64,000 nt of DNA from Trueperaceae bacterium (GTDB lineage: Bacteria > Deinococcota > Deinococci > Deinococcales > Trueperaceae). Of this stretch, positions 1-64,000 are shown one piece after another. The stretch lies in the NCBI GenBank assembly GCA_965215565.1, contig CBDCDZ010000004.1, positions 1,216,001 through 1,280,000 of the forward strand, in the 5' to 3' direction. A program made the position numbers and the translations under genes. The notes beneath the pieces are model-generated. The model saw only the letters and a list, made by a program, of their open reading frames with translations, was not told the DNA's origin and did no database searches. Numbering within the stretch: the first letter of the stretch is position 1; every line of letters begins with the position of its first letter.

Positions 1-111
1 AGAGTGAAAAAAGCAACCTTTTGCCCCTTTTTTGGCAACCCTTTGGCAACCTTTGCTCTTTAAGATAAGAACAAGCCAGGGAAGAAATCCCGGCACGAAA
101 AGGAGAGAATT

Positions 112-240
112 ATGAAAAAGAAGATGCTCGTTGCCCTCACCGTCAGCCTTTTAAGCCTCGGATTCAGCACCAGCGTCGCGGGAAAGTACCAGGGCTCGTC
201 ACCCACGACCGACGGTAGAAGCAACGTCTGGGCTGGCTAA
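112..240 (+). CDS. Small secreted peptide (42 aa, Sec signal peptide plus ~19 aa mature part); absent from the ORF track
   Basis: AGGAGAG RBS before the ATG. MKKKMLVALTVSLLSLGFSTSVA|GKYQGSSPTTDGRSNVWAG has a basic n-region, hydrophobic h-region and small-residue cleavage site. A terminator follows. Confidence 0.75.
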   Translation: MKKKMLVALTVSLLSLGFSTSVAGKYQGSSPTTDGRSNVWAG

Positions 241-267
241 CCCATACAGCATATTTATACGGTAAAC

Positions 268-295
268 AAAGAGCGACCTTAGTAGGTCGCTCTTT
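268..295. terminator. Bidirectional intrinsic terminator
   Basis: AAAGAGCGACC-ttagta-GGTCGCTCTTT between convergent genes. Confidence 0.8.
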
Positions 296-383
296 ATTAG
301 TGGCTCGAGCCTATCGCCGAGCCAGGCCGCTCCGCCTCAACCTCTTCTGGTAGAGACAAAGCGATCAAACACCTCACCGTGGG

Positions 384-1007
384 TCACCGCGCCCTCAAGA
401 CCTCTTCGGTGGGCGTGTCGCCCTCTAAAATCTCAAAGGTTTGACCAATGGTGTTAGGTAGCTCGAGCGCCGCCACGAGCACTCTAGCGACGTCTTCTCT
501 CGTGATGGAGCCCCACTCGTCAAACTGCTCCGCCGCTTTAATCTTCCCCGTCGCCGCGTCGTCGGTGAGTTGTCCTGGGCGGATGATGGTGTAGTCCAAA
601 TCGCCCTTCTGCAGCCGTTCGTCCGCCTCCCCTTTCGCCTCGAGGTAAGGACGTAGCGCCTCGGGTCCGCGCTCTGGGTCGCCCGCGCCCATTGAACTGA
701 GCATCACGAAACGCTTCACACCCTGACGCTCAGCCTCTTCCATGAGCTTGATCGCGCCGTCACGGTCTACGCCTTCAACATCATCACCCGAGGAACCCGC
801 CGCAAAGACGATAGCGTCGCAACCTCTTACGGCGTGCGCCACGTCCTCCGTCAAGTCAGCGACGACGACCTCGGTGCTCGAAGGCTCGAGTTCCGGCACT
901 TGCGCCTCTTCACGCACCATCGCGCGAACTTCATGTTCGCTTTTATTCAGTAACGCCATGATGTGTTGCCCCACTTTTCCATGAGCCCCTGCGACGAGTA
1001 CGCGCAT
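384..1007 (-). CDS. NAD(P)-binding SDR/NmrA-like oxidoreductase
   Basis: N-terminal Rossmann motif GAHGKVG; YLEAK; IRPGQL; RBS AGGAGG. Confidence 0.9.
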   Translation of the reverse strand: MRVLVAGAHGKVGQHIMALLNKSEHEVRAMVREEAQVPELEPSSTEVVVADLTEDVAHAVRGCDAIVFAAGSSGDDVEGVDRDGAIKLMEEAERQGVKRFVMLSSMGAGDPERGPEALRPYLEAKGEADERLQKGDLDYTIIRPGQLTDDAATGKIKAAEQFDEWGSITREDVARVLVAALELPNTIGQTFEILEGDTPTEEVLRAR

Positions 1008-1201
1008 GATTCACCTCCTGAGAATGCCTCACTATAAATGTCTAACCGATACCTGAAAGTGCCTCTAGATGATACAACCCTGCTAAGACCTCTTTGTAAA
1101 CATCAACGCGGTGTGGTCCCGCAAACGTCAAGCAGCACCCAAAATCTGTTCAGGACGTGCGCTATGCTCTAAGTGAAATATTCCACACCGTGAGGAGTCT
1201 T

Positions 1202-2434
1202 ATGAGATTTGTCCTTTGGTTAGGCGTCCTAGTCCTTTTAGGGAGCGTCCACGCGCAAACCATCACTGTCGCAACCCACTATCCGCCCGAAAGCATCGCG
1301 ATTCTGGAGCCCTGTTTCGCCACCTACGAGGAGCAAAACGGCGTTCAGATCGAGCATCAGCAGATCACATACGGCGACTATCTGCAAACGATTTTGACCT
1401 CTCGCCTGGGCGGACAGTCGCCCGACGTGTACCACGTCTACTCCATTTGGGGCGCACAGCTCGTCGAGAACAACATCTTGGCCGAGCCGCCCGAAAACAT
1501 CATCAATTTTGTCCAGAACAGCTATGTGAATAACACGGTCGACGCCGCCACGATTCAGGATCAACTGTGGGGCGTCCCTACCGAGGTCAGCAATTACATG
1601 CTGATTTACAACAAGAAGCTCCTGCAAGAAGCGGGCTTTGAGGAGCCGCCGACTACTTGGGCGGAGGTACAAGAGGTCGCGAAGGCTGCCACGAAGACGA
1701 ACGACCAGGGGCAGATTACCCAAGCGGGCTTTGCGGCAGGCGAGACCACCGCCGAAGTTGTCCACCCCTTCTTGACGCTTCTCTACTCCAAAGGTTTAGA
1801 CCTCTTCACCGAGGACTTCTCCGCGACGAACCTGAACACGCCCGAGGCGTTGGAGGCGCTGCAACAGCAGGTCAGCCTCTTCGAAGAGAACGCCGCCACG
1901 CCAAGCCTGACCGTGGACGACTTCAACAGCGGTCTGGTGGCAATGGAGATTCAACCGGTGTGGTTGGAGTCGCAACTCCAAGCCGCCTTCGGCGATCAGT
2001 TCGAGGAGACCGTGGGCGTCGCGCACATCCCGCAAGGGGAGAACTGGCAGAGCCTCCAGTACGCCTTTTTTTACGCGGTGGATAACAACAGCGACGTGCA
2101 GGACGAGGCGTGGGCGTTCTTGGAGTGGCTCAACACCTCGCAAGCAGAGGGTGAGCCCTCTTGCATGGGGCAGATGCTCGTGGACTTGGGCGCACTGACC
2201 GCGAACCAGACGGACATTCAGAACGCGCAAGAGGAACTCGGCGACTTCTTCACCGCGCCCTTCGTCGAAGCACTGGACCGCTCCATCACCGAGCCCAATG
2301 TGGTGCAGGCGAGCGAGATCGAGCGGATTTTGCAGACCTACATCGAGCGGGCGTGGCGCGGCGAGTTAGCGCCGGAAGAAGCGCTCTCGAGGGCGGACAG
2401 CGAAATCAGCAACATCCTAGCGGAATACTACTAA
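1202..2434 (+). CDS. Carbohydrate ABC transporter substrate-binding protein
   Basis: Signal peptide after GAGGAG RBS; family 1 SBP-like motifs (PDV, LIYNKKLL..AG...PPTTW). Confidence 0.9.
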   Translation: MRFVLWLGVLVLLGSVHAQTITVATHYPPESIAILEPCFATYEEQNGVQIEHQQITYGDYLQTILTSRLGGQSPDVYHVYSIWGAQLVENNILAEPPENIINFVQNSYVNNTVDAATIQDQLWGVPTEVSNYMLIYNKKLLQEAGFEEPPTTWAEVQEVAKAATKTNDQGQITQAGFAAGETTAEVVHPFLTLLYSKGLDLFTEDFSATNLNTPEALEALQQQVSLFEENAATPSLTVDDFNSGLVAMEIQPVWLESQLQAAFGDQFEETVGVAHIPQGENWQSLQYAFFYAVDNNSDVQDEAWAFLEWLNTSQAEGEPSCMGQMLVDLGALTANQTDIQNAQEELGDFFTAPFVEALDRSITEPNVVQASEIERILQTYIERAWRGELAPEEALSRADSEISNILAEYY

Positions 2435-2454
2435 CGCATTGAAACGCACGCCAA

Positions 2455-2483
2455 GAGGTCTCGAGCCCAAACTCGAGACCCTC
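2455..2483. promoter_or_regulatory. Intercistronic stem-loop after the SBP gene
   Basis: GGTCTCGAG-cccaaa-CTCGAGACC inverted repeat. Confidence 0.5.
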
Positions 2484-2574
2484 AACTACACCCTCTTTTG
2501 CCATGTGAATTACCATGTGAACTCACCTCTTTAGAAGACTCGAGCGAGGTCACGCTTATGTCCATCCGTGTATT

Positions 2575-3522
2575 ATGACAACGAAGCCAGCCACCGACGC
2601 GGCAAAAGACGCTAATGTCACCGTAGCGTCTAAACGACGCCCGAAGCGCCGCATTCAACAAAAAGACTGGGCTCCCTATGTCTTTCTCGCGCCTACGTTT
2701 ATCTTTTTCGTTATCTTCTTTCTGCTCCCTATCGGCTTTTCGCTCTACCTCACCTTCACCCGCTGGAACCCGCTCTCCGCGCCGAACTGGATCGGCTTGG
2801 ACAACTTCACCTTCCTCTTTAGCGACGCGACGTTCCTCTTGTCGCTCCGGCATACGCTCGTCTTCGCGTTCGGTACGGTGCTCGTCGGCGTACCGCTGGC
2901 TCTCGTCATCGCCTTCGTTTTTACGCAGAGCCGTTACCGAGCGTTGTGGCGCTCGCTCTTTTTCCTGCCAATGATTACCAACGTCGCCGCCATCGGCTTT
3001 TTGTGGCAGTTCATCTTGGACGGTAACGGCGGGCTCATCAACCGCGTCTTGGGCTGGGTCGGCGTCAATGGACCGAACTGGCTCAGTGACCCGTCCGTGG
3101 CGATGTGGGCGGTCATCATCGTGGCGGTTTGGTACTACATGGGACAAAACATGATTCTCTTCTCGGCGGGGTTAGAGGGAATTGACGATGCGTTTTATAA
3201 CGCAGCCAAGGTAGACGGCGCAAACACCTTGCAGATGTTTTGGCACGTCACCGTGCCGCTGATTCGTCCGACGCTGCTCTTCGTCAGCATCACGAGCTTC
3301 ATCTCCGCGATGGGAGCCTCGTTCGCGCTCATCTTAGTGTTGACCGGAGGCGGTCCGGTGCAGAGCACGAACGTGACCGCGCTCTATATGTACCAGATGG
3401 CCTTTACGGACTTGCGCATGGGCCGTGCGGCGGCGGCAGCGTTTATACTCTTCGTTATTATTTTCCTGATCACGCTGGTGCAACTGCGGATTTTTAGGCG
3501 GGGCGGCATTGAATCTTACTAG
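2575..3522 (+). CDS. Sugar ABC transporter permease (MalF-like)
   Basis: Multiple TM segments; EAA-type loop NAAKVDGA. Confidence 0.92.
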   Translation: MTTKPATDAAKDANVTVASKRRPKRRIQQKDWAPYVFLAPTFIFFVIFFLLPIGFSLYLTFTRWNPLSAPNWIGLDNFTFLFSDATFLLSLRHTLVFAFGTVLVGVPLALVIAFVFTQSRYRALWRSLFFLPMITNVAAIGFLWQFILDGNGGLINRVLGWVGVNGPNWLSDPSVAMWAVIIVAVWYYMGQNMILFSAGLEGIDDAFYNAAKVDGANTLQMFWHVTVPLIRPTLLFVSITSFISAMGASFALILVLTGGGPVQSTNVTALYMYQMAFTDLRMGRAAAAAFILFVIIFLITLVQLRIFRRGGIESY

Positions 3523-3534
3523 AGAGGAATCGCG

Positions 3535-4410
3535 ATGACAAGCAACCGAGTAGGCAGCGTAATCAAATATGCACTTCTTGTGTTGGGCGGCGCGATCATG
3601 CTCCTGCCCTTTTTCGAGATGTTCGTGGGCGCACTGCGCACCCCCGCCGAACGGTTCGCGCAGCCGCCCGTCTTCTGGCCCTCCGACCCGCAGTGGAGCA
3701 TCTATAGAGAGGTCTTTCAAAGTTTGCCTATACAGAAGTGGTACGTCAACAGCGTCATTGTCACGGTCATCATCACCTCTTTGCAGCTCCTAACGAGCAC
3801 GATGGCGGGTTTTGCACTCGCCAAATACCAGTTCTGGGGGCGCAATTGGTTTTTCCGGGGCGTCTTGTCCGCGCAGATGTTTCCCTTTTTCCTCTTTCTC
3901 ATCCCGATGTTTTTCATCATGCGCTTCTTTCCACTAGCGGGTGGCAACGGTATTTTGGGTCAGGGGGGCACGGGGCTTTTAGGGACGTACGCGGCGCTCA
4001 TTCTGCCCTTTCTCATCACCTGGTACGGCATCTTTATGATGCGCCAATTCATGGTGAATATCCCGACGGAACTGCTCGAGGCCGCCCGCATCGACGGTTG
4101 CAGCGAGTTCCGCATCTTCGCGCAGATCGTCCTGCCGCTGGTCAAGCCTGCGCTGGCGACTTTGGGTATCTTCGTCTTCGTCTACCAGTGGAACGAGTTT
4201 ATCTGGACGCTGACCATCACCCGCTCCGCGCCCGAGCTTGAAACGCTGCCCGTCGGCATCTACCTCTTGCGCGGCGCGTTCGGCAACATCGAGGATGAAT
4301 CGCTGCAGCAAGCAGCGTTGGCGGTCAGCACCGTGCCGCTTGCCATCCTCTTTTTGATGTTGCAGCGCTACTACGTCAAAGGGCTCACGATGTCGGGGAT
4401 CAAGGGGTGA
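3535..4410 (+). CDS. Sugar ABC transporter permease (MalG-like)
   Basis: EAARIDG loop; TM segments; QWNEFIW. Confidence 0.92.
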   Translation: MTSNRVGSVIKYALLVLGGAIMLLPFFEMFVGALRTPAERFAQPPVFWPSDPQWSIYREVFQSLPIQKWYVNSVIVTVIITSLQLLTSTMAGFALAKYQFWGRNWFFRGVLSAQMFPFFLFLIPMFFIMRFFPLAGGNGILGQGGTGLLGTYAALILPFLITWYGIFMMRQFMVNIPTELLEAARIDGCSEFRIFAQIVLPLVKPALATLGIFVFVYQWNEFIWTLTITRSAPELETLPVGIYLLRGAFGNIEDESLQQAALAVSTVPLAILFLMLQRYYVKGLTMSGIKG

Positions 4411-5891
4411 CGCTCCGAGTATCACCCAAACTCAGGGAGGTCGCGGCGCACTACAAAGCGGCACTACCCGAGGGGACGTTCTTCCACTTTCCTATTACCG
4501 CGTTCGACGACCTTTTGACCTCCACGGGAGTGCGCGCCTGGACAAGCCTCTTCTTACCCGGTCCGCTGGGCGGCGGTGACGGCTACGGTCTTGGTGACGA
4601 GGAAGCCGAGGTCGGCTCGCTCGGCGAACTGCACGAACGCTTGCAGAGTTTGTGGGTGGTGCCGAAGCTCAAGACCGAACGAGGCTCTTACCACGATTTG
4701 GTCACGACTTATGGTGCGGACGCGGTGGTTGACCCTGTCACGCTCGCTCTGGACGCAGGTTGCGGCTACCACGCGGATATGACCCGTTTTTGGGTCTCTA
4801 TGCAGCGTTACCCGGAAGGTCGCAAATGGGTGCTTTTGGAGGCTGCCGCCTCGAGTCCCGCCGAACTCCCCGAAGGCTACGAACCTCTTTTTCTGCCAGT
4901 TTCCAACGGTCTCGGCGCAGGCCTTAGCGTCACAAGAGGTCTCTGCCACGGCGCTTTAGAGATTTTGCAGCGCGACGGCAACAGCGTGAACTACAGGGCG
5001 CTCGACCAAGGGCGTGTGCTCGACTTCTCGGGCGGTGTGCCCGACACCGCCCGAGAGGTTCTGGGACGTTTGCAGAACGCAGGGCTCACGGTCAACGTCA
5101 AACTCGTCGCGACCGACTTTGGTCTTGTCAACCTCTATGTGAACGGTTATGGACTAAACGACACACCGCAGATCAAACTTGCAGCGGGCGGCGAAGCGTG
5201 CGACTTGGACCGCGCGGCGGCACTCCGTAAAGCGCTTCTGGAGTTTGCCTTTTCAAGAGCACGTCTAGCCTTTAGCCACGGACCTCTTGCAAACGTTGCA
5301 GAGGGTTCACCCGAAGGCTATTTAGAGGCCCACTTTGCCCACGCCCAAAACGTTACCGAGGAGCAAAGAACCCTCGAGACTATGAAACGCTGGCTCGCCC
5401 TATCCCCTGCCGAGTTGAAAGCAGAACTCGAGCCCATCTACGGAGAACGAGAGCGTACCCCTTTTGCCACACTACCCGAACGTCCCGACTTGGCAAACGC
5501 AACCCCTGAAACGCGGCTGCAAGAGGTCGCTGAGCGCTTAAAAGGTTTCGATATTCTGTATCTCGAGCTAGCCACCCCCCGAGCGCAAGAACACGGCGTC
5601 AGAGCGGTCAAAGTGGTGATCCCCGGTTTAGAAGTCGAAACCGCCTCTTACGGGCGCATCGGCGAGCGCAACGTGCGCCGACTCTTGGAGCGAGAGAGCC
5701 CGCTCGTCGGACTAGGCGCACCGCCTCCAGGCGCGAAACGCATTCATTTAACCGAAGCAGCCGAGGCTCGTTTGGGCGATAAGGCTTGGTTTGATGCCAA
5801 AAAACTGAAAGAGGTCGTGGGCAACCTCTACCCTCTCTACCGAGAACCCGCACGACACGCAGTACGCTACGCACTCGGTGAAAAGCCGTAA
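4407..5891 (+). CDS. YcaO-like family protein (atypical motifs)
   Basis: GSLGELHER, SNGLGAG...LEILQRD, ALLEFAFSR, VKVVIPGLE; GTGA overlap with the permease stop. Confidence 0.85.
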   Translation: MTLRVSPKLREVAAHYKAALPEGTFFHFPITAFDDLLTSTGVRAWTSLFLPGPLGGGDGYGLGDEEAEVGSLGELHERLQSLWVVPKLKTERGSYHDLVTTYGADAVVDPVTLALDAGCGYHADMTRFWVSMQRYPEGRKWVLLEAAASSPAELPEGYEPLFLPVSNGLGAGLSVTRGLCHGALEILQRDGNSVNYRALDQGRVLDFSGGVPDTAREVLGRLQNAGLTVNVKLVATDFGLVNLYVNGYGLNDTPQIKLAAGGEACDLDRAAALRKALLEFAFSRARLAFSHGPLANVAEGSPEGYLEAHFAHAQNVTEEQRTLETMKRWLALSPAELKAELEPIYGERERTPFATLPERPDLANATPETRLQEVAERLKGFDILYLELATPRAQEHGVRAVKVVIPGLEVETASYGRIGERNVRRLLERESPLVGLGAPPPGAKRIHLTEAAEARLGDKAWFDAKKLKEVVGNLYPLYREPARHAVRYALGEKP

Positions 5892-5895
5892 AGGA

Positions 5896-6957
5896 ATGGA
5901 CTCAGATGACCTCATTCAAAACGCTGAGAGTTACGCCGAACGTCTCGCCAAGCGCGTCTATTCTAGAGAGGGCGTCGAGATGGTCTTGGCGCTCGAGAAT
6001 CTAAGAGACTCGAGCAAAGAGATACAAGCCAACAAAACGGTTAAAGAAGCAGATGACCTCTTAGCTAACGCGGTCCAAAAGCTCGCGGCGCGTCTTTTGA
6101 CCTCTCGTTTAACGTCTGAGCCCGCCAGGGCCTTGCAGTTGGCGCTCGAGCTAGTCGCTTTTCACGACTTTGGTCAGGACGCTGCACTTCTTGACGTTAC
6201 GCCGCTCGAACGTCGCCGCTTTACCTCTTCAACTTCGGCAGAACCGGAGAACACGCTAGCCTCGGATGGTGACGCGGATACCACATACATTACACGAGCG
6301 CTCCGCAATGGGCGCTTTGTCCGCTCGGTCAACTTTCACAATACGTTTGCTGAGGATAGAGCCAAACTCAGCGCGCAACTCGGGGCGCTTGCAGAGCGAT
6401 TTAAGAGCATCGGCATATCGGATTTGGAGAAGCTCGTAGCAGGCGAACCTTGGACGGATGAGCGTCCGCCCATTTTGCTCGTGTTTTACGAAGGAACGCG
6501 CAACCACGTTGACGTCGCCGCGCCGCTCCTCAGCGAACTAGGCTCAACGGGGATATTCTGCCTTATTCCGGGCTTCATCGACACGCCTATTTCTGAGCAA
6601 GCCAGTTTCGCCGCCGCGCATAAGATCGACGTGGACCCGCTCGAGTACAAAGGCGGACGTCTCGCCATGACCTGGAATGAGGTGCGCGCTCTAGCGGCGC
6701 AAGGTCACGCTTTCACCTGTCACACCATGACGCACGCCGACCCGTACGACGCGGGGAACGATTTGCGGCTCGAGAGCTTGGGCGCGGTAAAGAGGTTGGA
6801 GGACGAGTTGGCTCAAGAGATAACCTCTTTCGTGTGGCAGCGCGGCGTCGCTTGGGGTGCACTGCCTCACGCCGACGCCTACTTGCAAGAGGGCGGTATC
6901 CGCCTCCTCATCAGCGCCGTCAAGGTGACGCGGTTGCCCTTGCCGAACCTCATGTAG
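5896..6957 (+). CDS. Polysaccharide deacetylase (NodB/CE4-like) protein with an N-terminal helical extension
   Basis: VNFHNT, LVFYEG (variant of TFDDG), MTWNEVRAL, CHTMTH. Confidence 0.7.
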   Translation: MDSDDLIQNAESYAERLAKRVYSREGVEMVLALENLRDSSKEIQANKTVKEADDLLANAVQKLAARLLTSRLTSEPARALQLALELVAFHDFGQDAALLDVTPLERRRFTSSTSAEPENTLASDGDADTTYITRALRNGRFVRSVNFHNTFAEDRAKLSAQLGALAERFKSIGISDLEKLVAGEPWTDERPPILLVFYEGTRNHVDVAAPLLSELGSTGIFCLIPGFIDTPISEQASFAAAHKIDVDPLEYKGGRLAMTWNEVRALAAQGHAFTCHTMTHADPYDAGNDLRLESLGAVKRLEDELAQEITSFVWQRGVAWGALPHADAYLQEGGIRLLISAVKVTRLPLPNLM

Positions 6958-7113
6958 CGATACTTCCTATGGTCCCCGCAGTGCCTTCTTACACAACCCT
7001 TATACCTCGCCGCTAAAATCCTAATATACTAGGTGGGTTTGGCGCTGCGGATGCGCCGCTGTGGTTTCGCCGGGTCAACCCGGCGAGAACCGCAAAGAAG
7101 GGATTGTATAGGT

Positions 7114-8070
7114 ATGGACCCGATTATGATTCAACTGGGACCGCTCGCGGTCCGCTGGTACGGCTTTTTGATCGCGTTAGGCGTGCTGATTGGCTCGAGC
7201 TGGGCGCTGAGAGAAGCGGAGCGGCGCAATCTTGATACGGAGAAGCTTTTAGATATGACCCTGTGGCTCGTTGTCGCAGGTCTTATCGGCGCGCGCCTCA
7301 TCTACGTCATCACGAGCCCGAGCGCGTACTTCGGACCGAACGGCAACCCCTTAAACGCCTTCGCGATTTGGCAGGGCGGCGGCAGTATTCACGGGGGCGT
7401 GTTGGGTATTTTCGTCGCAGTCTGGATTTACTCGCGCATCCATAACCTCAACATGTGGTCCTATCTGGACACGCTCGCGCCGGTGGGCGCACTGGGTGTC
7501 ATTGGCGGGCGCATCGGCAACTTCATGAACGGCTCGGACACCACCGGACGCTTGACGGGCTGGCCCATCGGCTATACTTGGCCGGAGCCGGGCACGGACA
7601 CCTTCGGCGCGTTCGGGCGTTTCTTCTTCGGCGACAACTTGTGGGCAGCGTATCCGGGGACGTGTAGTATCTCGGGCGTCAGCCTCTCGCAGTGTATCCA
7701 ACAGGGCGGCGAAATCCTGCGCGGACCTGTTCACCTCACGCAGATTTACGGCGCGGTCATCGGCGTCATCTTAGTCGGTATCGTCTGGTGGTCGTTTCGC
7801 AGGAGCCGCACGCCGGGCTTCGCTTGGTGGCAGTTCATCTTGTGGTACTCGGTCTTGCGCTCGGTCCTCGAGGAGCCTTTCCGCGACAACCCGCTCTTCT
7901 GGCAGGTCTACCTCTCCGAAGGCGTCAATGCGCCGGGCGTAGGTCTCTTCACGCTGACGCAGCTCGTCAGCATCCCGCTGGTGCTCATCTCCGTGTACTT
8001 CCTCCTTATCTTGAACCCCGACGAGGTGGAGAAAAAAGAGCGGCTTTCGATGAAGGCGAGAGGTCGCTGA
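7114..8070 (+). CDS. lgt: Prolipoprotein diacylglyceryl transferase
   Basis: VRWYG, GARLIYV, IWQGGGSIHGG, GRIGNFMNG, HLTQIY. Confidence 0.95.
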   Translation: MDPIMIQLGPLAVRWYGFLIALGVLIGSSWALREAERRNLDTEKLLDMTLWLVVAGLIGARLIYVITSPSAYFGPNGNPLNAFAIWQGGGSIHGGVLGIFVAVWIYSRIHNLNMWSYLDTLAPVGALGVIGGRIGNFMNGSDTTGRLTGWPIGYTWPEPGTDTFGAFGRFFFGDNLWAAYPGTCSISGVSLSQCIQQGGEILRGPVHLTQIYGAVIGVILVGIVWWSFRRSRTPGFAWWQFILWYSVLRSVLEEPFRDNPLFWQVYLSEGVNAPGVGLFTLTQLVSIPLVLISVYFLLILNPDEVEKKERLSMKARGR

Positions 8071-8071
8071 G

Positions 8072-8803
8072 TTGCACTTAGCAGTCGTAATTTTAGCGGC
8101 GGGTCAGGGCACGCGGATGAAGTCTGACCTGCCCAAAGTGCTCCACAAAGCGGCGGGGCACTCGCTTGTGGAGCACGTTATTAAGGCGGTTACGCCGTTA
8201 GAACCCGAACACATCGTCGTCGTAACGGGGTACAAAGCGGAAGAGGTCGAAGCGGAGCTAGCCGACGAGCCCATCAAGTTCGCCCGTCAGACGGAGCAGT
8301 TGGGCACAGGGCACGCACTTCTGCAAACAAAAGAGGTGTTGCAGGGGTTCGGCGGCGCGGTGATGGTCTTAAATGGCGACGGACCGCTTCTTAAAACGGA
8401 GACGCTAGAAAAGTTAGCGCGAACGCAGCAAGACTCAGGCGCAGGTATGACTTTAGTCACATGTGATGTGAGCGACCCGCAAGGTCTAGGGCGCATCATC
8501 CGCAAGGAAGACGGCAGCGTCGCCAAAATTGTCGAGGAGAAAGACGCAACGGATGAAGAGCGCCGGGTAAACGAAATCAATCCTGGTATCTATATTTTTG
8601 ACAAGAGCGTCCTCGAGATTGCCGAAGGGCTCTCCAACGACAATGCCGCAGGCGAATACTACATCACCGATTTGGTGGACCTCTACTTGCAAGCGGGGCG
8701 CAGTGTGCAGGCGGTTGTGGCGGAGGACGAGACGGAGATTTTGGCGGTGAACGACCGGGAGCAGCTTGCGGCGGTGGAGCGGATTTTGCAAGCTCGAGAT
8801 TGA
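8072..8803 (+). CDS. glmU: GlmU-type nucleotidyltransferase, N-terminal domain only
   Basis: LAAGQGTRMKSDLPKVLH, EQLGTGHA, IVEEKDA, GEYYITD; stops at 243 aa with no beta-helix acetyltransferase domain. Confidence 0.8.
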   Translation: MHLAVVILAAGQGTRMKSDLPKVLHKAAGHSLVEHVIKAVTPLEPEHIVVVTGYKAEEVEAELADEPIKFARQTEQLGTGHALLQTKEVLQGFGGAVMVLNGDGPLLKTETLEKLARTQQDSGAGMTLVTCDVSDPQGLGRIIRKEDGSVAKIVEEKDATDEERRVNEINPGIYIFDKSVLEIAEGLSNDNAAGEYYITDLVDLYLQAGRSVQAVVAEDETEILAVNDREQLAAVERILQARD

Positions 8804-8858
8804 GTGATGGTGTCTGCCCTAATTGAACAATTATTTGGAGGAGCAAAATCGTTCAACG

Positions 8859-9605
8859 TTAGAGACGCTGATTGTTCTCTACTTCAAACAACGATTGGTC
8901 CACAGGTTGATTGAAGAGGTAGCGTTGACGCTGGTCTGAGAAGAGAAAACCCTCTTCCTTCCACGCTGTATATATCCTTGTTGTAACGTCCATCTGCAGA
9001 CCATTTGGAGCAACCTCGATGTCATAAAGAATAATGTCATCATCGGATAGGAATCCGTCGTTGACAACTGCGGCAAGAGGTTTGCCCAGCACATCAAAGA
9101 TAAATTTTCCCTCTGCATTCCCATTAAATAGCGTCGTATAGCGCAGCGTTACTTGTTCACCTTCAACAGCGTCGCCGTACCTCTTGAAACCGTCGTAGCT
9201 AACGATATTGTAGTCTTTAGGGATAACACCGAAACCTCCCTGCAACCGAGCTGAAAGCTCCTCCGCAATACCCCAAGAACCATCCCGGTAAGTTTTTGTG
9301 TATCCCGCTATCTCCATGCTCGTCACACCGTCAACATAGCGAAGGACAAATTCAACGTCATCGCTTTCAGCTTCGATGTACAAGCGCTGGCGTAAGAGGT
9401 CGATAACTCTGTGAGTCTTTTCTGGTCCCTCTTCAATAGTAGAGGTTTGTTTTGTAGACGTAACGTCGATAGTACGAAGGGGTGGCAAAGCGCGCGCTGC
9501 GGACCCAAGCAGCTCCTCAGCTCGCTCTAATTCCTGCGCACCTGCACTTGCAGTCAAGATTAGGATCAAACTCAAAAGGATCGTTTTCACGTCAAAAGCC
9601 TCCAA
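8859..9605 (-). CDS. Exported hypothetical protein (lower GC than neighbours)
   Basis: Long ORF with a signal peptide; no recognised family. Confidence 0.65.
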   Translation of the reverse strand: MEAFDVKTILLSLILILTASAGAQELERAEELLGSAARALPPLRTIDVTSTKQTSTIEEGPEKTHRVIDLLRQRLYIEAESDDVEFVLRYVDGVTSMEIAGYTKTYRDGSWGIAEELSARLQGGFGVIPKDYNIVSYDGFKRYGDAVEGEQVTLRYTTLFNGNAEGKFIFDVLGKPLAAVVNDGFLSDDDIILYDIEVAPNGLQMDVTTRIYTAWKEEGFLFSDQRQRYLFNQPVDQSLFEVENNQRL

Positions 9606-9659
9606 CAGATAGGGCTGTTAATGGTAGAGCTTTTGCGTGACCGGGTGGGATGAAGTTAC

Positions 9660-10550
9660 TTACTGCACCTCTAGACTCACCACCTCATGCAACAAACTCG
9701 TAAAGGTCTCCGGGTCGTCCAGCCAGGGATAATGCCCGGCATCTAACAGGCTCGTCAGGGCGTGTGGCATCGCGGATAAGATGCGCTCGGCTTGGTCGGG
9801 GTAGCAGGTTTTGTCATCCTTGCCGATGAGGATAACCGTAGGGTGGCTTATGCCTGAAGGGTCAACCTTTAGGTTCCAAATATTCGCGTCGCCAGGGGCG
9901 GTGGCGACGCTCTCGCTCAGGCCGGCGAAGGACTCGGCGTCACTGTGCTCGAGCCGCAACCGACTCCCCACTTTCGGAAACTCCATCGCGTCGAAGAGCT
10001 GTTTCGCCCCCAACCAAGAGGTCGCTTGCTCTACGCGCTCGGCCGGCGTCATCTCTACAAGCTCGTCCTCGTTGCCCGTAAGCCGCGCCGCTTCGCGCTG
10101 CATGGCGAGCGCTAAAAGCGACATATCCACCCAAGGATTGACCAAGAGGAGGCGCGTCACGCGCCCTGGATGCTGGGCGGCGACGCCGAGCGCGATCATG
10201 GCACCGAAGCCGTGAGCGAGTAACGTGGTGCGCTCCAACTCCAACCCATCTAAAATCTCGGTGACGTCGTCAGCAAGTCTTTCTAAGTCTAGCGCGTTAC
10301 TCAGTCCACTCAGCGACGGACTCCGCCCCGCACCGCGTTGGTCGGCGTAAATCATGCGGTAGCGCTCTAACTCGTCACCCATGAGGTCACGGAAGGAGTA
10401 GCTGTTGTAGCCGGGACCGCTGTGTAAATAGAGGAGGGGCGGCGCGTCTCGCGGTCCGACAACCTCGAGGTAAAGCTCGGCGTCTTCGGTTTCCAGGCGG
10501 TACGCCGTGTCGATAAAAGAGGTTTGTTCTTTTGTACTTGGGTCAGCCAT
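9660..10550 (-). CDS. Alpha/beta hydrolase, proline iminopeptidase-like
   Basis: LHSGPG, DQRGAGRS, AHGFGA (Gly at the nucleophile position), GHYPW. Confidence 0.85.
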   Translation of the reverse strand: MADPSTKEQTSFIDTAYRLETEDAELYLEVVGPRDAPPLLYLHSGPGYNSYSFRDLMGDELERYRMIYADQRGAGRSPSLSGLSNALDLERLADDVTEILDGLELERTTLLAHGFGAMIALGVAAQHPGRVTRLLLVNPWVDMSLLALAMQREAARLTGNEDELVEMTPAERVEQATSWLGAKQLFDAMEFPKVGSRLRLEHSDAESFAGLSESVATAPGDANIWNLKVDPSGISHPTVILIGKDDKTCYPDQAERILSAMPHALTSLLDAGHYPWLDDPETFTSLLHEVVSLEVQ

Positions 10551-10595
10551 AGGCGTACTTTAAGGGCTCGAGCAAAAGGGCGCTGTAGCGTACCC

Positions 10596-10832
10596 TTAAC
10601 CGCCAGCGACCTCTTCAACCTCGCGAAAAACCCAGAGCTTCGTCCCCTGCGGTGCGGTGGGCGGCTCACTTCTAAGCGTCCACATACTTACGAGCAGATA
10701 GAGTCCGGCCTGCTGCGCACTCTCCAAAAGCTTAACCTCTTGGCATCCTTCTACATTCATAAGCGTCGAGCGAAACGCCTCTAAGACCTCTTTGGCACCG
10801 TCGCCTGAGCGTTCAAAAAAGATGGTTTGCAC
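10596..10832 (-). CDS. Antibiotic biosynthesis monooxygenase (ABM)-like small protein
   Basis: 78 aa; GC...LLES....LYLLVS.W pattern. Confidence 0.6.
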   Translation of the reverse strand: MQTIFFERSGDGAKEVLEAFRSTLMNVEGCQEVKLLESAQQAGLYLLVSMWTLRSEPPTAPQGTKLWVFREVEEVAGG

Positions 10833-11065
10833 AACGCTCAGTGTAGCTTAAAAGAGTGTCAGCCAGCCAGATTTGCTGGTTTTACCTGACCTGCTGAAAC
10901 GCCGACGAGCTGACAGGTTCTTCTGTGAGCAGTTCCAAGACATACTGAGACGGGTGAGCGCAGATATCATCTCGGAATATGCGCGCTAGACGCCGTTTCA
11001 TCTAGTGAGCGTGTTGCTTCGCACAACTTCGTACACTCAAACCAGATGAACTTAGTATAGAGTTG

Positions 11066-12004
11066 TCAAGCCCCCTTCCACCTCTGTGGGTGCTGCTGAG
11101 TGACTTGCAGCATGAAACGAAAGAGTTCTCTTGCGAGATAGGTTTTGAGACTTCTTAGAGCAGCCCGGCGGGTCTTGCCTTGCTGCTGTTTCTTGTCGAG
11201 ATAGGCTCTTGTCGGTTCGCTGTGGCGCAGTCTGACTTGGGCAATCATGTGAAAGGTGCGGTTGAGCCGACGGTTGCCGCCGATGTTGAGTTGCCTTCTC
11301 TTCTGACCACCAGAAGAGCGCTCGACAGGCGCACAACCTGAATACATGGCAAAGGCGTGTTGTGAACGAAAGCGTCGGATGTCACCTGCTTCAGCAAGTA
11401 GCGTGGCGGCGTGAACGACGCCGACGCCAAAGACCTCTAAGAGTTCAGGCATCAGTTCGTCAACGAGGGCTTTCATCGCCTGCTCGAGCGTCTTGAGTTG
11501 TTCTTTAAGCACTGCAATAACGGCTTCGACGGCTTGGCGAGCCACCTCTAGCTCAAGGCTCGCTAAGCTCAGCTTGTGCGCTGTAAGCTGTTTAGCTAGC
11601 GCTTCTCGGGTGCGGGTCAGATGTTTGAGGTCTTCAACCGCTTGCCGAGGTGCAAACGTAGTCAGCTCAGGATTAGCCAAAGCAGCCCGAGCTACGTTTT
11701 CAGCGTCTACCTCATCACTCTTCTTGCGTCCTCTTTTGCTGCGGTACTGACTCGTCAGACTCGGACTAATGTCCACAACCTTATGGTCCTGCCCGAGCAA
11801 CGCTTGACTCAACCTCCGAGCAAAGGGGTTATTCGCCCCTTCAATAGCGCACCGCTGAACGTCATAGCGCTTTATCCAGTGCTCCAAAGTTGCCAAGCCC
11901 TCAGCCGTATTCGTAACGGTGCAGTGACCTAATACCTTGCCCTGTTTATCTAACGCTGCTGCGGTATGGCTCTGCGGATGTGGATCAACCCCTATAATGA
12001 CCAT
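11066..12004 (-). CDS. IS110 DEDD recombinase/transposase
   Basis: IIGVD, AIEG, KSDEVDA, C-terminal SSG and GGNRRLN; AAGGAGG RBS. Confidence 0.95.
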   Translation of the reverse strand: MVIIGVDPHPQSHTAAALDKQGKVLGHCTVTNTAEGLATLEHWIKRYDVQRCAIEGANNPFARRLSQALLGQDHKVVDISPSLTSQYRSKRGRKKSDEVDAENVARAALANPELTTFAPRQAVEDLKHLTRTREALAKQLTAHKLSLASLELEVARQAVEAVIAVLKEQLKTLEQAMKALVDELMPELLEVFGVGVVHAATLLAEAGDIRRFRSQHAFAMYSGCAPVERSSGGQKRRQLNIGGNRRLNRTFHMIAQVRLRHSEPTRAYLDKKQQQGKTRRAALRSLKTYLARELFRFMLQVTQQHPQRWKGA

Positions 12005-12019
12005 ACAACCTCCTTAGGT

Positions 12020-12160
12020 TGCTGCTCACGGTAGCTGCTTATCCGTCTATGAGGCTACTAAGCGTCTTAGTATCAGGCAAGCTCCGTGTAGCTTAGTGAG
12101 CGAGGTGTGCAGTTCATCTGTTAGCCCTAAAGCTGATACTTGCTGGGCATCACCTCGCTT
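12020..12160 (-). ncRNA. Putative IS110 bridge RNA
   Basis: Two stem-loops with internal loops. One carries AGCAAGTATC and CAGATGA (target guides); the other carries ATACTAAG and ACGGA (donor guides). Confidence 0.8.
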
Positions 12161-12370
12161 CTCTTAATATACGGATACCTGCTATGTGAACCATCTTAAA
12201 CAGTGCGAGAAGAAATATGCTACCTTGAACTATGTAACCCTTACATCTTCACCGCTTACGGCAGCGCGCTGCTCTTCGATGTTCGCCCGAATGAGCACAA
12301 ACCGGGGGAAACGCGAGCGAAGAGTAGGTGCTTTTTCCAAACGTACATATTCCTCATTGCGGAGGAACAC

Positions 12371-12796
12371 ATGAAAACTAACAAGCCCAGGGTGCGTACA
12401 CTCCAGGAGCTTCAGCCTTTGGTCAAGCGCGGCGATTACCGCATCTGCGCCCACGCCGTCAAGCACGCCGCCTGTGAGGGCTTCACCGAGCGTGACATCG
12501 TCGGCACGCTGCTCTACGGGCGCGAACTGCTGCGCTACGTTCACGACGAGCGGCTCTTAGTCTTAGGCTATATCCGCCCTAGCGTAGAGGTGCAGATTCC
12601 CTTGCACGTGGTGCTCGAGTACGCCAAGCCGAGGTGGGTGGACGTTGTGACCGCTTTTATCCCCAAAGACGCCCATCACGCCATCTCGCGCGAACGCCTC
12701 GCGCAGATGCTGCGCTACGACCGCGCGCCCAAAGAGCGCGAGGGGAGAGAGCGTCGGGAGAACGTCAAGTTAGTCGGGCGTGAGCTGAGGTCTTAG
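12371..12796 (+). CDS. DUF4258-like protein
   Basis: GGAGG RBS; HAVKH, IPLHVVLEY, VVTAFIP. Confidence 0.7.
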   Translation: MKTNKPRVRTLQELQPLVKRGDYRICAHAVKHAACEGFTERDIVGTLLYGRELLRYVHDERLLVLGYIRPSVEVQIPLHVVLEYAKPRWVDVVTAFIPKDAHHAISRERLAQMLRYDRAPKEREGRERRENVKLVGRELRS

Positions 12797-12854
12797 TTAG
12801 AGTTCGCGGATTCAAACTGCCCACGGTGCGTTTTGCCTCGCATGTAAGAATAAT

Positions 12855-12970
12855 GGGTAGCGACTCTCTGGAATGGCACTGGTACCACAACAAGGGGTTG
12901 CAACCCCTTGTTCATTGCACGGCGACGGTAGAAGGAACGCGCGGCGGCATTCGACTTAGAACCGCCTCCT
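12855..12970. repeat. REP/REPIN-like dispersed repeat, copy A
   Basis: AACAAGGGGTTGCAACCCCTTGTT palindrome; homologous to 20516-20650. Confidence 0.75.
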
Positions 12971-13059
12971 CCGTATGACTTTCAACTCGGCGGCGTGTCC
13001 ACTGCAATATGTCATACTTACCTCTTGGGGCGACGATTCGCATGAGACACGGAGGGACG

Positions 13060-14268
13060 ATGCCAGGAATTGCAATGATCGGTGCGCAGTGGGGTGACGA
13101 GGGCAAGGGCAAGGTGGTGGACGCGCTCGCCGCGGACGCCGACGTCGTCGTGCGCTATTCGGGTGGCGCGAACGCGGGTCACACCGTCGTCGCGGGCGGC
13201 GATATCTTTAAGCTCCATCACCTGCCCTGCGGCGTGCTCCACGAGAAACCTGTTTCGGTATTGGGCGCGGGCATGGTCATCGATCCTTGGGACTTTAGGG
13301 CGGAGTACGCCGCCTTCGCCGAGCGCCAGTCGCCCGGCGAGGTGGTCATCTCAGATGAGGCGCATCTCGTCTTGCCACACCACCGCAGAAACGACGAGGG
13401 CGGCGGCTTCGTCGGCACGACGGGGCGCGGCATCGGTCCCTGTTATTCGGACAAGGCGCGCCGGGTGGGGCTGCGTTTCGGCGATTTAGCGGATGAAGCG
13501 ACGCTCCGCGAGCGTCTAGAACGACTTTTAGCCGCCAAACCGAACTCGACGGCTAGGGTGGGCTGGACAGATGTGGATACGGCGTTTGACGCGCTCCAAG
13601 AGGTCCGCGCCTTCGTTCTTCCGTTTATTCGAGATACAGGAGCATTCGTGCGCAGCGCGCTCAAAGAGGACGAGCGCGTCTTGTTCGAAGGCGGACAGGG
13701 CACGATGCTCGATCTCACCTACGGTACGTACCCTTACGTCACGAGCAGTCACCCGACGGTGGGCGGCATCTTGGTGGGCGCGGGCGTGAGTCACAAGGCG
13801 CTCGGCGGCGTGTACGGCGTGGTCAAGGCCTTTACGAGCCGCGTGGGGCACGGTCCTTTCATAACCGAAGTCCAGGGCGAAGCCGCCGCGCGGCTACGCG
13901 GCACCGGCTCGAACCAGTGGGACGAATTCGGCACGACTACGGGTAGAGCGCGCCGCGTCGGATGGCTCGACTTGGTGCAACTCAAGTACGCCTGTGAGGT
14001 CAACGGTTTCGACGGGCTCGTCGTCACGAAGTTGGATGTGCTTTCAGGGCTCGAATGCGTGAACGTCTGCACTGCTTACGAACAGGGGCAACCCGTCTAC
14101 ACCTCTTTGCCCGGCTGGGGCGAACTCAAAGGGCTCGGCGAGCGCGAGGCGCTACCCAAGGAGGTCACGGACTACTTGGAACTCATCGAAGCGTTCACCG
14201 AAACGCCGGTGAACATGTTCTCGACGAGCCCTGACAGAGAGGACACGTACGGGGAGATTTCTTGGTGA
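13060..14268 (+). CDS. purA: Adenylosuccinate synthetase
   Basis: GAQWGDEGKGK, GGANAGHT, GTTGRGIGP, EFGTTTGRARRVGW, TKLDVL. Confidence 0.97.
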   Translation: MPGIAMIGAQWGDEGKGKVVDALAADADVVVRYSGGANAGHTVVAGGDIFKLHHLPCGVLHEKPVSVLGAGMVIDPWDFRAEYAAFAERQSPGEVVISDEAHLVLPHHRRNDEGGGFVGTTGRGIGPCYSDKARRVGLRFGDLADEATLRERLERLLAAKPNSTARVGWTDVDTAFDALQEVRAFVLPFIRDTGAFVRSALKEDERVLFEGGQGTMLDLTYGTYPYVTSSHPTVGGILVGAGVSHKALGGVYGVVKAFTSRVGHGPFITEVQGEAAARLRGTGSNQWDEFGTTTGRARRVGWLDLVQLKYACEVNGFDGLVVTKLDVLSGLECVNVCTAYEQGQPVYTSLPGWGELKGLGEREALPKEVTDYLELIEAFTETPVNMFSTSPDREDTYGEISW

Positions 14269-14585
14269 ATGGGTCAATTGGGTCTTCAAAGAGGAGCGGT
14301 TCTCGGCAAGGTGCAGCCTCGGGTGAGGTGAACTCGAGCACGACGACATCGACCGGGAGCAGGCGGCGGTTCTGAAGCGCCTTTGAGTTTTGCTCTAATA
14401 CAGATTCCGATTGATTACTACATAAACCCCATTATGAAACTTTGCTTTCCCGGAGGAAAACTTCGTGACCAGCAAACACTGCGTGCTTCGTTAAAGCCGG
14501 AGTTTCTTCCGCTTTTGTGAGTGGGAACAAAGATATGAACTCGGAGCGGTATGGACGATGACCGAATACCTTTTTCAGTGATATA

Positions 14586-14813
14586 TAGCAGGTATCAAAG
14601 TCTGTCTCGCAAAGCTCGGTTCACGTCAGTACTCGCGCAGCGATGGTGGTTTGAGTGCTCTGCAAGCTCGGACCTTCCGAGACGAAGTACGCCATTAGGC
14701 ACGCTCTCACTTTGAACAGCACACTCTAGCACGCACTTTACGAGATGAAATCCCGCTAGTCCTTGCGGACAGAGGTCTGCGGCATTTTGTCTCAGTATGT
14801 CGTGGAACTGCTG
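14586..14813 (-). repeat. MITE-like repeat copy 2
   Basis: TAGCAGGTATCA...CTCAGTATGTCGTGGAACTGCT; shares internal modules with 30263-30444. Confidence 0.85.
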
Positions 14814-14946
14814 ATGGAATTGAGCTGAATTCGTATAGGACGGCAACGTTAATCTAGCGCTCATAACATATAGCAAACCTTTAGATTTTACGCTAATAAT
14901 TTTGTTAAAGGTGTGAGATGGGTTATAGTGTTTTCCAGGAGGATTC

Positions 14947-15876
14947 ATGAAAAAATTGCTTGCACCTTTTCTCACGTCTTTTTTGCTGCTAGCTGGCGGT
15001 CTCGCGTTCGCGCAAGACCCGGTTCGTGTCGGCTCCAAACAGTTCACAGAAAACGTCGTTTTGGCGAAGCTCATCATTACGGCGCTGGAAAACGCAGATA
15101 TTCCCACTGCTGATCAAACGCCTTTAGGCGCGACGGACGTCAACCGCTCCGCGCTCGTCAATGGCGAAATTGATGTCTACCCTGAGTACACGGGCACGGC
15201 GATCAGCAACTTTTTGATCAACGAAGGCGCGGACGTACCTGAAGGTGCCTCGAGCGACGGTGAGCAGTCGTACCAGATCGTCAGCGAGTACGACCAGGAA
15301 AACAACAACGTGTGCTGGCTCGAGCCTGCGCCTGCGAACAACACCTACGCCATCGCCGTGACCGAGTCGTTTGCTGAAGAGAACAGCTTAGAGACGCTCG
15401 CCGACTACGCCGAATACGTCAACAATGGTGGCGAAGTCATGATGCCTGTCGGCGACGAGTTCGCGCAACGCCCGGACGGTCTGCAAGCGTTCGAGGAGAC
15501 CTACGGCTTCGACCTTACCCAAGACCAACTCCTTGTCATTGCTGGCGGCCAGCCCGCGCAAACCGAGCAGGCTCTAGCCGAGGGCGCAAACGGTGCGAAC
15601 GCGGCGATGGCATACGGCACGGACGGCGCGCTCATGGCGTACAACTTCCGCGTCTTAGAGGACCCCGAAGGGGCGCAGCCCGTCTTCCAGCCGACGCCTG
15701 TGTTTCGCTGCGGCGTGCTCGAGACCTACGCTGATATCCCCAACATCTTAAATCCCATCTTCGAAACGCTCGACAACGAAACCTTGCAAGAACTCAACGC
15801 CCGCGTGGATGTAGACGGAGAAAACCCCGCAGCGGTAGCGCAGAGCTACCTGGAGGAGAACGGCTTTTTAGAGTAA
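14947..15876 (+). CDS. Glycine betaine/osmoprotectant ABC substrate-binding protein
   Basis: VGSKQFTEN, IDVYPEYTGT, NNTYAIAV, RPDG. Confidence 0.92.
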   Translation: MKKLLAPFLTSFLLLAGGLAFAQDPVRVGSKQFTENVVLAKLIITALENADIPTADQTPLGATDVNRSALVNGEIDVYPEYTGTAISNFLINEGADVPEGASSDGEQSYQIVSEYDQENNNVCWLEPAPANNTYAIAVTESFAEENSLETLADYAEYVNNGGEVMMPVGDEFAQRPDGLQAFEETYGFDLTQDQLLVIAGGQPAQTEQALAEGANGANAAMAYGTDGALMAYNFRVLEDPEGAQPVFQPTPVFRCGVLETYADIPNILNPIFETLDNETLQELNARVDVDGENPAAVAQSYLEENGFLE

Positions 15877-16277
15877 GCGAGTTCGCGCACCCTCTCTGTC
15901 CCTTCTTGGAGCCGCGTACATCCTACCCGGCTCCATACGTTTGTCTCCCGGACCCTTTTCTCACACTCTTTCGAACCGCGTCATCACAGCGGTGAAGATG
16001 AACCGCGAGACCCAACGAGAAGAGACGTCCTTAGCTCGCGCATCTCACCTCACACGGAAGATTATGTATATACTGACGCTTATCTGCTACACCCTCTTAT
16101 AGTTGGTCCGAAGATGTCATTCTACGCAAAGAGGTGAACGCGGATTTGCCGGTTGCATATTCATAAAGTAACGAGCATAAAGTAAAGGGTACAAGGCAAC
16201 GGACGCAGAATCACTGAAGCTAGCTTCGAGCCTCGAACAGCCCCTATTAGGTGACTCAGCATTAGCAATTTTAGGAG

Positions 16278-17909
16278 GTGGTTTTTATCGTCAACCGCAT
16301 CGCTATATTGGGCGGACTCACGACAGCACTGGGCTTTTTCTTTTTGCCCCTCATCGAACTTAAACCGAACCGGCTCGCCTCCGGGCTCTCCTTTCAGCTC
16401 CTGGAGCTAGAGGGCGACCTCCGCTATCCGTTTCTCTTTCTCTTAGCGATCATCGCTGTCGCGGCGGCGCTGCGCCCTCCGTCCAGCACACGCGGCTGGA
16501 CCCTCGTTTTACTCGGCAACGCGCTCCTCTATCTGACGCTCTTTTTACCGGCTGTCGCCGGACAAAGCTTCATCGATAACGCGAGCGACCTCTTAGACGA
16601 AAACGTGCGCGTGAGCAACCCGCGCCTGTTGCCCTCGGGTGCGCTGGTCGTGGGTCTCATCGGCAGCTACGTCGTCCTCTTCGGCGGGCTGCGAGACCTC
16701 ATCAACCAAGAGGTGTCGGGCGTTGCGCGCTTCATCGCGGCGTGGGGCGGTGTGGCGCTGGTCGCGCTCGGGTTTATAGGTGGGCAGTTCGACGTGTATT
16801 CGGTCATGGTAGAACTAGAGGCGCGGGGCGAGCAGCTCGGGCAACGCACGACTGAACACATCATGTTCGTGGGCGTGTCCCTCTTTATCGGTTTCGTCCT
16901 CGGCGTTGGCTTAGGGCTCTGGGCACACCGCGACGAAGCGATCTCTCCAATTGTGCTCTACGCGGTAGGGATCATCCAGACTATCCCGAGTCTGGCGCTG
17001 TTCGGTGTGCTTCTAGAGCCGCTGGCGCGGCTCGGCTCCCAGCGGGCCCTGAGCGTCGGGCTCTTCTTTCTGATTTCGCTCGCGCTCGCCGCCGCTTTTA
17101 TCACCGCCTACCGCCGCTTCGCAGCGAACCTCTCCGGGAACTTGCGGCAGGTGCTCCTCATCGCCAGCGCGCTCGCCGCCGCCGTGCCGCTATCCCTCTT
17201 TACGGTTGTGCTAGCGAGCTTTCTCTTCCGCGTGAGCTTGGTGGCGTTTACCTCCAACGCGGACCTCTTAGCGACGCTTCGCACCGTGATGCTCGTCGCG
17301 CTCTTCGTCGGCTTCGGCCTCTGGATAGGTTCACGCTATCTTAGCGGCGCGGTAGGGCGGGTTTTGCGCTACGGCTCGTGGTTCGGCGGCAGCGTGCTGG
17401 CTACCGCACTTCTCATCGCGCTGGTGCAGGGCGGAAATCAGTTCTTGGGCAACGTAGGCGCGAACCTCACCATGCGCAATTTGGGCGTGTCGGGCATCGG
17501 CACCGCGCCCGCCGTGATCGCGCTGACGCTCTATTCGCTCCTGCCCCTCGTAAGAAACACCTATGCGGGGCTCAACAACGTGGACGCCGCCATCGTCGAT
17601 TCGGGACGCGGTATGGGCATGAACGCAGGCCAGCGCTTTTTCCAGATCGAGCTGCCCATAGCCCTGCCCGTTATCATGGCGGGGGTGCGCAACGCGGCGG
17701 TGGCGCTCGTCGGCATCGGCACGGTGGCGACGATCATCGGCGCGGGCGGCTTGGGCGACTTCATCATCGGCGGCGTCGTCAATACCTCCATCGATCAGAT
17801 TCTTCTAGGCGCAGTGCCGGCGGTCCTCTTAGCCGTCGCACTAGACGCAGGCCTGAGAGGGTTGGAGCGATTAGTGGTGTCGCCAGGCATTCAGCAGCTC
17901 GAGGATTGA
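16278..17909 (+). CDS. Osmoprotectant ABC permease (long form)
   Basis: QTIPSLALFG, LLPLVRNTYAGL, IELPIALPVI, GAGGLG. Confidence 0.9.
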   Translation: MVFIVNRIAILGGLTTALGFFFLPLIELKPNRLASGLSFQLLELEGDLRYPFLFLLAIIAVAAALRPPSSTRGWTLVLLGNALLYLTLFLPAVAGQSFIDNASDLLDENVRVSNPRLLPSGALVVGLIGSYVVLFGGLRDLINQEVSGVARFIAAWGGVALVALGFIGGQFDVYSVMVELEARGEQLGQRTTEHIMFVGVSLFIGFVLGVGLGLWAHRDEAISPIVLYAVGIIQTIPSLALFGVLLEPLARLGSQRALSVGLFFLISLALAAAFITAYRRFAANLSGNLRQVLLIASALAAAVPLSLFTVVLASFLFRVSLVAFTSNADLLATLRTVMLVALFVGFGLWIGSRYLSGAVGRVLRYGSWFGGSVLATALLIALVQGGNQFLGNVGANLTMRNLGVSGIGTAPAVIALTLYSLLPLVRNTYAGLNNVDAAIVDSGRGMGMNAGQRFFQIELPIALPVIMAGVRNAAVALVGIGTVATIIGAGGLGDFIIGGVVNTSIDQILLGAVPAVLLAVALDAGLRGLERLVVSPGIQQLED

Positions 17910-18113
17910 GGAGCGTCACTATATGCGTCACCGAAGAGGTGAGCGGCGTCTGCTCGTCAGTAAGAGGTTATTTAGGACGCTGCCGGTTAGCGTGTTCGTG
18001 CACAAGTCAGTTCGGCTAGTCAGCGTTCAGCTAAAAACAAGGTTAAACCGGCGAAGCCAGACGAGAACGCAGCGGGTAAGAACAGTTTAGATACTTGGCA
18101 GAAATGAGGACCT

Positions 18114-19259
18114 ATGATTGAATTTGACAACGTCGTCAAACAGTACCCCAACGGTTTCAAGGCGGTGGACGGGCTCAACCTCAACGTCCCCGAGGGAGAA
18201 ATCTGCGTCTTTATCGGTCCTTCGGGCTGCGGCAAGACCACCACGATGCGCATGGTCAACCGCCTCATTCCGATTACCAGTGGGCGCATCACCATCGAGG
18301 GGCGCGACAACCGCGACATCCCCGCCGAGGAACTGCGCCGCAAGATTGGCTACGCCATCCAGCAGATCGGGCTCTTTCCGCACATGACGATCTTCGACAA
18401 CGTCGCAGTGGTGCCGCGCCTGCTCAATTGGGAGGAGAACCGCATCAGCAAGCGGGTGGACCGGCTTTTGGAGCTGGTGGGCTTAGACCCCGACGTGAAC
18501 CGCGACAAGTTCCCGCGTCAGCTTTCGGGCGGTCAGCAGCAGCGCGTCGGGGTGGCGCGCGCGCTCGGCGCGGACCCGCCTATCATGCTCATGGACGAGC
18601 CTTTCGGCGCGGTCGATCCGATTACCCGAGAGGTCTTACAAGAGGAGTTTTTGGGGATTCAAAAGGAGATCAGTAAAACTATTATCTTCGTCACGCACGA
18701 TATCGACGAGGCGATCAAGATGGGTGACCGCATCGCCATCTTGCGCGAAGGAAAGCTCGTGCAGTTCGACACGCCCGACACGCTCTTGGCGCACCCCAAG
18801 AACCACTTCGTGCGCGACTTTGTAGGAGCGGACAGGCAACTCAAGCGGCTCGGCTTGGTACGCGTCTACGACATTATGGATACGGACCCTCCCGTCGTGC
18901 AGTTCGAGGGCAAAGCGGAGGAGGCGCGGCGCGCCATCGAGCGGCGCGACGTCAAGAACGCCTTTGTAGTCGACCGCGAGGGCAAGCTCAAAGGCTGGGT
19001 GGACAAAAGGGCGCTCGAGGAAAGTAGCTCCCTCACAGAAGCGATGTACGAGGCTGACTACCGCGACATCTCCGTCAAGGAGACAGCGACGGTGCGCGAC
19101 GCGCTCTCCGCGATGGTCACGCGCGGCTTCCGGGTGACGCCCGTCGTTGACAGCAACGGACTTTTAGCCGGGTCCATCACGCTCAAGGCGCTGCAAGAAC
19201 TCGTCGAAAGGAGCGACGTAGAAGCGGAGCGGCCCGAGGCTAGGGAGGTGGAGGCGTGA
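18114..19259 (+). CDS. Osmoprotectant ABC ATPase with CBS domains
   Basis: GPSGCGKT, LSGGQQQR, MDEPFGAVD, C-terminal CBS-like pair. Confidence 0.95.
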   Translation: MIEFDNVVKQYPNGFKAVDGLNLNVPEGEICVFIGPSGCGKTTTMRMVNRLIPITSGRITIEGRDNRDIPAEELRRKIGYAIQQIGLFPHMTIFDNVAVVPRLLNWEENRISKRVDRLLELVGLDPDVNRDKFPRQLSGGQQQRVGVARALGADPPIMLMDEPFGAVDPITREVLQEEFLGIQKEISKTIIFVTHDIDEAIKMGDRIAILREGKLVQFDTPDTLLAHPKNHFVRDFVGADRQLKRLGLVRVYDIMDTDPPVVQFEGKAEEARRAIERRDVKNAFVVDREGKLKGWVDKRALEESSSLTEAMYEADYRDISVKETATVRDALSAMVTRGFRVTPVVDSNGLLAGSITLKALQELVERSDVEAERPEAREVEA

Positions 19260-20296
19260 CGGCGCGTTTAGAACGCAACCTCCCCTTTTTAGTCTCGGGT
19301 GCGGCGCTCGCCTGGCTGGGTTTTGCGCTGCTCATGTTCATTCTGAGCTTCATCCCCTTTGACCTCAAGGACTTGCCGCAGGAGACCGGCACGCTCGTGC
19401 CGACCTTATGGCTACCTACGTTAGGCGTCAGCGCGACGACCATCATCAAAGTGGACGCGCTCAATACGGGCCTCACCCTCATCCCCTTTCTCGTCCTTTT
19501 CGGGCTCGCTGAATGGGGGCTCGCTTACCTCTACAGAGACCGCGACGAGAAGCTCGTGCGCCCCCTGTTTCGCACGGCGGCGATCTTTCTCACCTTTTGG
19601 TCCTTTTTCGGTCACTTGCCCCTCTGGGACATCTTCCTCAGTTGGCTCTTTCCCAATAGCCCGCGCATCCTCTATCCCCAAGGGAGTGTCATCGGACTCA
19701 CGGCTGACCACCTGGAACTGGTGCTGCTCTCTTCGGTCATCACCGTGACCACCGGGCTCGCCCTGGGTATCCTCGTCACCCGCGAGCAGTTCCGCGAGTT
19801 CTTACCCTTGGTGAGCGACTTCGTGAACGCCGGGCAGACGCTGCCGACGCTCGCTATCGTCGCGATCATGGTGCCGATTATCGGTTTAGGTTTTTGGCCC
19901 GCTATCGTCGCCCTGATCCTCTACGGGCTCTTGCCCGTCGTGCGCAATACAATTGCGGGTTTAGAGGCGGTGAACGCTTTTATGATCGACTCGGCGCGCG
20001 GCATGGGAATGACCGCCGGGCAGATTCTCTGGCAGATCGAGTTGCCTAACGCGAGCAGCATTATCTTAGCGGGCATCCGCACGAGCGTGGTCATCAACAT
20101 CGGCACGGCGGCGCTCGGCGCGTACGCGGGCTCGAGCGGCTTAGGACGCCCTATCGCGGGCGGGCTCTCGCAAAACATCGTCCCTTACGTCATCTACGGG
20201 GCATTGCCCGCCGCGATGCTCGCGATTTTGGTGGATTACGTCTTAGAGCGCGTAGAGTACGTGGTGACGCCTAAAGGGTTGCAGATTGAGAGCTGA
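19256..20296 (+). CDS. Osmoprotectant ABC permease
   Basis: GQTLPTLA, LLPVVRNTIAGL, SARGMGM. Confidence 0.9.
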   Translation: MTARLERNLPFLVSGAALAWLGFALLMFILSFIPFDLKDLPQETGTLVPTLWLPTLGVSATTIIKVDALNTGLTLIPFLVLFGLAEWGLAYLYRDRDEKLVRPLFRTAAIFLTFWSFFGHLPLWDIFLSWLFPNSPRILYPQGSVIGLTADHLELVLLSSVITVTTGLALGILVTREQFREFLPLVSDFVNAGQTLPTLAIVAIMVPIIGLGFWPAIVALILYGLLPVVRNTIAGLEAVNAFMIDSARGMGMTAGQILWQIELPNASSIILAGIRTSVVINIGTAALGAYAGSSGLGRPIAGGLSQNIVPYVIYGALPAAMLAILVDYVLERVEYVVTPKGLQIES

Positions 20297-20453
20297 CGTA
20301 GCGCCGAGCAGATGAAGGGGGTCATTTTGAGCGCAACGCTGACTTAGACGTTGTCCAGAATAGGCCCGCGCAAAATTCTCACATTTGCCCTTGTGCAGAA
20401 GAACGTTCAAGCCGCAAATTTTGACAGTAGCGCTGAGAATGGAACTGAACCCA

Positions 20454-20482
20454 AAAAAGTCGCCACACAACGTGGCGACTTT
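20454..20482. terminator. Intrinsic terminator
   Basis: AAAGTCGCCAC-acaac-GTGGCGACTTT with an A-tract on the left. Confidence 0.7.
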
Positions 20483-20515
20483 CTATTTTCATCTTGGTGT
20501 TGCGCGGTTTTTTAG

Positions 20516-20650
20516 GGGTAGTGGCTCTGTTTGGAATGACAGTGGTAGCAAAGCAAGGGGTGTCAAAGCAAGGGGTTGAAACCCCTTGTTCATCCACATG
20601 GAGACGTCAGAAGGGGTGGGTAGCGGCATTCGACTTAGAACCTCCACCTT
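20516..20650. repeat. REP/REPIN-like dispersed repeat, copy B
   Basis: CAAGGGGTTGAAACCCCTTGTTCAT...GCGGCATTCGACTTAGAACC shared with copy A. Confidence 0.75.
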
Positions 20651-20683
20651 TTTAGGTCCCAGACCTCGTAACATTCCAACAAC

Positions 20684-20809
20684 TTAGCGGTTGACTCTGA
20701 AAATATTGGTTGCAGGTGCGTCCTTGGTCACGTTCTTCCCGGCTGACGCCACGCCGAAGCCGGTGAACGAGAGTGCAACGATCAAGACTTTAACGGTGAA
20801 TGCTTTCAT
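20684..20809 (-). CDS. Small secreted peptide (41 aa); absent from the ORF track
   Basis: AGGAGG RBS; MKAFTVKVLIVALSFTGFGVASA|GKNVTKDAPATNIFRVNR with an ASA signal-peptidase site. Confidence 0.75.
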   Translation of the reverse strand: MKAFTVKVLIVALSFTGFGVASAGKNVTKDAPATNIFRVNR

Positions 20810-21106
20810 AAACGCCTCCTAGAGCGTTCGCCCGAAGGCGAAAAGATGTTCCGGGAGGGTTTCCCGGCCGGTTGCGCTACTCGCTCCCTCTACTCCAAGC
20901 GCCCAGGAGAGTCTTCAGCAGGACGTACCATGTCGCTAATGACACGCTGGTATGACCGGATGTTACTTGCTGAAAACTCCTAAAGAGTAGAGATCATCAC
21001 GTCCGTAGAGGCTCATCTGCCTCGAACTACACTGTAGCAGCCCCGAGCTTTTTAGGGCGGGAAATTTTTACACCTCAGATATTGTGAACGGCATGTGTAA
21101 CGTTGC

Positions 21107-22024
21107 TTACGCGGCGTTGGTATGTCTACCAAGCGCCGAAACGAACGCGGCGACGACCTCTTTGGGATAGTGGTGTCCGGCGTAGCGCTCGAGTTCGCGA
21201 AACGCCTCTTCAGGGCGCAACGCCCGCCGGTAAGGGCGGTCCGTCGTCATCGCGTCGTAGGTGTCTGCCACCGCAACGATCGAGGACTCCACTAAAATGT
21301 CGTCGCCGGCCAGCCCATGAGGGTAGCCGCTCCCGTCTAAGCGTTCGTGATGTTGCTCGACGATGGTGCCCGCGTCACTCAGAAAGGTAGTTTCCAGTAG
21401 CTCGCGCCCAAACGTCGGGTGCTGTTTAACGATCTGCCACTCGCTCGCGTTCAAGGCGGCAGGTTTCTGTAAAATCTCTAAAGGCACCTTGATCTTGCCT
21501 ATGTCGTGGAGGTACGCGCCGTAGTCGAGCAGATGGAGCCGCTCGGACGAGAGACCTAGCTCTTGCCCTGTCGCGTATGCGAGCGTCTGTAAACGCTCAC
21601 AGTGCTCGGCAGTGTAGCCGTCTCTCACTTCGACATCGACGGCTAAACGCATAAGTTGACTCAGTTCTTGGCTGAGTCTATGAAAGATGGGCTGCGTGGT
21701 GATGTACAAAAAGCGCACTTCGCTGGAGGCGGAGAGTGTCGTCGCCTCGCTCAGCCCGGACGTGACGATGTAGTCGCCCGCGCCTAGCTTCGCGGAGCCG
21801 TGACGCAAGGTGCCCTCTAAGATGTAGTACGTTTCTACCGCTCGCCCTGTAGAGACCAGCGTCATGCGCTCACCCTGACCCAACACGCCCTCGAGCACCT
21901 CTGTGCCCTGCCCCGAGACCAGCAGTTGCACCTCGACCGCTTTGGACGCGACCCGCTCTAAACTCTCACCTCGTTGATAAAAGGTTAAACCTGGAGGTGT
22001 GTTTGCTCGGCGCGCGCTGCTCAT
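21107..22024 (-). CDS. Cupin-like + HD-GYP phosphodiesterase
   Basis: N-terminal cupin-like ETYYILEG; HCER, LHDIGK, HHERLDGSGYP, VADTYDAMTTDRPYR. Confidence 0.92.
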   Translation of the reverse strand: MSSARRANTPPGLTFYQRGESLERVASKAVEVQLLVSGQGTEVLEGVLGQGERMTLVSTGRAVETYYILEGTLRHGSAKLGAGDYIVTSGLSEATTLSASSEVRFLYITTQPIFHRLSQELSQLMRLAVDVEVRDGYTAEHCERLQTLAYATGQELGLSSERLHLLDYGAYLHDIGKIKVPLEILQKPAALNASEWQIVKQHPTFGRELLETTFLSDAGTIVEQHHERLDGSGYPHGLAGDDILVESSIVAVADTYDAMTTDRPYRRALRPEEAFRELERYAGHHYPKEVVAAFVSALGRHTNAA

Positions 22025-22231
22025 TTCTCACAGTATGGCACCCTCATGTGAATAGGCGCGTTGAATACTTCGTGTCGCCTGAAATTCTTAACATTTAGCA
22101 GGTCTAGCGGACCAGTGGGAACGAAGTGTTACGCAGTTTTCGCTTTTGCGAAACGCGGGACCACGCGACTTCATCTAGTTTAGAACAGTCCCACTTTAGA
22201 AAACAATGTTTCCTTTTGCTTCGCAAAAACT

Positions 22232-22411
22232 GTCGCCATCTCCGCCGACCTCTATCTAGCGGGCGAGGCAACGATGGGCGACGTGCGCTTCTGGTCTTCG
22301 CTCACCGTGTCGTTGACGTTGGGGCTCTTGGCGGCATATCCCGTGAATGCGCTGCTCATCGGCTTCGGCGTGAAAGAGGGGATGGGTAGCCCTAAGATGC
22401 AGTCAGCTTAG
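22232..22411 (+). pseudogene. C-terminal fragment of a DUF4396-like membrane protein
   Basis: Translates ...FWSSLTVSLTLGLLAAYPVNALLIGFGVKEGMGSP...; no start, 5' end replaced by a repeat fragment. Confidence 0.55.
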
Positions 22412-22418
22412 GGGCGGC

Positions 22419-22718
22419 TTAGGGGCTGACCTTTTCGCCGCGCCGCAACGCCTCGGCGACGCCTAGTGGGTTCGAGAGCGCGTGTCTAGCTCTCGCCCAC
22501 ACCTCTTTAAGCCTGCGTTCGTCCGCGCTTAGCGTGTGCGGGTCAGCTTCCGCGTACACTTCGACCTCTTCCGCTTTCTCGTTGAGTAGATCGTTGAGCA
22601 CGCGGTGCAGCGCGTCGCGGACGACGAGCCCTTCGCGGAGCATATCCTGAAGTTCCAGGACCCTCGAGACGAGTTCTGCGTGCTCCATATTGGAGAGTTC
22701 CTCTTTGGTGCGCTGCAT
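22419..22718 (-). CDS. Hypothetical helical protein
   Basis: AAGGGG RBS, coding-like composition. Confidence 0.7.
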   Translation of the reverse strand: MQRTKEELSNMEHAELVSRVLELQDMLREGLVVRDALHRVLNDLLNEKAEEVEVYAEADPHTLSADERRLKEVWARARHALSNPLGVAEALRRGEKVSP

Positions 22719-22806
22719 TCAAAGCCCCTTTCCACCCTCGCTGCGCCGTTTGGGTCAGCTTACCATCCCTACGGGGTGCGCCGCAGACTGATAATCGAAT
22801 GCCTGT

Positions 22807-23901
22807 TCAGTCACGGGGCGGCGCGACGAGCAGCGCCTCTAAGATCGCCTCCAATTCGTCTTCGGGCATGACGCGCAGCATCCGCTCGTGAGGGCTCGTC
22901 TCATCCTGGACCCACGCGCTCGAGCCGTCAGGCGCGACGTCTAGGCGCTCCTCGGTATCCGCCAGCGCGAAGTACGTCCCGTACTCGGGGTCAGAGAGAC
23001 CTCTCACCGCGTAGAGCGTCACGCAGAGGTCCCAGGAGGTGCGCCCCACTCCCGGTCCATTAAAGAGTTCGTAGCCTCTGCGCACCGGGTTGGTAGGCGG
23101 CGTCTCTTCTGAGAGCGTGTCGCCATTTCGGATGCCGTCGCACACGTTTTCGTTGCCCGGCGAAAAGACCGTGAGGGTGGGCCACCCTCCTACCACCTGC
23201 CGGGCGGCTTGCGCGTCCATATCTCTGCCGCCCGCCAGGTAGAGTTCGCCTCTGTGACCGGGGTAAAAGCCGGCCATCACGACGAGCTTCGCGACCTTCT
23301 GGCGGATCAGGTCCATACCGCTTAGCTCGCTGTATTCGTCGGGGGCGGAGTCCATCAGGTCCGCCAAATTCTGCATGAAGCCCAGCGACACCACGGTGAC
23401 GCTGCCGTCGGGCTGCGCGGCTAGCGTCTCCCGGTAGACATCCACGGCGGGCGTGAGCGCGTCGCGGTCCGTGTCGTTGGGGAACTGGGCCATCACTTCG
23501 ACGAAGTGCGGGACGTCGCGCCAGTAGGGGGTGGCCACGGGATAGTGTTCGGGGTTCGGGTTGCGCCCGGTAGGGATGTCGGGACGGCCGTAATAGGTGT
23601 TGATCGCGTCTATCGCGGCGAGCGCGTAAGGGTCATAGACGTTCGACACCGTCGCTAAAATCGTCGCCTCGTCCCGGTCCGCTAGCGTGTGAAGCACCGC
23701 CAGCGCGCCCGCGTCGTCAACGTCGATGCCCAAATCGGTGTCGACGATAATAGGCACGCTCGTTTGAGGTGTCACGACCGGATCGGGGTCAGGGACAGGA
23801 CTGGGCGTGGGTTCGGGAACAGGGGTGGTATCCACGCTCGAGCAAGCCGCTAGCAGAACCAAGCTCAGAACGAGTAGACTGCGCAAAAGATGGTGAATCA
23901 T
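22807..23901 (-). CDS. Nucleoside hydrolase-family lipoprotein
   Basis: Lipobox LAAC, Pro-rich linker, DTDLGIDVDD, SWD. Confidence 0.85.
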   Translation of the reverse strand: MIHHLLRSLLVLSLVLLAACSSVDTTPVPEPTPSPVPDPDPVVTPQTSVPIIVDTDLGIDVDDAGALAVLHTLADRDEATILATVSNVYDPYALAAIDAINTYYGRPDIPTGRNPNPEHYPVATPYWRDVPHFVEVMAQFPNDTDRDALTPAVDVYRETLAAQPDGSVTVVSLGFMQNLADLMDSAPDEYSELSGMDLIRQKVAKLVVMAGFYPGHRGELYLAGGRDMDAQAARQVVGGWPTLTVFSPGNENVCDGIRNGDTLSEETPPTNPVRRGYELFNGPGVGRTSWDLCVTLYAVRGLSDPEYGTYFALADTEERLDVAPDGSSAWVQDETSPHERMLRVMPEDELEAILEALLVAPPRD

Positions 23902-24098
23902 AGTAGCCCTCCAAAAGATCATGGTAAGCCAGATAGCCCGGGGGGAGGGAGCTACAGGCAACAGAGGTGCCGAGAAAGGCGTTCGGTCACCGCGTGTGAC
24001 GCGCCGCTCGCACCTTCTCTTTCATTTTCTTTTTCGTTGCGCTCGAGCCGGTTCGCCGTCACGCACGAGCCGGTCGGAATCCGTATTAAACTACCCTG

Positions 24099-24644
24099 AT
24101 GGCAGATAAGACCCACCAGAGCGCGCTCGTTGTCATTCCACCTAAAAGTGTGTGGGAGCCCATCCAGAACATCCGGCGCGAGCACGACAAGAGGTCGCGG
24201 CGCTGGATGCCCCACATCACGCTGCTCTACCCCTTCTTCCCTAAGCCCAAATTCACCGAAGCGGCGGGGCGGCTCGCCCCCGTCGGCTGGGGCGTCGCGC
24301 CGTTCGAGGTGACCTTGAAGACGTTCGGCACCTTTCGGCACGGCAAGGGCAGCTTCAGCGTGTGGCTGCGCCCCGAGCCCCAAGACGCGCTCATCGCCTT
24401 GCAGACGGAACTGTGGCGCGCTGTTCCTGCGTTCAGCGAGACGCGCTCCTTTAGCGGCGGTTTCACGCCGCACCTGAGCGTCGGACAAGTGCAGGGACGC
24501 GGCGCGAAGGACGCGCTCCTCGAGCGGCTGCAGTCGACGTGGGAGCCGCTCACGTTCACGGTATCGGCGGTGAGTTTCGTCTCGAGAGGCAAACCCCCAA
24601 ACGACGTCTTTCAAGTGGACAGGCGCATCGTTTTAGAGGGCTAG
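24099..24644 (+). CDS. 2H phosphoesterase / 2'-5' RNA ligase family protein
   Basis: Two HxT/S motifs: PHITL and PHLSV. Confidence 0.88.
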   Translation: MADKTHQSALVVIPPKSVWEPIQNIRREHDKRSRRWMPHITLLYPFFPKPKFTEAAGRLAPVGWGVAPFEVTLKTFGTFRHGKGSFSVWLRPEPQDALIALQTELWRAVPAFSETRSFSGGFTPHLSVGQVQGRGAKDALLERLQSTWEPLTFTVSAVSFVSRGKPPNDVFQVDRRIVLEG

Positions 24645-25454
24645 CCCAGGCGCACGGAGTTCCGAACGCAGCAGGTCCAGGAACGCCTCATGACCCTGAC
24701 CATACATTTTGATGACGTCGTGGTCGCCGCTGAATTCGCGCAACGTGACAGGTCCGCCGAGCTTCACGACGAGTTGGCGCGTATGTTCAGGCGTCACCGT
24801 CGTATCCTGAAAGCCTTGAAAAATGAGCGTAGGCGCGTCCACACGCGGCGCCACCTTGTACGCCGCGCGCCCGAGCTTGCGCAGTTCGTCCACCGAAGAG
24901 GTGGGCAAGACGATGTCTCGGCGCAACCGCGCCTGGAGCGTAGGATCGTCTAGATCGGCGTCCGGCAGCATCCGCCCGAAGCGCTCACGGACGCCTGCGT
25001 CGCTGAAGTCCGCCTTCTCAAAGGGTCTCAGCGTGGGCTTGAGAAGACGAGCGACGGGCAAGAGGTGGGCGCGGGGGTCGGTCATGCGCCAAAACGGGGC
25101 GATGAGTACGAGCATACTGGGCGGGTGCACCGCCGCTAAGTGGAGCGCCAACGCGCCGCCCATCGAGAAGCCGACGAGCAACGTTCTATGCGCCTCCCCT
25201 AAACGCCGCCAATCGCTTAGGGCAGCGTCGCGCCAGTCTCCCCAGCGCTTGTCGCCTAGCGTCGGCAGACCGACGCCGAAACCGGGCAAGAGCGGCGCAC
25301 TCGCCTGCCAACCCTCCTCTCGGAGCGCGGCAGCAACTTCGCGCAGCTCGGCGGGGGTGCCGGGAAAGCCGTGCAGGAGGAGCGCTTTTTTGGGGCTTTC
25401 CCCCAAGGTGAAGGGCCGATGCTCAGGTGAGCCGTAAAAGGTCGAGGCGTCCAT
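24633..25454 (-). CDS. Carboxylesterase/lipase (alpha/beta hydrolase)
   Basis: LHGFPG, GFSMGG, D..V, H. Confidence 0.9.
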   Translation of the reverse strand: MDASTFYGSPEHRPFTLGESPKKALLLHGFPGTPAELREVAAALREEGWQASAPLLPGFGVGLPTLGDKRWGDWRDAALSDWRRLGEAHRTLLVGFSMGGALALHLAAVHPPSMLVLIAPFWRMTDPRAHLLPVARLLKPTLRPFEKADFSDAGVRERFGRMLPDADLDDPTLQARLRRDIVLPTSSVDELRKLGRAAYKVAPRVDAPTLIFQGFQDTTVTPEHTRQLVVKLGGPVTLREFSGDHDVIKMYGQGHEAFLDLLRSELRAPGLAL

Positions 25455-25649
25455 AGCGCCAGCGTGACATAGTTTTAAGGGTGCGAGCTTTAGGGGTGCG
25501 ACAGCGAGCGTACGCTCGGTTCGCTAGTTTCAAAGGGACGCTCGAGCCGCCGCGCGGCGCAGCAAGGATAGTAAGAGGGCCTCTTCTAGTAGAAAGGGAG
25601 CAAGAGGTTGGAGGAAAACGCAACGCTACTCCCTCTTTTTTGTATATAG

Positions 25650-25900
25650 TAGCAGTTCCAAGACATACTGAGACGGATGAGCGCAAGTAGCATCATCGAA
25701 TGTGCGTGCTAGTTAGGCACTTTTCGCAAAGCGAAACGTCGTTTCATCTAGTGAGCGTGTCTCAAACCAGATGATACCTGCTATAGCAATTAACTAACGT
25801 AAGTACTGAGCTTGAATCACGCAAGTATCATCACAATTAAGTGCGCGCTAGAGCGTGCGCTCTCTTCTCAGACTGGCTCAAACCAAATGAAGTTCCGCTA
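25650..25900 (+). repeat. MITE-like repeat copy 3 (25650-25783) plus a degenerate tandem copy (25784-25900)
   Basis: TAGCAGTTCCAAGACATACTGAGAC...CTCAAACCAGATGATACCTGCTA; the second copy ends CTCAAACCAAATGAAGTTCCGCTA. Confidence 0.85.
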
Positions 25901-26206
25901 GGCTCCGCCTGAGACTTGCTATACTTTCGTTTAAGATGAACACACGATGTGAATCTCTACTGTCCATCTGCCGCGGTGAGGCACCTTCGGCGCGGTCTGC
26001 TCAGGAGGACTACCGTTTAATTTATCACCTGGGTAGGGCACTTCAGCGCCTATACTCTCCTGGAAGGGTGGACGCGGTTTCGCCGAGAGGATGAAGATTT
26101 CTTTAGCCAACTCCAGGGTTCATTATAAATCTGCTTGCTACCATAAGCTCATGATGGTTTATGCCCTCGCGACTCGTTTTATACTCTCCTCTTCGAAGGG
26201 TACACT

Positions 26207-26647
26207 GTGACTGACATTCTTCTATGGTTCTGTTTGAGCCAAACGTTGGCGAGCCTGCCGGCGATGACGCCCGGCACCGAAGTGAAGCTCGTTCACCCTG
26301 ACCTCGTGTCTGTTTTTGACACCGCCGTAGTCGAGGACGGCCAGCTCGCCTTTTCGGAGCGGCTCGAGCCCGACACCGAGCTGCGGCTGCTCTTCCTCAC
26401 CCCCGACACCGACGCCAGACAGAGCGTCGACTCAGTCGCTGACGCGCCCTCTGGACGTATCAGCTCGCGCGGCAGCGATATCTTGGTGCAGTTCGCGGGC
26501 TACGAAGCGCCTGTTTCGTTCAGGCGTTGGTTGGACGAAGAGCGCGATATCGAACTTATCTTGCCCGAGCCCGAAGAGGACGGGGCGAATAACACTCAGG
26601 ACCAGCAGCGGCCTGAAGACGAAGCAGGTGATACCGATGAAAGATAA
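26207..26647 (+). CDS. Hypothetical protein in an operon with the two-component system
   Basis: Overlaps the response-regulator start. Confidence 0.65.
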   Translation: MTDILLWFCLSQTLASLPAMTPGTEVKLVHPDLVSVFDTAVVEDGQLAFSERLEPDTELRLLFLTPDTDARQSVDSVADAPSGRISSRGSDILVQFAGYEAPVSFRRWLDEERDIELILPEPEEDGANNTQDQQRPEDEAGDTDER

Positions 26648-27305
26648 ACACATCCTTATCGTTGAAGACGATCTCGACATCAGCCGACTCCTCAGCCTGG
26701 AGCTGGAGGAGGCGGGTTTCTCGGTGAGCGCGTGCGACACGGGGATGCGCGGCTTAGCTGCCGTGCGCGAAGGCGATCCTGACCTCATCGTTCTGGACTT
26801 GGGCTTGCCTGACCTTAACGGCGCAGAGATCGCGCGCCGCGTGCGCAAAACGAGCGAGACGCCCATCATCATCCTGACGGCGGCGGATGACGTCGAGACC
26901 AAAGTGGATTTGCTCAACTCGGGTGCGGATGACTACCTCGCCAAGCCCTTCCACGCCGAAGAACTCATCGCGCGCGTCAAGGTGCAACTGCGCCACCGCA
27001 GCGCGGGCGCGGCCCAGACCATCGGCGACATGGTGCTCGATCCGGCGCGGCGGCAGCTCTTTTGGGACAACCAGGAGGTGCGCCTCTCACCGCGCGAGTT
27101 CGATTTGCTCGTCTACTTGTGCAACGCGCCGGGGCGCGTCTATAGCCGCCACGAAATCGAACACAACGTGTGGGGTGAGGACCTGCCCCCCTCGAGCAAC
27201 GTCGTCGACGTGCACATCGCCAACATCCGCTCCAAGCTGCGCGACGCGGGCGGTTACGGTTTGATTCGCACCGTGCGCGGCATCGGCTACGCGATCAAGA
27301 GCTAA
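26637..27305 (+). CDS. OmpR-family response regulator
   Basis: VEDD, VLDLGLP, GADDYLAKPF, winged helix TVRGIGY. Confidence 0.95.
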   Translation: MKDKHILIVEDDLDISRLLSLELEEAGFSVSACDTGMRGLAAVREGDPDLIVLDLGLPDLNGAEIARRVRKTSETPIIILTAADDVETKVDLLNSGADDYLAKPFHAEELIARVKVQLRHRSAGAAQTIGDMVLDPARRQLFWDNQEVRLSPREFDLLVYLCNAPGRVYSRHEIEHNVWGEDLPPSSNVVDVHIANIRSKLRDAGGYGLIRTVRGIGYAIKS

Positions 27306-27547
27306 CGGGCGCGCGCTAGGGTATTCTGACGTGTGTTCACGCGGCTCGTCATCCGCACTGTCGGTTTAAGTTTGCAGCGCAGCGCAGCGCGCGCTGAGAT
27401 GGGGACGTTCTCGCGTCTGCTAAACGCCGCGACGCCGCGCTTTATGGTTCTACGCACAGTCCTACACATAGTATTTAGACGAGCTGCACCGGAAGTACGG
27501 TGCAGCTCGTCCGAGGTTTACCGCACCTATACCTTTGGACGTGCCCC

Positions 27548-28945
27548 GTGATCGTCCGGGGCGGTATTCCGCTGCGGTGGCGCATTGCCATCTTGAGCAG
27601 TTTAGCCGTCGCGCTCCTCAGCATCATCGCGGCGCTCATCGCCTTCGCGGTGGTTCGCTCATCTCTCACGGGCGATCTGCAGCGCTCTCTACGCGAAGAC
27701 GTGGCGCGAGTCGCTAGGGATTACGGCGGCGACCTCGAGACACCCGACACAGAATCGGAGGGCGAAAGCGCCCAAACCCAGGACGACACAACCCTCCAGC
27801 TTCCCCCGACGGGTCCGACGGGCGGCGTAACCATCCAGCTTTACAACGCGGCGGGCACGTTCATCGCCGCTTCCGACGACGACGTACAAGACTACGAGAA
27901 CGGGAATAACCTCATCCCTCAAGAGACCGTCGTCACCGCGACAGAGGACATTCTCGACTGGCGCGGCACGTTAGGCAGCGGACCCGTCCGCGCTGCGCTC
28001 GCGCCCGTCAGCTTCGGCGTTGTCGCGGTGATTTCGCCCTCCACGTACATCGGCACCGCGCTCAACCAGTTGGCGCGGGCTCTGGCGATTACGGGCACGG
28101 CGCTCATCTTGCTCAGCAGTTTAATCGGCTACCTAGTCGCAGCGGCGGCGATGCGCCCTATCACCCAGCTCGCCAACCTCGCCGCGCAGCTCGACCCCGA
28201 GCACTTAGCGCCCATCGACTACCGGGGACCTAAAGACGAGGTAGGGCAGCTCAACTACGTTCTCAACGACCTCATCTTGCGGCTGAGGGCGTCGGTAGAC
28301 GCGCAGCGGAGCTTTTTAGCCGAGACCAGTCACGAACTCCGCACGCCGCTGACGAGCTTGCAGGGGTTTTTAGACCGCGCTGTGCGGCGCGCGCCGCCCG
28401 AAGTGCGCAGCGACTTAGAGGACGTCCGGCGCATCGCCCGGACCATGTCGCGCCTCGTCGCGGACATTTTACAGCTTTCGCGCGGTCAGCTCGTGCGCGA
28501 ATACGTGCCGCACCTCCTCGATCCTTATACCGATATCTTACAACCCGTCGCTGAAGAGTTCCCCGGCGTCCGCTTGGACGCTCAGCCTGGCGCGTTGCTG
28601 CTCGGCGACCCTGAGCGGTTGCGGCAACTTCTTCGCAACCTCACCGCCAACGCCGTGCGCGCGGCGGGCAGCCCCGAAAAGGTGGTGCTGGCGCTCACTC
28701 AGTCGGACAACTCACTCGTCTTGAGTGTTTACGACAGCGGTCCCGGCATTCCCCCGGACATCCTCCCCCACATCTTCGACAAATTTTATAAGGGCGCGGG
28801 CGGCGGCGCGGGGCTCGGGCTCGCCATCGCAAAACAGATCGCCGAGGTGCACCAAGGTGACATCGAGGTGGAGAGCGTTTACGGCCAGAGCACGACGTTC
28901 CGCGTTACCCTACCCACGTTCGCCGACGCCGTGCTGGACGAATGA
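27548..28945 (+). CDS. HAMP sensor histidine kinase (start uncertain)
   Basis: Two TMs, SHELRTPL, NLTANA, DSGPGI, GLGLAI. Confidence 0.92.
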   Translation: MIVRGGIPLRWRIAILSSLAVALLSIIAALIAFAVVRSSLTGDLQRSLREDVARVARDYGGDLETPDTESEGESAQTQDDTTLQLPPTGPTGGVTIQLYNAAGTFIAASDDDVQDYENGNNLIPQETVVTATEDILDWRGTLGSGPVRAALAPVSFGVVAVISPSTYIGTALNQLARALAITGTALILLSSLIGYLVAAAAMRPITQLANLAAQLDPEHLAPIDYRGPKDEVGQLNYVLNDLILRLRASVDAQRSFLAETSHELRTPLTSLQGFLDRAVRRAPPEVRSDLEDVRRIARTMSRLVADILQLSRGQLVREYVPHLLDPYTDILQPVAEEFPGVRLDAQPGALLLGDPERLRQLLRNLTANAVRAAGSPEKVVLALTQSDNSLVLSVYDSGPGIPPDILPHIFDKFYKGAGGGAGLGLAIAKQIAEVHQGDIEVESVYGQSTTFRVTLPTFADAVLDE

Positions 28946-28959
28946 ACCTACGACACTGC

Positions 28960-29595
28960 TCAGGGAGACTGCGCGAAGCTCATCTGGAGCCCGTCCACGA
29001 TGAACTGTACAGCGAGCGCCGCGAGCAGCACGCCGAGCACGCGGCTCACGACGCCCGAGCCCGTCACGCCGATGAGCTTCATCAAGCGTCCCGTAAGCAG
29101 GAGAGACAGCAGTGCGAGCAGCAGCACGATCATGAGCACGCCGAGGAGCGCGAGCGTCACCCAGATGTCGCTACTGCGCCCGTTCAAGAGGAGCATCGTC
29201 GTGATCGCGCCCGGACCGCCGATGAGCGGAATCGCGAGCGGGAAAACGGAGATGTCTTGGCGCTGCGCCGCCTCCGCCTGCTCACGCACCGTCGTCGAAC
29301 GGAGCCCGGAGTCGCGCACGAGCACCATGTCGATGGCGAGTAAAAAGAGCAGCACGCCCCCCGCGACGCGGAACGCGGACAAGCTGATGCCGAGCACGCT
29401 CAGGAGCGGGTTGCCGATAAAGGTAAAGACCACGAGCACGGCGGCGGCGATGGCCACCCCCCGAAAGGCGATGCGGCGTCTTTCCGCCTCCGTCTCCTTC
29501 TGCGTGAGCGCCCCGAAAATAGGCACGAGGCTCACCGGGTCAACGACGACGACGAGCGTCACAAAAGCGTTGAGAAGAAGGTCCAAGGTGTTCAC
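28960..29595 (-). CDS. MarC family membrane protein
   Basis: VVDP, FRVAGG, FPLAIPLIGGPGAI. Confidence 0.92.
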   Translation of the reverse strand: MNTLDLLLNAFVTLVVVVDPVSLVPIFGALTQKETEAERRRIAFRGVAIAAAVLVVFTFIGNPLLSVLGISLSAFRVAGGVLLFLLAIDMVLVRDSGLRSTTVREQAEAAQRQDISVFPLAIPLIGGPGAITTMLLLNGRSSDIWVTLALLGVLMIVLLLALLSLLLTGRLMKLIGVTGSGVVSRVLGVLLAALAVQFIVDGLQMSFAQSP

Positions 29596-29679
29596 CGCGC
29601 CAGCTCCCGACTGAAACTAAGCATGAATGAGTTGACAGTGAAAGGGGTGTCTCGCAACCGTCCCGTCCACATCCGCAGC

Positions 29680-30138
29680 TTACTCGAGAAACTCCTCGAA
29701 GTCCGTCAGTATCGTTTCAGCGTCGGCGCTGCTTCGAGCGATGACCATGATCGTATTTTGCCCCGCCAAGGTGCCGACGACCTCTTCACGCTCGAGCTTG
29801 TCGATGACGTAAGCGATGCCCGAGGCGTGCCCCTCGTCCGTGTTGATGACGATGATGTTTTCGCCCCTGTCGATATCGCGCACGAAGAGCTTGAAACGCT
29901 GCTTCAGCTCGCCCTCTACGTCCTCTTGGGCAGCTAGAGGCGTAGAGCGGTAGCGGTGCTGTCCGTTGCCCGCAGGCAGCCGCACCAGTCTCAGTTCGTT
30001 GACGTCGCGACTGACGGTTGCCTGCGTCACCTTGACGCCGCGATCCGCGAGGTGCTCGGCGATTTCAGACTGCGTCGCGATGAATTCGTTTTCGACTAGT
30101 TCTTCGATCAAGCGTTGTCTATACTCTTTACTTGGCAT
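29680..30138 (-). CDS. argR: Arginine repressor
   Basis: TQSEI, VTQATVSRD, GTLAGQNT. Confidence 0.93.
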   Translation of the reverse strand: MPSKEYRQRLIEELVENEFIATQSEIAEHLADRGVKVTQATVSRDVNELRLVRLPAGNGQHRYRSTPLAAQEDVEGELKQRFKLFVRDIDRGENIIVINTDEGHASGIAYVIDKLEREEVVGTLAGQNTIMVIARSSADAETILTDFEEFLE

Positions 30139-30156
30139 ATTTATTCATTATACATG
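30134..30156 (-). promoter_or_regulatory. TATAAT -10 and an ARG-box-like site overlapping the argR start
   Basis: Minus strand TGTATAATGAATAAATATGCC; TGAATnnnnATGC resembles an ARG box. Confidence 0.5.
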
Positions 30157-30262
30157 AATTTCGTTTTGTATACATCGGCGCTTCGGTTGTGTGGTCTACT
30201 GTTTGTACACTGAACGTTTAGCTTATCAGTTCGCAATATACTTCAATTTTGCGGTTATCAAA

Positions 30263-30444
30263 AACAGTTCCAAAACATATTGAAACAGATGAGCGCAAGC
30301 CTCTGTCCGCAAGGACTAGCGGGATTTCATCCCTGAATGCGCGTGCTAGGCGATGTTCTCAAAAGTGAGAGCATCTCAAACCACCATCGCTGCGCGAGTA
30401 CTAACGTGAACCGAGCTTTGTGAGACAGACTTTGATACCTGCTA
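30263..30444 (+). repeat. MITE-like repeat copy 4
   Basis: CAGTTCCAAAACATATTGAAAC...GATACCTGCTA. Confidence 0.85.
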
Positions 30445-30448
30445 CAAG

Positions 30449-30558
30449 AAGAAGCCCCCGCGAGAGGAGACGCGGGGGGCCCTAGGAGGGAAGAGGGGCA
30501 GGGCGTAGGTGGTGATGCACGACGTTATGCAGATTGGTTCACGGTGTCGCCCTGCCTA
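30449..30558 (-). ncRNA. Candidate small RNA
   Basis: TAAAGT -10 upstream; GGCAGGGCG/CGCCCTGCC stem; CU-rich linker; GC-rich terminator-like hairpin. Confidence 0.45.
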
Positions 30559-30675
30559 GAGATACTTTAGACGGTAGGGTATGACGGGATTCTTACAGCT
30601 ACGTCGTAGCACGCATATGCAGCTTCAGGTGATGATGAACCCTTAAAGAGGAAGGAGGAGGTACGGGGCGCGTCT

Positions 30676-31287
30676 ATGCGCGTCTATATCAACAGGACGC
30701 AGTATTTTGAGGGCGTACCGACTGAGGTGTGGAACTTCTATGTGGGCGGCTATCAGGTGCTACACAAGTGGCTCAAGGACCGCAAGGGACGCGAGAGCTT
30801 TGACGACTTGCGGCATTACAGCTTTATCGTGTCGGCGTTGCTTGAAACTATTGGGACGATGAAAGAGGTTGACGAGGTGATAGAAGAAAGCAGGGGGGTG
30901 GCCGCTCGAGTAATGCCTGAGTTTGAAATGGTCAGCACGGTGGAAGAGGCTAACGCACAAACGCTTGATGTACCCGAGTACGACGGGTGGTTCGCGTTTG
31001 CGCACCTCTTGAATGGGTATGACGTAGCGGACGAGTTGGGGCTCGAGCTGGGCACGTTTAGTAACGAAAAGTCTAAGCTTTATGGCCGAACAGGGATGTG
31101 GGAGGGGACGCTGCTCGAGCTTAGGATGGTGCTCTTTTTTGAGGCTCGAGCGCTCCGTATGGCGGGTGCACCAAGCTATGACCCAACCAATGACCCAAAC
31201 TACCGCGAACATATTCGAGGGTTGCTAGGGGTGATAAAGCAAAAGGCTGCAAACGAGGGAAGGCTTGCTATCACGGATAGTTTATAG
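30676..31287 (+). pseudogene. C-terminal remnant of a Type ISP restriction-modification enzyme, read through into a small hypothetical gene
   Basis: FEGVPTEVWNFYVGGYQVLHKWLKDRK; probable second gene from MPEFEMV. Confidence 0.6.
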
Positions 31288-31294
31288 AGAGTGT

Positions 31295-31430
31295 AATACC
31301 CTTTCCGGTTAAATACGCTACTTTATAGCGTATTTAACCCCGAGCGGAGCGAGTAGAAATAAGTACGGATTCCGGTTGATTACTGCATAAACTCCTTCGG
31401 AGTTGATTCCGTACTCACCGGAATCCGTAT
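31295..31430. repeat. Palindromic Deinococcus-type dispersed repeat
   Basis: GGTTAAATACGCTA/TAGCGTATTTAACC hairpin, GAGCGGAGCGAGTAG, TACGGATTCCGG...CCGGAATCCGTAT. Confidence 0.55.
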
Positions 31431-31463
31431 AAAAAGTAAAGCCCACTCTCGTGAGGAGGCGCT

Positions 31464-31703
31464 GTGTTCTGTAGAGCTTTCAAGCAGCGCGAGCTTGCGC
31501 GCCTCCGAAGTGGCGAGCTGTTCCCTAAAATTCGCCTACACGACCTCAGACACCTTCACACCTCAGTGCTCACCGTGAAGCACCGAATGAGCCCGGTAGA
31601 GGTAGCAGACCGTTTAGGACATACAAACCCGAGCTTTACCCTTAACGTCTACACGCACCTCTTTGACGAACAGGGACAGGGTGAGACGGTATCCCCCACT
31701 TGA
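31464..31703 (+). pseudogene. Tyrosine integrase C-terminal fragment
   Basis: IRLHDLRH...RLGH...TLNVYTH next to the tRNA 3' end. Confidence 0.8.
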
Positions 31704-31814
31704 CTTTCTACCCAGGACAGGCGCGGTCAATCAGGTTCATAGCTGTAAGATAGCTGTCAAAGGCAAAAAAGAACTCGCTTTCCTGAGTCACCGAAAAGCG
31801 AGCTTTTGCGTCTG

Positions 31815-31906
<92 letters not shown>

Positions 31907-32116
31907 AAAAACCTCTAGGAGTATACCGCATGACGCAGCATTTGTCACGCCTCAGCAGGGGATTTGAAGAGGTGCACTTCAAGGTTGAAGGTGCTGGACT
32001 CTGCCTCAAACGTGTTTTGATAATTGAGTCTACCTCTACTCCTCTTGTCAAGACCGTTGTTTCAAACTATCTCGCGTTTTTACCGCTCCAAGAGGTAGCA
32101 ACGCTCGAGTAGCGCC

Positions 32117-33166
32117 CTACGAATCCGCTACTCCAGCTTCTGAAAACGTCGCCATATTACAGAGGACGGCGGCGGCGCTCTCCAAAATACTAAAGGCTAA
32201 CACCGCGCCCGAGCCTTCCCCCAGGCGCATGTCGAACGCGAAGAGCGGCTCCAAGCCTAGATGCGCCAACTGCCTCTTATGCCCCGGCTCCTGCGACAGG
32301 TGCGAGGCGAAGAGGTAGTCCGTAACGTTTGGGCTGAGCGCGGCGGCGACGAGCACGGCGGAGGTGGCGATGAACCCGTCTAAGATGACCGGGACGCGCT
32401 GCGCGGCCGAGGCGAGGTAGAAACCCGTGAGCGCGGCGATCTCGAGCCCGCCCACTTTTGCCAAAACCTCGAGAGGCTGAGCCGAGTTGGGCTGATGCTT
32501 ACCTAAAGCCCGTTCGATGACGCGGACCTTGTGCGCCAACCTCTCGTCGTCTACGCCTGTTCCGCGCCCCGTGACCTCTTGCACGCTGCCCCTCGTAAAA
32601 ACAGCCGTCAGCGCCGCCGCCGCCGTCGTGTTGCCGATGCCCATCTCGCCGCCAGCGAGGAGCGTCGCGCCCTCTCGGATGAGCTTGCGAGCAACCTCTA
32701 TGCCGACGCCGCACGCCCGCGCGACCTCTTCGGGCGTCATCGCGGGTTCGTCCACCATGTTTTTCGTGCCTGGCGCAACCTTTCGGCTCAGCAGCGAGGC
32801 GTGAGGCTCCAGGTCCGCTTCGACGCCGACGTCTACAACCAGGAGCGACGCGCCCGCGACTTTGGCCAGGGCGTTGACAGCCGCGCCGCCGCGCAAGAAG
32901 TTCGCCACCATCTGCGCCGTAACCTCTTTAGGGAACGCCGACACGCCCGCCGCCGTAACGCCGTGGTCTGCCGCGAAAACAGCGACGCCTTTGCCCGTTA
33001 CGAGAGGTTGAGACGTGCCATAAACTGAAGCGAGGCGGACGCCTAGAGGCTCGAGCCGCCCCAAACTCCCCGGTGGCTTGGTGAGTTCGTCATGGCGTGC
33101 CCGCGCCTGTGACGCGACCTCTCGGTCCGCAGGCTGAATTTTCGCCACAACCTCTTCAAATGTCAA
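32117..33166 (-). CDS. cobT: Nicotinate-nucleotide--dimethylbenzimidazole phosphoribosyltransferase
   Basis: LTKPPGSLGRLE, FAADHGV, GEMGIGNTT, MRLGEGSGA. Confidence 0.96.
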   Translation of the reverse strand: MTFEEVVAKIQPADREVASQARARHDELTKPPGSLGRLEPLGVRLASVYGTSQPLVTGKGVAVFAADHGVTAAGVSAFPKEVTAQMVANFLRGGAAVNALAKVAGASLLVVDVGVEADLEPHASLLSRKVAPGTKNMVDEPAMTPEEVARACGVGIEVARKLIREGATLLAGGEMGIGNTTAAAALTAVFTRGSVQEVTGRGTGVDDERLAHKVRVIERALGKHQPNSAQPLEVLAKVGGLEIAALTGFYLASAAQRVPVILDGFIATSAVLVAAALSPNVTDYLFASHLSQEPGHKRQLAHLGLEPLFAFDMRLGEGSGAVLAFSILESAAAVLCNMATFSEAGVADS

Positions 33167-33319
33167 TTGTACTCTCCGAAACTGCGCCTAAAGCGTCCAA
33201 GGTGGCGGTGCATGTTAATACTTTACCTTCAGGCTGGCTGGCAAAATGCGCCGCTTTCATGTAATACGCCTCCGCGTGGTGCGGCTTGCCTGAGCGTGCT
33301 CCGGTTGTAGTGAAGAGCT

Positions 33320-33955
33320 TCAACGCGGTCCCGTCTGCAAATCGCCCAAATGCGAGGTGTCGTTCACCTTGCTGACGATGATGCCCATGTCGCCGATCAC
33401 AAGCTTGGACACGCTGCCGATATCCACCTGGAAGCGCCACGACTGACCGTGCGGCAAGCCCGTCACGTGGTAGAGCGCGCTGCGAATCGTGCCGCCGTGC
33501 GTAAAGGCGACTGCGCGCCCCGACTTGGGCAGCTCGCCCAGCCACTCGCGCACGCGCCCCAAGAGGTCTTCGTACGACTCGCCCTCGGGTGCGCGGTTAC
33601 GGTAAGGGTCTTTGAACCAGGCGTCCAAAGCGCGTTTGTCCGCGCCTTCTAACTCGCGCCAATACTTGCCCTCCCACGCGCCAAAGTCGATCTCGCGCAA
33701 CCGAGGCTCGAGCCTAACCTCCGCCGCTGGCAAGACCAAACGAGAGGTGTAGCGCGTGCGCGAGAGGTCCGAAGCGTACACCGCGTCGAAGCGCAGATGC
33801 CCGATGCGTTTGCCGAGGCGCTCCGCCTGCTGGATGCCGAGTTCGTTTAAGGGCGGGTCACTCTGCCCCAACGCGCGCCCCTCGCGGTTCCACAAGGTTT
33901 CGCCGTGGCGCACGAGCCAGAGTTCTAGGACATTATTAGACGTGGGGTCAGGCAT
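33320..33955 (-). CDS. Histidine phosphatase (CobC/GpmB-like)
   Basis: RHGET, REIDFGAWEG, THGGTIR. Confidence 0.9.
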   Translation of the reverse strand: MPDPTSNNVLELWLVRHGETLWNREGRALGQSDPPLNELGIQQAERLGKRIGHLRFDAVYASDLSRTRYTSRLVLPAAEVRLEPRLREIDFGAWEGKYWRELEGADKRALDAWFKDPYRNRAPEGESYEDLLGRVREWLGELPKSGRAVAFTHGGTIRSALYHVTGLPHGQSWRFQVDIGSVSKLVIGDMGIIVSKVNDTSHLGDLQTGPR

Positions 33956-34559
33956 GATGCTCCTCTGAAGTTGTCAGATGCGAGGTGTCGTTGACAGTTT
34001 CAATGAGCGTTCGCCCCTCTTCAAAGCGCAATCTTGTAAGGCTCGTGTTGCCGAAAACGAAATGCCAATGTTGCGAGTGCGGCGCGTTCAAAATCGAGAG
34101 GATAAGAGCGCGAATCGTACCGCCGTGAGAGAAGGCAGCGACGCGCCCCTCTGTAGGTAAACTGCCCAGCCACGCCGTGACCCTCGTCTGTATATCCGCC
34201 CAAGACTCACCCTGTGGCAAGGCAACGGCGTAGGGGTCAGCGCGATGCGCTTCGTAAGCCTGGCGCTCACCTTCGGTGAATTCCGCGGGCGTTTTACCTT
34301 CTAAAATGCCGAAGTGTATCTCGCGCAGACGTTTGTCCAAACAGATGTCGCGCTCACCTAAGACAATTTTCGCCGTGTGATGCGCCCTCTCAGAATCCGA
34401 AGCGTAGACCTTGTCAAAAGACTGCGACGCTAAACGCTCTTTCAACCTCTCTGCTTGCCGCGTACCCAAATTATTAAGAGGTCTATCGGTCTGACCTTGA
34501 ATACGCCTCTCAAAATTCCAATCCGTCTCACCATGTCGTATAAGCCATAGGTCTAACAC
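33948..34559 (-). CDS. Histidine phosphatase (tandem paralogue)
   Basis: RHGETDWN, SHGGTIR, NDTSHL. Confidence 0.9.
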   Translation of the reverse strand: MLDLWLIRHGETDWNFERRIQGQTDRPLNNLGTRQAERLKERLASQSFDKVYASDSERAHHTAKIVLGERDICLDKRLREIHFGILEGKTPAEFTEGERQAYEAHRADPYAVALPQGESWADIQTRVTAWLGSLPTEGRVAAFSHGGTIRALILSILNAPHSQHWHFVFGNTSLTRLRFEEGRTLIETVNDTSHLTTSEEHHA

Positions 34560-34701
34560 GCTCTCAACTGTAACAGGTACAAGTTAGCGCGGTGTTTGTT
34601 CAGCCTGACGGGAGTTTCACTAAGGCGTGCTTGGGGGGAAGAAGCGTGTCAGCACTTCAACTCGTCAGGAGAACCGGAGTCAATTTGCTACAGTGACGCT
34701 T

Positions 34702-35700
34702 ATGAACCTTGTGAAAACCCGTCCTCTCGGCACAACCGACCTCACGGTCTCCCCCATCGGCTTGGGTCTCGCCGCTTTGGGCCGACCGGGCTACATCAAT
34801 CTGGGTCACGCGAACGATCTGGAGCAGAACTACGACGTGGAGGCGATGCGAGCGCACGCCCATACGATGCTCAGCGCTGCCTATGAAAACGGCGTCCGCT
34901 ACTTCGACGCCGCCCGCTCTTACGGACGCGCCGAGGCGTTTTTGGGGAGTTGGTTAGAATCCAAGAAGTACGACGACTGCGTCGTGGGCTCCAAGTGGGG
35001 CTACACCTATACGGCGGGCTGGCAGGTGGACGCGGACGAGCATGAGGTCAAAGAGCATTCGCGCGCCAAGTTGGACGAGCAGTGGCGGGAGAGCCAGACC
35101 TTTTTAGGCAAGCACCTCAACCTCTACCAGATTCATTCGGCGACGTTGGAAACGGGCGTGTTAGAAAATGAAGAGGTTTTGGCAAAGCTCGAGGAGATTA
35201 GAACGTTGGGCGTCTACATCGGTTTGTCGTTGAGTGGACCAACGCAAGCGCAAACCTTAGAGAAAGCGTTAGAGGTAGAGGTTGAAGGGAAACGCTTATT
35301 CGACACCGTCCAGGCAACCTGGAACGTGCTCGAGCCCTCCGCAGGCGCAACCCTCGCCGCCGCGCATAGCGAAGGCTTAGGCGTCATCATCAAGGAGGCG
35401 CTGGCAAACGGGCGGCTGACACGCCGCAACGACGCGCCTGAGTTCGCAGCTAAGCTGGGGGTGCTAAAGACTCAAGCGAAGCGGTTGGAGACGACCGTCG
35501 AGACGTTGGCGCTCGCAGCCGTTCTCAACCAACCTTGGGTCAGCGTCGTTTTGAGCGGGGCGGCGCGAGAGGCGCACCTGCTCGAGAACCTGACCGCCTT
35601 AGATGCTCCTTGGGATGAAGAGGTCGAAGACGCATTAGCGCAACTCGCCGAACCGCCCGAGAGGTATTGGAAGGTGCGTTCGGGGCTCGAGTGGAGCTAA
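34702..35700 (+). CDS. Aldo/keto reductase
   Basis: IGLGLAALGRPGY, FDAARSYG, SKWG, LYQIHS. Confidence 0.9.
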   Translation: MNLVKTRPLGTTDLTVSPIGLGLAALGRPGYINLGHANDLEQNYDVEAMRAHAHTMLSAAYENGVRYFDAARSYGRAEAFLGSWLESKKYDDCVVGSKWGYTYTAGWQVDADEHEVKEHSRAKLDEQWRESQTFLGKHLNLYQIHSATLETGVLENEEVLAKLEEIRTLGVYIGLSLSGPTQAQTLEKALEVEVEGKRLFDTVQATWNVLEPSAGATLAAAHSEGLGVIIKEALANGRLTRRNDAPEFAAKLGVLKTQAKRLETTVETLALAAVLNQPWVSVVLSGAAREAHLLENLTALDAPWDEEVEDALAQLAEPPERYWKVRSGLEWS

Positions 35701-35709
35701 GACACCAAT

Positions 35710-35792
35710 GAGCAACGAGCAATGAGTAGAAAAGCAAAAACTCATTGCTCACCGTTCGTCCAGCTCGACTGGATTGCTTTTCACTCATTGCT
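35710..35792. repeat. GAGCAATGAGT/ACTCATTGCTC repeat element, copy 1
   Basis: Homologous to 45419-45505; lies between convergent genes. Confidence 0.7.
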
Positions 35793-37116
35793 CCCTCTCA
35801 GGCAACTCGTTCTGACTGATGACCTCTTGAAACCACTCGAACGACCGCTTAGGCGTCCGTTTCTGCGTCGCGAAGTCCACGTGGACCAGCCCAAACCTCG
35901 CCGTGTAGCCTTCCGCCCACTCGAAGTTGTCCAGCAGGGTCCAAGCGAAGTACCCTTTGAGGTTCGCGCCCTCGCCTATCGCTTTTTGAGCAGCTTCTAA
36001 ATAATCATGGTAAAACGCAATTCGTTTGGGGTCATTGACCTCTTCGTCGTCAAGTTCATCGGGGAAGGCCGCGCCGTTCTCGGTCACGTAGACGTCGGGG
36101 TTGCCGTAGTCGTTTTTAAGCTCCATCAGTTGCTCATAGAGCGCGCCTGGGTAGACTTCCCAACCCATATCGGTCAGTTGGGCGTCTTTTGGCGGCGGCG
36201 CTTGCCCCATCCCGAGCAGGCTGTTGTCCGCCTGAATGAGCGTGCGGCTATAGAGGTTGAGCCCGAAGAAGTCTAAGGGTTGCTTTGTTTTGTCCAAGTC
36301 ACCGTCGTGGATAAACGGCTCGATGATCGCTTGCGTTTGCTCGGGGTAGCGTCCCTTAAAGAGCGGGTCCGCGAAGTTTCGGTTCCACACCGCGTCAAAG
36401 AGGGCGGCGGCCTGCGCGTCCTCCTCCGTGTCGCTCCTCGGATGGACGGGCTGCATGTTCAAGACCGTGCCGAGGTGCCACGCTGAGTTCATCTCCCTCA
36501 AACGTGAGAGCGCCTCCCCTTGCGCTAAGTTGAGGTGATGGACGCTCGCCGCGTACGCCCTGATATCTTGCAAGCCCGGCGCGTGAATCCCCAAGAGGTG
36601 CCCAAAGAGCGCCACCACGTTGGGCTCGTTGAGCATGGCGAAGTGCGTGACCCTGTCGCCATACTGCTCGGCGGTATAGCCGGCGTAGTCGGTGAACCAA
36701 TAGGTGATGTCGCGCTCTGTCCAGCCGCCCTTGTCCTGTAAAGCTTGCGGCAAGTCCCAGTGGTAGAAGCAGAGCCACGGTGCGATGTCCGCCTCTAAGA
36801 GCGTGTCGATGAGCTTGTCGTAAAAGTCGCGCCCACGGCGGCTGGGCTTGCCGCTGCCGTCAGGGAAAAGCCGCGCCCACGCCGCCGAGAAACGGTAGGC
36901 GTCAACGCCTAACGCCTTCATCAGCGCGACGTCTTCAGGGTAACGGTGATAGTGGTCACACGCCTCGTCGCCGGTGTGCCCCTTCGCTACCTTTCCTGGC
37001 GTGTGCGAAAACGTGTCCCAGATGCTGCGCCCTTTGCCGTCTTCGTCCCACGCGCCCTCGATCTGGTAGCTCGAGGTCGATATGCCCCACATAAAATCCT
37101 CTGGAAAGCTCATCAT
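35785..37116 (-). CDS. GH1 beta-glucosidase
   Basis: SSYQIEG, NEP acid/base, TENG nucleophile, DNFEWAEG. Confidence 0.96.
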   Translation of the reverse strand: MMSFPEDFMWGISTSSYQIEGAWDEDGKGRSIWDTFSHTPGKVAKGHTGDEACDHYHRYPEDVALMKALGVDAYRFSAAWARLFPDGSGKPSRRGRDFYDKLIDTLLEADIAPWLCFYHWDLPQALQDKGGWTERDITYWFTDYAGYTAEQYGDRVTHFAMLNEPNVVALFGHLLGIHAPGLQDIRAYAASVHHLNLAQGEALSRLREMNSAWHLGTVLNMQPVHPRSDTEEDAQAAALFDAVWNRNFADPLFKGRYPEQTQAIIEPFIHDGDLDKTKQPLDFFGLNLYSRTLIQADNSLLGMGQAPPPKDAQLTDMGWEVYPGALYEQLMELKNDYGNPDVYVTENGAAFPDELDDEEVNDPKRIAFYHDYLEAAQKAIGEGANLKGYFAWTLLDNFEWAEGYTARFGLVHVDFATQKRTPKRSFEWFQEVISQNELPEREQ

Positions 37117-37169
37117 GCCTCCTGATTCTCGCTCACTTTAACCTACTCAAGACACCTCTTTAATAGGGT

Positions 37170-37347
37170 TAGCAGGTATCATCTGGTCAGAGTGTACGAA
37201 GTTTTGCGAAGCAACACTCTCACTTTGTGAAACGCTGTTTCACTGCGTGAAAACTTCGTAATTAGCACGCACTTCAAGGGATGATACCCTTGCCAGAGGC
37301 AAAACTTCGTAAGCGTTCAACTGTCTCAGTGTGTCGTGGAACTGCTA
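37170..37347 (-). repeat. MITE-like repeat copy 5 (a degenerate inverted copy follows at ~37400-37535)
   Basis: TAGCAGGTATCATCTGG...GTGGAACTGCTA. Confidence 0.85.
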
Positions 37348-37714
37348 GGTAATCTCCCACGGTCATCATTTAGAGCAAAAGCTTACTTATTCAGAGTAGT
37401 AATACGAGGTTGCATGACTTGGCGCAGACATCATCTCCAAACGTGAGTGTTGATCAATCGTTTTCGCGAGTGAGAGCGTCGATGACCAGATGAAGTCGCG
37501 TGGTCCCGCGTTTCGCAAAAGCGAAAACTGCGTAATATCAAAGTGATTTAAGGGTGTCACAACGTGACATCCTTAAACGCTCTATGTTCAGCTTGCTAAC
37601 GCGCAGCGCGGGTAACTTCGAACGCCCACACATTGTGACACCCCCTTTTCAGTCTGGTATAACACTTCGTTCCCACTGGCCCGCCAGACCTGCTACCTAC
37701 GTTAAACTGAACAG

Positions 37715-38917
37715 GTGAAAATCCTCCACACCGCCGACTGGCACGCCGGACGCACCCTGCACGGCGTACCGCGCACCGCTGAAATCCGCGAAGTCTTACA
37801 AGAAATCGCCGAGTTAGCCAAGAGCGAAGCCGTTGACCTCATCTTAGTGGCGGGCGACCTCTTCGACACCCGCAACCCCAGAGCCGACGCCGAAGCCGCC
37901 GTGTACGAGTTTTTCGTGACGACGGGGCGAGCGGGCATCCCAAGCGTGGTCATTGCGGGCAATCACGATTCGCCGAGCCGGATAGACGCCTCGAGCAGCC
38001 TCCTCAGCTTGACGAACACGCACGCTTTTGGCGAGGTCAGAGTGGCGGGGCAAGGGGGCGCGTTCAGTCTTCACATAGGCGATGAGGTGGCGCAAATCGC
38101 CGCGCTGCCCTTTATCTCCGAGCGGCGCATCGTCAGGGTGGCGGAGCTTTTAGAGGAAGACCCCGGCAGGTGGCGCGAGCGTTATCAGGAGGGGATGAGA
38201 AAGCTCATCGGCAACCTCACGAAGCCCTTTAGACCTGACGCTGTGAACCTACTCGTCACCCACACGACCATGAACGGCGCGACTTTGTCGAACTCAGAAT
38301 ACCAATTTCACTCGACGGAGAACTACAGCCTCAGTTCTGACCTCTTCCCGGAGCGGTGCAACTACGTGGCGCTTGGGCACATCCACAAGCCGCAAGCCAT
38401 TGACGGGTATCCCGAGAACGCCGGACGCTACTCGGGCAGCATCCTTCAGCTCGACTTCGGGGAGCAGGGGGATACGAAGTACGTCTATATCGTGGAGGCG
38501 AGGGCGGGCAAACCGACGACGCTCGTGAAGCAGCATGAGATTAGAGCAGGAAGAAGATTGCGGCGGGTCAAGGTGGCGTTGGAGGAGTTGGACAGGCGCA
38601 CGGCGGAGTTAGCAGACTTCGACGGGTGGCTCAAGGTGTCGGTTAGGCTCGAGCACCCCCTCCCCGGACTCAAAGACCGCATCCGCCGCCATCTGCCGAA
38701 CGCCCTAGCCATCGAACTCGACTTACCCGATCAACAAGAAGAGATAAGGCAAGGCGTAGACCTGGAAAAAATCTCGATGAGCGAGGCGTACGCGCAGTTT
38801 TACGAGGAGACGAGAGGTCAGGGCTTACCGGACGCGCTCAAAACCGCCTTCGACACTCTCTACGAAGCGAGTGACGCGAAGGACGAGCCCACTGAAACAG
38901 TCGCGGAGACTGCGTGA
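37715..38917 (+). CDS. sbcD: Exonuclease SbcCD subunit D
   Basis: HTADWH, AGDLFD, GNHD, LGHIH. Confidence 0.95.
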   Translation: MKILHTADWHAGRTLHGVPRTAEIREVLQEIAELAKSEAVDLILVAGDLFDTRNPRADAEAAVYEFFVTTGRAGIPSVVIAGNHDSPSRIDASSSLLSLTNTHAFGEVRVAGQGGAFSLHIGDEVAQIAALPFISERRIVRVAELLEEDPGRWRERYQEGMRKLIGNLTKPFRPDAVNLLVTHTTMNGATLSNSEYQFHSTENYSLSSDLFPERCNYVALGHIHKPQAIDGYPENAGRYSGSILQLDFGEQGDTKYVYIVEARAGKPTTLVKQHEIRAGRRLRRVKVALEELDRRTAELADFDGWLKVSVRLEHPLPGLKDRIRRHLPNALAIELDLPDQQEEIRQGVDLEKISMSEAYAQFYEETRGQGLPDALKTAFDTLYEASDAKDEPTETVAETA

Positions 38918-41703
38918 GACCCCTTAGATTAAAGCTCAGCGGCTTCACCTGCTTTCGCGAGGAGACTTTGGTCAATTTTGATGACTTAGACCTCTTCGCC
39001 ATTGAAGGACCCACAGGCTCGGGCAAGTCCACCCTGTTGGACGCGCTGACCTACACGCTTTACGGGCAGACGCCGCGCTTGGGTGGGCGCGGTCTGGACG
39101 CGCTGCTGAGTCCGGGGCTCGAGCAGATGCTAGCGAGTTTGGAGTTCGAAGTCGGCGCGAACGCCTACCGCGCCACGCGCACGCTCGTTAAAAAAGCGAG
39201 CCGCGTCGAGCCGCAGGTGCGCGTGGAGCGGCTTAACGGCGGCAACTGGAAGCAGCTTCCCGAAACGGAGAAGATTAAGGAGGCGGGTGCGGCGCTAGAG
39301 CGCATTGTCGGCTTGGATTACGACAGTTTTACCAGGGCTGTGATGCTGCCGCAAGGCGCGTTCGACACCTTTTTGCGCGGCGACGCTTCGAAGCGGCGCA
39401 AGCTGCTCGTCAACCTCTTAGGCTTGGACCGCATCGAGCGGATGCAGAAAGAGGCGGGGCAGCGCTCCCGCGACGCCGAGAGGGAGCAGAAGGGCATCGA
39501 ACTGAGGTTGGCGCAAGACTACCAGGGCGCAACCCCCGACAAACTGCGAGCCCTGAAGGACGAGCGGGCAAGTTTGGAAACCGAGCGCGAACGCTTGATG
39601 GCGTTGCGTCAAGAAGCGCAGAAAGAACTCGCAGGCTTAGAAGAGGTCAAGTCTCTTTTGGATACGCAGAAAGAGGTGGGGCGGAAGTTGGAAGGGGTGC
39701 AGGCTCGAGCCCCCCAAATCGAAGCCGACAAGGGCGCGTTAGAGCGAGCGAAGCGGGCGGCGCTACTGACGCCGCAGTTGGAGACCCTAGCCACCCAAGA
39801 GGTCAAACTAAAGCGCGTGTTGGACGAGACAAGGACGTTAGAAGGCGCGTTAGGCGCACGGCGGCAAGAGGTTGAACGGGCTGAAACGTCGTTGGCAGTG
39901 GCGGAGAAAGAGGCACAGCGTCTCCCTGAGATTCAAACCCAACTCGGAGAACTCAGAGCGGCGGAACCGCTTCTCAAACAGCTTAGAGCGCGAAAAGGAA
40001 CGCTGAAACTCGCGGAGAGGGACACGGCGCAATCCTATAGCGATGAAGCGTGGGACGCGTTGCAGAGTAAAAGCGCACAAGTGCCGAGTTTGAAACGCGC
40101 CGCGCAACGCGAAGCGGAGGCGGCGCGGTCTGTGGAAGTGGCGCGGAAAGCGGTGAAGGCAACCGAGGCGGAAATCAAGTCGCTTAAAGAGAGACTCGAG
40201 TCCCTCAAAGCTGAAGGCACAGTCGCAAAAGAGGTGTTTGAAAAGGCAGCCAAAACGTACGAACATGCTGTCGTCGAAAATCAAGCCCTCGCCCTAAGAC
40301 CGCATCTCCATGAAGGCGACGCCTGCCCTGTCTGCGAGCAAGAGGTCAAACGACTTCCCAAGCGGCGTGAAAATGAAGTTGATTTAGAATCTTTAGCCAG
40401 AGCAAAGAAAAAAGCTGAGGCGAAACTTCTCGAGCTACGCGAGTCCTACTCTGCTACCAAAGCACGCAAAGACGCCGAAGAAACGTACTTGAAAGAGCGT
40501 CAACAAGAGGTTGAGAAGGCGGCGCGTCAACTTGAAGAGGTCAAAGAGGAGCGGCTCGAGCTTGCCAATCTCTTTACGGATGAACCGGAGAGGCTCGAGC
40601 TAAACACCTTGACGAACGACTTGGAAACCCAGCGCTTAGACCTCTTGGCAGGTTTGGCGAGAGAGGTTGTCGCGAAGGCAAACGGCTTGGACCCCGAACG
40701 CGCTCCGGCGCAGCTTGCAGCGGAGGCGAAACAGATTGAAACGAGCCTTAAAAAAGCGCAAGAAGCGCAGACAAGGGCGAAAGCTGAGTTAGACAAACTG
40801 GTGACGAAGTTCGAGTCGTTGACCGAACGAAAAAGTGAGTTAGAGGAAGAGGTTGCGGGGGGTAGGGAGAAGTTAGAGCGAGCTTTACAAAACGCGGACT
40901 TTCACAACGCCGAAGCGGTACGTGAGTCAGCACTGAGCGACGCGGAGCAGAAGAGGTTAGCGGAAGGGATTCAGACCTTTACCTCGCAACGTGCGACGTT
41001 GGAACAGCGCGAGAAGGAACTCAGCGAGCAACTCGCCGGACGCATTTTAGACGAAGCGATTTATAAAACGCTCAAATCTCAGGTTAGCGAAGCAGAAGAG
41101 GGTTTGAACCAGGCACAGCAGCGTTTGGGCGGGGTGGCGAAGGAGTTGGAGCACATAGAGGGGCAACTCGAGCGAGCCTCCCACCTGCGTAAAGAACTCA
41201 CCCGTTTAGGCCGCGACTACGACACCTACCGCCAACTCCACCAAGACCTGCGCGGCAATCAGTTTCAGGACTACCTCATGACCCGCGTGCAGAGTGACTT
41301 AGCGGTACGCGCCTCGCAGATTTTGCGCGACGCGACTGAAGGGCGCTACGACTTGCGCCTCAAAGACAGCGAGTATCACGTGTTGGACGCTTGGCACACG
41401 GGCGAGCTTCGCAACGTCAAGACGCTCTCGGGCGGCGAGACTTTTATCGCGAGCTTGGCGCTGGCGCTCGCGCTATCTGATTCGGTGGCGGGCAACGCGA
41501 CGTTGGGGGCGCTCTTTTTGGATGAGGGCTTCGGGACGCTCGATCTTGAAACGTTGGATTCGGTGGCGAAGGTGTTGGAGGCGTTGACCGAACAGGGGCG
41601 CATGGTCGGGGTGGTGACGCACGTGACGGCGCTGAGTAGTCGGCTTCCCTCGAGGCTCAAGGTGCGCAAACAACCGGAGGGGTCTGTTGTCTACTGGGAC
41701 TAG
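38914..41703 (+). CDS. sbcC: Exonuclease SbcCD subunit C (SMC-like)
   Basis: GPTGSGKS, CPVC zinc hook, LSGGE, FLDEGFG. Confidence 0.95.
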   Translation: MRPLRLKLSGFTCFREETLVNFDDLDLFAIEGPTGSGKSTLLDALTYTLYGQTPRLGGRGLDALLSPGLEQMLASLEFEVGANAYRATRTLVKKASRVEPQVRVERLNGGNWKQLPETEKIKEAGAALERIVGLDYDSFTRAVMLPQGAFDTFLRGDASKRRKLLVNLLGLDRIERMQKEAGQRSRDAEREQKGIELRLAQDYQGATPDKLRALKDERASLETERERLMALRQEAQKELAGLEEVKSLLDTQKEVGRKLEGVQARAPQIEADKGALERAKRAALLTPQLETLATQEVKLKRVLDETRTLEGALGARRQEVERAETSLAVAEKEAQRLPEIQTQLGELRAAEPLLKQLRARKGTLKLAERDTAQSYSDEAWDALQSKSAQVPSLKRAAQREAEAARSVEVARKAVKATEAEIKSLKERLESLKAEGTVAKEVFEKAAKTYEHAVVENQALALRPHLHEGDACPVCEQEVKRLPKRRENEVDLESLARAKKKAEAKLLELRESYSATKARKDAEETYLKERQQEVEKAARQLEEVKEERLELANLFTDEPERLELNTLTNDLETQRLDLLAGLAREVVAKANGLDPERAPAQLAAEAKQIETSLKKAQEAQTRAKAELDKLVTKFESLTERKSELEEEVAGGREKLERALQNADFHNAEAVRESALSDAEQKRLAEGIQTFTSQRATLEQREKELSEQLAGRILDEAIYKTLKSQVSEAEEGLNQAQQRLGGVAKELEHIEGQLERASHLRKELTRLGRDYDTYRQLHQDLRGNQFQDYLMTRVQSDLAVRASQILRDATEGRYDLRLKDSEYHVLDAWHTGELRNVKTLSGGETFIASLALALALSDSVAGNATLGALFLDEGFGTLDLETLDSVAKVLEALTEQGRMVGVVTHVTALSSRLPSRLKVRKQPEGSVVYWD

Positions 41704-43378
41704 CGAAAATACGCTGCGCCGCTACTGGAGAAAGCTATCCTACATCACGCGATCTTGGGGAAGGTCCCTGCGGCTGGCCGAGCACGGCGCTATTCTGTTC
41801 CTCTACGCGGCCTCCTTCTTCGCACTGACCTGGCCGTCGGTCCTCCGTTTCGGCACGCACATCATGAGCGACCGGGGGGACGGCTTACAGATGTACTGGA
41901 ACGTGTGGTGGGTTCGTCACGCTGTACTCAATGGCGCGCAGCCCTTCGAGACGTCCCTGCTCTTCTACCCGGAAACGCCTAGTCTAATCGTGCACAGCCT
42001 TCACGCATTCGGCGGCTTTCTCACGGTTCCTTTTGCGGGGCTATTGAACGACGTCGCGCTCTTTAACGTCGTGGTGACGTTCGGCTTCGTGGCGTCCGGC
42101 TGGGGGGCGTATCTGCTCACCCAGCATTTTGTAAAGGGCACTCTACCCGCCTTCGTCGCCGGGTACATCTTCACGTTTTCCAACTACCACTTTGCGCACG
42201 CCACGGGGCACCTCAACCTCGTTCTGATGCAGTGGATTCCCTTTTACTTTCTCTTCCTGCTACGACTTTTGCGTGGGGGGCGTGAACGTGACGCGGTATT
42301 CGCGGCGCTCTTTCTCTTTCTGACCCTGCTCTGCGACCACTACTACTTCCTTTTCTGCGTGCTCGCCTCCGCCATTTTCATATTGTGGGGAGTCTGGACG
42401 AAGATCGCCTTAAATGTGCGCACCGCACGAGCTTTTGCGCTCTTTGGTGGACTTTCGCTCGTCACCTCTGGCGTGTTTCTTCTCGCTTTTTTGCGCGCGG
42501 CTGCCGGTGAAGTCACAGGTCACGACCCTCGAGGCGGCGGTATGAACCCCTTCGCTCTACTTGTACCGGGGGGTCACTGGCGCTTCCGAGAGCTAACTGA
42601 GCTGTACTGGGGGGGTAGCAACATCCACGAGACGAGCGTGCACCTCGGGCTAGGCGTGCTCACGCTCGCAGCGTGTGGCTACTACCTTTTGTATAGACGG
42701 CGTGACGACGCGCGCACTCTGCTGATCGCGCTCGCGCTCGCCTTTTTCTACTTAGCTCTTGGGAAAGGTCCGCAGTTAGCAGGCGTCACCCTATTTGCGC
42801 CCTACGACCTGCTCGAGTACGCCCTGCCCCCTATCCGAGCGGGCGGCGTGCCGGTGCGCTTCGTCGTCGTGACTATCCTTATGTTGGCTGTTCTTGCGGC
42901 TTGCGGGGTACGGTTGCTTTGGGACTCTCGGCGCGGACGTCTGCCGCTGGCTTTGTTGTTATGCCTCGCGTTCACCGAACTTCTCCCCTATCCCGTCCCG
43001 AGCACCCTAGTAACCTTTCCGCCTGAGATTGAGGTTTTGGCGAAGCGAGCAGCGGCTCAGCCGGGCGCGGTGCTCGACCTGGCGCACTCCCGTCAGCTCG
43101 CCATGCTCTACCAAACCCGCCACAAACAACCCATCCAGACGGGCTATCTCGCGCGGATGCAGGGTGCGACGGAGCGCAGCTACGCGCAGGTCCAGCGGCT
43201 CATCCGCACGGACCGCTTTGCTGAACTCGGCTCGACTTGGGGCTTTCGTTACGTCCTCTCCGAAGCGCCGCTCGACTGCTGCCGCCTCCTCTACGTCGGT
43301 TCGGTTCGGCTGTATGAGATTCCGCTCGCACCAGACGCGCGTAGTGACATAGGGGTCCCGCTGCGACCCTCGCGGTAG
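41687..43378 (+). CDS. Polytopic membrane protein, GT-C/YfhO-like (true start probably later)
   Basis: Many TMs; D..QMYWNVWW, LFYP, GHLNL. Confidence 0.7.
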   Translation: MSTGTSENTLRRYWRKLSYITRSWGRSLRLAEHGAILFLYAASFFALTWPSVLRFGTHIMSDRGDGLQMYWNVWWVRHAVLNGAQPFETSLLFYPETPSLIVHSLHAFGGFLTVPFAGLLNDVALFNVVVTFGFVASGWGAYLLTQHFVKGTLPAFVAGYIFTFSNYHFAHATGHLNLVLMQWIPFYFLFLLRLLRGGRERDAVFAALFLFLTLLCDHYYFLFCVLASAIFILWGVWTKIALNVRTARAFALFGGLSLVTSGVFLLAFLRAAAGEVTGHDPRGGGMNPFALLVPGGHWRFRELTELYWGGSNIHETSVHLGLGVLTLAACGYYLLYRRRDDARTLLIALALAFFYLALGKGPQLAGVTLFAPYDLLEYALPPIRAGGVPVRFVVVTILMLAVLAACGVRLLWDSRRGRLPLALLLCLAFTELLPYPVPSTLVTFPPEIEVLAKRAAAQPGAVLDLAHSRQLAMLYQTRHKQPIQTGYLARMQGATERSYAQVQRLIRTDRFAELGSTWGFRYVLSEAPLDCCRLLYVGSVRLYEIPLAPDARSDIGVPLRPSR

Positions 43379-43414
43379 CCCGGCCTATTCGAGCCGCCCC
43401 TACTCAGCACGACG

Positions 43415-43564
43415 ATGGCAAAGCGGCGTAACTACATGGTCAAGAGAGAGAGTGAGGATACGCCGTTCAAGAGGTTGCGCGGCGTCGCTACGGTGGCGAT
43501 GAGCACGGACGAGATTATAGCACTAACTCGTAACGATATGACCCGCAACGATGGCGAAGCCTAA
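43415..43564 (+). CDS. Short or truncated antitoxin-like ORF (49 aa); absent from the ORF track
   Basis: RLRGVATVAMSTDEIIALTR resembles the C-terminus of AbrB/MazE-type VapB antitoxins; overlaps the vapC start. Confidence 0.55.
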   Translation: MAKRRNYMVKRESEDTPFKRLRGVATVAMSTDEIIALTRNDMTRNDGEA

Positions 43565-43964
43565 ACTGCTCGTAGATAGCAACGTCTTATTGGATATCTT
43601 TTCGGATGACCCCGTTTGGTTTACCTGGTCCGAGCAGACGCTGAGCCGCTACGCCCAAACGCACGACCTCGTGATTAACCCGGTCATCTATATAGAGCTT
43701 TCCATCAGCTTTGAAAGAATTGAGGAACTCGAGGCGTCGTTGCGCGCTGCCTCTATAGGCGTAGCGACGCTGCCGAGAGAAGCCCTCTTTTTAGCAGGCA
43801 AGGTGTTTTTGAGCTATCGGCGGCGGGGCGGCGCGAAGGCGTCCACCTTACTAGACTTCTTTATCGGGGCTCAGGCGGCGGTTCAGAAGCTTCCCCTTTT
43901 GACGAAAGATGTTGAGCGCTACAAGACTTATTACCCGACGGTAGAGCTGATAAGCCCGGTTTAG
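43551..43964 (+). CDS. PIN-domain (VapC) toxin
   Basis: LLVDSNVLLD, E, DFFIGAQA, LLTKD. Confidence 0.9.
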   Translation: MAKPKLLVDSNVLLDIFSDDPVWFTWSEQTLSRYAQTHDLVINPVIYIELSISFERIEELEASLRAASIGVATLPREALFLAGKVFLSYRRRGGAKASTLLDFFIGAQAAVQKLPLLTKDVERYKTYYPTVELISPV

Positions 43965-44013
43965 GCTCGAGCCCCCTCTACCTTCAAACGCTCATCTCGG
44001 TTACAATCAAGGG

Positions 44014-44451
44014 GTGCGCAAGCTGACCTCTCCCGCTAAGCCGCTCTCCCTAAAGGAGCATCTGCCCGCTTTAGAGACAATCTTCGCAGATTCGGGTGTG
44101 GTAGCGCTCTATCTCTATGGCTCGCACGGAACGCCGCAGCAAACGCCGCTGAGCGATATTGATCTGGCGGTGGTTGCACCCCTTGGTCAGCGGGTGGATG
44201 AACCTGAGCTGCTCAGCAAGGTCACAGACCTCTTGGGTGATGATGTCTCCCTCACGATACTTAACCGTGCGCCGCTCCCTTTCCGCTTCCTCGTCCTCGA
44301 GACGGGGCGACCTCTTTTCGTCTTCGACAAGGACGCCCTAGCCGACTTCACTGAGCAAACACTCGTGTATTATCACGACTTTCGACCCGATTACGAGGCG
44401 ATGGTGCGCGATTACGACAGCGCATTGCGAGAGCGCTATGGCGGTCCATAA
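44014..44451 (+). CDS. MntA-like minimal nucleotidyltransferase antitoxin
   Basis: GSx10DxD (GSHGTPQQTPLSDID). Confidence 0.88.
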   Translation: MRKLTSPAKPLSLKEHLPALETIFADSGVVALYLYGSHGTPQQTPLSDIDLAVVAPLGQRVDEPELLSKVTDLLGDDVSLTILNRAPLPFRFLVLETGRPLFVFDKDALADFTEQTLVYYHDFRPDYEAMVRDYDSALRERYGGP

Positions 44452-44860
44452 GGACAAATTACGCCAGAAGCTGCATTACATCCGTGAGTCTGTTGAGCAC
44501 TTGGAGGACATCCGCAGTCGGGGGCGTGATGCGTTTGTCCGCGACTGGCTCCTACGAGCTGCCGCTGAGCGCTCGTTGCAGGTTGCGATTGAGGCTGTTT
44601 TAGACGTTGCGAATCACCTTATCGCCCAAGAGGGTTGGGGTCTGCCAAATAGCTATAGGGAGGCGCTCGAGATACTGCTACGTGAGGGTGTGTTGCCCCA
44701 AGAGAAATCACAGGACTATCTGCAAATGGTGAGCTTTCGCAATCGCATCGTCCATCTTTATGACCAAATTGACCCTGAAGAGGTTTTTACTATCGTTGAA
44801 AATAGCCTGGGCGACTTAGAGGTGTTTATCCGCGCTATTGTTCAACGTTACTTGAGCTAG
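44438..44860 (+). CDS. HepT-like HEPN (DUF86) RNase toxin
   Basis: RNRIVHLY (Rx4HxY); overlaps the MNT gene. Confidence 0.9.
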   Translation: MAVHKDKLRQKLHYIRESVEHLEDIRSRGRDAFVRDWLLRAAAERSLQVAIEAVLDVANHLIAQEGWGLPNSYREALEILLREGVLPQEKSQDYLQMVSFRNRIVHLYDQIDPEEVFTIVENSLGDLEVFIRAIVQRYLS

Positions 44861-44937
44861 GGCTCGAGCCTACAACCATCCTCTACAACGTGAAGAAGTG
44901 CGAGAATAAACCTCTGCGCACCTCTTCACTTCAACCC

Positions 44938-45306
44938 TCAGCCCATCGAATGCAGCCCGACCCTATTCCCCTCCGAATCCACAAACAGCGCGATAAAGCC
45001 GTTTTCGCCGATGCCCATCTTATCTTGGATGATTTCACCGCCCGCCGCTTTCACTTTGCCTAAAGGGACGCTCAAATCGTCGCCGCCGTTGAGGTAGATG
45101 ATGCTTGCATTACGGCTCGGCACATAGTCCCACTTTGCGCTCTTGACGAGTCCGCCGCCGACACCCTCACTGGCTGGAAACATCGTCATCTCACCCCCGT
45201 CCATCTCTGCGTCAATCAGTTCAGTATCCATGACCGTTTCGTAGAACGCCTTTGCTCTGTCCAAATCCGTCACAGGAATCTCGAACCAGTTGAGTGCGTT
45301 TGCCAT
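44938..45306 (-). CDS. VOC/glyoxalase family protein
   Basis: NWFEIPV, DSEGNRVGLH. Confidence 0.9.
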   Translation of the reverse strand: MANALNWFEIPVTDLDRAKAFYETVMDTELIDAEMDGGEMTMFPASEGVGGGLVKSAKWDYVPSRNASIIYLNGGDDLSVPLGKVKAAGGEIIQDKMGIGENGFIALFVDSEGNRVGLHSMG

Positions 45307-45418
45307 TGTCTACCTCCGTGATGGGGTGTAGTTTCGGAACCTGTCTCGAGCCCATCTACCTTAAATTTTAAGGTGCGCAAGTGACAGCGTTATGTCAGTA
45401 AGACAAAAGCAGTTGAAA

Positions 45419-45505
45419 GCAACGAGCAATGAGTTGAAAGTAAAAAGCCTTGACTCATTGCTCACCGTTCGTCCCCGAAAGGGGATTGCTCGGAACTCAT
45501 TGCTC
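45419..45505. repeat. GAGCAATGAGT/ACTCATTGCTC repeat element, copy 2
   Basis: ACTCATTGCTCACCGTTCGTCC shared with copy 1; overlaps the WYL gene 3' end. Confidence 0.7.
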
Positions 45506-46436
45506 TTAACGTCACCTCGAGTTCCAACTTCAAGAGGTCTTTCAAACTTTTGGGGGCTAGGACACGCACGCTCGAGCCCCAACTCAGTATCCAGGAAAGC
45601 GCTTCTTCAAGTCGGTGAACTTTCAGGGTGACGCGCAGACCTTCGGGCGTTTCGCAAGTGTCGTGAACGAAATAAACGGGACGCTCCTTCACCCACTGCG
45701 TGACGCCTTTGTCGAAAAGAAGTGCAACCTCTTGCCCAGACGGATTCGGCTCGTCGTGCACGTTCACGCTGTACCCTACTTGTCGCTCGAACATTTGCGG
45801 AAGCACGCTAACCTCTTGGATGCGGTCGAGGCGAAAGGTGCGCATAGCGCGGCGCAGATGGCAATAAGCGGAGAGCACCCAAGCGTCTTTGAAGTGAATC
45901 AGCGCGTGCGGGTCTACGGTGCGCTCGCTCAGCTCGCCCGCTGTTCTGTCCAAACGTTTGAAGTAGCGAAGGTGTAAGGGGTGTTGCTCCAAAATCGCCT
46001 TCCTAACAAGCTGCAACGTTTCCGAGGTATCAATCAGCACATCCGAATCCATCTGCACGAAACGGATGTTATCTTTTAAGTAGGCGACGTCCTTAGCCAC
46101 CGCCCCACTCAACACGGCTTCAATTTTACGACTGGCAGATTTCGCAGCGGCGCGGTACTGCGTGTCAAAGCTCTGCGCCATCACCTCACTGCCGAGCGTC
46201 AACATCATCGCTTCGTCCGGGCTGAGCGAAACGGGCGGCAAGAAGTAGCCTTCCATCAGCCAGTAGCCCTGACCCGCTGCCGAGACGACGGGCACGCCCG
46301 ACTCATTGAGCGCCAAAATGTCGCGGTAAATGGTGCGCTTGGTAACGCCGAAGGTGTGCGCCAAAGCTTCCGCTGTGACGCGCTCGCGCCCCTGGAGTTC
46401 TAAAACGATGGCTAGAAGTCTATCCGTACGGTTCAT
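45462..46436 (-). CDS. YafY-type HTH-WYL transcriptional regulator
   Basis: RTIYRDI HTH; WVLSAYCHLR..RTFRLDRI. Confidence 0.93.
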   Translation of the reverse strand: MNRTDRLLAIVLELQGRERVTAEALAHTFGVTKRTIYRDILALNESGVPVVSAAGQGYWLMEGYFLPPVSLSPDEAMMLTLGSEVMAQSFDTQYRAAAKSASRKIEAVLSGAVAKDVAYLKDNIRFVQMDSDVLIDTSETLQLVRKAILEQHPLHLRYFKRLDRTAGELSERTVDPHALIHFKDAWVLSAYCHLRRAMRTFRLDRIQEVSVLPQMFERQVGYSVNVHDEPNPSGQEVALLFDKGVTQWVKERPVYFVHDTCETPEGLRVTLKVHRLEEALSWILSWGSSVRVLAPKSLKDLLKLELEVTLRAMSSEQSPFGDER

Positions 46437-46834
46437 GGTTGCCCGTCATTCCAAGAGGTCATAGCGTACCTTTAGAAATCGTTAGAGGTTCAGCCGTCAC
46501 CTCGTTCTCTTCATTGCAGTTCATCTCACTATACAGCGTCGCAGTCACATGGAGATGAGCATAAAGTTATACTAAATTTTATGCAGTACAACAACCAATG
46601 ATGTCTATCTCTTAGCGCTATCCTCTTCTGCATGGTGTCATACTTTAGCGCAAAAGCTAAACTATTTAGAGTAGCAGAGGTCTGAATATGAGAGAAATTG
46701 GATCATATTCTTCAATTTTGTGATCGACCCTTCCCAGTCCAACTGAGATAAAGGCTGACCGTCTACGGCTTGAGCTAAATCGTCGAGCGGCATCATACGT
46801 AACTGGTCGCTCCAGAGGTGTGATGCAATCTTGC

Positions 46835-46900
46835 TGACAGCGGTACCGAGCTTCTAGCCGACAGCGGCTATCAAGGTGTGGCTAAGTATCATCCTAACGA
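46835..46900 (+). mobile_element. Tiny IS5-family transposase remnant
   Basis: Translates TELLADSGYQGVAKYHPN (ADSGYQG motif). Confidence 0.4.
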
Positions 46901-47055
46901 ACAGGAGCGCCACGGAAATTTTCAGGCTGTTCATAATGTCCCCCTCAGATGAAGAGCCTGGACAGATGGAGGTGTCCCGTTTTGCGTGGTCGCAAAGAGC
47001 GATTGACGTCTCTCGCGAATGTCGTTGGAAGTGCTCATTTAACCAGACTTGCAGG

Positions 47056-47352
47056 TTAAGGTCCGACCAAGCCGCGCTCCCGCGCCCACACGATGACTTC
47101 AGCGCGAGAATGGACCCCGACTTTGTCATAGAGCGTCGCGAGGTAGTTGCGCACCGTCTGCGGCGCTAAGCCGAGGTCAGCGGCGATCTGGGCGTTGCTC
47201 AGCCCCTTGGCGACGAGTACGAGCACCTGCTGCTCGCGGGGGGTCAGCGCGGCTATCCCGGTCTGATCGAGGTCGCCCGAGCGAATCTGGGCGAGCTTCT
47301 CGATGACCCGGCGGCTGAACCAAGAGGCGTCTGTGCTTGTACCAGCAAGCAT
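47056..47352 (-). pseudogene. LuxR-type HTH fragment (receiver domain missing)
   Basis: LTPREQQVLVLVAKGLSNAQIA...TVRNY. Confidence 0.75.
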
Positions 47353-47449
47353 AGGTTATGAAGGCAGTTGCGTCGCGGTCGGCGGACGCGCGCGTCCGCC
47401 CTCCTAGAAGTGCTCCCTAACGCATAATTACGTCGTCGCGGCATTAGTC

Positions 47450-47999
47450 TTATGCTCGCCACGCAGGAACGGGCACGCCTAGAGCCCGGTTGATGAGCCA
47501 GCTCGTTAGGGTGAGGAGTATACGACGCTCAGCGCCATCATAAAGAGCGCGTGGGGCGTAGTGAGCAGCCCTAAGCTCACGATGAGGGTGGTGGCTCCGC
47601 GGGTGGGTGGGAGTCTTTAGCGAGCAGCATCGCTGCCCCCGTCATCCCTACCGAAAGCGTCGCTACGCCTATTCGGATAGGGGTGACCCCCGCTTGTAAG
47701 ACGTTGGGAGCGTCTAATAGACCAAAAACGGCAAGCGCAACGTACCCGGCTGAGAGCGCGATGAAGTGACCCAAGAGGGTGCTGCGCGGGCTCGAGCCAC
47801 TAGAGAGCGGCTGCTCGAAAAAGAGGTACACCGTCGGACCTAAGCTAGGGAAGAGAAAAGGCTCCTTTAGAGCGTAAGCCGCTAGCCCACTCACCGTGAT
47901 AGCGAGCGACCCGGCGAGGAAGAGGTAAAGCGCGTCGCCTACCCTACTGAGCCGCCCGTATAGCCACCTGTGAAGCCCGTAACGCTCATGAATATTCAA
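47450..47999 (-). pseudogene. Frameshifted HPP-family membrane protein
   Basis: FPSLGPT...HPPA, then continues in other frames as ATTLIVSLGLL...WLINRALGVPVPAW. Confidence 0.75.
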
Positions 48000-48040
48000 T
48001 CTCGCGCTGTCATAGGTGTAAGCTCGACGGAGGGGGTGTC

Positions 48041-48522
48041 ATGACCGACCAAATCGTACAGATCAAGACTTTACTGGCTGTAGCGTTCGCCATCCTCACC
48101 TCATCTTCACCGCGTTGCGGGCGACCCAGCCGGTGGCGCTGCCACTCGCTTTTGCGGCGGTGCTCCTGCTCTTTTTTCGGCCGCTACAAAAGCGCCTCAG
48201 CCGGCACGTCCCGAACTGGCTGAGCGCTGTGCTCGTGATGTTCCTCGTGTTCGCGCTCTTGGCGCTCTTTTTCGCCGCTATCAGCTACGCCGTGTCGGTG
48301 GTCGCGCCGCAGGTGCCTCAGTATGTAGACCAGTTGCAACAGCAGGTGCAGCGCTGGCGCTCCAACTTGGGGGTGCCGCTCCCCTCGCTGCAAGGGGGCG
48401 CGGAGTCGCTGAACGGGCTGCTCGGACCGCTGGGCTCTTTTCTCGGCGGTCTGCCCCCACCTTGGCTGCGTCGTCCACTGGAACGGCGCGGAAGCGAGCT
48501 GGGACTGCCCCTGCCATGGTAG
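48041..48522 (+). pseudogene. AI-2E-family transporter fragment
   Basis: PLAFAAVL..PLQKRL pattern; frameshifted and truncated. Confidence 0.6.
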
Positions 48523-48614
48523 CCGTTTCGCGCCCACGGGCGAGGTGTTAGTCGGCCCAGCGCTGGCGGGGCTCAAATCGCGCTAGAACGCGGCTGCCTG
48601 AAGGGGGAAAAGCC

Positions 48615-49997
48615 ATGATTTTAGAAACCGTCAAGTCCGATGGGCTCGCGCACCTCTCTTACCTTTTAGGGGACGACGGCGCGGGCGTCTGCGCGGTGAT
48701 CGACCCGCGCCGCGACGTCGAGGTTTACTTAGGGCTGGCCCAGCACCATCAGCTCCGCATCACACACGTTTTAGAGACTCACATCCACGCCGACTTCGTC
48801 TCAGGGAGTCGCGAGCTGGCCGCACGGACAGGCGCAACTATTTATGGGGGAGAAGGCGACTACGGCTTCGAGATAGAGGCGCTAAAAGAGGGCGACACGC
48901 TCTCTGTTGACCCCTTTACCCTCGAGGTGCTGCACACGCCGGGGCACTCCCCGGAGCACATCTCTTTCGTGGTGCGCGGCGGTAAAGGAGCGGAGGAACC
49001 CTGGGCTCTGTTCACAGGCGACACGCTTTTCGCCAGCGAGGTGGGGCGACCTGATCTCGCCACCGGTGAAAGCAAGGAGGAGCTAGCCCGCGACCTCTAC
49101 AGCTCGCTCGAGAAGTTGCTCGGCCTGCCGGAGACGCTCGAGGTCTATCCCGCCCACGGCGAGGGCTCACCCTGCGGCGGCAGCATCGGGGTGAGAGACC
49201 GCACAACCTTGGGGTATGAAAGGGCGCATAACGCCAAGCTGCAACTTGGTAGCGAGGCCGAATTTACCAAACAGGTCTTGGCGGAGCTGTCGCCGGAGCC
49301 GCGCTACTACCCCCGGATGAAAAGGCTGAATACCCAGGGTCCCGAACCGCTAGGCCCGCGCCCCCACCTGAGCGCCTTGTCGCCGGACCGGGTGGACGAC
49401 CTGCGACGGCGAGAGGACGTATTGCTCCTCGACACCCGCGAGATCGACGCCTTCGCGGGAGCGCACATTGAAGGCAGCCTCAATATCGCGCTGCGCTCGT
49501 CCTTCCCCATCTGGTGCGGCTGGATGCTGGACTCGGAGCAGCGCCTGGTGCTCATCAGTGAGGACGGCGCGGCGGCAGCACAGGCGCAAACCCACCTGCT
49601 GAGCACCGGTTTCGATAAGGTCATAGGTTACTTGCGGGGCGGGATGCGTACCTGGAGCGAAGCGGGGCGCGAGTTTGCAACGTCCGGGCGTATGAGCGTC
49701 CACGACTTGAACGCTAAGGTGGTAGCGGACAACGTCGGTCAGCTCCTCGACGTGCGGCGCGAGGACGAGTGGCAGGCGGGTTTCATCCCCGGCGCACAGC
49801 ACATTTTCCGGCCCTTTCTGGACGATCATCTGGGGACGTTGGACAAGGAGAGACCGGTGACGGTCTACTGCGGCAGCGGCTACCGGGCGAGTATCGCGGT
49901 GAGTCTGCTTGAACAACGCGGTTTTGGAAAAGTGACGAACGTTCTAGGGAGCATGAAAGCGTGGCGGGCGGCGGGCTTCGGTACGGTGAAGGAGTAG
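48615..49997 (+). CDS. MBL-fold persulfide dioxygenase-like protein with two rhodanese domains
   Basis: THIHADF, HTPGHSPEH, FTGD, YCGSGYR. Confidence 0.93.
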   Translation: MILETVKSDGLAHLSYLLGDDGAGVCAVIDPRRDVEVYLGLAQHHQLRITHVLETHIHADFVSGSRELAARTGATIYGGEGDYGFEIEALKEGDTLSVDPFTLEVLHTPGHSPEHISFVVRGGKGAEEPWALFTGDTLFASEVGRPDLATGESKEELARDLYSSLEKLLGLPETLEVYPAHGEGSPCGGSIGVRDRTTLGYERAHNAKLQLGSEAEFTKQVLAELSPEPRYYPRMKRLNTQGPEPLGPRPHLSALSPDRVDDLRRREDVLLLDTREIDAFAGAHIEGSLNIALRSSFPIWCGWMLDSEQRLVLISEDGAAAAQAQTHLLSTGFDKVIGYLRGGMRTWSEAGREFATSGRMSVHDLNAKVVADNVGQLLDVRREDEWQAGFIPGAQHIFRPFLDDHLGTLDKERPVTVYCGSGYRASIAVSLLEQRGFGKVTNVLGSMKAWRAAGFGTVKE

Positions 49998-50114
49998 AGT
50001 CTGCCTTGTGCGAGACGTGGAAAAGACGTACGCGCACGTCTGACAGAGAGTTGAGACAGATGCACCTCTTTGATAGCTTTCAAAAACCCACGTGGCTTAG
50101 GTAGGAGGGACGAA

Positions 50115-50471
50115 GTGACTGAAATTGTAAGACCAGCAGCAGAGTGGTGCGCGGCGGCTATTGAGGCGCTCGGCGTCGGCATCATCACCGTGCTCTCGCT
50201 CTACGCACTCGCCCTAGCGGTGGTGCAGCTCATCAAGCGAACCGACGCCGAGACGATCTTCCACGAGGCCCGGCAGCGCCTCGCCCGCAGCATCTTGCTC
50301 GGTTTAGAGTTCTTAGTCGCGGCCGATATTGTCCATACGGTGGCAGTCGAGCTGAACTTCAGTACCGTAGGGGTACTGGCTATTATCGTACTGATCCGCA
50401 CCTTTCTCAGTTTTACGCTGGAGCTGGAGTTAACCGGCCGCTGGCCCTGGCAGGACGAGCGGCAGACCTAG
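50115..50471 (+). CDS. DUF1622 membrane protein
   Basis: ILLGLEFLVAADIV.TV, IRTFLSFTL; GGAGG RBS before a GTG. Confidence 0.85.
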   Translation: MTEIVRPAAEWCAAAIEALGVGIITVLSLYALALAVVQLIKRTDAETIFHEARQRLARSILLGLEFLVAADIVHTVAVELNFSTVGVLAIIVLIRTFLSFTLELELTGRWPWQDERQT

Positions 50472-50929
50472 CTTGTGACGTGCCGCCGGTGCGAAGGCCC
50501 ACTCACAAGCCGAAGCGTTCGTCTGGCGTTCAGGAAGTTTGCTTGCTAGCCCCGCCGTCAAGCAGTAGGGGAAGCCCCTAAGCTGGGAACACGCTCAACC
50601 CATCAAGGCTGTACGCTTACAAGTCCGGTACACCTCAGACGCCCAGGCGACTCATGCGCTCAGTCTTGACGGGGGCGGTTCGACCCAAATGTTTTGGGCT
50701 CGGGCGCTGTCTTCTCGGGCGCTGACACGAGACGACGAACGGTCACGTCATATGACCGGCTTGTACCCAACGCTTTACTGCTGAGATGAGGGCCTCATAT
50801 ACACAGCAGGATAAGAAGTCTAATGCGGTTAACGCGCGCGTCTGTTGCACAGAAGCAGAAAGGCTCAAAATAGCTTTGAGCCCGCGATACGTTGAGGTTT
50901 ACTCGACATAGTACCGTCAAATTCCAAGT

Positions 50930-52714
50930 TCACTCGCGACCGCTACGCGCTGTTTCCTGCACCTCGAGGAGGAGGCTACTTAGCGCCTCAGCAAGCACCT
51001 CAGGGTGATCCTCGGGCGTGAAATGCTTGCCTCCCTCGATACGCTGGAGAGTCGTCCCTAGGTCACGCGCGAACCGCTCACCGTAGCGGACCTTCTGGAA
51101 CTGGTCGGCTGCGCCCCAGACCACCCTGGCAGGGACACGCAGTTGGGACAGAGCGTCCTGCACGTTCAAGGTGTCCTTCACATCGAGTGAGCGAACTTGA
51201 CGTATAAACGCTTCTCCTGCATCCTGGCGTGCATAGTGTTGCCAGTGAACCGCAAACGCCTCCCGCGCCTCCGCTACGTCATCATGCCCAAGGCGAAAGA
51301 GCAACCAGTGTATCAGCTTAACAGCGGGGTTCGGCAGTCGGCGGATAAGACCGCCTAAAGCCCGAATAGCCTCCACCTCCGGGATAGGCCAAGAGTCGTA
51401 GCCGATGGCGTTGGTGAGCATGAGCCCCGCGCACCGCTCTGGATGGCGGACAGCCAAGTTTTGAACTACACCTCCGCCCAAATCGTGCCCGACCAGCACA
51501 GCGCGTTCTATAGCGAGGTGATTCAGCCAAGCGGCGAGGTAGTCCGCTTGCTTCGCAACCGAGATGTCGCGACCCTCTCCCTCAGATATAGATTTTCCGT
51601 AACCAATCATCTCCCACGCTAAGGTGCGGGCACCAAGGCGCGGCATCACCTCTCGCCACAGCTCGGGGGAGGTAGGAATGCCGTGTACAAATACCACTGG
51701 CCGACCCTGCCCGTGCTCGAGCCAGCGCATCCTGATACCATCAATCACAGCAGTTCTTTCGGCGAGGGCAGTTACTTCGGTATGACGTGCACTATCCGGC
51801 GAACGCAGCACTGCTCTGATGAGCGCTGCAGCAGCTATCCCTAGAACAGCCGTCAGCACCCCCCAAGCGACCCGCCTCGGCAGCGGGTCGGGTACAGGCG
51901 GTGGTAACGCCACGCCCCCCCGTGCGTCGGTGCGGGCTGGGCTGTGGGCGTAACGTCCCCGTTGCGGCGGCGAGAAGTTGGCGGCAAAGTGCCTTAGCCG
52001 CGTCGCCAACTCAGGTCCAGACAAGGACCTGCCGTGACCCGCCGCGAGGGTAAAGGGCTCGAGTTCAGCGAGGCTCGAGACCGAACGTCGAGCTGCGACC
52101 CAGTCAGGCGTAAAGGGCGTAGGCGGGCGGCTCAGCTCGCGCGCGTGTGTAAGCTGGGATGTCCAAGAATCCAGGTTCATCGTAGCGAGCGCGTCGCCCG
52201 CGATGAGGGTCCGGTCCGCCTCGCGCCACAAGGACACATGACCGGGTGTGTGACCCGGCGTGTGAACCGCACGCCACCCCGGTAGCCCCGGTACGCTGCC
52301 GTTCGTCGGGAGGGGCTGCACCCGAACACCGAAATCGTAACCGCGGTGCGGGAAGGCTCGAGACATCATCGCGAGTGCGCCGCCCACGGTCGGGTCTTGC
52401 GGCGGGTAGTCCGACGCGCCTGTCAAGTAGGACAGCTCGAGCAAATGTGCGTAGATAGGAACGTCCCAGGTCCTGGCTAACTCGAGCGCCGTGCCCGCGT
52501 GGTCAAAGTGTCCATGGGTGAGCACGATGGCTTCAGGCTTAGCGCTCTGACCGTAGCGCTCTTCAGCCGCCTTGCGAAGATAGCGCTCTGAGTCGGGCAG
52601 CCCCGTATCGACCAAGACCCAGCCCCCCTGCGGCGCACCAACCAGATAAGCGTTGACAAAGACTATGGGCACGCGCACGACGCCCGGCGCGACCGGTTCT
52701 GTTCTGACGTTCAT
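50930..52714 (-). CDS. Fusion of an MBL-fold hydrolase, a TM helix and an alpha/beta hydrolase
   Basis: THGHFDH, HTPGHTPGH; then HGIP, GHDLGGG, GKHF. Confidence 0.85.
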   Translation of the reverse strand: MNVRTEPVAPGVVRVPIVFVNAYLVGAPQGGWVLVDTGLPDSERYLRKAAEERYGQSAKPEAIVLTHGHFDHAGTALELARTWDVPIYAHLLELSYLTGASDYPPQDPTVGGALAMMSRAFPHRGYDFGVRVQPLPTNGSVPGLPGWRAVHTPGHTPGHVSLWREADRTLIAGDALATMNLDSWTSQLTHARELSRPPTPFTPDWVAARRSVSSLAELEPFTLAAGHGRSLSGPELATRLRHFAANFSPPQRGRYAHSPARTDARGGVALPPPVPDPLPRRVAWGVLTAVLGIAAAALIRAVLRSPDSARHTEVTALAERTAVIDGIRMRWLEHGQGRPVVFVHGIPTSPELWREVMPRLGARTLAWEMIGYGKSISEGEGRDISVAKQADYLAAWLNHLAIERAVLVGHDLGGGVVQNLAVRHPERCAGLMLTNAIGYDSWPIPEVEAIRALGGLIRRLPNPAVKLIHWLLFRLGHDDVAEAREAFAVHWQHYARQDAGEAFIRQVRSLDVKDTLNVQDALSQLRVPARVVWGAADQFQKVRYGERFARDLGTTLQRIEGGKHFTPEDHPEVLAEALSSLLLEVQETARSGRE

Positions 52715-52807
52715 ACTCTTTCCCCCTCGAGTCAAGGGTGACACCTGAAGCGCGGTTTGGAACTTAAAACTTGTAGCTTCAGCAAAGACCCTAAGATAAC
52801 GTTGCAC

Positions 52808-52969
52808 TAGCAGGTATCATCTGGTCAGAAACGCTCTTATCTTACAAAACAATGTTTAGCACATACTTTAAGGGACGACGCCTTTGGCGTTGCCAAAACT
52901 TCCGTCTCCCGCCTTTGGCGGAAGCCTACGGAAAGCGCTCAACTGTTTCAATACGTCGTGGAACTACTA
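52808..52969 (-). repeat. MITE-like repeat copy 6
   Basis: TAGCAGGTATCATCTGG...CGTGGAACTACTA. Confidence 0.85.
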
Positions 52970-53086
52970 CACATAGCAAAGATTTATCACCATGAAGTGC
53001 GATCGAAAAAGGCGAGGCAGCCTCTAACTGCTTCGCCTCCCGTCTTTTGGTAGGAACTGAGCCGCGATACCTCCTAAAGCCGCGTT

Positions 53087-54646
53087 CTAATCGCCGCTCA
53101 CACTGATATCTCCGCGCATACTCCCCGTGTGCACACCGCAGTTGTAGCGCTGCAATTCATCCGCCAACTCAGCCGTGAGTGTAAAAATGATGTAGTCATC
53201 TTCAGTTTGGAAATTCACCGCGTCGTCGTCTTCGAAGCTGCCTGTCAGCGCATTCTGGGCGAGCAAGAGGTTCTCGTCCCCCTCGCCGTTTAGCTCGAAA
53301 GGGTGTACGTCGCTGTTGACGCCGCTCAGGTCGAACTGGTAGCGCGTGCCGACCTCGAGCTGCAACGCCGCGTTCTCCTCACCCGTCTCGGCGAAGTCGT
53401 CCGCCCCCTCAACCGAGGTCACTTGCCACGCGGTTGTCCCGACGTTAGTAAAGGTCGCGGTAACGTCCGGCTCTTCATTCTCACCGTCACCCGGTTCGCT
53501 CGGCTCTTCCGGTTCGCTCGGCTCGGCTTCACTCAGTTGAGCACGCAGCTCGCCGTCTTGGTAGTTCTCGGTGTGCACATTGATGTAGTAACCGCCCGCT
53601 CTAAAGACCGCTTGCTCGTCGGTAGAGAGCCGCTGGGTGAGTGAGAAGCTGCCGCCTTGCGCGTCGTCATCGGCGGAAACCTCTAAAGGAAAGGCAATCG
53701 GACCGTTTTCGCCCGCATCGCCTACATGGATATGTGCGGGGCTACCGTCCACGTCGTAGAGGTCGCTTGAAAGGTCGTCAAAGTCACCCGTCACGTTGAG
53801 GGTGTTGCCTTCTAAGGTCGCCGTCGCGCTGCCGCTCGCGTCCGTATCCACCGAAGGAACTTCGGAGCTGCCCGCCAGTTCGACCTCGTAGGTCACATCG
53901 TCTTCGCTCGGCTGATCGTCGCTCAGTTGCCCGCGCAGTTCGCCGCCATTAAAGGCGTCTGTATGGAAGTTGATGTAGTAGCCGCCCGCCTCGAGCGTCG
54001 CAATCTCGTCTACGGTAAGAGTTTGCTCGCCCGTAAACGAACCGCTCCGCCGCCCCTCGTCCAGTTTGACATTCAGCGCGAAGAAGATGTCGCCGTTCTT
54101 GCCCGCTTTGCCAAAATGGATGTGTGAGGGGCTGCCGTCAATGGGAAAGGGGTCGCCCTCCAAGTCGTAAAAGTTGCCGTTCACGGTGAGGGTGTCGCCG
54201 ATGAGCGTGGCGCTCGCCGTGCCGTAGGCGCTTGTCTCGATGGGCGGCACTTCGTTCTCGCCGGAGAGGACGATATTTCTGTACGTGAGCGTCTTCTCCG
54301 CTGGCTCGCCACTCTGACCGCTCACCTCGACAACTAAGGAGCGGTTGCGCGTGCCTCGGTTGTTGTTGGCGATGAGCATGTATTCGGTGGTTTCGGTCGG
54401 GTTCACGGTGACACTGCTGCGCCCTGTCACGTCGCCGATGCCCGGTAAGAGGGTGAGGGTGATGGGGCTCGAGCCGCTCACCTGCCAGTTCAGAGTCGTG
54501 TTTTCACCCGCGCTGATGGTGCTCTCCGAGGCGGTAAAGGTCGCGATGGTGGGCGCAGTAAAGCGCGGCAGGGCGTCGCCGAGACCCAAATCGCAGGCAG
54601 TCAGTAAGAGCGTAAGTAAGACAGTACTATAGAGTGCTCGTTTCAT
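53087..54646 (-). CDS. Lipoprotein with an Ig-like domain, two CHRD domains and a C-terminal cupredoxin-like domain
   Basis: LTAC lipobox; HIH.G..G.NG and YIN.HT...GELR twice; HPF...YNCGVH...M. Confidence 0.85.
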   Translation of the reverse strand: MKRALYSTVLLTLLLTACDLGLGDALPRFTAPTIATFTASESTISAGENTTLNWQVSGSSPITLTLLPGIGDVTGRSSVTVNPTETTEYMLIANNNRGTRNRSLVVEVSGQSGEPAEKTLTYRNIVLSGENEVPPIETSAYGTASATLIGDTLTVNGNFYDLEGDPFPIDGSPSHIHFGKAGKNGDIFFALNVKLDEGRRSGSFTGEQTLTVDEIATLEAGGYYINFHTDAFNGGELRGQLSDDQPSEDDVTYEVELAGSSEVPSVDTDASGSATATLEGNTLNVTGDFDDLSSDLYDVDGSPAHIHVGDAGENGPIAFPLEVSADDDAQGGSFSLTQRLSTDEQAVFRAGGYYINVHTENYQDGELRAQLSEAEPSEPEEPSEPGDGENEEPDVTATFTNVGTTAWQVTSVEGADDFAETGEENAALQLEVGTRYQFDLSGVNSDVHPFELNGEGDENLLLAQNALTGSFEDDDAVNFQTEDDYIIFTLTAELADELQRYNCGVHTGSMRGDISVSGD

Positions 54647-54729
54647 CTTTTCTCCTTCTTGTTAGCTAGAACGAAAAAGGGGCAGAGGGCACGGGGAGGC
54701 CGTGCGCCCTCTGCCTTGCTATTTAACGT

Positions 54730-56262
54730 TTAGTCGTCGTCTTCAGCCGTTATCGTGACCGTAACCTTCGCCGTCGCGCTGTAGTCGCCGTAGTAGAAGG
54801 TGTACTCGTACTCATCTTGCGGATAGTAGGTATCTTCATTGGGCTCGTACTCGATGTAGTCGTAGTCGTCGGAGACTTCAACCTTGCCGTAGAGCGGCGC
54901 TTTGGTGACTTCTACGCGGAGTTGATCCTTGGAAACGTAGTACATGTCATTCGACAGTACGTCGGTCTCGACAGACTCACCCTGTTCGGTCTGAGCGCTG
55001 TCGTCGTTCGCTTGCGGCCTCTTGTCTTCATCAGCTTGGTTGATTTTGACCGTGACCTTAGCGGTTGCACTGTACTCGCCGTAATAGAGCGTGTACTCGT
55101 AGGAATCTTCCGGGTAGTAGGTCGAGCTAGGAGTGTAGGTGATGTACTCGTAAGAGTTGAAGACCTCTGCTTTACCGTACTGCGGAGCCTTCGTGACCTC
55201 TAAACGAATCTCGCTCTTGTCTACGTAGTATTCGTCGTTCTCGAGCACGTCCGTATTGACTGATTCACCTTGCTTGGTCTCAGCGTTGTCGTCGTTCGCC
55301 TTAGGCTCTTTCTCCTCCTCGACCTTGTTAATGACAACAGTCACGGTCGCCGTCGCGCTGTATTCGCCGTAATAGAAGGTGTACTCGAACGAATCTTCCG
55401 GGTAGTACGTCTCAGCGGGCGTATAGGTTACGTACTCGTAAGAGTTGAAAACTTCCGCCTCACCGTACTGGGGCGCTTTGGTGATTTCGATGCGAATCTC
55501 TTCTTTAGGGACGTAGTAGCTGTCGTTGGAGAGCACGTCGATGTTGATGGGCTCGCCCTGGTCGGTGGTGGCGCGGTAATCACGGGCTTCGGGCTTTTGC
55601 TCCTCACCCTGCCGGTTGATGGATATGGTGACGGTGGCGCTCACCGCGTACTCGCCATAGTAGAGCGTATATTCGTAGGAGTCTTGCGGCTGATAGTCAC
55701 CGCTCGGCATGTAGGTGATGTACTCGTAGCCGCCCACGACCTCGGTGCTGCCGTACTGCGGCGCTTTGGTGACCTCTAAGCGGACTTGGCTCTTATCGAC
55801 GTAGTACTCGTCATTGGCGAGCACGTCCGTGTTGACGGAGCTGCCCTCTTGAGTGGTGGCGGTGTCGTCAACAGCTTTGGGCTCCTCTGCGGGCTCCGGC
55901 TGCTGGTTCTCTCCGCTCACGGTGATGGTAATGCTCCGCTCGCGCGTGCCCCGGTTGTTGTTCGCGGTGAGCTTGTAGGTCGTCGTCTCGGTTGGGCTGA
56001 CCGTCACGCTGCTGCGTCCGGTTACGTCGCCGGGCTCGGGCGTGAGGGTCAGGGTGACGGGACTCGAGCCGCTCACCTGCCAGGTCAGCACGGTGCTTTC
56101 GCCAGCAGCGATGGTGTCGTCTGAGGCGGTCAAGGTCGCAATCGTCGGCGCTTCGAAGCGGGGCAAGGCGTCGCCTAAGCCCAAGTCACAAGCGGTGAGG
56201 AAGAGGAGTAGCGGAGCGAAGAAGATGCTCAGGCGTCTTGTGAGTTTCGCGTTTTGTTTCAT
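54730..56262 (-). CDS. Lipoprotein with four Tyr-rich Ig-like (Big_9/VCBS-like) repeats
   Basis: LTAC; four repeats of P.A.DD...DVL.ND...TKAPQYG...YTP...DSYEYT. Confidence 0.85.
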   Translation of the reverse strand: MKQNAKLTRRLSIFFAPLLLFLTACDLGLGDALPRFEAPTIATLTASDDTIAAGESTVLTWQVSGSSPVTLTLTPEPGDVTGRSSVTVSPTETTTYKLTANNNRGTRERSITITVSGENQQPEPAEEPKAVDDTATTQEGSSVNTDVLANDEYYVDKSQVRLEVTKAPQYGSTEVVGGYEYITYMPSGDYQPQDSYEYTLYYGEYAVSATVTISINRQGEEQKPEARDYRATTDQGEPINIDVLSNDSYYVPKEEIRIEITKAPQYGEAEVFNSYEYVTYTPAETYYPEDSFEYTFYYGEYSATATVTVVINKVEEEKEPKANDDNAETKQGESVNTDVLENDEYYVDKSEIRLEVTKAPQYGKAEVFNSYEYITYTPSSTYYPEDSYEYTLYYGEYSATAKVTVKINQADEDKRPQANDDSAQTEQGESVETDVLSNDMYYVSKDQLRVEVTKAPLYGKVEVSDDYDYIEYEPNEDTYYPQDEYEYTFYYGDYSATAKVTVTITAEDDD

Positions 56263-56332
56263 CTTTAGTCTCCCTAAGAGGATTCGAGTTGGTTGTCCGG
56301 TTTATTATCTAGACGGCAAAAGAATTTGAAGG

Positions 56333-56809
56333 TCAGTCGATCTGCCCGCGCAGCTCGCCCGCAGGGTTGCTCTGCGAGTGCAGATTGATGTAGTAAAGAC
56401 CCGCTTTGAGGTCGTCCACTTGTGCGTCGGTGAGTTCCGTGCGCAGCTTGAACGCACCCGTGCGCTTTTCGGGTTGGACGAGGTCGAGTTTGAGCAAGAT
56501 GGGTCCGTTCGTCCCCTCCGCGCCTCTATGGATGTGCGCAGGCGTGCCTGCTACAAACCTCGGATCGGAGCTGAGCTTTTTATAGGTGCCGTTGACGATG
56601 AGGCGGTTACCTTTGAGGATGACAGTCGCCCTGCCTGAAGCGTCGCTCGTGACGGCGCTGCCGTCCGCACGGACTTCGTTCTCGCTCGAGAGGTCCACCT
56701 TAAAGACGTGCGGGGCGGCGGTCGTCTCTAGCTGGGTGGTCGCAACCTCACCGCAGGCGCTGAGTACGAAAAGTAGAACAGCGCTTACGACGATGTACGG
56801 TATCTTCAT
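56333..56809 (-). CDS. CHRD-domain lipoprotein
   Basis: LSAC; AHIHRG, YYINLHS..NPAGELRGQI. Confidence 0.9.
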   Translation of the reverse strand: MKIPYIVVSAVLLFVLSACGEVATTQLETTAAPHVFKVDLSSENEVRADGSAVTSDASGRATVILKGNRLIVNGTYKKLSSDPRFVAGTPAHIHRGAEGTNGPILLKLDLVQPEKRTGAFKLRTELTDAQVDDLKAGLYYINLHSQSNPAGELRGQID

Positions 56810-57168
56810 CTTGTTTCCTTTCTGAACTAGACTTGAGGTTTTTCACAACCTGGCTTGAAGTAGCGTTCTATATGAAATTACTCATTGACATCCCCCTCTA
56901 TAAGAAGAGACGTACAGAAATGCCAACTGTATGCATCTATTGAGAAAGGGTGAAGGTGCAGCAATAAAAGGCGTGACGAATGCACGTCCGTCACGCGAAA
57001 AATCGAGTAAAACTGTGACTGAACTGAAAGGGTTAAAGTTGGAACTTGACCTTAATAAAATCTTAATGAAGTTTGAAACCTTCCCCACGAAGCAGCGTTA
57101 GTTCTGTAGGGGTACTCAGCGGTGCAAAGGGTGAAGGAACACTTCATGAATAGAGCGTCGGCACGAAA

Positions 57169-57199
57169 AAAGCACTGCGGCTTGACCGCAGTGCTTTTA
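57169..57199. terminator. Intrinsic terminator
   Basis: AAAAGCACTGCGG-cttga-CCGCAGTGCTTTT. Confidence 0.8.
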
Positions 57200-57216
57200 G
57201 CTACTAAAGAATCAGC

Positions 57217-58335
57217 TTATGGCGTGTCGGATGCAGGCAGCATCAGCAGCGACTCCGGCTTAACGACGGTGAGCGCACCCGTAGGCGCGAGGTCCACCGC
57301 GCCGGACAGCGCCAGTACGTCCTCAAAGCGCAACACCGCGTCGAGCGCCTTCTCGCCCACGTAGATGTCTGAGCCGTCGAAGGCTAAATCCGAGGGGTTG
57401 CCCAACCCTGAGTTCGGTCCGGCAATCTGCGCCTTCACCTCGGTTTCGCCGTCGGCGCTACTGGCGTTCTCGATGAAGAGGAGCTTGCCGTCCGTGTTGA
57501 AGCCTGGCTCATCGGAGTCCTTGGCGGGACCGAAGTCTGCGACAACGAGAATGTCCTCTTCCGGCAAGTAGAGGATGCCGTGTAGGTTTGCAGACGCCTG
57601 CTCACCTTTAAATGTCGGCACGATGACGCGGTCTGCGCCGCCCTGACCGCGCCCTAACAAGTAGTCGTCGAATACCAGCACGACGCCGTCCGTCATCGCC
57701 ACGAAGAGCCGACCCTGCGCCTCGTCCACCTCGACACCCCACGGCTGACGCGGCTCGCCCGCCTCAGTCTGCCCCAGATTGGTGATGTCGAAAAGGGGTG
57801 CGGCGTCGCCGCTCGCGCTCGTGTCGAAACCTTTCACTGTGCTCGTTGCGAAGTCCGCGACCACAGCCACGCCCAGATTGCCGTCCACCGCCAACCCTTT
57901 AGGCTCGTCCAAGCCCGTCCGGGGTCCGCTGATGCGCCTGTCGCGCTGGGGGTTAAAGGTCATCTCGCCCGTAGCGCGTTCCGCGAAATTCGGTATGGCT
58001 AAGATGCCGCCGGGGGCGTCCTCCGTCTCGCCTACATCGTAGCTGAGAAAGCCGGTGCCGTTATCCGCGAAGCGGAGATATTCCAGGCTCAGCACCTCCT
58101 CTAGGTTCAGCACTCCGGTAGCGACGGAGAGGTCAGGCTCAACGCTGAAGACCGCCGACACCGGGTCGGACTCGAGCACCGCGAGCGGCGGTTTGCTGAC
58201 CGCCCAGAGGGTTGACTCGCCCTGCGCCGATTCGTTCTGCGCCAAACCTACGGGTAGTGAGAGCGAAAAGCTCATCACAAGTAGCGTCTTCGAGACTTGT
58301 CCGAACAGGGACGTGAAATTTTGAGGTGGATACAT
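57217..58335 (-). CDS. Exported NHL/beta-propeller-like protein
   Basis: Signal peptide; repeated PKGLAVD, PWGVEVD, PSDLAFD. Confidence 0.75.
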   Translation of the reverse strand: MYPPQNFTSLFGQVSKTLLVMSFSLSLPVGLAQNESAQGESTLWAVSKPPLAVLESDPVSAVFSVEPDLSVATGVLNLEEVLSLEYLRFADNGTGFLSYDVGETEDAPGGILAIPNFAERATGEMTFNPQRDRRISGPRTGLDEPKGLAVDGNLGVAVVADFATSTVKGFDTSASGDAAPLFDITNLGQTEAGEPRQPWGVEVDEAQGRLFVAMTDGVVLVFDDYLLGRGQGGADRVIVPTFKGEQASANLHGILYLPEEDILVVADFGPAKDSDEPGFNTDGKLLFIENASSADGETEVKAQIAGPNSGLGNPSDLAFDGSDIYVGEKALDAVLRFEDVLALSGAVDLAPTGALTVVKPESLLMLPASDTP

Positions 58336-58480
58336 GGATTCCCCTTCTTAAACGTTTCGTTGATAGCGCCTATTCTATCCACATCTCACTGCCTTACCAA
58401 TGTATACGCACTCACGTTCCCTTCTCAATCAATCTCTCATGCAAGTTGTTCAGTCCTCTCACTTTGTGCTTTTGCCCCTG

Positions 58481-59593
58481 TCAGGGCGCGTCACTTTCTA
58501 CATTCAACGTGAGAACTCGCGACACCTCTTCCCCTTGCGCGGGGGTTGCGAGCAGCTCGAGGCGGTTTTCCCCCTCGCGAAGCCCCGACACGGTGAACAT
58601 GAAGCGTCCGCCTGAGAAGATAATCGGAACGCTTTCGCCACCGTTGAGGCGGTAGCGCAGCTCACGCACGCTGCTGTCTATTTGCCCGCGCACGATGGTC
58701 GAGGTCGCTTGTAAGGTCTCGCCGTCCGTTGGGCTCAGCAGCTCGAGCACGCCCACAGCCGAACCTGGCGCGGCGTCCGAAAGCGAGACGCGGCTCAGCG
58801 GGTCGGTCGGCTGCGGGCTGCCGCCGGGCGGCTCGAGGCTCAAGTAGAGCGACGCGAAGCCCTGCGTCGAAACCTCAAACACCTCGTCTCGCGACACCTC
58901 CAATGAGGTAAGCTGTTCGCTGCTCGAGGGCTCCCAATCGTCGTTGACGTGACCCCAAGCTTGGTAGACGCGCCCGCCGGGGGGCGGCTCGGCGAGGACG
59001 AAGAGGGCGCGGTTCTCGAGGTTGGCGTCTTGCGGTTCACCTCGCGCGACGAGCGTGTTGCCGATGAGGGTGTCCGACTCATCGTAGAGCGCCACGGCTT
59101 GCACCGTTCCGGCGCTCAAAAAGCGCGTGATGAGCGCCTGCTCAGCCCGCAGCGCTAGATTAGTGCGCCCAGTCTGATAGCCAAAGACCCCGGTGACGAG
59201 GAGCAGCGCGGCGCACGCGGCGATGAGCCAGGGGGCGATTTGGGGGCTCGAGGGGACAGGGTACGGGACACCCTGGCTCGGCGTTTCAGATGGCACACCT
59301 TTAGACGGCGTCTCTTCGTACGGTATAGCTCGGCGTGGAGGGAGCGTGAGGGTGTCGTCCGGGAAGGTCGGCTCACGCTCCTCGCGCAAGCGCTCAAAAA
59401 GGCGTTCGTGCGGGCGCTCGCTCGGGATCATCTCGGGCAGGGCGTCCACCCAATCCGCGAAGACTTGATCCAACTCTCTCACCTCCTCCATACACGCTTC
59501 GCAAGACGCCAGGTGCGCCTCGACTTGGGCGCGTTCCGCCTCGTCCAAAAGTCCGGCGGCGTAGTCTGGCAGGAGGTCTTTAGGATGATCCAT
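58481..59593 (-). CDS. Zinc-binding (ZAS) RskA-like anti-sigma factor with a C-terminal Ig-like domain
   Basis: HLASCEAC, TM, VYQAW, SLEPPGGSPQPT. Confidence 0.88.
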   Translation of the reverse strand: MDHPKDLLPDYAAGLLDEAERAQVEAHLASCEACMEEVRELDQVFADWVDALPEMIPSERPHERLFERLREEREPTFPDDTLTLPPRRAIPYEETPSKGVPSETPSQGVPYPVPSSPQIAPWLIAACAALLLVTGVFGYQTGRTNLALRAEQALITRFLSAGTVQAVALYDESDTLIGNTLVARGEPQDANLENRALFVLAEPPPGGRVYQAWGHVNDDWEPSSSEQLTSLEVSRDEVFEVSTQGFASLYLSLEPPGGSPQPTDPLSRVSLSDAAPGSAVGVLELLSPTDGETLQATSTIVRGQIDSSVRELRYRLNGGESVPIIFSGGRFMFTVSGLREGENRLELLATPAQGEEVSRVLTLNVESDAP

Positions 59594-60167
59594 CAGCATC
59601 CTCCTCGCCTTCTACATCTTCTACGCCTTCTTTCATCACGTCGCGCAACTTCAAGATTGCCCGCCGTATCTTGCTCCTGACCGTGCCGAGCGGCTTTTGG
59701 GTGTGCTCGGCGAGTTCCGAGTAGCTGTACCCTCCGAAGTAGGCGTGCTCGATGAGTTGCCGCTCTTCGCCAGTTAGGTGCGCCAAGCCGCGCTCGAGCC
59801 AAATCTTGTCTGTCACCTCAAGTCCGAGGGACGCTTCAAAAGGTGCGCTCGGGTCGTAAACATCCCATTCCTCCGCATTGACGGGGCGCGAGCGCCGCCT
59901 GCGAAGTTTAGAGAGCGCCTCGTTGCGTGCCAAGGTGTAGATAAAGGGTCTCGGTGAGCGCTCCCGAATGTGAACGTCGTCTTTCATCGTGTACAGTTTG
60001 TAAAAGGTCTCCTGTAAGACCTCTTCAGCTTCCTCCCGGTTGCCTAGTAGCTTAAATGCCAAGGTGTAAACCTTGCCTTTGAGTCGGTGATAGAGTTCGT
60101 CAAGCGCGGCTTCGTCACCCTGACGGATGCGCGCGAGCAGTACAGCTTCGGGGTCCATGTGCCTCAA
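59580..60167 (-). CDS. ECF RNA polymerase sigma factor
   Basis: AEEVLQE, ARNEA, YFGGYSYSELA...PLGTVRSKIRR. Confidence 0.93.
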   Translation of the reverse strand: MRHMDPEAVLLARIRQGDEAALDELYHRLKGKVYTLAFKLLGNREEAEEVLQETFYKLYTMKDDVHIRERSPRPFIYTLARNEALSKLRRRRSRPVNAEEWDVYDPSAPFEASLGLEVTDKIWLERGLAHLTGEERQLIEHAYFGGYSYSELAEHTQKPLGTVRSKIRRAILKLRDVMKEGVEDVEGEEDADGSS

Positions 60168-60677
60168 TGCTAGGGTTGGAGTCGTGCAACATTAATGAGT
60201 ATAGCAAGGGGACTCGTCGCGCTTTAGCGCGCGTGTCACGTCACTTTGGCGTGGAGTAGGGGTGGCGTGACACGCGCCGCGAGGCTCGAGCCGCTCCCAT
60301 TGGCAAAGAAAGAACGTTAGTAGTGTAGACATGTGCGCCTCCAAGAGAGCCCTTCACTCTAAGAGACGCGGCAAAGTATGATTTGTATGCGCAGTTCAGG
60401 ACAGGGATACTCAGTGCGAAGTATCGCTGTCCCTCTGCAGGTAGCGGTGTCGGGGCAGGTATGCCTGTGGTGCAAGGGGATGGGTTTTCAGCCTTGAGTA
60501 TTGATGTTTTCCCTGCATGAAGGACAGATAGCTACGTCTCTTCGGATTGTCCGGTATCTTCTCTCAGCATTTGCATCTGTTATTGGCACACTGCGAGCGT
60601 TCGTTGGTACTCGTATCCGCTCGGGCAAGGTTGACACAGGTGTGTCAACCTTGCCTGCAAACGCTATCTATAAGGCG

Positions 60678-61091
60678 TTATTTTCGGTATCTATGTAACG
60701 CTTCTGCAGCAGACACGCGCGTTTTGCGCATTACGAGGTCAGCCTCCATTTGGAGAAGTACAGTGCATTTCTTTCCTATTGACAGTTGACTGATTGCGTT
60801 TATTTTGACTCGCGCTGCTCGGTTGAGATTGTTGCGTAAGTCAGCGCGGATGTGGTCGCAAGGGACGACGCCTGCTTCGCGTAGCCTCAGGATGTCGCCG
60901 ATGTCAGCCAAGGTGAAGCCCAAAGCTTGGGCGCTGCGGATAAAGGCGACGCGCTGAGGGGTGTCTTGTGAGTAGTAGCGGTAGTTATTCGCGCCCCGCT
61001 CTGCTTTTAGGAGACCCTGGTCAGTCCAGTAGCGCAGGGTTTTGACGCGCTCGTGGGTCAAGGTGGCGAGGTCGCCGATACTGAGGGGCAT
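60678..61091 (-). pseudogene. MerR-family regulator with the C-terminus apparently replaced
   Basis: IGDLA..TLRYW..GLL, FIRSAQALGFTL, PC; diverges after DLRNNL. Confidence 0.7.
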
Positions 61092-61222
61092 AGCCCAAGC
61101 GTAGTTCATTCTGAGATGCAGTGCGTCTAAAGCCGTAACGAAAGCTCGTTTGATTTATTGGTCCATCCGCCAAATACGTGCAGGGTGTAGAGCAGGGTTC
61201 ACTTCACGAAGGAGGCCGCGCT

Positions 61223-62127
61223 ATGCGCTCTTACGCTCGTGTTCGCAAGTTGACCGAGGAGGAGTATCAAGAACGCAAGCGCTGAGAACGTTCCAGGACA
61301 ATGGCGGCAGGTAAGGTCAAGCGGGCTCGGACGGTGCTGTGCTCGAACCAAGGTTATACCTGCACCGAGATTACGCAGAAGCTCGAGATGGGTGAACGCA
61401 CAGTAAGATGGTGGGTGACGCGCTTCAACAAGCTGGGTATCCCAGGACCAGAAGAAGAGCAGCGCCCGGGACGCCCACGAGTTTTTACTGCCGAGCAAGT
61501 GGGAGCAGTGATTGAAACGGCGTTGACGAAACCTGACGAGTTGGGGCTGCCCTTCGGTGCTTGGACCCTAGCTAGGCTCGTTGCCCATCTCAGCAAAGAG
61601 AAGGGCGTCGAGATGAGCCGCAGCCGCATAAGCGAGATTTTTAGGCGTGAAGGACTTAGGACAGGTGATCGCCTAAAGCGAAGTCGCGTGGTCCCGCTCC
61701 CGCTAGCCGCCGTTGGCGGTAACCTTTGGCGGCAGCAGGAGAGCTGGTTTGATAAGCGTGTCGATCCTGAGTTCGCCAAAAAAAGGGTGCCACCCTACGG
61801 CTTTATACGGCACCCCCGGCAGAAAGCGTCGTCCTCTGCATAGACGAGATGGGTCCCTTGTCAGTGCGGACCTATCAGGGTAAGGAACTCGTCAAGGTTC
61901 ACGGTCCCCCTGCCGGACGCGCGAAAGCTGACCTCATCTACACCGGGCAGCCGTTCGGCGGTTACGTCTACGGCGCATTAGAACCCGCCACAGGTGCAGT
62001 GTTCACCGAGGTCTATTCGCGTCGCAACGTCGGGTATTACGTCGAGTTCTTAGAAAAAGTCGAGCAGTGGGTCTCACCCGAGATCAAACGCATCTACGCC
62101 ATCGTCGACAACTTGGCGGCGCACTGA
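61223..62127 (+). mobile_element. Decayed IS630-family transposase
   Basis: In-frame TGA at codon 21; HTH RPGRP, WTL; A7GGG -1 frameshift site (61778-61787) into LCIDEMGP; truncated at IVDNLAAH. Confidence 0.85.
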
Positions 62128-62134
62128 GGTTGCC

Positions 62135-62385
62135 CCTCAAGCTGTTGATCTCGTCACCCCGCGCCGCAGAGACCAACTTCCCCCACCTAAGCGTGAGCAA
62201 CGCCTCTACAAAGGTCATCGCATCGTAGAAACCGTGTTCTCTTCGCTCGACAGGCTAGGGCTCTCCAACAGACCTTACCGCTCCACTAAGGGTCGCGTAT
62301 TGCACATCTACACCACTATTCTCGCTTATCAGCTCTCTCGTTCAGGTGCCTTCGAAGTCTGGTTCTACCTTTTCCGAATTGAGGT
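62135..62385 (+). mobile_element. IS982-family 3' remnant
   Basis: HRIVETVFSSLD motif; ends CGAATTGAGGT, an IS982-like terminal repeat. Confidence 0.65.
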
Positions 62386-63783
62386 TATTTCGTATTTCCA
62401 TGTCGACGCTGGATAAGTGGGTAGCTCGAGCGCGGAGGGGTGGCGATGCAGCGTTAGCGGATAAAAGAAGAGACCAGGTGCCCATTAAATACGGGGGTGC
62501 GAAAGAGCAGGTCGATGTAATAGCAAATAAGGCGAAGTTTCGTGCCATGAATGTAACAGAAGCTGCTAAAGCCATACATCAGGAGCTGCACGACCCTGCT
62601 TATGGTCTCGACAACGTACCTAGCGTTAGCACTATTTACAATTGGATCAGGCGCACCGAGAAAAAAATCCCTAGCAACTCAACGGCGTACGAGAAACCGA
62701 CAGCGGCAGGTCAGGTTGATTAGGTCGACAGCACGACGCTGGCACATGACGTTTTTGATGAAGACGGTAGATTTATAGGTCGGGGGACGGTAAGGCTGGT
62801 GGTAGACGCTTACACCCGGTACATCAAAGGCTATGCGTTCAATCTCTCTGGGGAATCTGTCGCTCAGATCGCTGAGGCGCTCACACACGCTTTTTTTCAA
62901 AGAGAGCTACCCTGATTGGTCGAGCTTTAAGTGCGCGATGGTATTCGTGGACAACTGCTCTGCGCACCGCAGCAAAGTGGTTAATGACGCACTAATCAAG
63001 CGTGCCAGCAAACGCTTCTGACTGAAGTTCCGCGTTATCGGTCGACCCGAAAGCGGCGGCATCGTGGAGCGGACGCTTCAAACGATCGAAAAAAGAGCCT
63101 CTGAGTTCGGCGGCAAGCCGACGCTCGCCGACGTAAGAAATATCCTCACCGAGGTTTGCCAGACGTTCAATCACACGGTCCACAGCACCATAAGAACTAC
63201 TCCCGCAATGGCCCTCGCTGTAAGTAGAAGCGGTTCTAAGACCCGCCCAGCCGTAGGTAGAAAGTTAGACCCGTTGCCACTCGAGGATAGAGAGACCTTT
63301 CTCCTAGACCTCCTTCGAATAGTTAGAACACCCCAGGTGCGTCGTTCCTGCATCATATTCAACAACCTCATCTACCGTCATCCCGAGCTTTCTGACCTCC
63401 ATAAAGAGAAAGTTTCTGTCAAAGTGTCACCGGATCGGTGGCGGCACTTCGTTCACGCCTACCATCCCCAAAAAAAGGAATACCTGAAAGTGCCTCTCGA
63501 CTACAACGCCACCTTCGCTTTTACCGAGGCAGAGGTCAATGAGGCTGTCAAGGCAGCTAATTTGAGGGGAAAAAAGCTGTCCAATAGAACGGTCGTTGAC
63601 ATCATAAAAGAGGGGGCGACTAAAGCTCCCACTACAAAGAAGGGGCATCGTGACAAGGCGCAAAAGGACCTGGCAACTGAGCCGCTAAAACAGGAAGAGC
63701 AAAAGGAGCGCAACGAGCCGCGCAAAAAGGTTAGCTTTCCCGGAAGCGTTAAGACGCTCGAAACTGGGCTGACTGATGAGTAA
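62386..63783 (+). pseudogene. TniA/TnsB (Mu-like DDE) transposase, disrupted
   Basis: HTH PSVSTIYNW; VDST after a TAG; VVDAYTR; VDN; GGIVER; FNHTVH; several frameshifts. Confidence 0.75.
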
Positions 63784-64000
63784 TCCACAACCGTTCGAAC
63801 ATCTAAGTCCTGGTGCGATCAAAATGCTCCATAAGAGCAGAAAGGAACGTATCGATTACGTGACTGGGAACACTTGGACGATTAAATATCTCCATTTGCT
63901 CAAGGTAGAAAAATGGGTGGAGAAGGTTCCGCCGTTCTTCGACTCGCCGACTCTCCAACCCGTTATGGTCTACCCAGACGTCGACCGGGCTCTACAGAAC
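63776..64000 (+). CDS. TniB/TnsC-like NTPase, N-terminus (runs off the window)
   Basis: MSNPQPFEHLSPGAIKML..SRKERIDYV...W..KY overlapping the transposase stop. Confidence 0.5.
   Translation, partial: MSNPQPFEHLSPGAIKMLHKSRKERIDYVTGNTWTIKYLHLLKVEKWVEKVPPFFDSPTLQPVMVYPDVDRALQN

Follow-up and report, generated by a model that had tools for sequence, protein, structure and literature searches.

Gene order and the sugar importer

The window, i.e. the whole stretch of 64,000 nucleotides that was analysed, originates from a Trueperaceae genome, designated G000 here. Near its start, five genes on the plus strand follow one another. The first one (positions 1202..2434) encodes a CUT1-type sugar-binding protein (SBP) with a signal-peptide-like N-terminus (SBP_bac_1; Pfam, 99.9 bits). 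Together with two carbohydrate ABC permease genes (2575..3522 and 3535..4410; Pfam BPD_transp_1, the former also UgpA/MalF-like below the cut-off) it provides the make-up of a CUT1 importer. The stop codon of the second permease gene overlaps the start of a gene for a stand-alone YcaO protein of 494 aa (4407..5891) in the sequence GTGA at 4407-4410, and 4 nt (5892-5895) separate the latter from the fifth gene (5896..6957). The product of this gene, termed CE4-like, matches Polysacc_deac_1 with 26.9 bits (cut-off 23.1), in its C-terminal half only. Translation might alternatively begin at an in-frame GTG at position 5878.

A sequence-only reading of this DNA had regarded the five genes as one run, and gene order, coordinates, overlap and the 4-nt gap were confirmed. 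The description needs two qualifications. First, a gap of 140 nt separates the SBP gene from the first permease gene and contains a predicted stem-loop (2455..2483, plus strand). RNA folding of positions 2435-2574 yielded -35.3 kcal/mol (z -2.6), and 2/200 shuffled sequences folded equally well. The hairpin is likely an mRNA-stabilising or attenuating element. An Rfam scan of window positions 1-9000 returned no match, and counts in a promoter/terminator scan stayed at chance level. Second, the run contains no gene for an ABC ATPase; MalK-like genes are located elsewhere in G000.

The SBP is 55-63% identical to the binding proteins of loci L141, L143, L144 and L146, as compared to 21-24% for Rubrobacter SBPs. 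It is the orthologue of the binding protein in catabolic clusters that lack YcaO, and both permeases are 70% identical to their counterparts in one such cluster (L143). The best PDB relatives of the SBP are sugar-binding proteins with E values of 1e-23 or weaker, from which a ligand is not assignable.

The YcaO protein and the search for a peptide substrate

The YcaO protein, the only copy in G000, reaches 129 bits with PF02624 (curated cut-off 25.7) and stays below the cut-offs of all three NCBIfam YcaO families, i.e. TIGR03604 (82.7 versus 219 bits), TIGR03266 (46 versus 365) and TIGR00702 (43 versus 76). According to the latter two scores, it is therefore no orthologue of the McrA/uL16-type YcaO proteins. 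Foldseek recognised the YcaO fold in an AlphaFold2 model of the protein (pLDDT 93) with an E value of 2.6e-16, and the nearest solved fold is that of M. jannaschii YcaO (MjYcaO; 6PEU; VIA Z 32.7, rmsd 3.0 over 359 residues). Matches in the ESM Atlas were generic YcaO clusters.

YcaO enzymes activate amides at the expense of ATP. When motifs were mapped by HMM alignment to MjYcaO, residues E74, E77, N167-G168, E185, R189, D190, E279 and R284 proved to be conserved in 196-202 of the 202 members of the subfamily, which is marked by the signatures LQRDGN and LYREPxxH. The mapped positions are presumptive ATP/Mg-binding residues. Elsewhere the subfamily departs from the canon: Glu is changed to Q188, Arg to K275 and Lys to Y60, a Gln is lost and Arg78 is variable. 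The sequence-only reading had highlighted EILQRD and EFAFSR as altered ATP-binding motifs. Both are present in the window protein, but in EFAFSR the Phe varies (129/202 members have Ala), and it is the loss of the Gln that is conserved. Q188, in turn, is kept in all 54 distant YcaO representatives. Judged from these alignments, the altered motifs are invariants of the subfamily and not signs of decay. The lack of a C-terminal PxP, likewise noted before, is literally true, and PxP occurs in merely 2/202 subfamily members. However, a C-terminal extension of ~60 residues carries an invariant YREPxxH, and in the model YREP takes the place of the catalytic heterocyclase C-terminus, with residues 478-480 coming to lie where LynD, TruD and McbD end. 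In the accessible part of PMC6395948, the terminal carboxylate of McbD is the proposed base.

With the methanogen thioamide YcaO (MJ1094, 6PE3/6PEU; M. kandleri 6CI7) and E. coli YcaO, which acts on uL16, the window protein shares the fold (Z 32.7), the lack of an E1/RRE fusion and of an adjacent precursor, as well as the four acidic ATP/Mg positions, the NG motif and RD. In contrast, it is only about 20% identical to them, has Gln for Glu in ExxERD, Lys for Arg and Tyr for the Lys of GKG, and has lost the Gln; the YREPxxH extension, the sugar-enzyme neighbours and the absence of TfuA further set it apart. The RiPP enzymes LynD, TruD, McbD, AmiD (streptamidine) and MusD are also alike in fold (Z 21-26), their C-terminal residue coinciding with model residues 478-480. 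The window subfamily differs from them in that no precursor family, E1/ocin-ThiF or dehydrogenase was found, in lacking a terminal PxP, and in scoring below the TIGR03604 cut-off. Hydrolase and ABC genes adjoin amiD too, as stated in the available text of PMC8442711.

YcaO proteins described in the literature, as far as its text was accessible, act on peptides or proteins throughout. The window YcaO might act on a peptide or folded protein whose gene lies elsewhere, yielding a thioamide, amidine or azoline, while the sugar genes would serve glycosylation, supply or export. This explanation agrees with the protein-modifying MjYcaO being the nearest solved fold. In the accessible sections of the respective papers, E. 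coli YcaO modifies the unlinked folded protein uL16 without a nearby precursor (PMC13063428), and streptamidine precursors are mostly unannotated short ORFs (PMC8442711). The window itself offers an ORF of 42 aa and secreted type at positions 112-240. This candidate was rejected, as its octamer GRSNVWAG is also found in the adjacent S8 protease, whose gene neighbours one for a TPR-HD protein, and the ORF matched no more than one locus, of the same genus. A comparison of 2498 short ORFs from 92 loci returned only 2 cross-taxon pairs, both resembling off-frame shadows. TfuA was found in none of 5 Trueperaceae genomes including G000, with a positive control in M. acetivorans, and was present in 1/5 other genomes, about 3 Mb away from the cluster and thus unlinked. 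The sequence-only reading had named homologues consistently accompanied by precursors or TfuA as grounds against it, and neither companion was found. Its statement that the run lacks E1/ocin-ThiF, TfuA and dehydrogenase genes held for the five proteins in Pfam and NCBIfam searches. Finally, fusion partners of YcaO are MBL and PIG-L proteins rather than E1 or RRE domains. We therefore regard a hidden peptide or protein substrate as unlikely.

The CE4-like protein and its small domain

The product of the fifth gene was modelled with a pLDDT of 88 and comprises an N-terminal domain of ~95 aa (5896..6180) and, according to model and Foldseek, a PgaB/IcaB-type (NodB2) CE4 domain (6307..6957) with NFH, FYEG and HTxxH motifs. 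Foldseek retrieved PgaB (E 6e-10), and VIA ranked PplD (Z 20.5), IcaB (19.2) and PgaB (18.6). The fold is assigned from the model only, because a PDB sequence search gave nothing below E 0.7.

CE4 enzymes use the first Asp of motif 1 as catalytic base. All 42 family members possess H148, H276 and H280 as well as E or D at position 199, i.e. the NodB2 metal ligands and the motif-5 His. However, position 198, which corresponds to the first motif-1 Asp, is occupied by Tyr in 36, Phe in 5 and Asp in 1 of the 42 proteins. Motif 1 of CE4 de-N-acetylases contains two tandem Asp residues, according to the accessible text of PMC10967932. The earlier observation that FYEG replaces TFDDG while HxxxH is kept (HTMTH in the window protein) was borne out, and so was the CE4 NodB2 fold with its metal ligands. 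The label deacetylase is less secure: standard de-N-acetylation is doubtful, because the first motif-1 Asp is missing family-wide and an extra domain of ~100 aa is present. Sister CE4 proteins encoded beside carbamoyltransferases retain FDDG in 9/10 loci, one locus not being parsed. PgaB/IcaB/BpsB and PplD resemble the window protein in fold, N-terminal motif-5 His, motif-2 HTxxH and acidic metal ligand. In contrast to these enzymes, the CE4-like family has Tyr/Phe for the motif-1 Asp, FxWxxG instead of AYPYG in motif 3 and the additional N-terminal domain; a signal peptide is not evident and no polysaccharide synthase is encoded nearby.

The small domain also occurs as a separate ORF of ~95-135 aa in catabolic clusters. 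A profile built from 10 such stand-alone ORFs matches the window CE4-like protein with E 1.4e-7, and searches with the stand-alone domain gave no Pfam, NCBIfam or usable ESM Atlas match. An apparent triple fusion of GH4, small domain and CE4 in L092/L114 was rejected, since GH4 lies in another frame.

Gene contexts of the subfamily and a candidate salvage module

Related YcaO genes occur in a biosynthetic and an import form, which were never seen together in the genomes examined, while a catabolic form retains importer and CE4 family without YcaO. The biosynthetic form accounts for 70/79 related loci, 40 of which belong to the Methylobacterium group and, as kin, are not independent. The conserved cluster encodes a cyclitol synthase, an HD protein, a methyltransferase, an oxidoreductase, an MBL hydrolase, a TIM barrel, a GT4 and a PIG-L deacetylase, and is found in Pseudomonadota, Myxococcota, Actinomycetota, Armatimonadota, Planctomycetota and Bacteroidota. 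For two plasmid-borne copies, the NCBI annotation lists no precursor, and gene-to-gene coupling is seen in one. Among the best 150 cluster representatives, YcaO is fused to MBL in 7 cases and to PIG-L in 1 case, i.e. it is repeatedly paired with metal hydrolase folds. Apparent TIM- and Gfo-YcaO fusions (P0271, P0286, P0300, P0292) were left uncounted on account of their fragmentary state and possible origin from read-through.

The early steps of mycothiol and bacillithiol synthesis (Ino1, MshA/BshA, MshB/BshB) likewise combine an inositol-phosphate synthase, a GT4 and a PIG-L protein. However, the producer-cluster enzymes are far below the equivalog cut-offs, no cysteine ligase was seen, and HD, methyltransferase, Gfo, MBL, TIM and YcaO genes come in addition; the window module has none of MshA/BshA, MshB/BshB or the cysteine-adding genes. 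A search of openly accessible papers returned no description of cluster or module.

The import form, comprising importer, YcaO and CE4-like protein, was detected in 9 Trueperaceae and 8 Rubrobacteraceae genomes. Within Rubrobacteraceae, 19/104 genomes were positive, of which 11 are cluster-type and 8 CE4-type. The cluster HD gene was found in none of 128 Trueperaceae genomes (control: 3/3 cluster genomes), and the SBP orthologue is present in 12/12 CE4-positive Trueperaceae versus 3/116 others. YcaO and CE4 genes are adjacent in 9/9 Deinococcota genomes with the YcaO subfamily and in 10/33 metagenomic CE4 loci, and the importer adjoins them in 6/9 of the Deinococcota genomes. Because of this recurrence, the linkage of importer, YcaO and CE4 is not due to chance. 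The possibility, raised earlier, that the ABC link is peculiar to one genome is contradicted by its recurrence in Trueperaceae, Rubrobacteraceae and Chloroflexota, involving three binding proteins that are not orthologous to one another. Nonetheless, the combination with ABC and CE4 genes is a minority form, as 9/79 loci are devoid of biosynthetic genes, and the importer also exists without YcaO.

One might suspect that the YcaO gene is a relict of a lost biosynthetic cluster, possibly catalytically weak, which shares no substrate with importer and CE4-like protein. Importer and CE4 genes each exist without YcaO, the copy in G019 is split into two frames and several canonical ATP-site residues are changed. 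These residues are near-invariant, however, as exemplified by Q188, and YcaO-CE4 adjacency persists in the Deinococcota, in 8 Rubrobacteraceae genomes and in metagenomes. In a quick tree, the import-type YcaOs form two separate clades with different importers among the cluster-type ones (starred branches force at least 2 changes), and they share the invariant residues of the latter. An accidental remnant is thus very improbable.

Close YcaO kin reside in a widespread ring-sugar/amino-sugar cluster in which no peptide gene was found, suggesting that the module finishes an imported sugar-like molecule. We favour the reading, with a probability of roughly 0.45, that the window carries a salvage module importing an N-acyl-aminosugar–cyclitol and finishing it by ATP-dependent amide activation. 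The importer would take up the glycoside made by bacteria with the full cluster, and the CE4-like protein would act on an acyl group, opening or removing it. YcaO would phosphorylate the amide oxygen with ATP, upon which a neighbouring amine or hydroxyl could close an amidine or oxazoline. The reaction direction and the order of the two enzymes are presumptive, and Glu480 is the putative general base. The YcaO substrate is probably not a peptide, and all three contexts may handle one compound family. The salvage reading agrees with the position of 70/79 loci in the cyclitol/GT4/PIG-L cluster. It also agrees with the recurrence of importer and CE4 family in clusters whose GH4, IolB-like, SIS, PfkB and aldolase genes point to an aminosugar and an inositol-like part. 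The sequence-only proposal that this YcaO works outside RiPPs, on a small molecule of sugar type, gains strong genomic support. Several findings count against salvage: the importer is unlinked from YcaO-CE4 in 3/9 genomes and alone in G025 and G034, Rubrobacter copies lie in a catabolic setting among GH1, GH2 and GH5 genes, and the ExxERD Glu is Gln. In E. coli YcaO, replacements of ATP-binding residues left activity incomplete, as far as the available text of PMC13063428 shows.

Alternatively, the same glycoside might be imported for growth on its sugar or nitrogen, with YcaO cleaving a resistant amide or amidine with ATP in place of a second CE4 enzyme. Orthologous importers occur with the small domain and two CE4 genes in GH4/IolB/SIS/PfkB clusters of G055, G340 and G044, where YcaO was not found. 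Two CE4 genes are frequent in such clusters as opposed to one in YcaO loci, as though YcaO had taken over from a hydrolase. GH1, GH5, GH2 and aldo-keto reductase genes flank the Rubrobacter YcaO-CE4 loci, and MusD hydrolyses an amide on a peptide with ATP in the accessible part of PMC10885120. However, the GH4 of the catabolic cluster, present in 3/128 Trueperaceae, is missing from 9/9 of those with YcaO, G000 included, and an IolB-like gene was not found in G000, G001 and G002. The GH4 of L052 is merely 28% identical to the catabolic one, and the window YcaO retains the invariants of the biosynthetic copies. Furthermore, GH1, GH2 and GH5 enzymes cleave beta links, which mismatches the alpha configuration of GT4 products. 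Catabolic entry is hence rather unlikely.

Extending the salvage reading, we tentatively suggest that the subfamily acts on sugar, that the internal YREP Glu replaces the C-terminal carboxylate, and that the Asp-less CE4 family represents a novel hydrolase acting on the group that YcaO makes. The product could be a widespread metabolite of three guilds, i.e. producers (full cluster), salvagers (importer, YcaO and CE4-like protein) and degraders (importer, CE4-like pair and GH4/Iol-like/SIS). If so, well-studied chemistry would extend beyond peptide and protein backbones, and genome miners would mislabel such loci as RiPP clusters. Compared with the biosynthetic cluster alone, the window additionally supplies a dedicated binding protein along with a matching set of catabolic genes. 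The former is usable as bait for the metabolite in producer extracts (e.g. Methylobacterium, Corallococcus) and the latter predicts parts of it, so that an orphan pathway spanning several phyla becomes open to direct tests.

Methylobamine, composed of galactopyranose, pyranooxazine and iminoacetic acid in the accessible text of PMC13567104, is a mere lead for the Methylobacterium cluster, and a gene link was not found there. The DHQS-like cyclase of 7/79 producer loci is close to the ebo-type cyclase of G000 (509 bits), although the ebo operon lacks YcaO and encodes UbiA, TatD-like and phosphodiesterase proteins; EboD represents a separate cyclase clade (PMC5133447, available sections). The ebo-type cluster of G000 is located about 475 kb from the window.

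The importer-linked YcaO and its conserved residues

The window carries, in one run as the sequence-only reading had it, genes for a sugar-binding protein (SBP; 1202-2434), two permeases (2575-3522 and 3535-4410), a 494-aa YcaO (4407-5891) and, last, a 353-aa protein that weakly matches polysaccharide deacetylases (5896-6957), hereafter the CE4-like protein. The flanking genes, encoding an NAD(P)-binding protein (opposite strand) and lgt, are parts of other units, and no second YcaO was found in the whole genome (G000). Among solved YcaOs, that of M. jannaschii came closest to the AlphaFold2 model of the window's YcaO (pLDDT 93), at Z 32.7 and rmsd 3.0 over 359 residues; the window's YcaO scored under the cut-off of every NCBIfam YcaO subfamily. 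It belongs to the superfamily but fails the class features tested for RiPP azoline YcaOs, and likewise those tested for TfuA YcaOs.

The altered motifs pointed out earlier are indeed unusual but, judging from their conservation, are not decay. In a redundant set of 202 aligned sequences of its subfamily (LQRDGN/LYREPxxH type), Q188 and K275 are each present 201 times and Y60 195 times, and E74, E77, E185, E279, R189, D190 and R284 are each retained in 197-202 sequences; Q188 is also present in 54/54 near-full-length representatives of 50% clusters. The lack of a PxP tail is equally general, with a terminal PxP in just 2/202; where it is missing, Y478-R479-E480-P481 and H484 are almost invariant. 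When the model is structurally aligned with LynD, TruD or McbD, the aligned range stops at its residue 478-480, paired with the C-terminal residue of the solved chain, as read from range ends and from chain lengths taken partly from an excerpt of PMC6395948. In McbD, the general base has been proposed to be the C-terminal carboxylate (PMC6395948); by analogy, E480 of the model could serve the same role, which we regard as a lead.

A producer cluster around most relatives and the search for a peptide substrate

Scanning one genome per species confirmed at least 525 relatives. Among the matches listed, 79 loci, some ending at contig edges, were analyzed with profiles made from the loci themselves and labels from Pfam/NCBIfam. 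One conserved cluster, designated the producer cluster, surrounds the YcaO in 70 of the 79. Its cyclitol step is an inositol-phosphate synthase (55 loci) or a DHQS-like cyclase (7), accompanied by an HD protein (62), a methyltransferase (53), Gfo/Idh/MocA (66), an MBL-fold protein (22), a TIM barrel (58), GT4 (67) and PIG-L (63). The Methylobacterium group contributes 40 of the 70; the other listed producer loci come from Myxococcota, Rubrobacteraceae, Armatimonadota, Planctomycetota, Skermanella, Acetobacteraceae and Alcaligenaceae. Annotated Hymenobacter and Roseomonas plasmid copies share an identical gene order without an annotated precursor, and of the best 150 cluster representatives, 7 have the YcaO fused to MBL and 1 has it fused to PIG-L.

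An LPG-synthase/MprF-flippase-like membrane gene, possibly an exporter or lipid link, follows the cluster in 36/79 listed loci (Methylobacterium, e.g. L038:15221-16459). Spore photoproduct lyase genes flank it on the Roseomonas plasmid (L170:15813-17934) and in genome G444 (L198:18863-19900), two cases only, which hint weakly at a function linked to UV or desiccation. YcaO paralogues occur in Armatimonadota and some Myxococcaceae clusters (two in loci L023, L027, L030, L056, L057, L061, L014 and L015; three in L011), and the Armatimonadota pair represents two separate clades.

In 92 loci (some fetched twice), the intergenic DNA up to 8 kb from the YcaO held 2498 ORFs of 20-120 aa; just two cross-taxon pairs emerged from them at E 1e-3, and both look like shadows of known genes. 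No adjacent precursor or TfuA came to light, in line with the sequence-only reading: the 92 loci yielded no cross-taxon family of short ORFs, and TfuA was detected in 0/5 Trueperaceae and 1/5 other genomes, there far from the cluster. A distant or fast-evolving peptide or protein substrate has precedents, as E. coli YcaO modifies the unlinked uL16 (excerpt of PMC13063428) and streptamidine precursors are mostly unannotated (excerpt of PMC8442711), yet we consider it improbable here. The substrate is probably non-peptidic, and there is a fair chance that it represents a new class for YcaO enzymes.

Distribution of the module and a YcaO-free catabolic form

The neighbourhood check found the importer/CE4-like linkage repeatedly, but as a minority layout: the CE4-like gene adjoins the YcaO in 7/79 listed loci, against 70/79 with the producer cluster. 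Two further listed loci carry a divergent importer only (L009 and L013, the latter from an unpublished genome included among the 79 and in the tree). The ABC linkage is nevertheless more than a quirk of one genome. It recurs in Trueperaceae, Rubrobacter and Thermomicrobiales with non-orthologous binding proteins (<=24% identity over long alignments), hence with different importers. The subfamily is present in 9/364 Deinococcota genomes, with the CE4-like gene immediately downstream in 9/9; the importer adjoins the YcaO in 6 of these and is encoded at another genomic location in the other 3. In Rubrobacteraceae (completeness not given), 19/104 genomes are positive, 11 in the producer cluster and 8 beside the CE4-like gene, and permeases adjoin the pair in 6/8; none of the 19 combines both forms. 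The producer cluster's HD gene was found in 0/128 Trueperaceae genomes, 49 of which have completeness <90% or contamination >5% (control cluster genomes, 3/3 positive). An SBP orthologue occurs in 12/12 CE4-positive Trueperaceae versus 3/116 others, these genomes being kin. In a quick tree of 67 rows, built without 33 Methylobacterium-group loci, CE4-linked YcaOs form two well-supported clades with cluster-type YcaOs between them. The YcaO of genome G019 (L141:9275-10763) is split across two reading frames by a frameshift or assembly error.

The module is real and conserved. It is apparently new to the literature: no description of it or of the producer cluster was found in a limited literature search, and YcaO network supplements may list the proteins.

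In genomes G055, G340 and G044, an orthologous importer (SBP 55-60%, permeases about 70% identical to the window's), a small ORF and two Asp-less CE4 genes lie within an undescribed catabolic cluster (loci of this kind: L143:5753-19064, L144, L146, L145, L093 and L116). It encodes GH4, an IolB/KduI-like isomerase, an IlvD-type dehydratase, an SIS sugar deaminase-like protein, a PfkB kinase, a 2-hydroxyacid dehydrogenase and DeoR, in G044 additionally a class II aldolase; genome G137 and loci L093 and L116 carry variants. No YcaO was found in G055, G340, G044 or G137. A GH4 orthologue is present in 3/128 Trueperaceae, in 0 of the 9 with YcaO; IolB is present in 81/128, a count that includes the unpublished genome G035 and on which no conclusion rests. 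Such a gene set would suit the degradation of an aminosugar attached to an inositol-like ring. By inference, these are also the components that the producer cluster seems made to couple.

The CE4-like protein is modelled with a PgaB/IcaB fold. Metal ligands and the motif-5 His are invariant in its family, but 41/42 members have Tyr or Phe in place of the first motif-1 Asp. CE4 motif 1 normally holds two Asp, one of them catalytic (excerpt of PMC10967932); the protein thus has the fold of CE4 de-N-acetylases but fails the catalytic-motif test. The 33 metagenomic CE4-like loci divide into 10 adjoining YcaO, 8 next to GH4/IolB-like genes or the small domain, 10 next to a carbamoyltransferase and 5 in other settings. 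Since 9/10 carbamoyltransferase-linked loci keep FDDG, Asp loss marks the importer-linked branch. This sister group with canonical FDDG comprises L096, L098-L100, L103, L105, L106, L108, L111 and L119. The first ~95 residues of the CE4-like protein form a separate domain, encoded by its own ORF in 10 cases. This ~100-aa family (motif RxYNxEG[IV]PM[FY]LxLED; e.g. window 5896-6180, L143:8948-9340 and relatives), stand-alone or fused N-terminally to the CE4-like domain, had no match in Pfam, NCBIfam or Atlas.

A proposed salvage role: import, then finishing or re-activation

Three contexts that share parts are most simply read as those of producers, salvagers and degraders of a single compound family. 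G000 lacks both the synthesis genes of the producer cluster and orthologues of the catabolic GH4/IolB/SIS/PfkB genes while its YcaO is intact; therefore, we favour, at a probability of roughly 45%, uptake with subsequent finishing or re-activation. The sugar-type ABC importer would bring in a compound made by others, which the YcaO would then finish or re-activate; YcaO enzymes act by nucleophilic attack and subsequent phosphorylation of the amide oxygen (excerpt of PMC13063428). Against this reading, the importer occurs alone in two genomes, and two producer genomes have an unlinked CE4-like gene. In these two Rubrobacteraceae it is a stand-alone small-domain-CE4 gene (L165:10170-11237, L166:10390-11418). 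Further points count against it and for an alternative, in which the imported compound would be cleaved catabolically with the YcaO: GH1/GH2/GH5 genes surround the Rubrobacter copies, the YcaO occupies the place held by a second CE4 in catabolic loci, and MusD sets a precedent for amide hydrolysis by a YcaO (excerpt of PMC10885120). We consider cleavage somewhat unlikely.

Upstream of the module, a 42-aa ORF (window 112-240, +) has a strong RBS, a signal-peptide-like start and the C-terminus GRSNVWAG. Four tandem copies of the same octamer are found in a divergent S8 protease encoded just upstream of the window (G000 contig C4:1212103-1215587; L167:9104-12588, minus), adjoining a TPR + HD-domain gene. 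One same-genus locus has a counterpart ORF ending GRSSAWGG; ORF and protease look like a peptide-signalling unit. A 312-aa ORF (window 11066-12004, -) is presumably an IS110-family transposase. G000 also carries an ebo-type cluster (C4:741439-747908); its cyclase closely resembles (509 bits) the DHQS-like one in the 7 producer loci.

Follow-up and report, generated by a model that had tools for sequence, protein, structure and literature searches.

We analysed a window of 64,000 nucleotides from a Trueperaceae bacterium (contig CBDCDZ010000004.1, positions 1,216,001 to 1,280,000). Within it, an insertion sequence (IS) of the IS110 group lies on the minus strand and splits a short repeat of the MITE type. 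The features at this locus, together with three uninterrupted targets elsewhere in the window, are as follows.

11048..12175, minus strand: IS110-group insertion sequence, 1128 bp including both TC cores; junctions identical in seven full copies
12174..12175, minus strand: left TC core, from the junction comparison of copies
11048..11049, minus strand: right TC core, from the same comparison
11066..12004, minus strand: recombinase gene, 312 aa, with D7, E55, D97, D100 and S231 (Pfam, IS621 alignment, homologues and predicted model)
12176..12184, minus strand: left tip of the host MITE, TAGCAGGTA, which is the left target (copy junctions and a survey of MITE tips)
10927..11047, minus strand: rest of the host MITE (right target, inner inverted arm and right end), from a profile match
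12185..12187, minus strand: left copy of the 3-bp MITE target duplication, ACA
10924..10926, minus strand: right copy of the 3-bp MITE target duplication, ACA
25767..25782, minus strand: empty target in another MITE copy, exact 16-mer
37171..37186, plus strand: empty target in another MITE copy, exact 16-mer
52809..52824, plus strand: empty target in another MITE copy, exact 16-mer

The coordinates given in the preliminary description for the IS, the empty sites and the guides all held when the sequence was read again, and the exact 16-mer was found at each of the three places where an empty site had been described. The element itself had been delimited as 11048..12184. The IS proper occupies 11048-12175, and positions 12176-12184 are the MITE tip. 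A 141-aa frame on the plus strand (window 12371-12796) has a weak DUF4258 match under the curated cut-off and is kept in both congeners.

The filled site reads AGCAGGTA-TC-element-TC-ATCTGG, and TC occurs once in the empty site. This junction reading agrees with the earlier proposal that the IS splits its target at TC. The two TCs have different neighbouring bases, which limits the core to exactly 2 nt with no extension possible. With the IS removed, the locus becomes a 132-bp MITE, and the reconstructed site matched the MITE profile at E 5e-28. Six sites in the window match the 16-mer with at most three mismatches, against 0.30 expected, and none of 100 shuffles reached six.

The ends of the element have the traits of the IS110 family. 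Long terminal inverted repeats are absent, a short core is common to both ends and the target, and insertion is sequence-specific, with seven of seven full copies and six relics at one base. The left end spans 169 bp, the right end runs 16 bp past the stop codon, and a short sub-terminal repeat (ATA...TAT) flanks the donor; these features place the element in the IS110 group and not the IS1111 group. The available text of PMC11208160 describes the IS110 group as having its RNA in a long left end, a short right end and a sub-terminal repeat of 2-3 bp.

The 312-aa frame matched the Pfam families DEDD_Tnp_IS110 (E 6e-22) and Transposase_20 (E 1e-20), and it has the N-terminal DEDD RuvC domain and the C-terminal Tnp domain with a catalytic serine found in IS110-family proteins. 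Among solved structures, its sequence relatives are IS621 and ISCro4 only. Residues E55, D97, D100 and S231 align with E60, D102, D105 and S241 of IS621; D7 lies outside the stretch aligned with IS621 and was assigned by motif. In 45 aligned homologues, picked from the best 120 of 223 protein matches, D7, E55, D97 and D100 never vary, and S231 shows at least 90% conservation. The predicted model has a mean pLDDT of 89.7, and its top fold match was IS621 (TM 0.72, 26% identity). Named records of close relatives, among the matches listed, indicate Trueperaceae/Deinococcota. The domains, the IS621 fold and the TC at both junctions agree with the earlier view of the protein as a 312-aa, TC-core bridge recombinase.

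The interrupted repeat has the anatomy of a MITE. It is short (about 110-350 bp), non-coding and multicopy, and it ends in terminal inverted repeats (TAGCAG...CTGCTA). Its own genome contains 228 exact left tips, and a profile search returned 556 matches, a number that counts matches and not copies. We examined 209 tips, of which 116 had a detectable right end; an exact 3-bp duplication was present at 90 of these 116, compared with 6 of 116 in a shifted control. The orthologous locus of a congener (G002) has neither the MITE nor the IS, and presence is thus polymorphic between relatives, although the flanks there have diverged, so that the exact empty site was not aligned base for base. The terminal repeats, the 3-bp duplications and the absence at the congener's locus bear out the earlier identification of the repeat as a MITE.

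Several searches of the own genome for an autonomous partner of the MITE were made. Among long elements with MITE ends and a duplication we found only a deleted IS copy, and orphan MITE right ends and multicopy long repeats yielded no partner. A search of this genome for the ISAzo13 family found no partner, and a control search was equally silent. At IS630-type DDE_3 loci in the own genome, MITEs lie beside or inside the locus and never form its ends; two broken IS630-type transposase remnants at G000:C4:1932700-1934800, for example, each have a MITE copy beside or inside. As the own genome yielded no such partner, the label 'MITE' rests on anatomy and polymorphism.

Stop-free frames of at least 200 codons make up 78% of the chromosome, and 26 of the 228 tips fall within such frames. 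The intergenic position of the tips suggests that the MITE may serve the IS as a safe harbour, as the preliminary description had proposed. A second MITE subfamily (B, 52 copies) has the ends TATAGCAAG...TTGCTATA and a body in common with the first subfamily (A). The tip of subfamily B is an exact match of the left target guide described below, and one B end lies near window positions 25785-25800. Lengths within subfamily A step by ~22 bp: among 145 copies measured, 58 fell at the base length, 28 at +22 and 17 at +44. The steps are small hairpin modules inserted at fixed spots, which we take to be reminiscent of the very small repeats of cyanobacteria.

The own genome carries seven full copies of the IS. 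Six are identical, one has a single SNP, and the junctions are the same in all seven. A junction search added six relics at the same TC, four with a left junction and two with a right junction. Whether other copies sit in the same MITE position had been put forward as a check, and the seven full copies and six relics all do. A MITE flank was present at 11 of the 12 left-junction and 9 of the 15 right-junction matches in this genome; the other one and six, respectively, were rejected as chance matches, with neither IS nor MITE sequence adjoining. On this comparison of copies, the element is intact and has recently spread, and from its six identical copies it is apparently active. Contigs from 4 of 10 sequencing runs at the locus contained no end-to-end joint, a blank that we did not count as evidence. 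Contig depth in X2 was ~263-270 on the IS and 28-29 on the flanks; it gives no copy number and was left unused.

The seven copies sit in MITE bodies of varying sequence and length (108-197 bp), yet the IS stays the same, which indicates that the IS entered MITE copies that already existed. These host bodies also bear on two other accounts of the association. The first is passive spread, in which the IS moves as the cargo of a MITE-IS composite carried by a MITE transposase, or by duplication. Exact 3-bp duplications are kept by four of the seven IS-bearing MITEs, and two copies lie in nearly the same MITE body, as passive spread would have it. However, most host bodies differ around an identical IS, and no autonomous MITE partner was found in the own genome, and we regard this account as extremely unlikely. 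In the second, the IS110 recombinase is the mobiliser of the MITE, and the MITE derives from the IS. Such a relationship would fit the constant association of the two, but core recombination does not create terminal inverted repeats or variable 3-bp duplications such as the MITE has, and the MITE contains no donor sequence and is abundant in genome G001, where only a distant IS110 was found. We give this second account practically no credence, and the entry of an independent IS into resident MITE copies remains our preferred reading.

Remnants of the element were also observed. A deleted IS copy at G000:C4:3452615-3453450 has lost its left 378 bp and lies between two identical 69-bp copies of MITE body; the left tip of the MITE is undamaged, and of the two junctions the right one alone remains. 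This arrangement could have arisen from a one-ended event or from local duplication. MITE copies at G000:C4:687476, 3341785, 269795, 160174 and 695978 retain 8-27 bp of an IS end at the target, and two of these IS-end/MITE joins share short words, as deletion would give. At G000:C4:421020-421967 lies a second IS110, more distant (56% identity), which contains an internal stop and whose left end has diverged.

The non-coding left end of the IS is predicted to encode a bridge RNA with the following parts.

12024..12158, minus strand: predicted bridge RNA, without a 5' stem-loop (consensus fold and covariation in 10 left ends)
12100..12158, minus strand: target-binding loop of the predicted RNA
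12024..12092, minus strand: donor-binding loop of the predicted RNA
12135..12144, minus strand: left target guide AGCAAGUAUC, with a mismatch at position 4 to MITE A and exact to MITE B
12114..12120, minus strand: right target guide CAGAUGA, 7 nt, exact to A and with one G-T wobble to B
12112..12113, minus strand: target-loop handshake guide AC, complementing donor positions 7 and 6 (T, G), from the IS621 rule and homologue pairing
12066..12073, minus strand: left donor guide AUACUAAG, matching donor positions -1..6 and neither position 7 nor the core
12042..12050, minus strand: right donor guide AU[AG]ACGGA, bulged by 2 nt like that of IS621, from the sequence against the IS621 template
12040..12041, minus strand: donor-loop handshake guide UA, complementing target positions 7 and 6 (A, T), from homologue pairing

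The left end folds at z = -3.7, and none of 200 shuffles was equally stable. RNAalifold, run unaided on 10 aligned left ends, produced two hairpins with open internal loops. The structure that we then named and scored was drawn from these same 10 left ends, which favours its score: 98% of cells are paired, 14 of 28 pairs change on both sides, and none of 500 shuffles scored as high. When the structure was slid along the alignment as a control, 1-4 pairs changed on both sides. The predicted RNA has the two covariation-supported stem-loops with internal loops that characterize a bridge RNA. A fold of the single sequence that paired part of the left donor guide was rejected because the consensus fold leaves this guide open. 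An Rfam search returned no match at E up to 1.

Four guides had been named in the preliminary description, and we confirmed each in its place: AGCAAGTATC at 12135-12144, CAGATGA at 12114-12120, ATACTAAG at 12066-12073 and ACGGA at 12042-12046. The account of the donor guides needed amendment, as the left one ends two bases short of the core, and the list lacked the two handshake dinucleotides as well as the extension that the right donor guide has beyond a 2-nt bulge. The broader claim of an IS621-type layout stands, with a match to the IS621 template and a two-loop fold that shows covariation. Each handshake dinucleotide complements positions 7 and 6 of the opposite DNA, not those of its own, which is the insertion-favouring state.

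Across the genome, 292 14-mers with a TC core differ from the guides at no more than one position. All were in the MITE, and five block shuffles gave 0-2. The sites comprise 234 subfamily A tips, 52 subfamily B tips and six others, which by inspection are MITE ends or inner arms. The guide pair sits one change from each subfamily, with a mismatch to A at left position 4 and a right G-T wobble to B. The left target guide has one mismatch to every occupied site, and 2 perfect sites are empty. All 52 subfamily B sites are empty and 13 of 13 junction-bearing loci are A-type, a preference for A over B that is not significant (13/13 vs 234:52, P ~0.07). None of the 13 loci lies in the 67 near-matching inner-arm sites.

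These counts raise the question of a gate, in which the MITE inverted repeat or protein contacts outside the 14 bp would pick A tips in addition to RNA guidance. A gate would supplement, not replace, the bridge-recombinase explanation. The target lies within one arm of an inner inverted repeat, and the 13 junction loci avoid both the inner-arm sites and the subfamily B tips. There is also a precedent in the structural gate reported for ISPpu10 (10.64898/2026.03.19.712850, in the available part). However, the inner-arm sites differ in the right target, so that base pairing alone could explain them; the bias against B is not significant; and relatives of the element insert in unrelated sequences that follow their own guides. 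We therefore consider a gate rather unlikely, and base pairing by the guides remains our principal explanation for the choice of site.

The covariation of guides and targets in homologues had been suggested as a check on this explanation. Scanning genome contigs with an alignment query recovered homologues; a single-protein query found none. Of 39 loci, we scored 32 and dropped seven (four without a left end, one diverged, two duplicates). Left guides matched their cognate left targets at 5.4 of 7 positions, against 2.91 for non-cognate targets (20 distinct guides), and right guides matched theirs at 4.24 of 5, against 1.48 (17 guides); one mis-parsed row (L036) was retained in these scores and lowers the cognate means. 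On each side, 0 of 20,000 permutations reached the cognate value, a figure that overstates the result because the homologues are related to each other. In the near clade alone, 52 of 20,000 permutations did so on the left (six guides) and 8 of 20,000 on the right (seven guides). Guides and targets thus covary on both sides. Because the search patterns demanded a TC core as well as portions of the -10 box and donor guide, these features do not count as independent tests.

The remaining contacts were compared in the same homologues. After exchange, handshake position 7 pairs in 26 of 27 target loops and 27 of 28 donor loops that could be parsed, compared with 2 of 27 and 0 of 27 before exchange; position 6 is weaker (12/27 and 4/28). 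The left donor guide matches positions -1..6 in 14-15 of 15 distinct pairs, the first four positions being partly imposed by the search pattern. Beyond these, position 7 is matched in 4 of 15 pairs and position 8 in 10 of 15. Near relatives match position 7 in 2/6 and position 8 in 1/6, and distant relatives in 2/10 and 10/10, respectively. Target-guide covariation, matches in both donor arms and post-exchange handshake pairing are all properties of an IS621-type system. From these comparisons of sequences, RNA-guided targeting of the MITE tip is strongly supported, by virtue of the compensatory stem changes, the guide/target covariation and the handshake pairing.

Some homologues fit their guides loosely (L061 4/7 on the left; L031 3/5 and L056 2/5 on the right). 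We considered whether insertion is much looser than the guides imply, needing half a match, with the MITE pattern left by the survivorship of harmless insertions. Half-match insertion has been reported for IS621 in the available part of 10.64898/2026.08.31.748434, and L056 and L061 fit their own guides poorly. Selection alone, however, would leave insertions in many intergenic places and not at one base in 13 of 13 loci, and both target guides match that one base. Such loose insertion is very unlikely here. We conclude that the locus very probably holds an autonomous IS110-group bridge-recombinase element aimed at the tip of a resident MITE. The predicted guide RNA spells the tip of a repeat present hundreds of times, which is why every copy sits there.

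The two ends of this element also hold the halves of a candidate junction promoter.

11064..11069, minus strand: TTGACA -35 box of the right end; it overlaps the stop codon and was seen in all 32 right ends examined
12166..12171, minus strand: TATATT of the left end, resembling a -10 box and lying 18 nt from TTGACA after joining, with its function assigned by analogy with IS621

TTGACA was not required by the junction patterns used to find right ends. Its distance to the core is 14 nt in all near relatives and 8 nt in most of the distant ones. A promoter scan of the linear region gave no sigma-70 match. The preliminary description had proposed that circularisation would join TTGACA-18-TATATT, and we found that the arrangement forms only with the ends joined.

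By analogy with IS621, low read-through transcription would supply the recombinase and bridge RNA, and the element would leave as a circle, either excised or copied. The joined ends would build the TTGACA-18-TATATT promoter and drive more bridge RNA. The target loop would pair with 14 bp around TC at the MITE left tip, the donor loop would pair with the circle junction, and the DEDD/serine site would cut and exchange the top strands, with both handshakes set for insertion. The MITE would supply about 290 intergenic landing sites, and the genome offers no other near-match to the guides. Bridge-RNA targeting, junction promoters and handshakes are established in the accessible portions of PMC11208160, PMC11208158 and PMC13626964, and copy-out and half-match routes are described in those of two preprints (10.1101/2025.10.25.684509, 10.64898/2026.08.31.748434).

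We compared the element with characterized systems. The bridge-RNA mechanism is already known from IS621, and homing of an IS110-family element into a MITE is known from IS1111/QMITE2. IS621 of Escherichia coli (PDB 8wt6/8wt9) has a similar recombinase fold and similar catalytic residues at ~26% identity. As in IS621, the predicted RNA lies in the left end and has a bulged-A/UGC helix, a 9-nt left guide and a 7-nt right guide plus handshake; the bulged base, UGC helix, 3-nt linker and short stem match the template in the available part of PMC11208160. An 8-nt left donor guide, a 2-nt-bulged right donor guide, a junction promoter and a multicopy intergenic target are likewise described for IS621 in the portions at hand, as is a natural non-canonical pair at left-guide position 4 (PMC11208158).

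Other features set the element apart from IS621. Its core is TC, whereas that of IS621 is CT, with a T at position 9 that is almost invariant in orthologues according to the accessible text of PMC11208158. The structured RNA lacks a 5' stem-loop and measures 135 nt, compared with 177 in IS621. The left donor guide reads -1..6 here and 1..8 in IS621, and the 312-aa protein targets a MITE tip, whereas IS621 targets REP. In the available part of PMC11208160, the core belongs to all four IS621 pairings, and pairing patterns are diverse across the family. With the core outside left donor pairing, a TC core and no 5' stem-loop, the element falls outside the narrow IS621 subtype, and we do not class it as an IS621 orthologue in that strict sense. 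The figures of Durrant et al. may already show these differences.

ISCro4/IS622 (10.1101/2025.05.14.653916; PDB 9t56) has the same fold and RNA layout, but has a CT core, is 88% identical to IS621 and is far from the present clade. IS1111 of Coxiella burnetii lies near the 5' end of QMITE2 in 20 of 21 copies; its group carries the RNA in the right end and has sub-terminal repeats, and QMITE2 duplications are 7-11 nt (PMC5896051). Among other IS110-family elements, IS4321/IS5075 target Tn21 terminal repeats and differ in group, host and target, and ISPpu9/ISPpu10, from other groups and hosts, are aimed at REP repeats. Our literature search, which took in few subscription papers and not ISfinder, returned nothing on the clade, the MITE or the phrase 'TC core'. 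In the part of the Durrant 2024 supplements that was available, Deinococcus, Truepera and the clade's donor-guide words gave vector/barcode matches only.

The guides of relatives were also compared. The elements in G002 (92%) and L031 (71%) share with ours both the target guides and the MITE. An insert of ~78 bp with inverted ends (L002:1243-1500) breaks the G002 gene and places stops just after the start codon. In G054 (75%), three copies lie in that genome's form of the MITE, which matches the profile at E 1e-9 to 2e-3, and are inserted 3 bp further in. Seven of 12 non-core guide bases are rewritten in this switch between elements 75% identical, and the six empty guide-matching sites in G054 all match the MITE profile. 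A tree of 20 rows placed G054 with L031 and joined them to the pair formed by our element and G002. Support was moderate (94/89 and 82/87), so the tree only suggests the direction of the 3-bp switch along the MITE. ISXne4 is 72% identical to ISEc11, and the available part of PMC11187229 reports changed guides and a changed, unrelated target for that pair; unlike ISEc11/ISXne4, one relative here shifted 3 bp within the same repeat family.

We tentatively propose a Deinococcota-centred clade of compact TC-core recombinases in which the donor loop reads the left donor shifted outward by two bases, ignoring the core, and guides track host repeats by species, including the 3-bp MITE-tip switch; this reading is possible and falls short of probable. 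The shifted left-donor geometry was not found in the literature examined. If the clade is as proposed, it would supply bridge editing with an orthogonal core and document guide rewriting in nature. The element brings to another phylum the known strategy of aiming an IS110 guide at a multicopy intergenic repeat, and it is a clean natural example of the mechanism described in 2024, departing from the model system in a few small ways. It is also a possible tool orthologue: it is compact, shares only ~26% identity with IS621, uses a TC core disfavoured by IS621, and comes with a right target guide that is naturally 7 nt long and with both handshakes in the state that favours insertion. Its relatives constitute matched natural guide/target sets that bear on guide rewriting and on the need of the left donor guide for the core.

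The relative in G046 appears to use a different repeat. The site predicted from its guides is present at 55 places in G046 and at one or two in each of four other genomes; the single such locus tested had no MITE-profile match. The element's own site fits the left guide at 4/7. L092 and L061 (G046) contain a distinct tandem repeat with a period of 21-33 bp, in which a related GGTATCATCT word occurs; this repeat is apparently what the G046 element targets.
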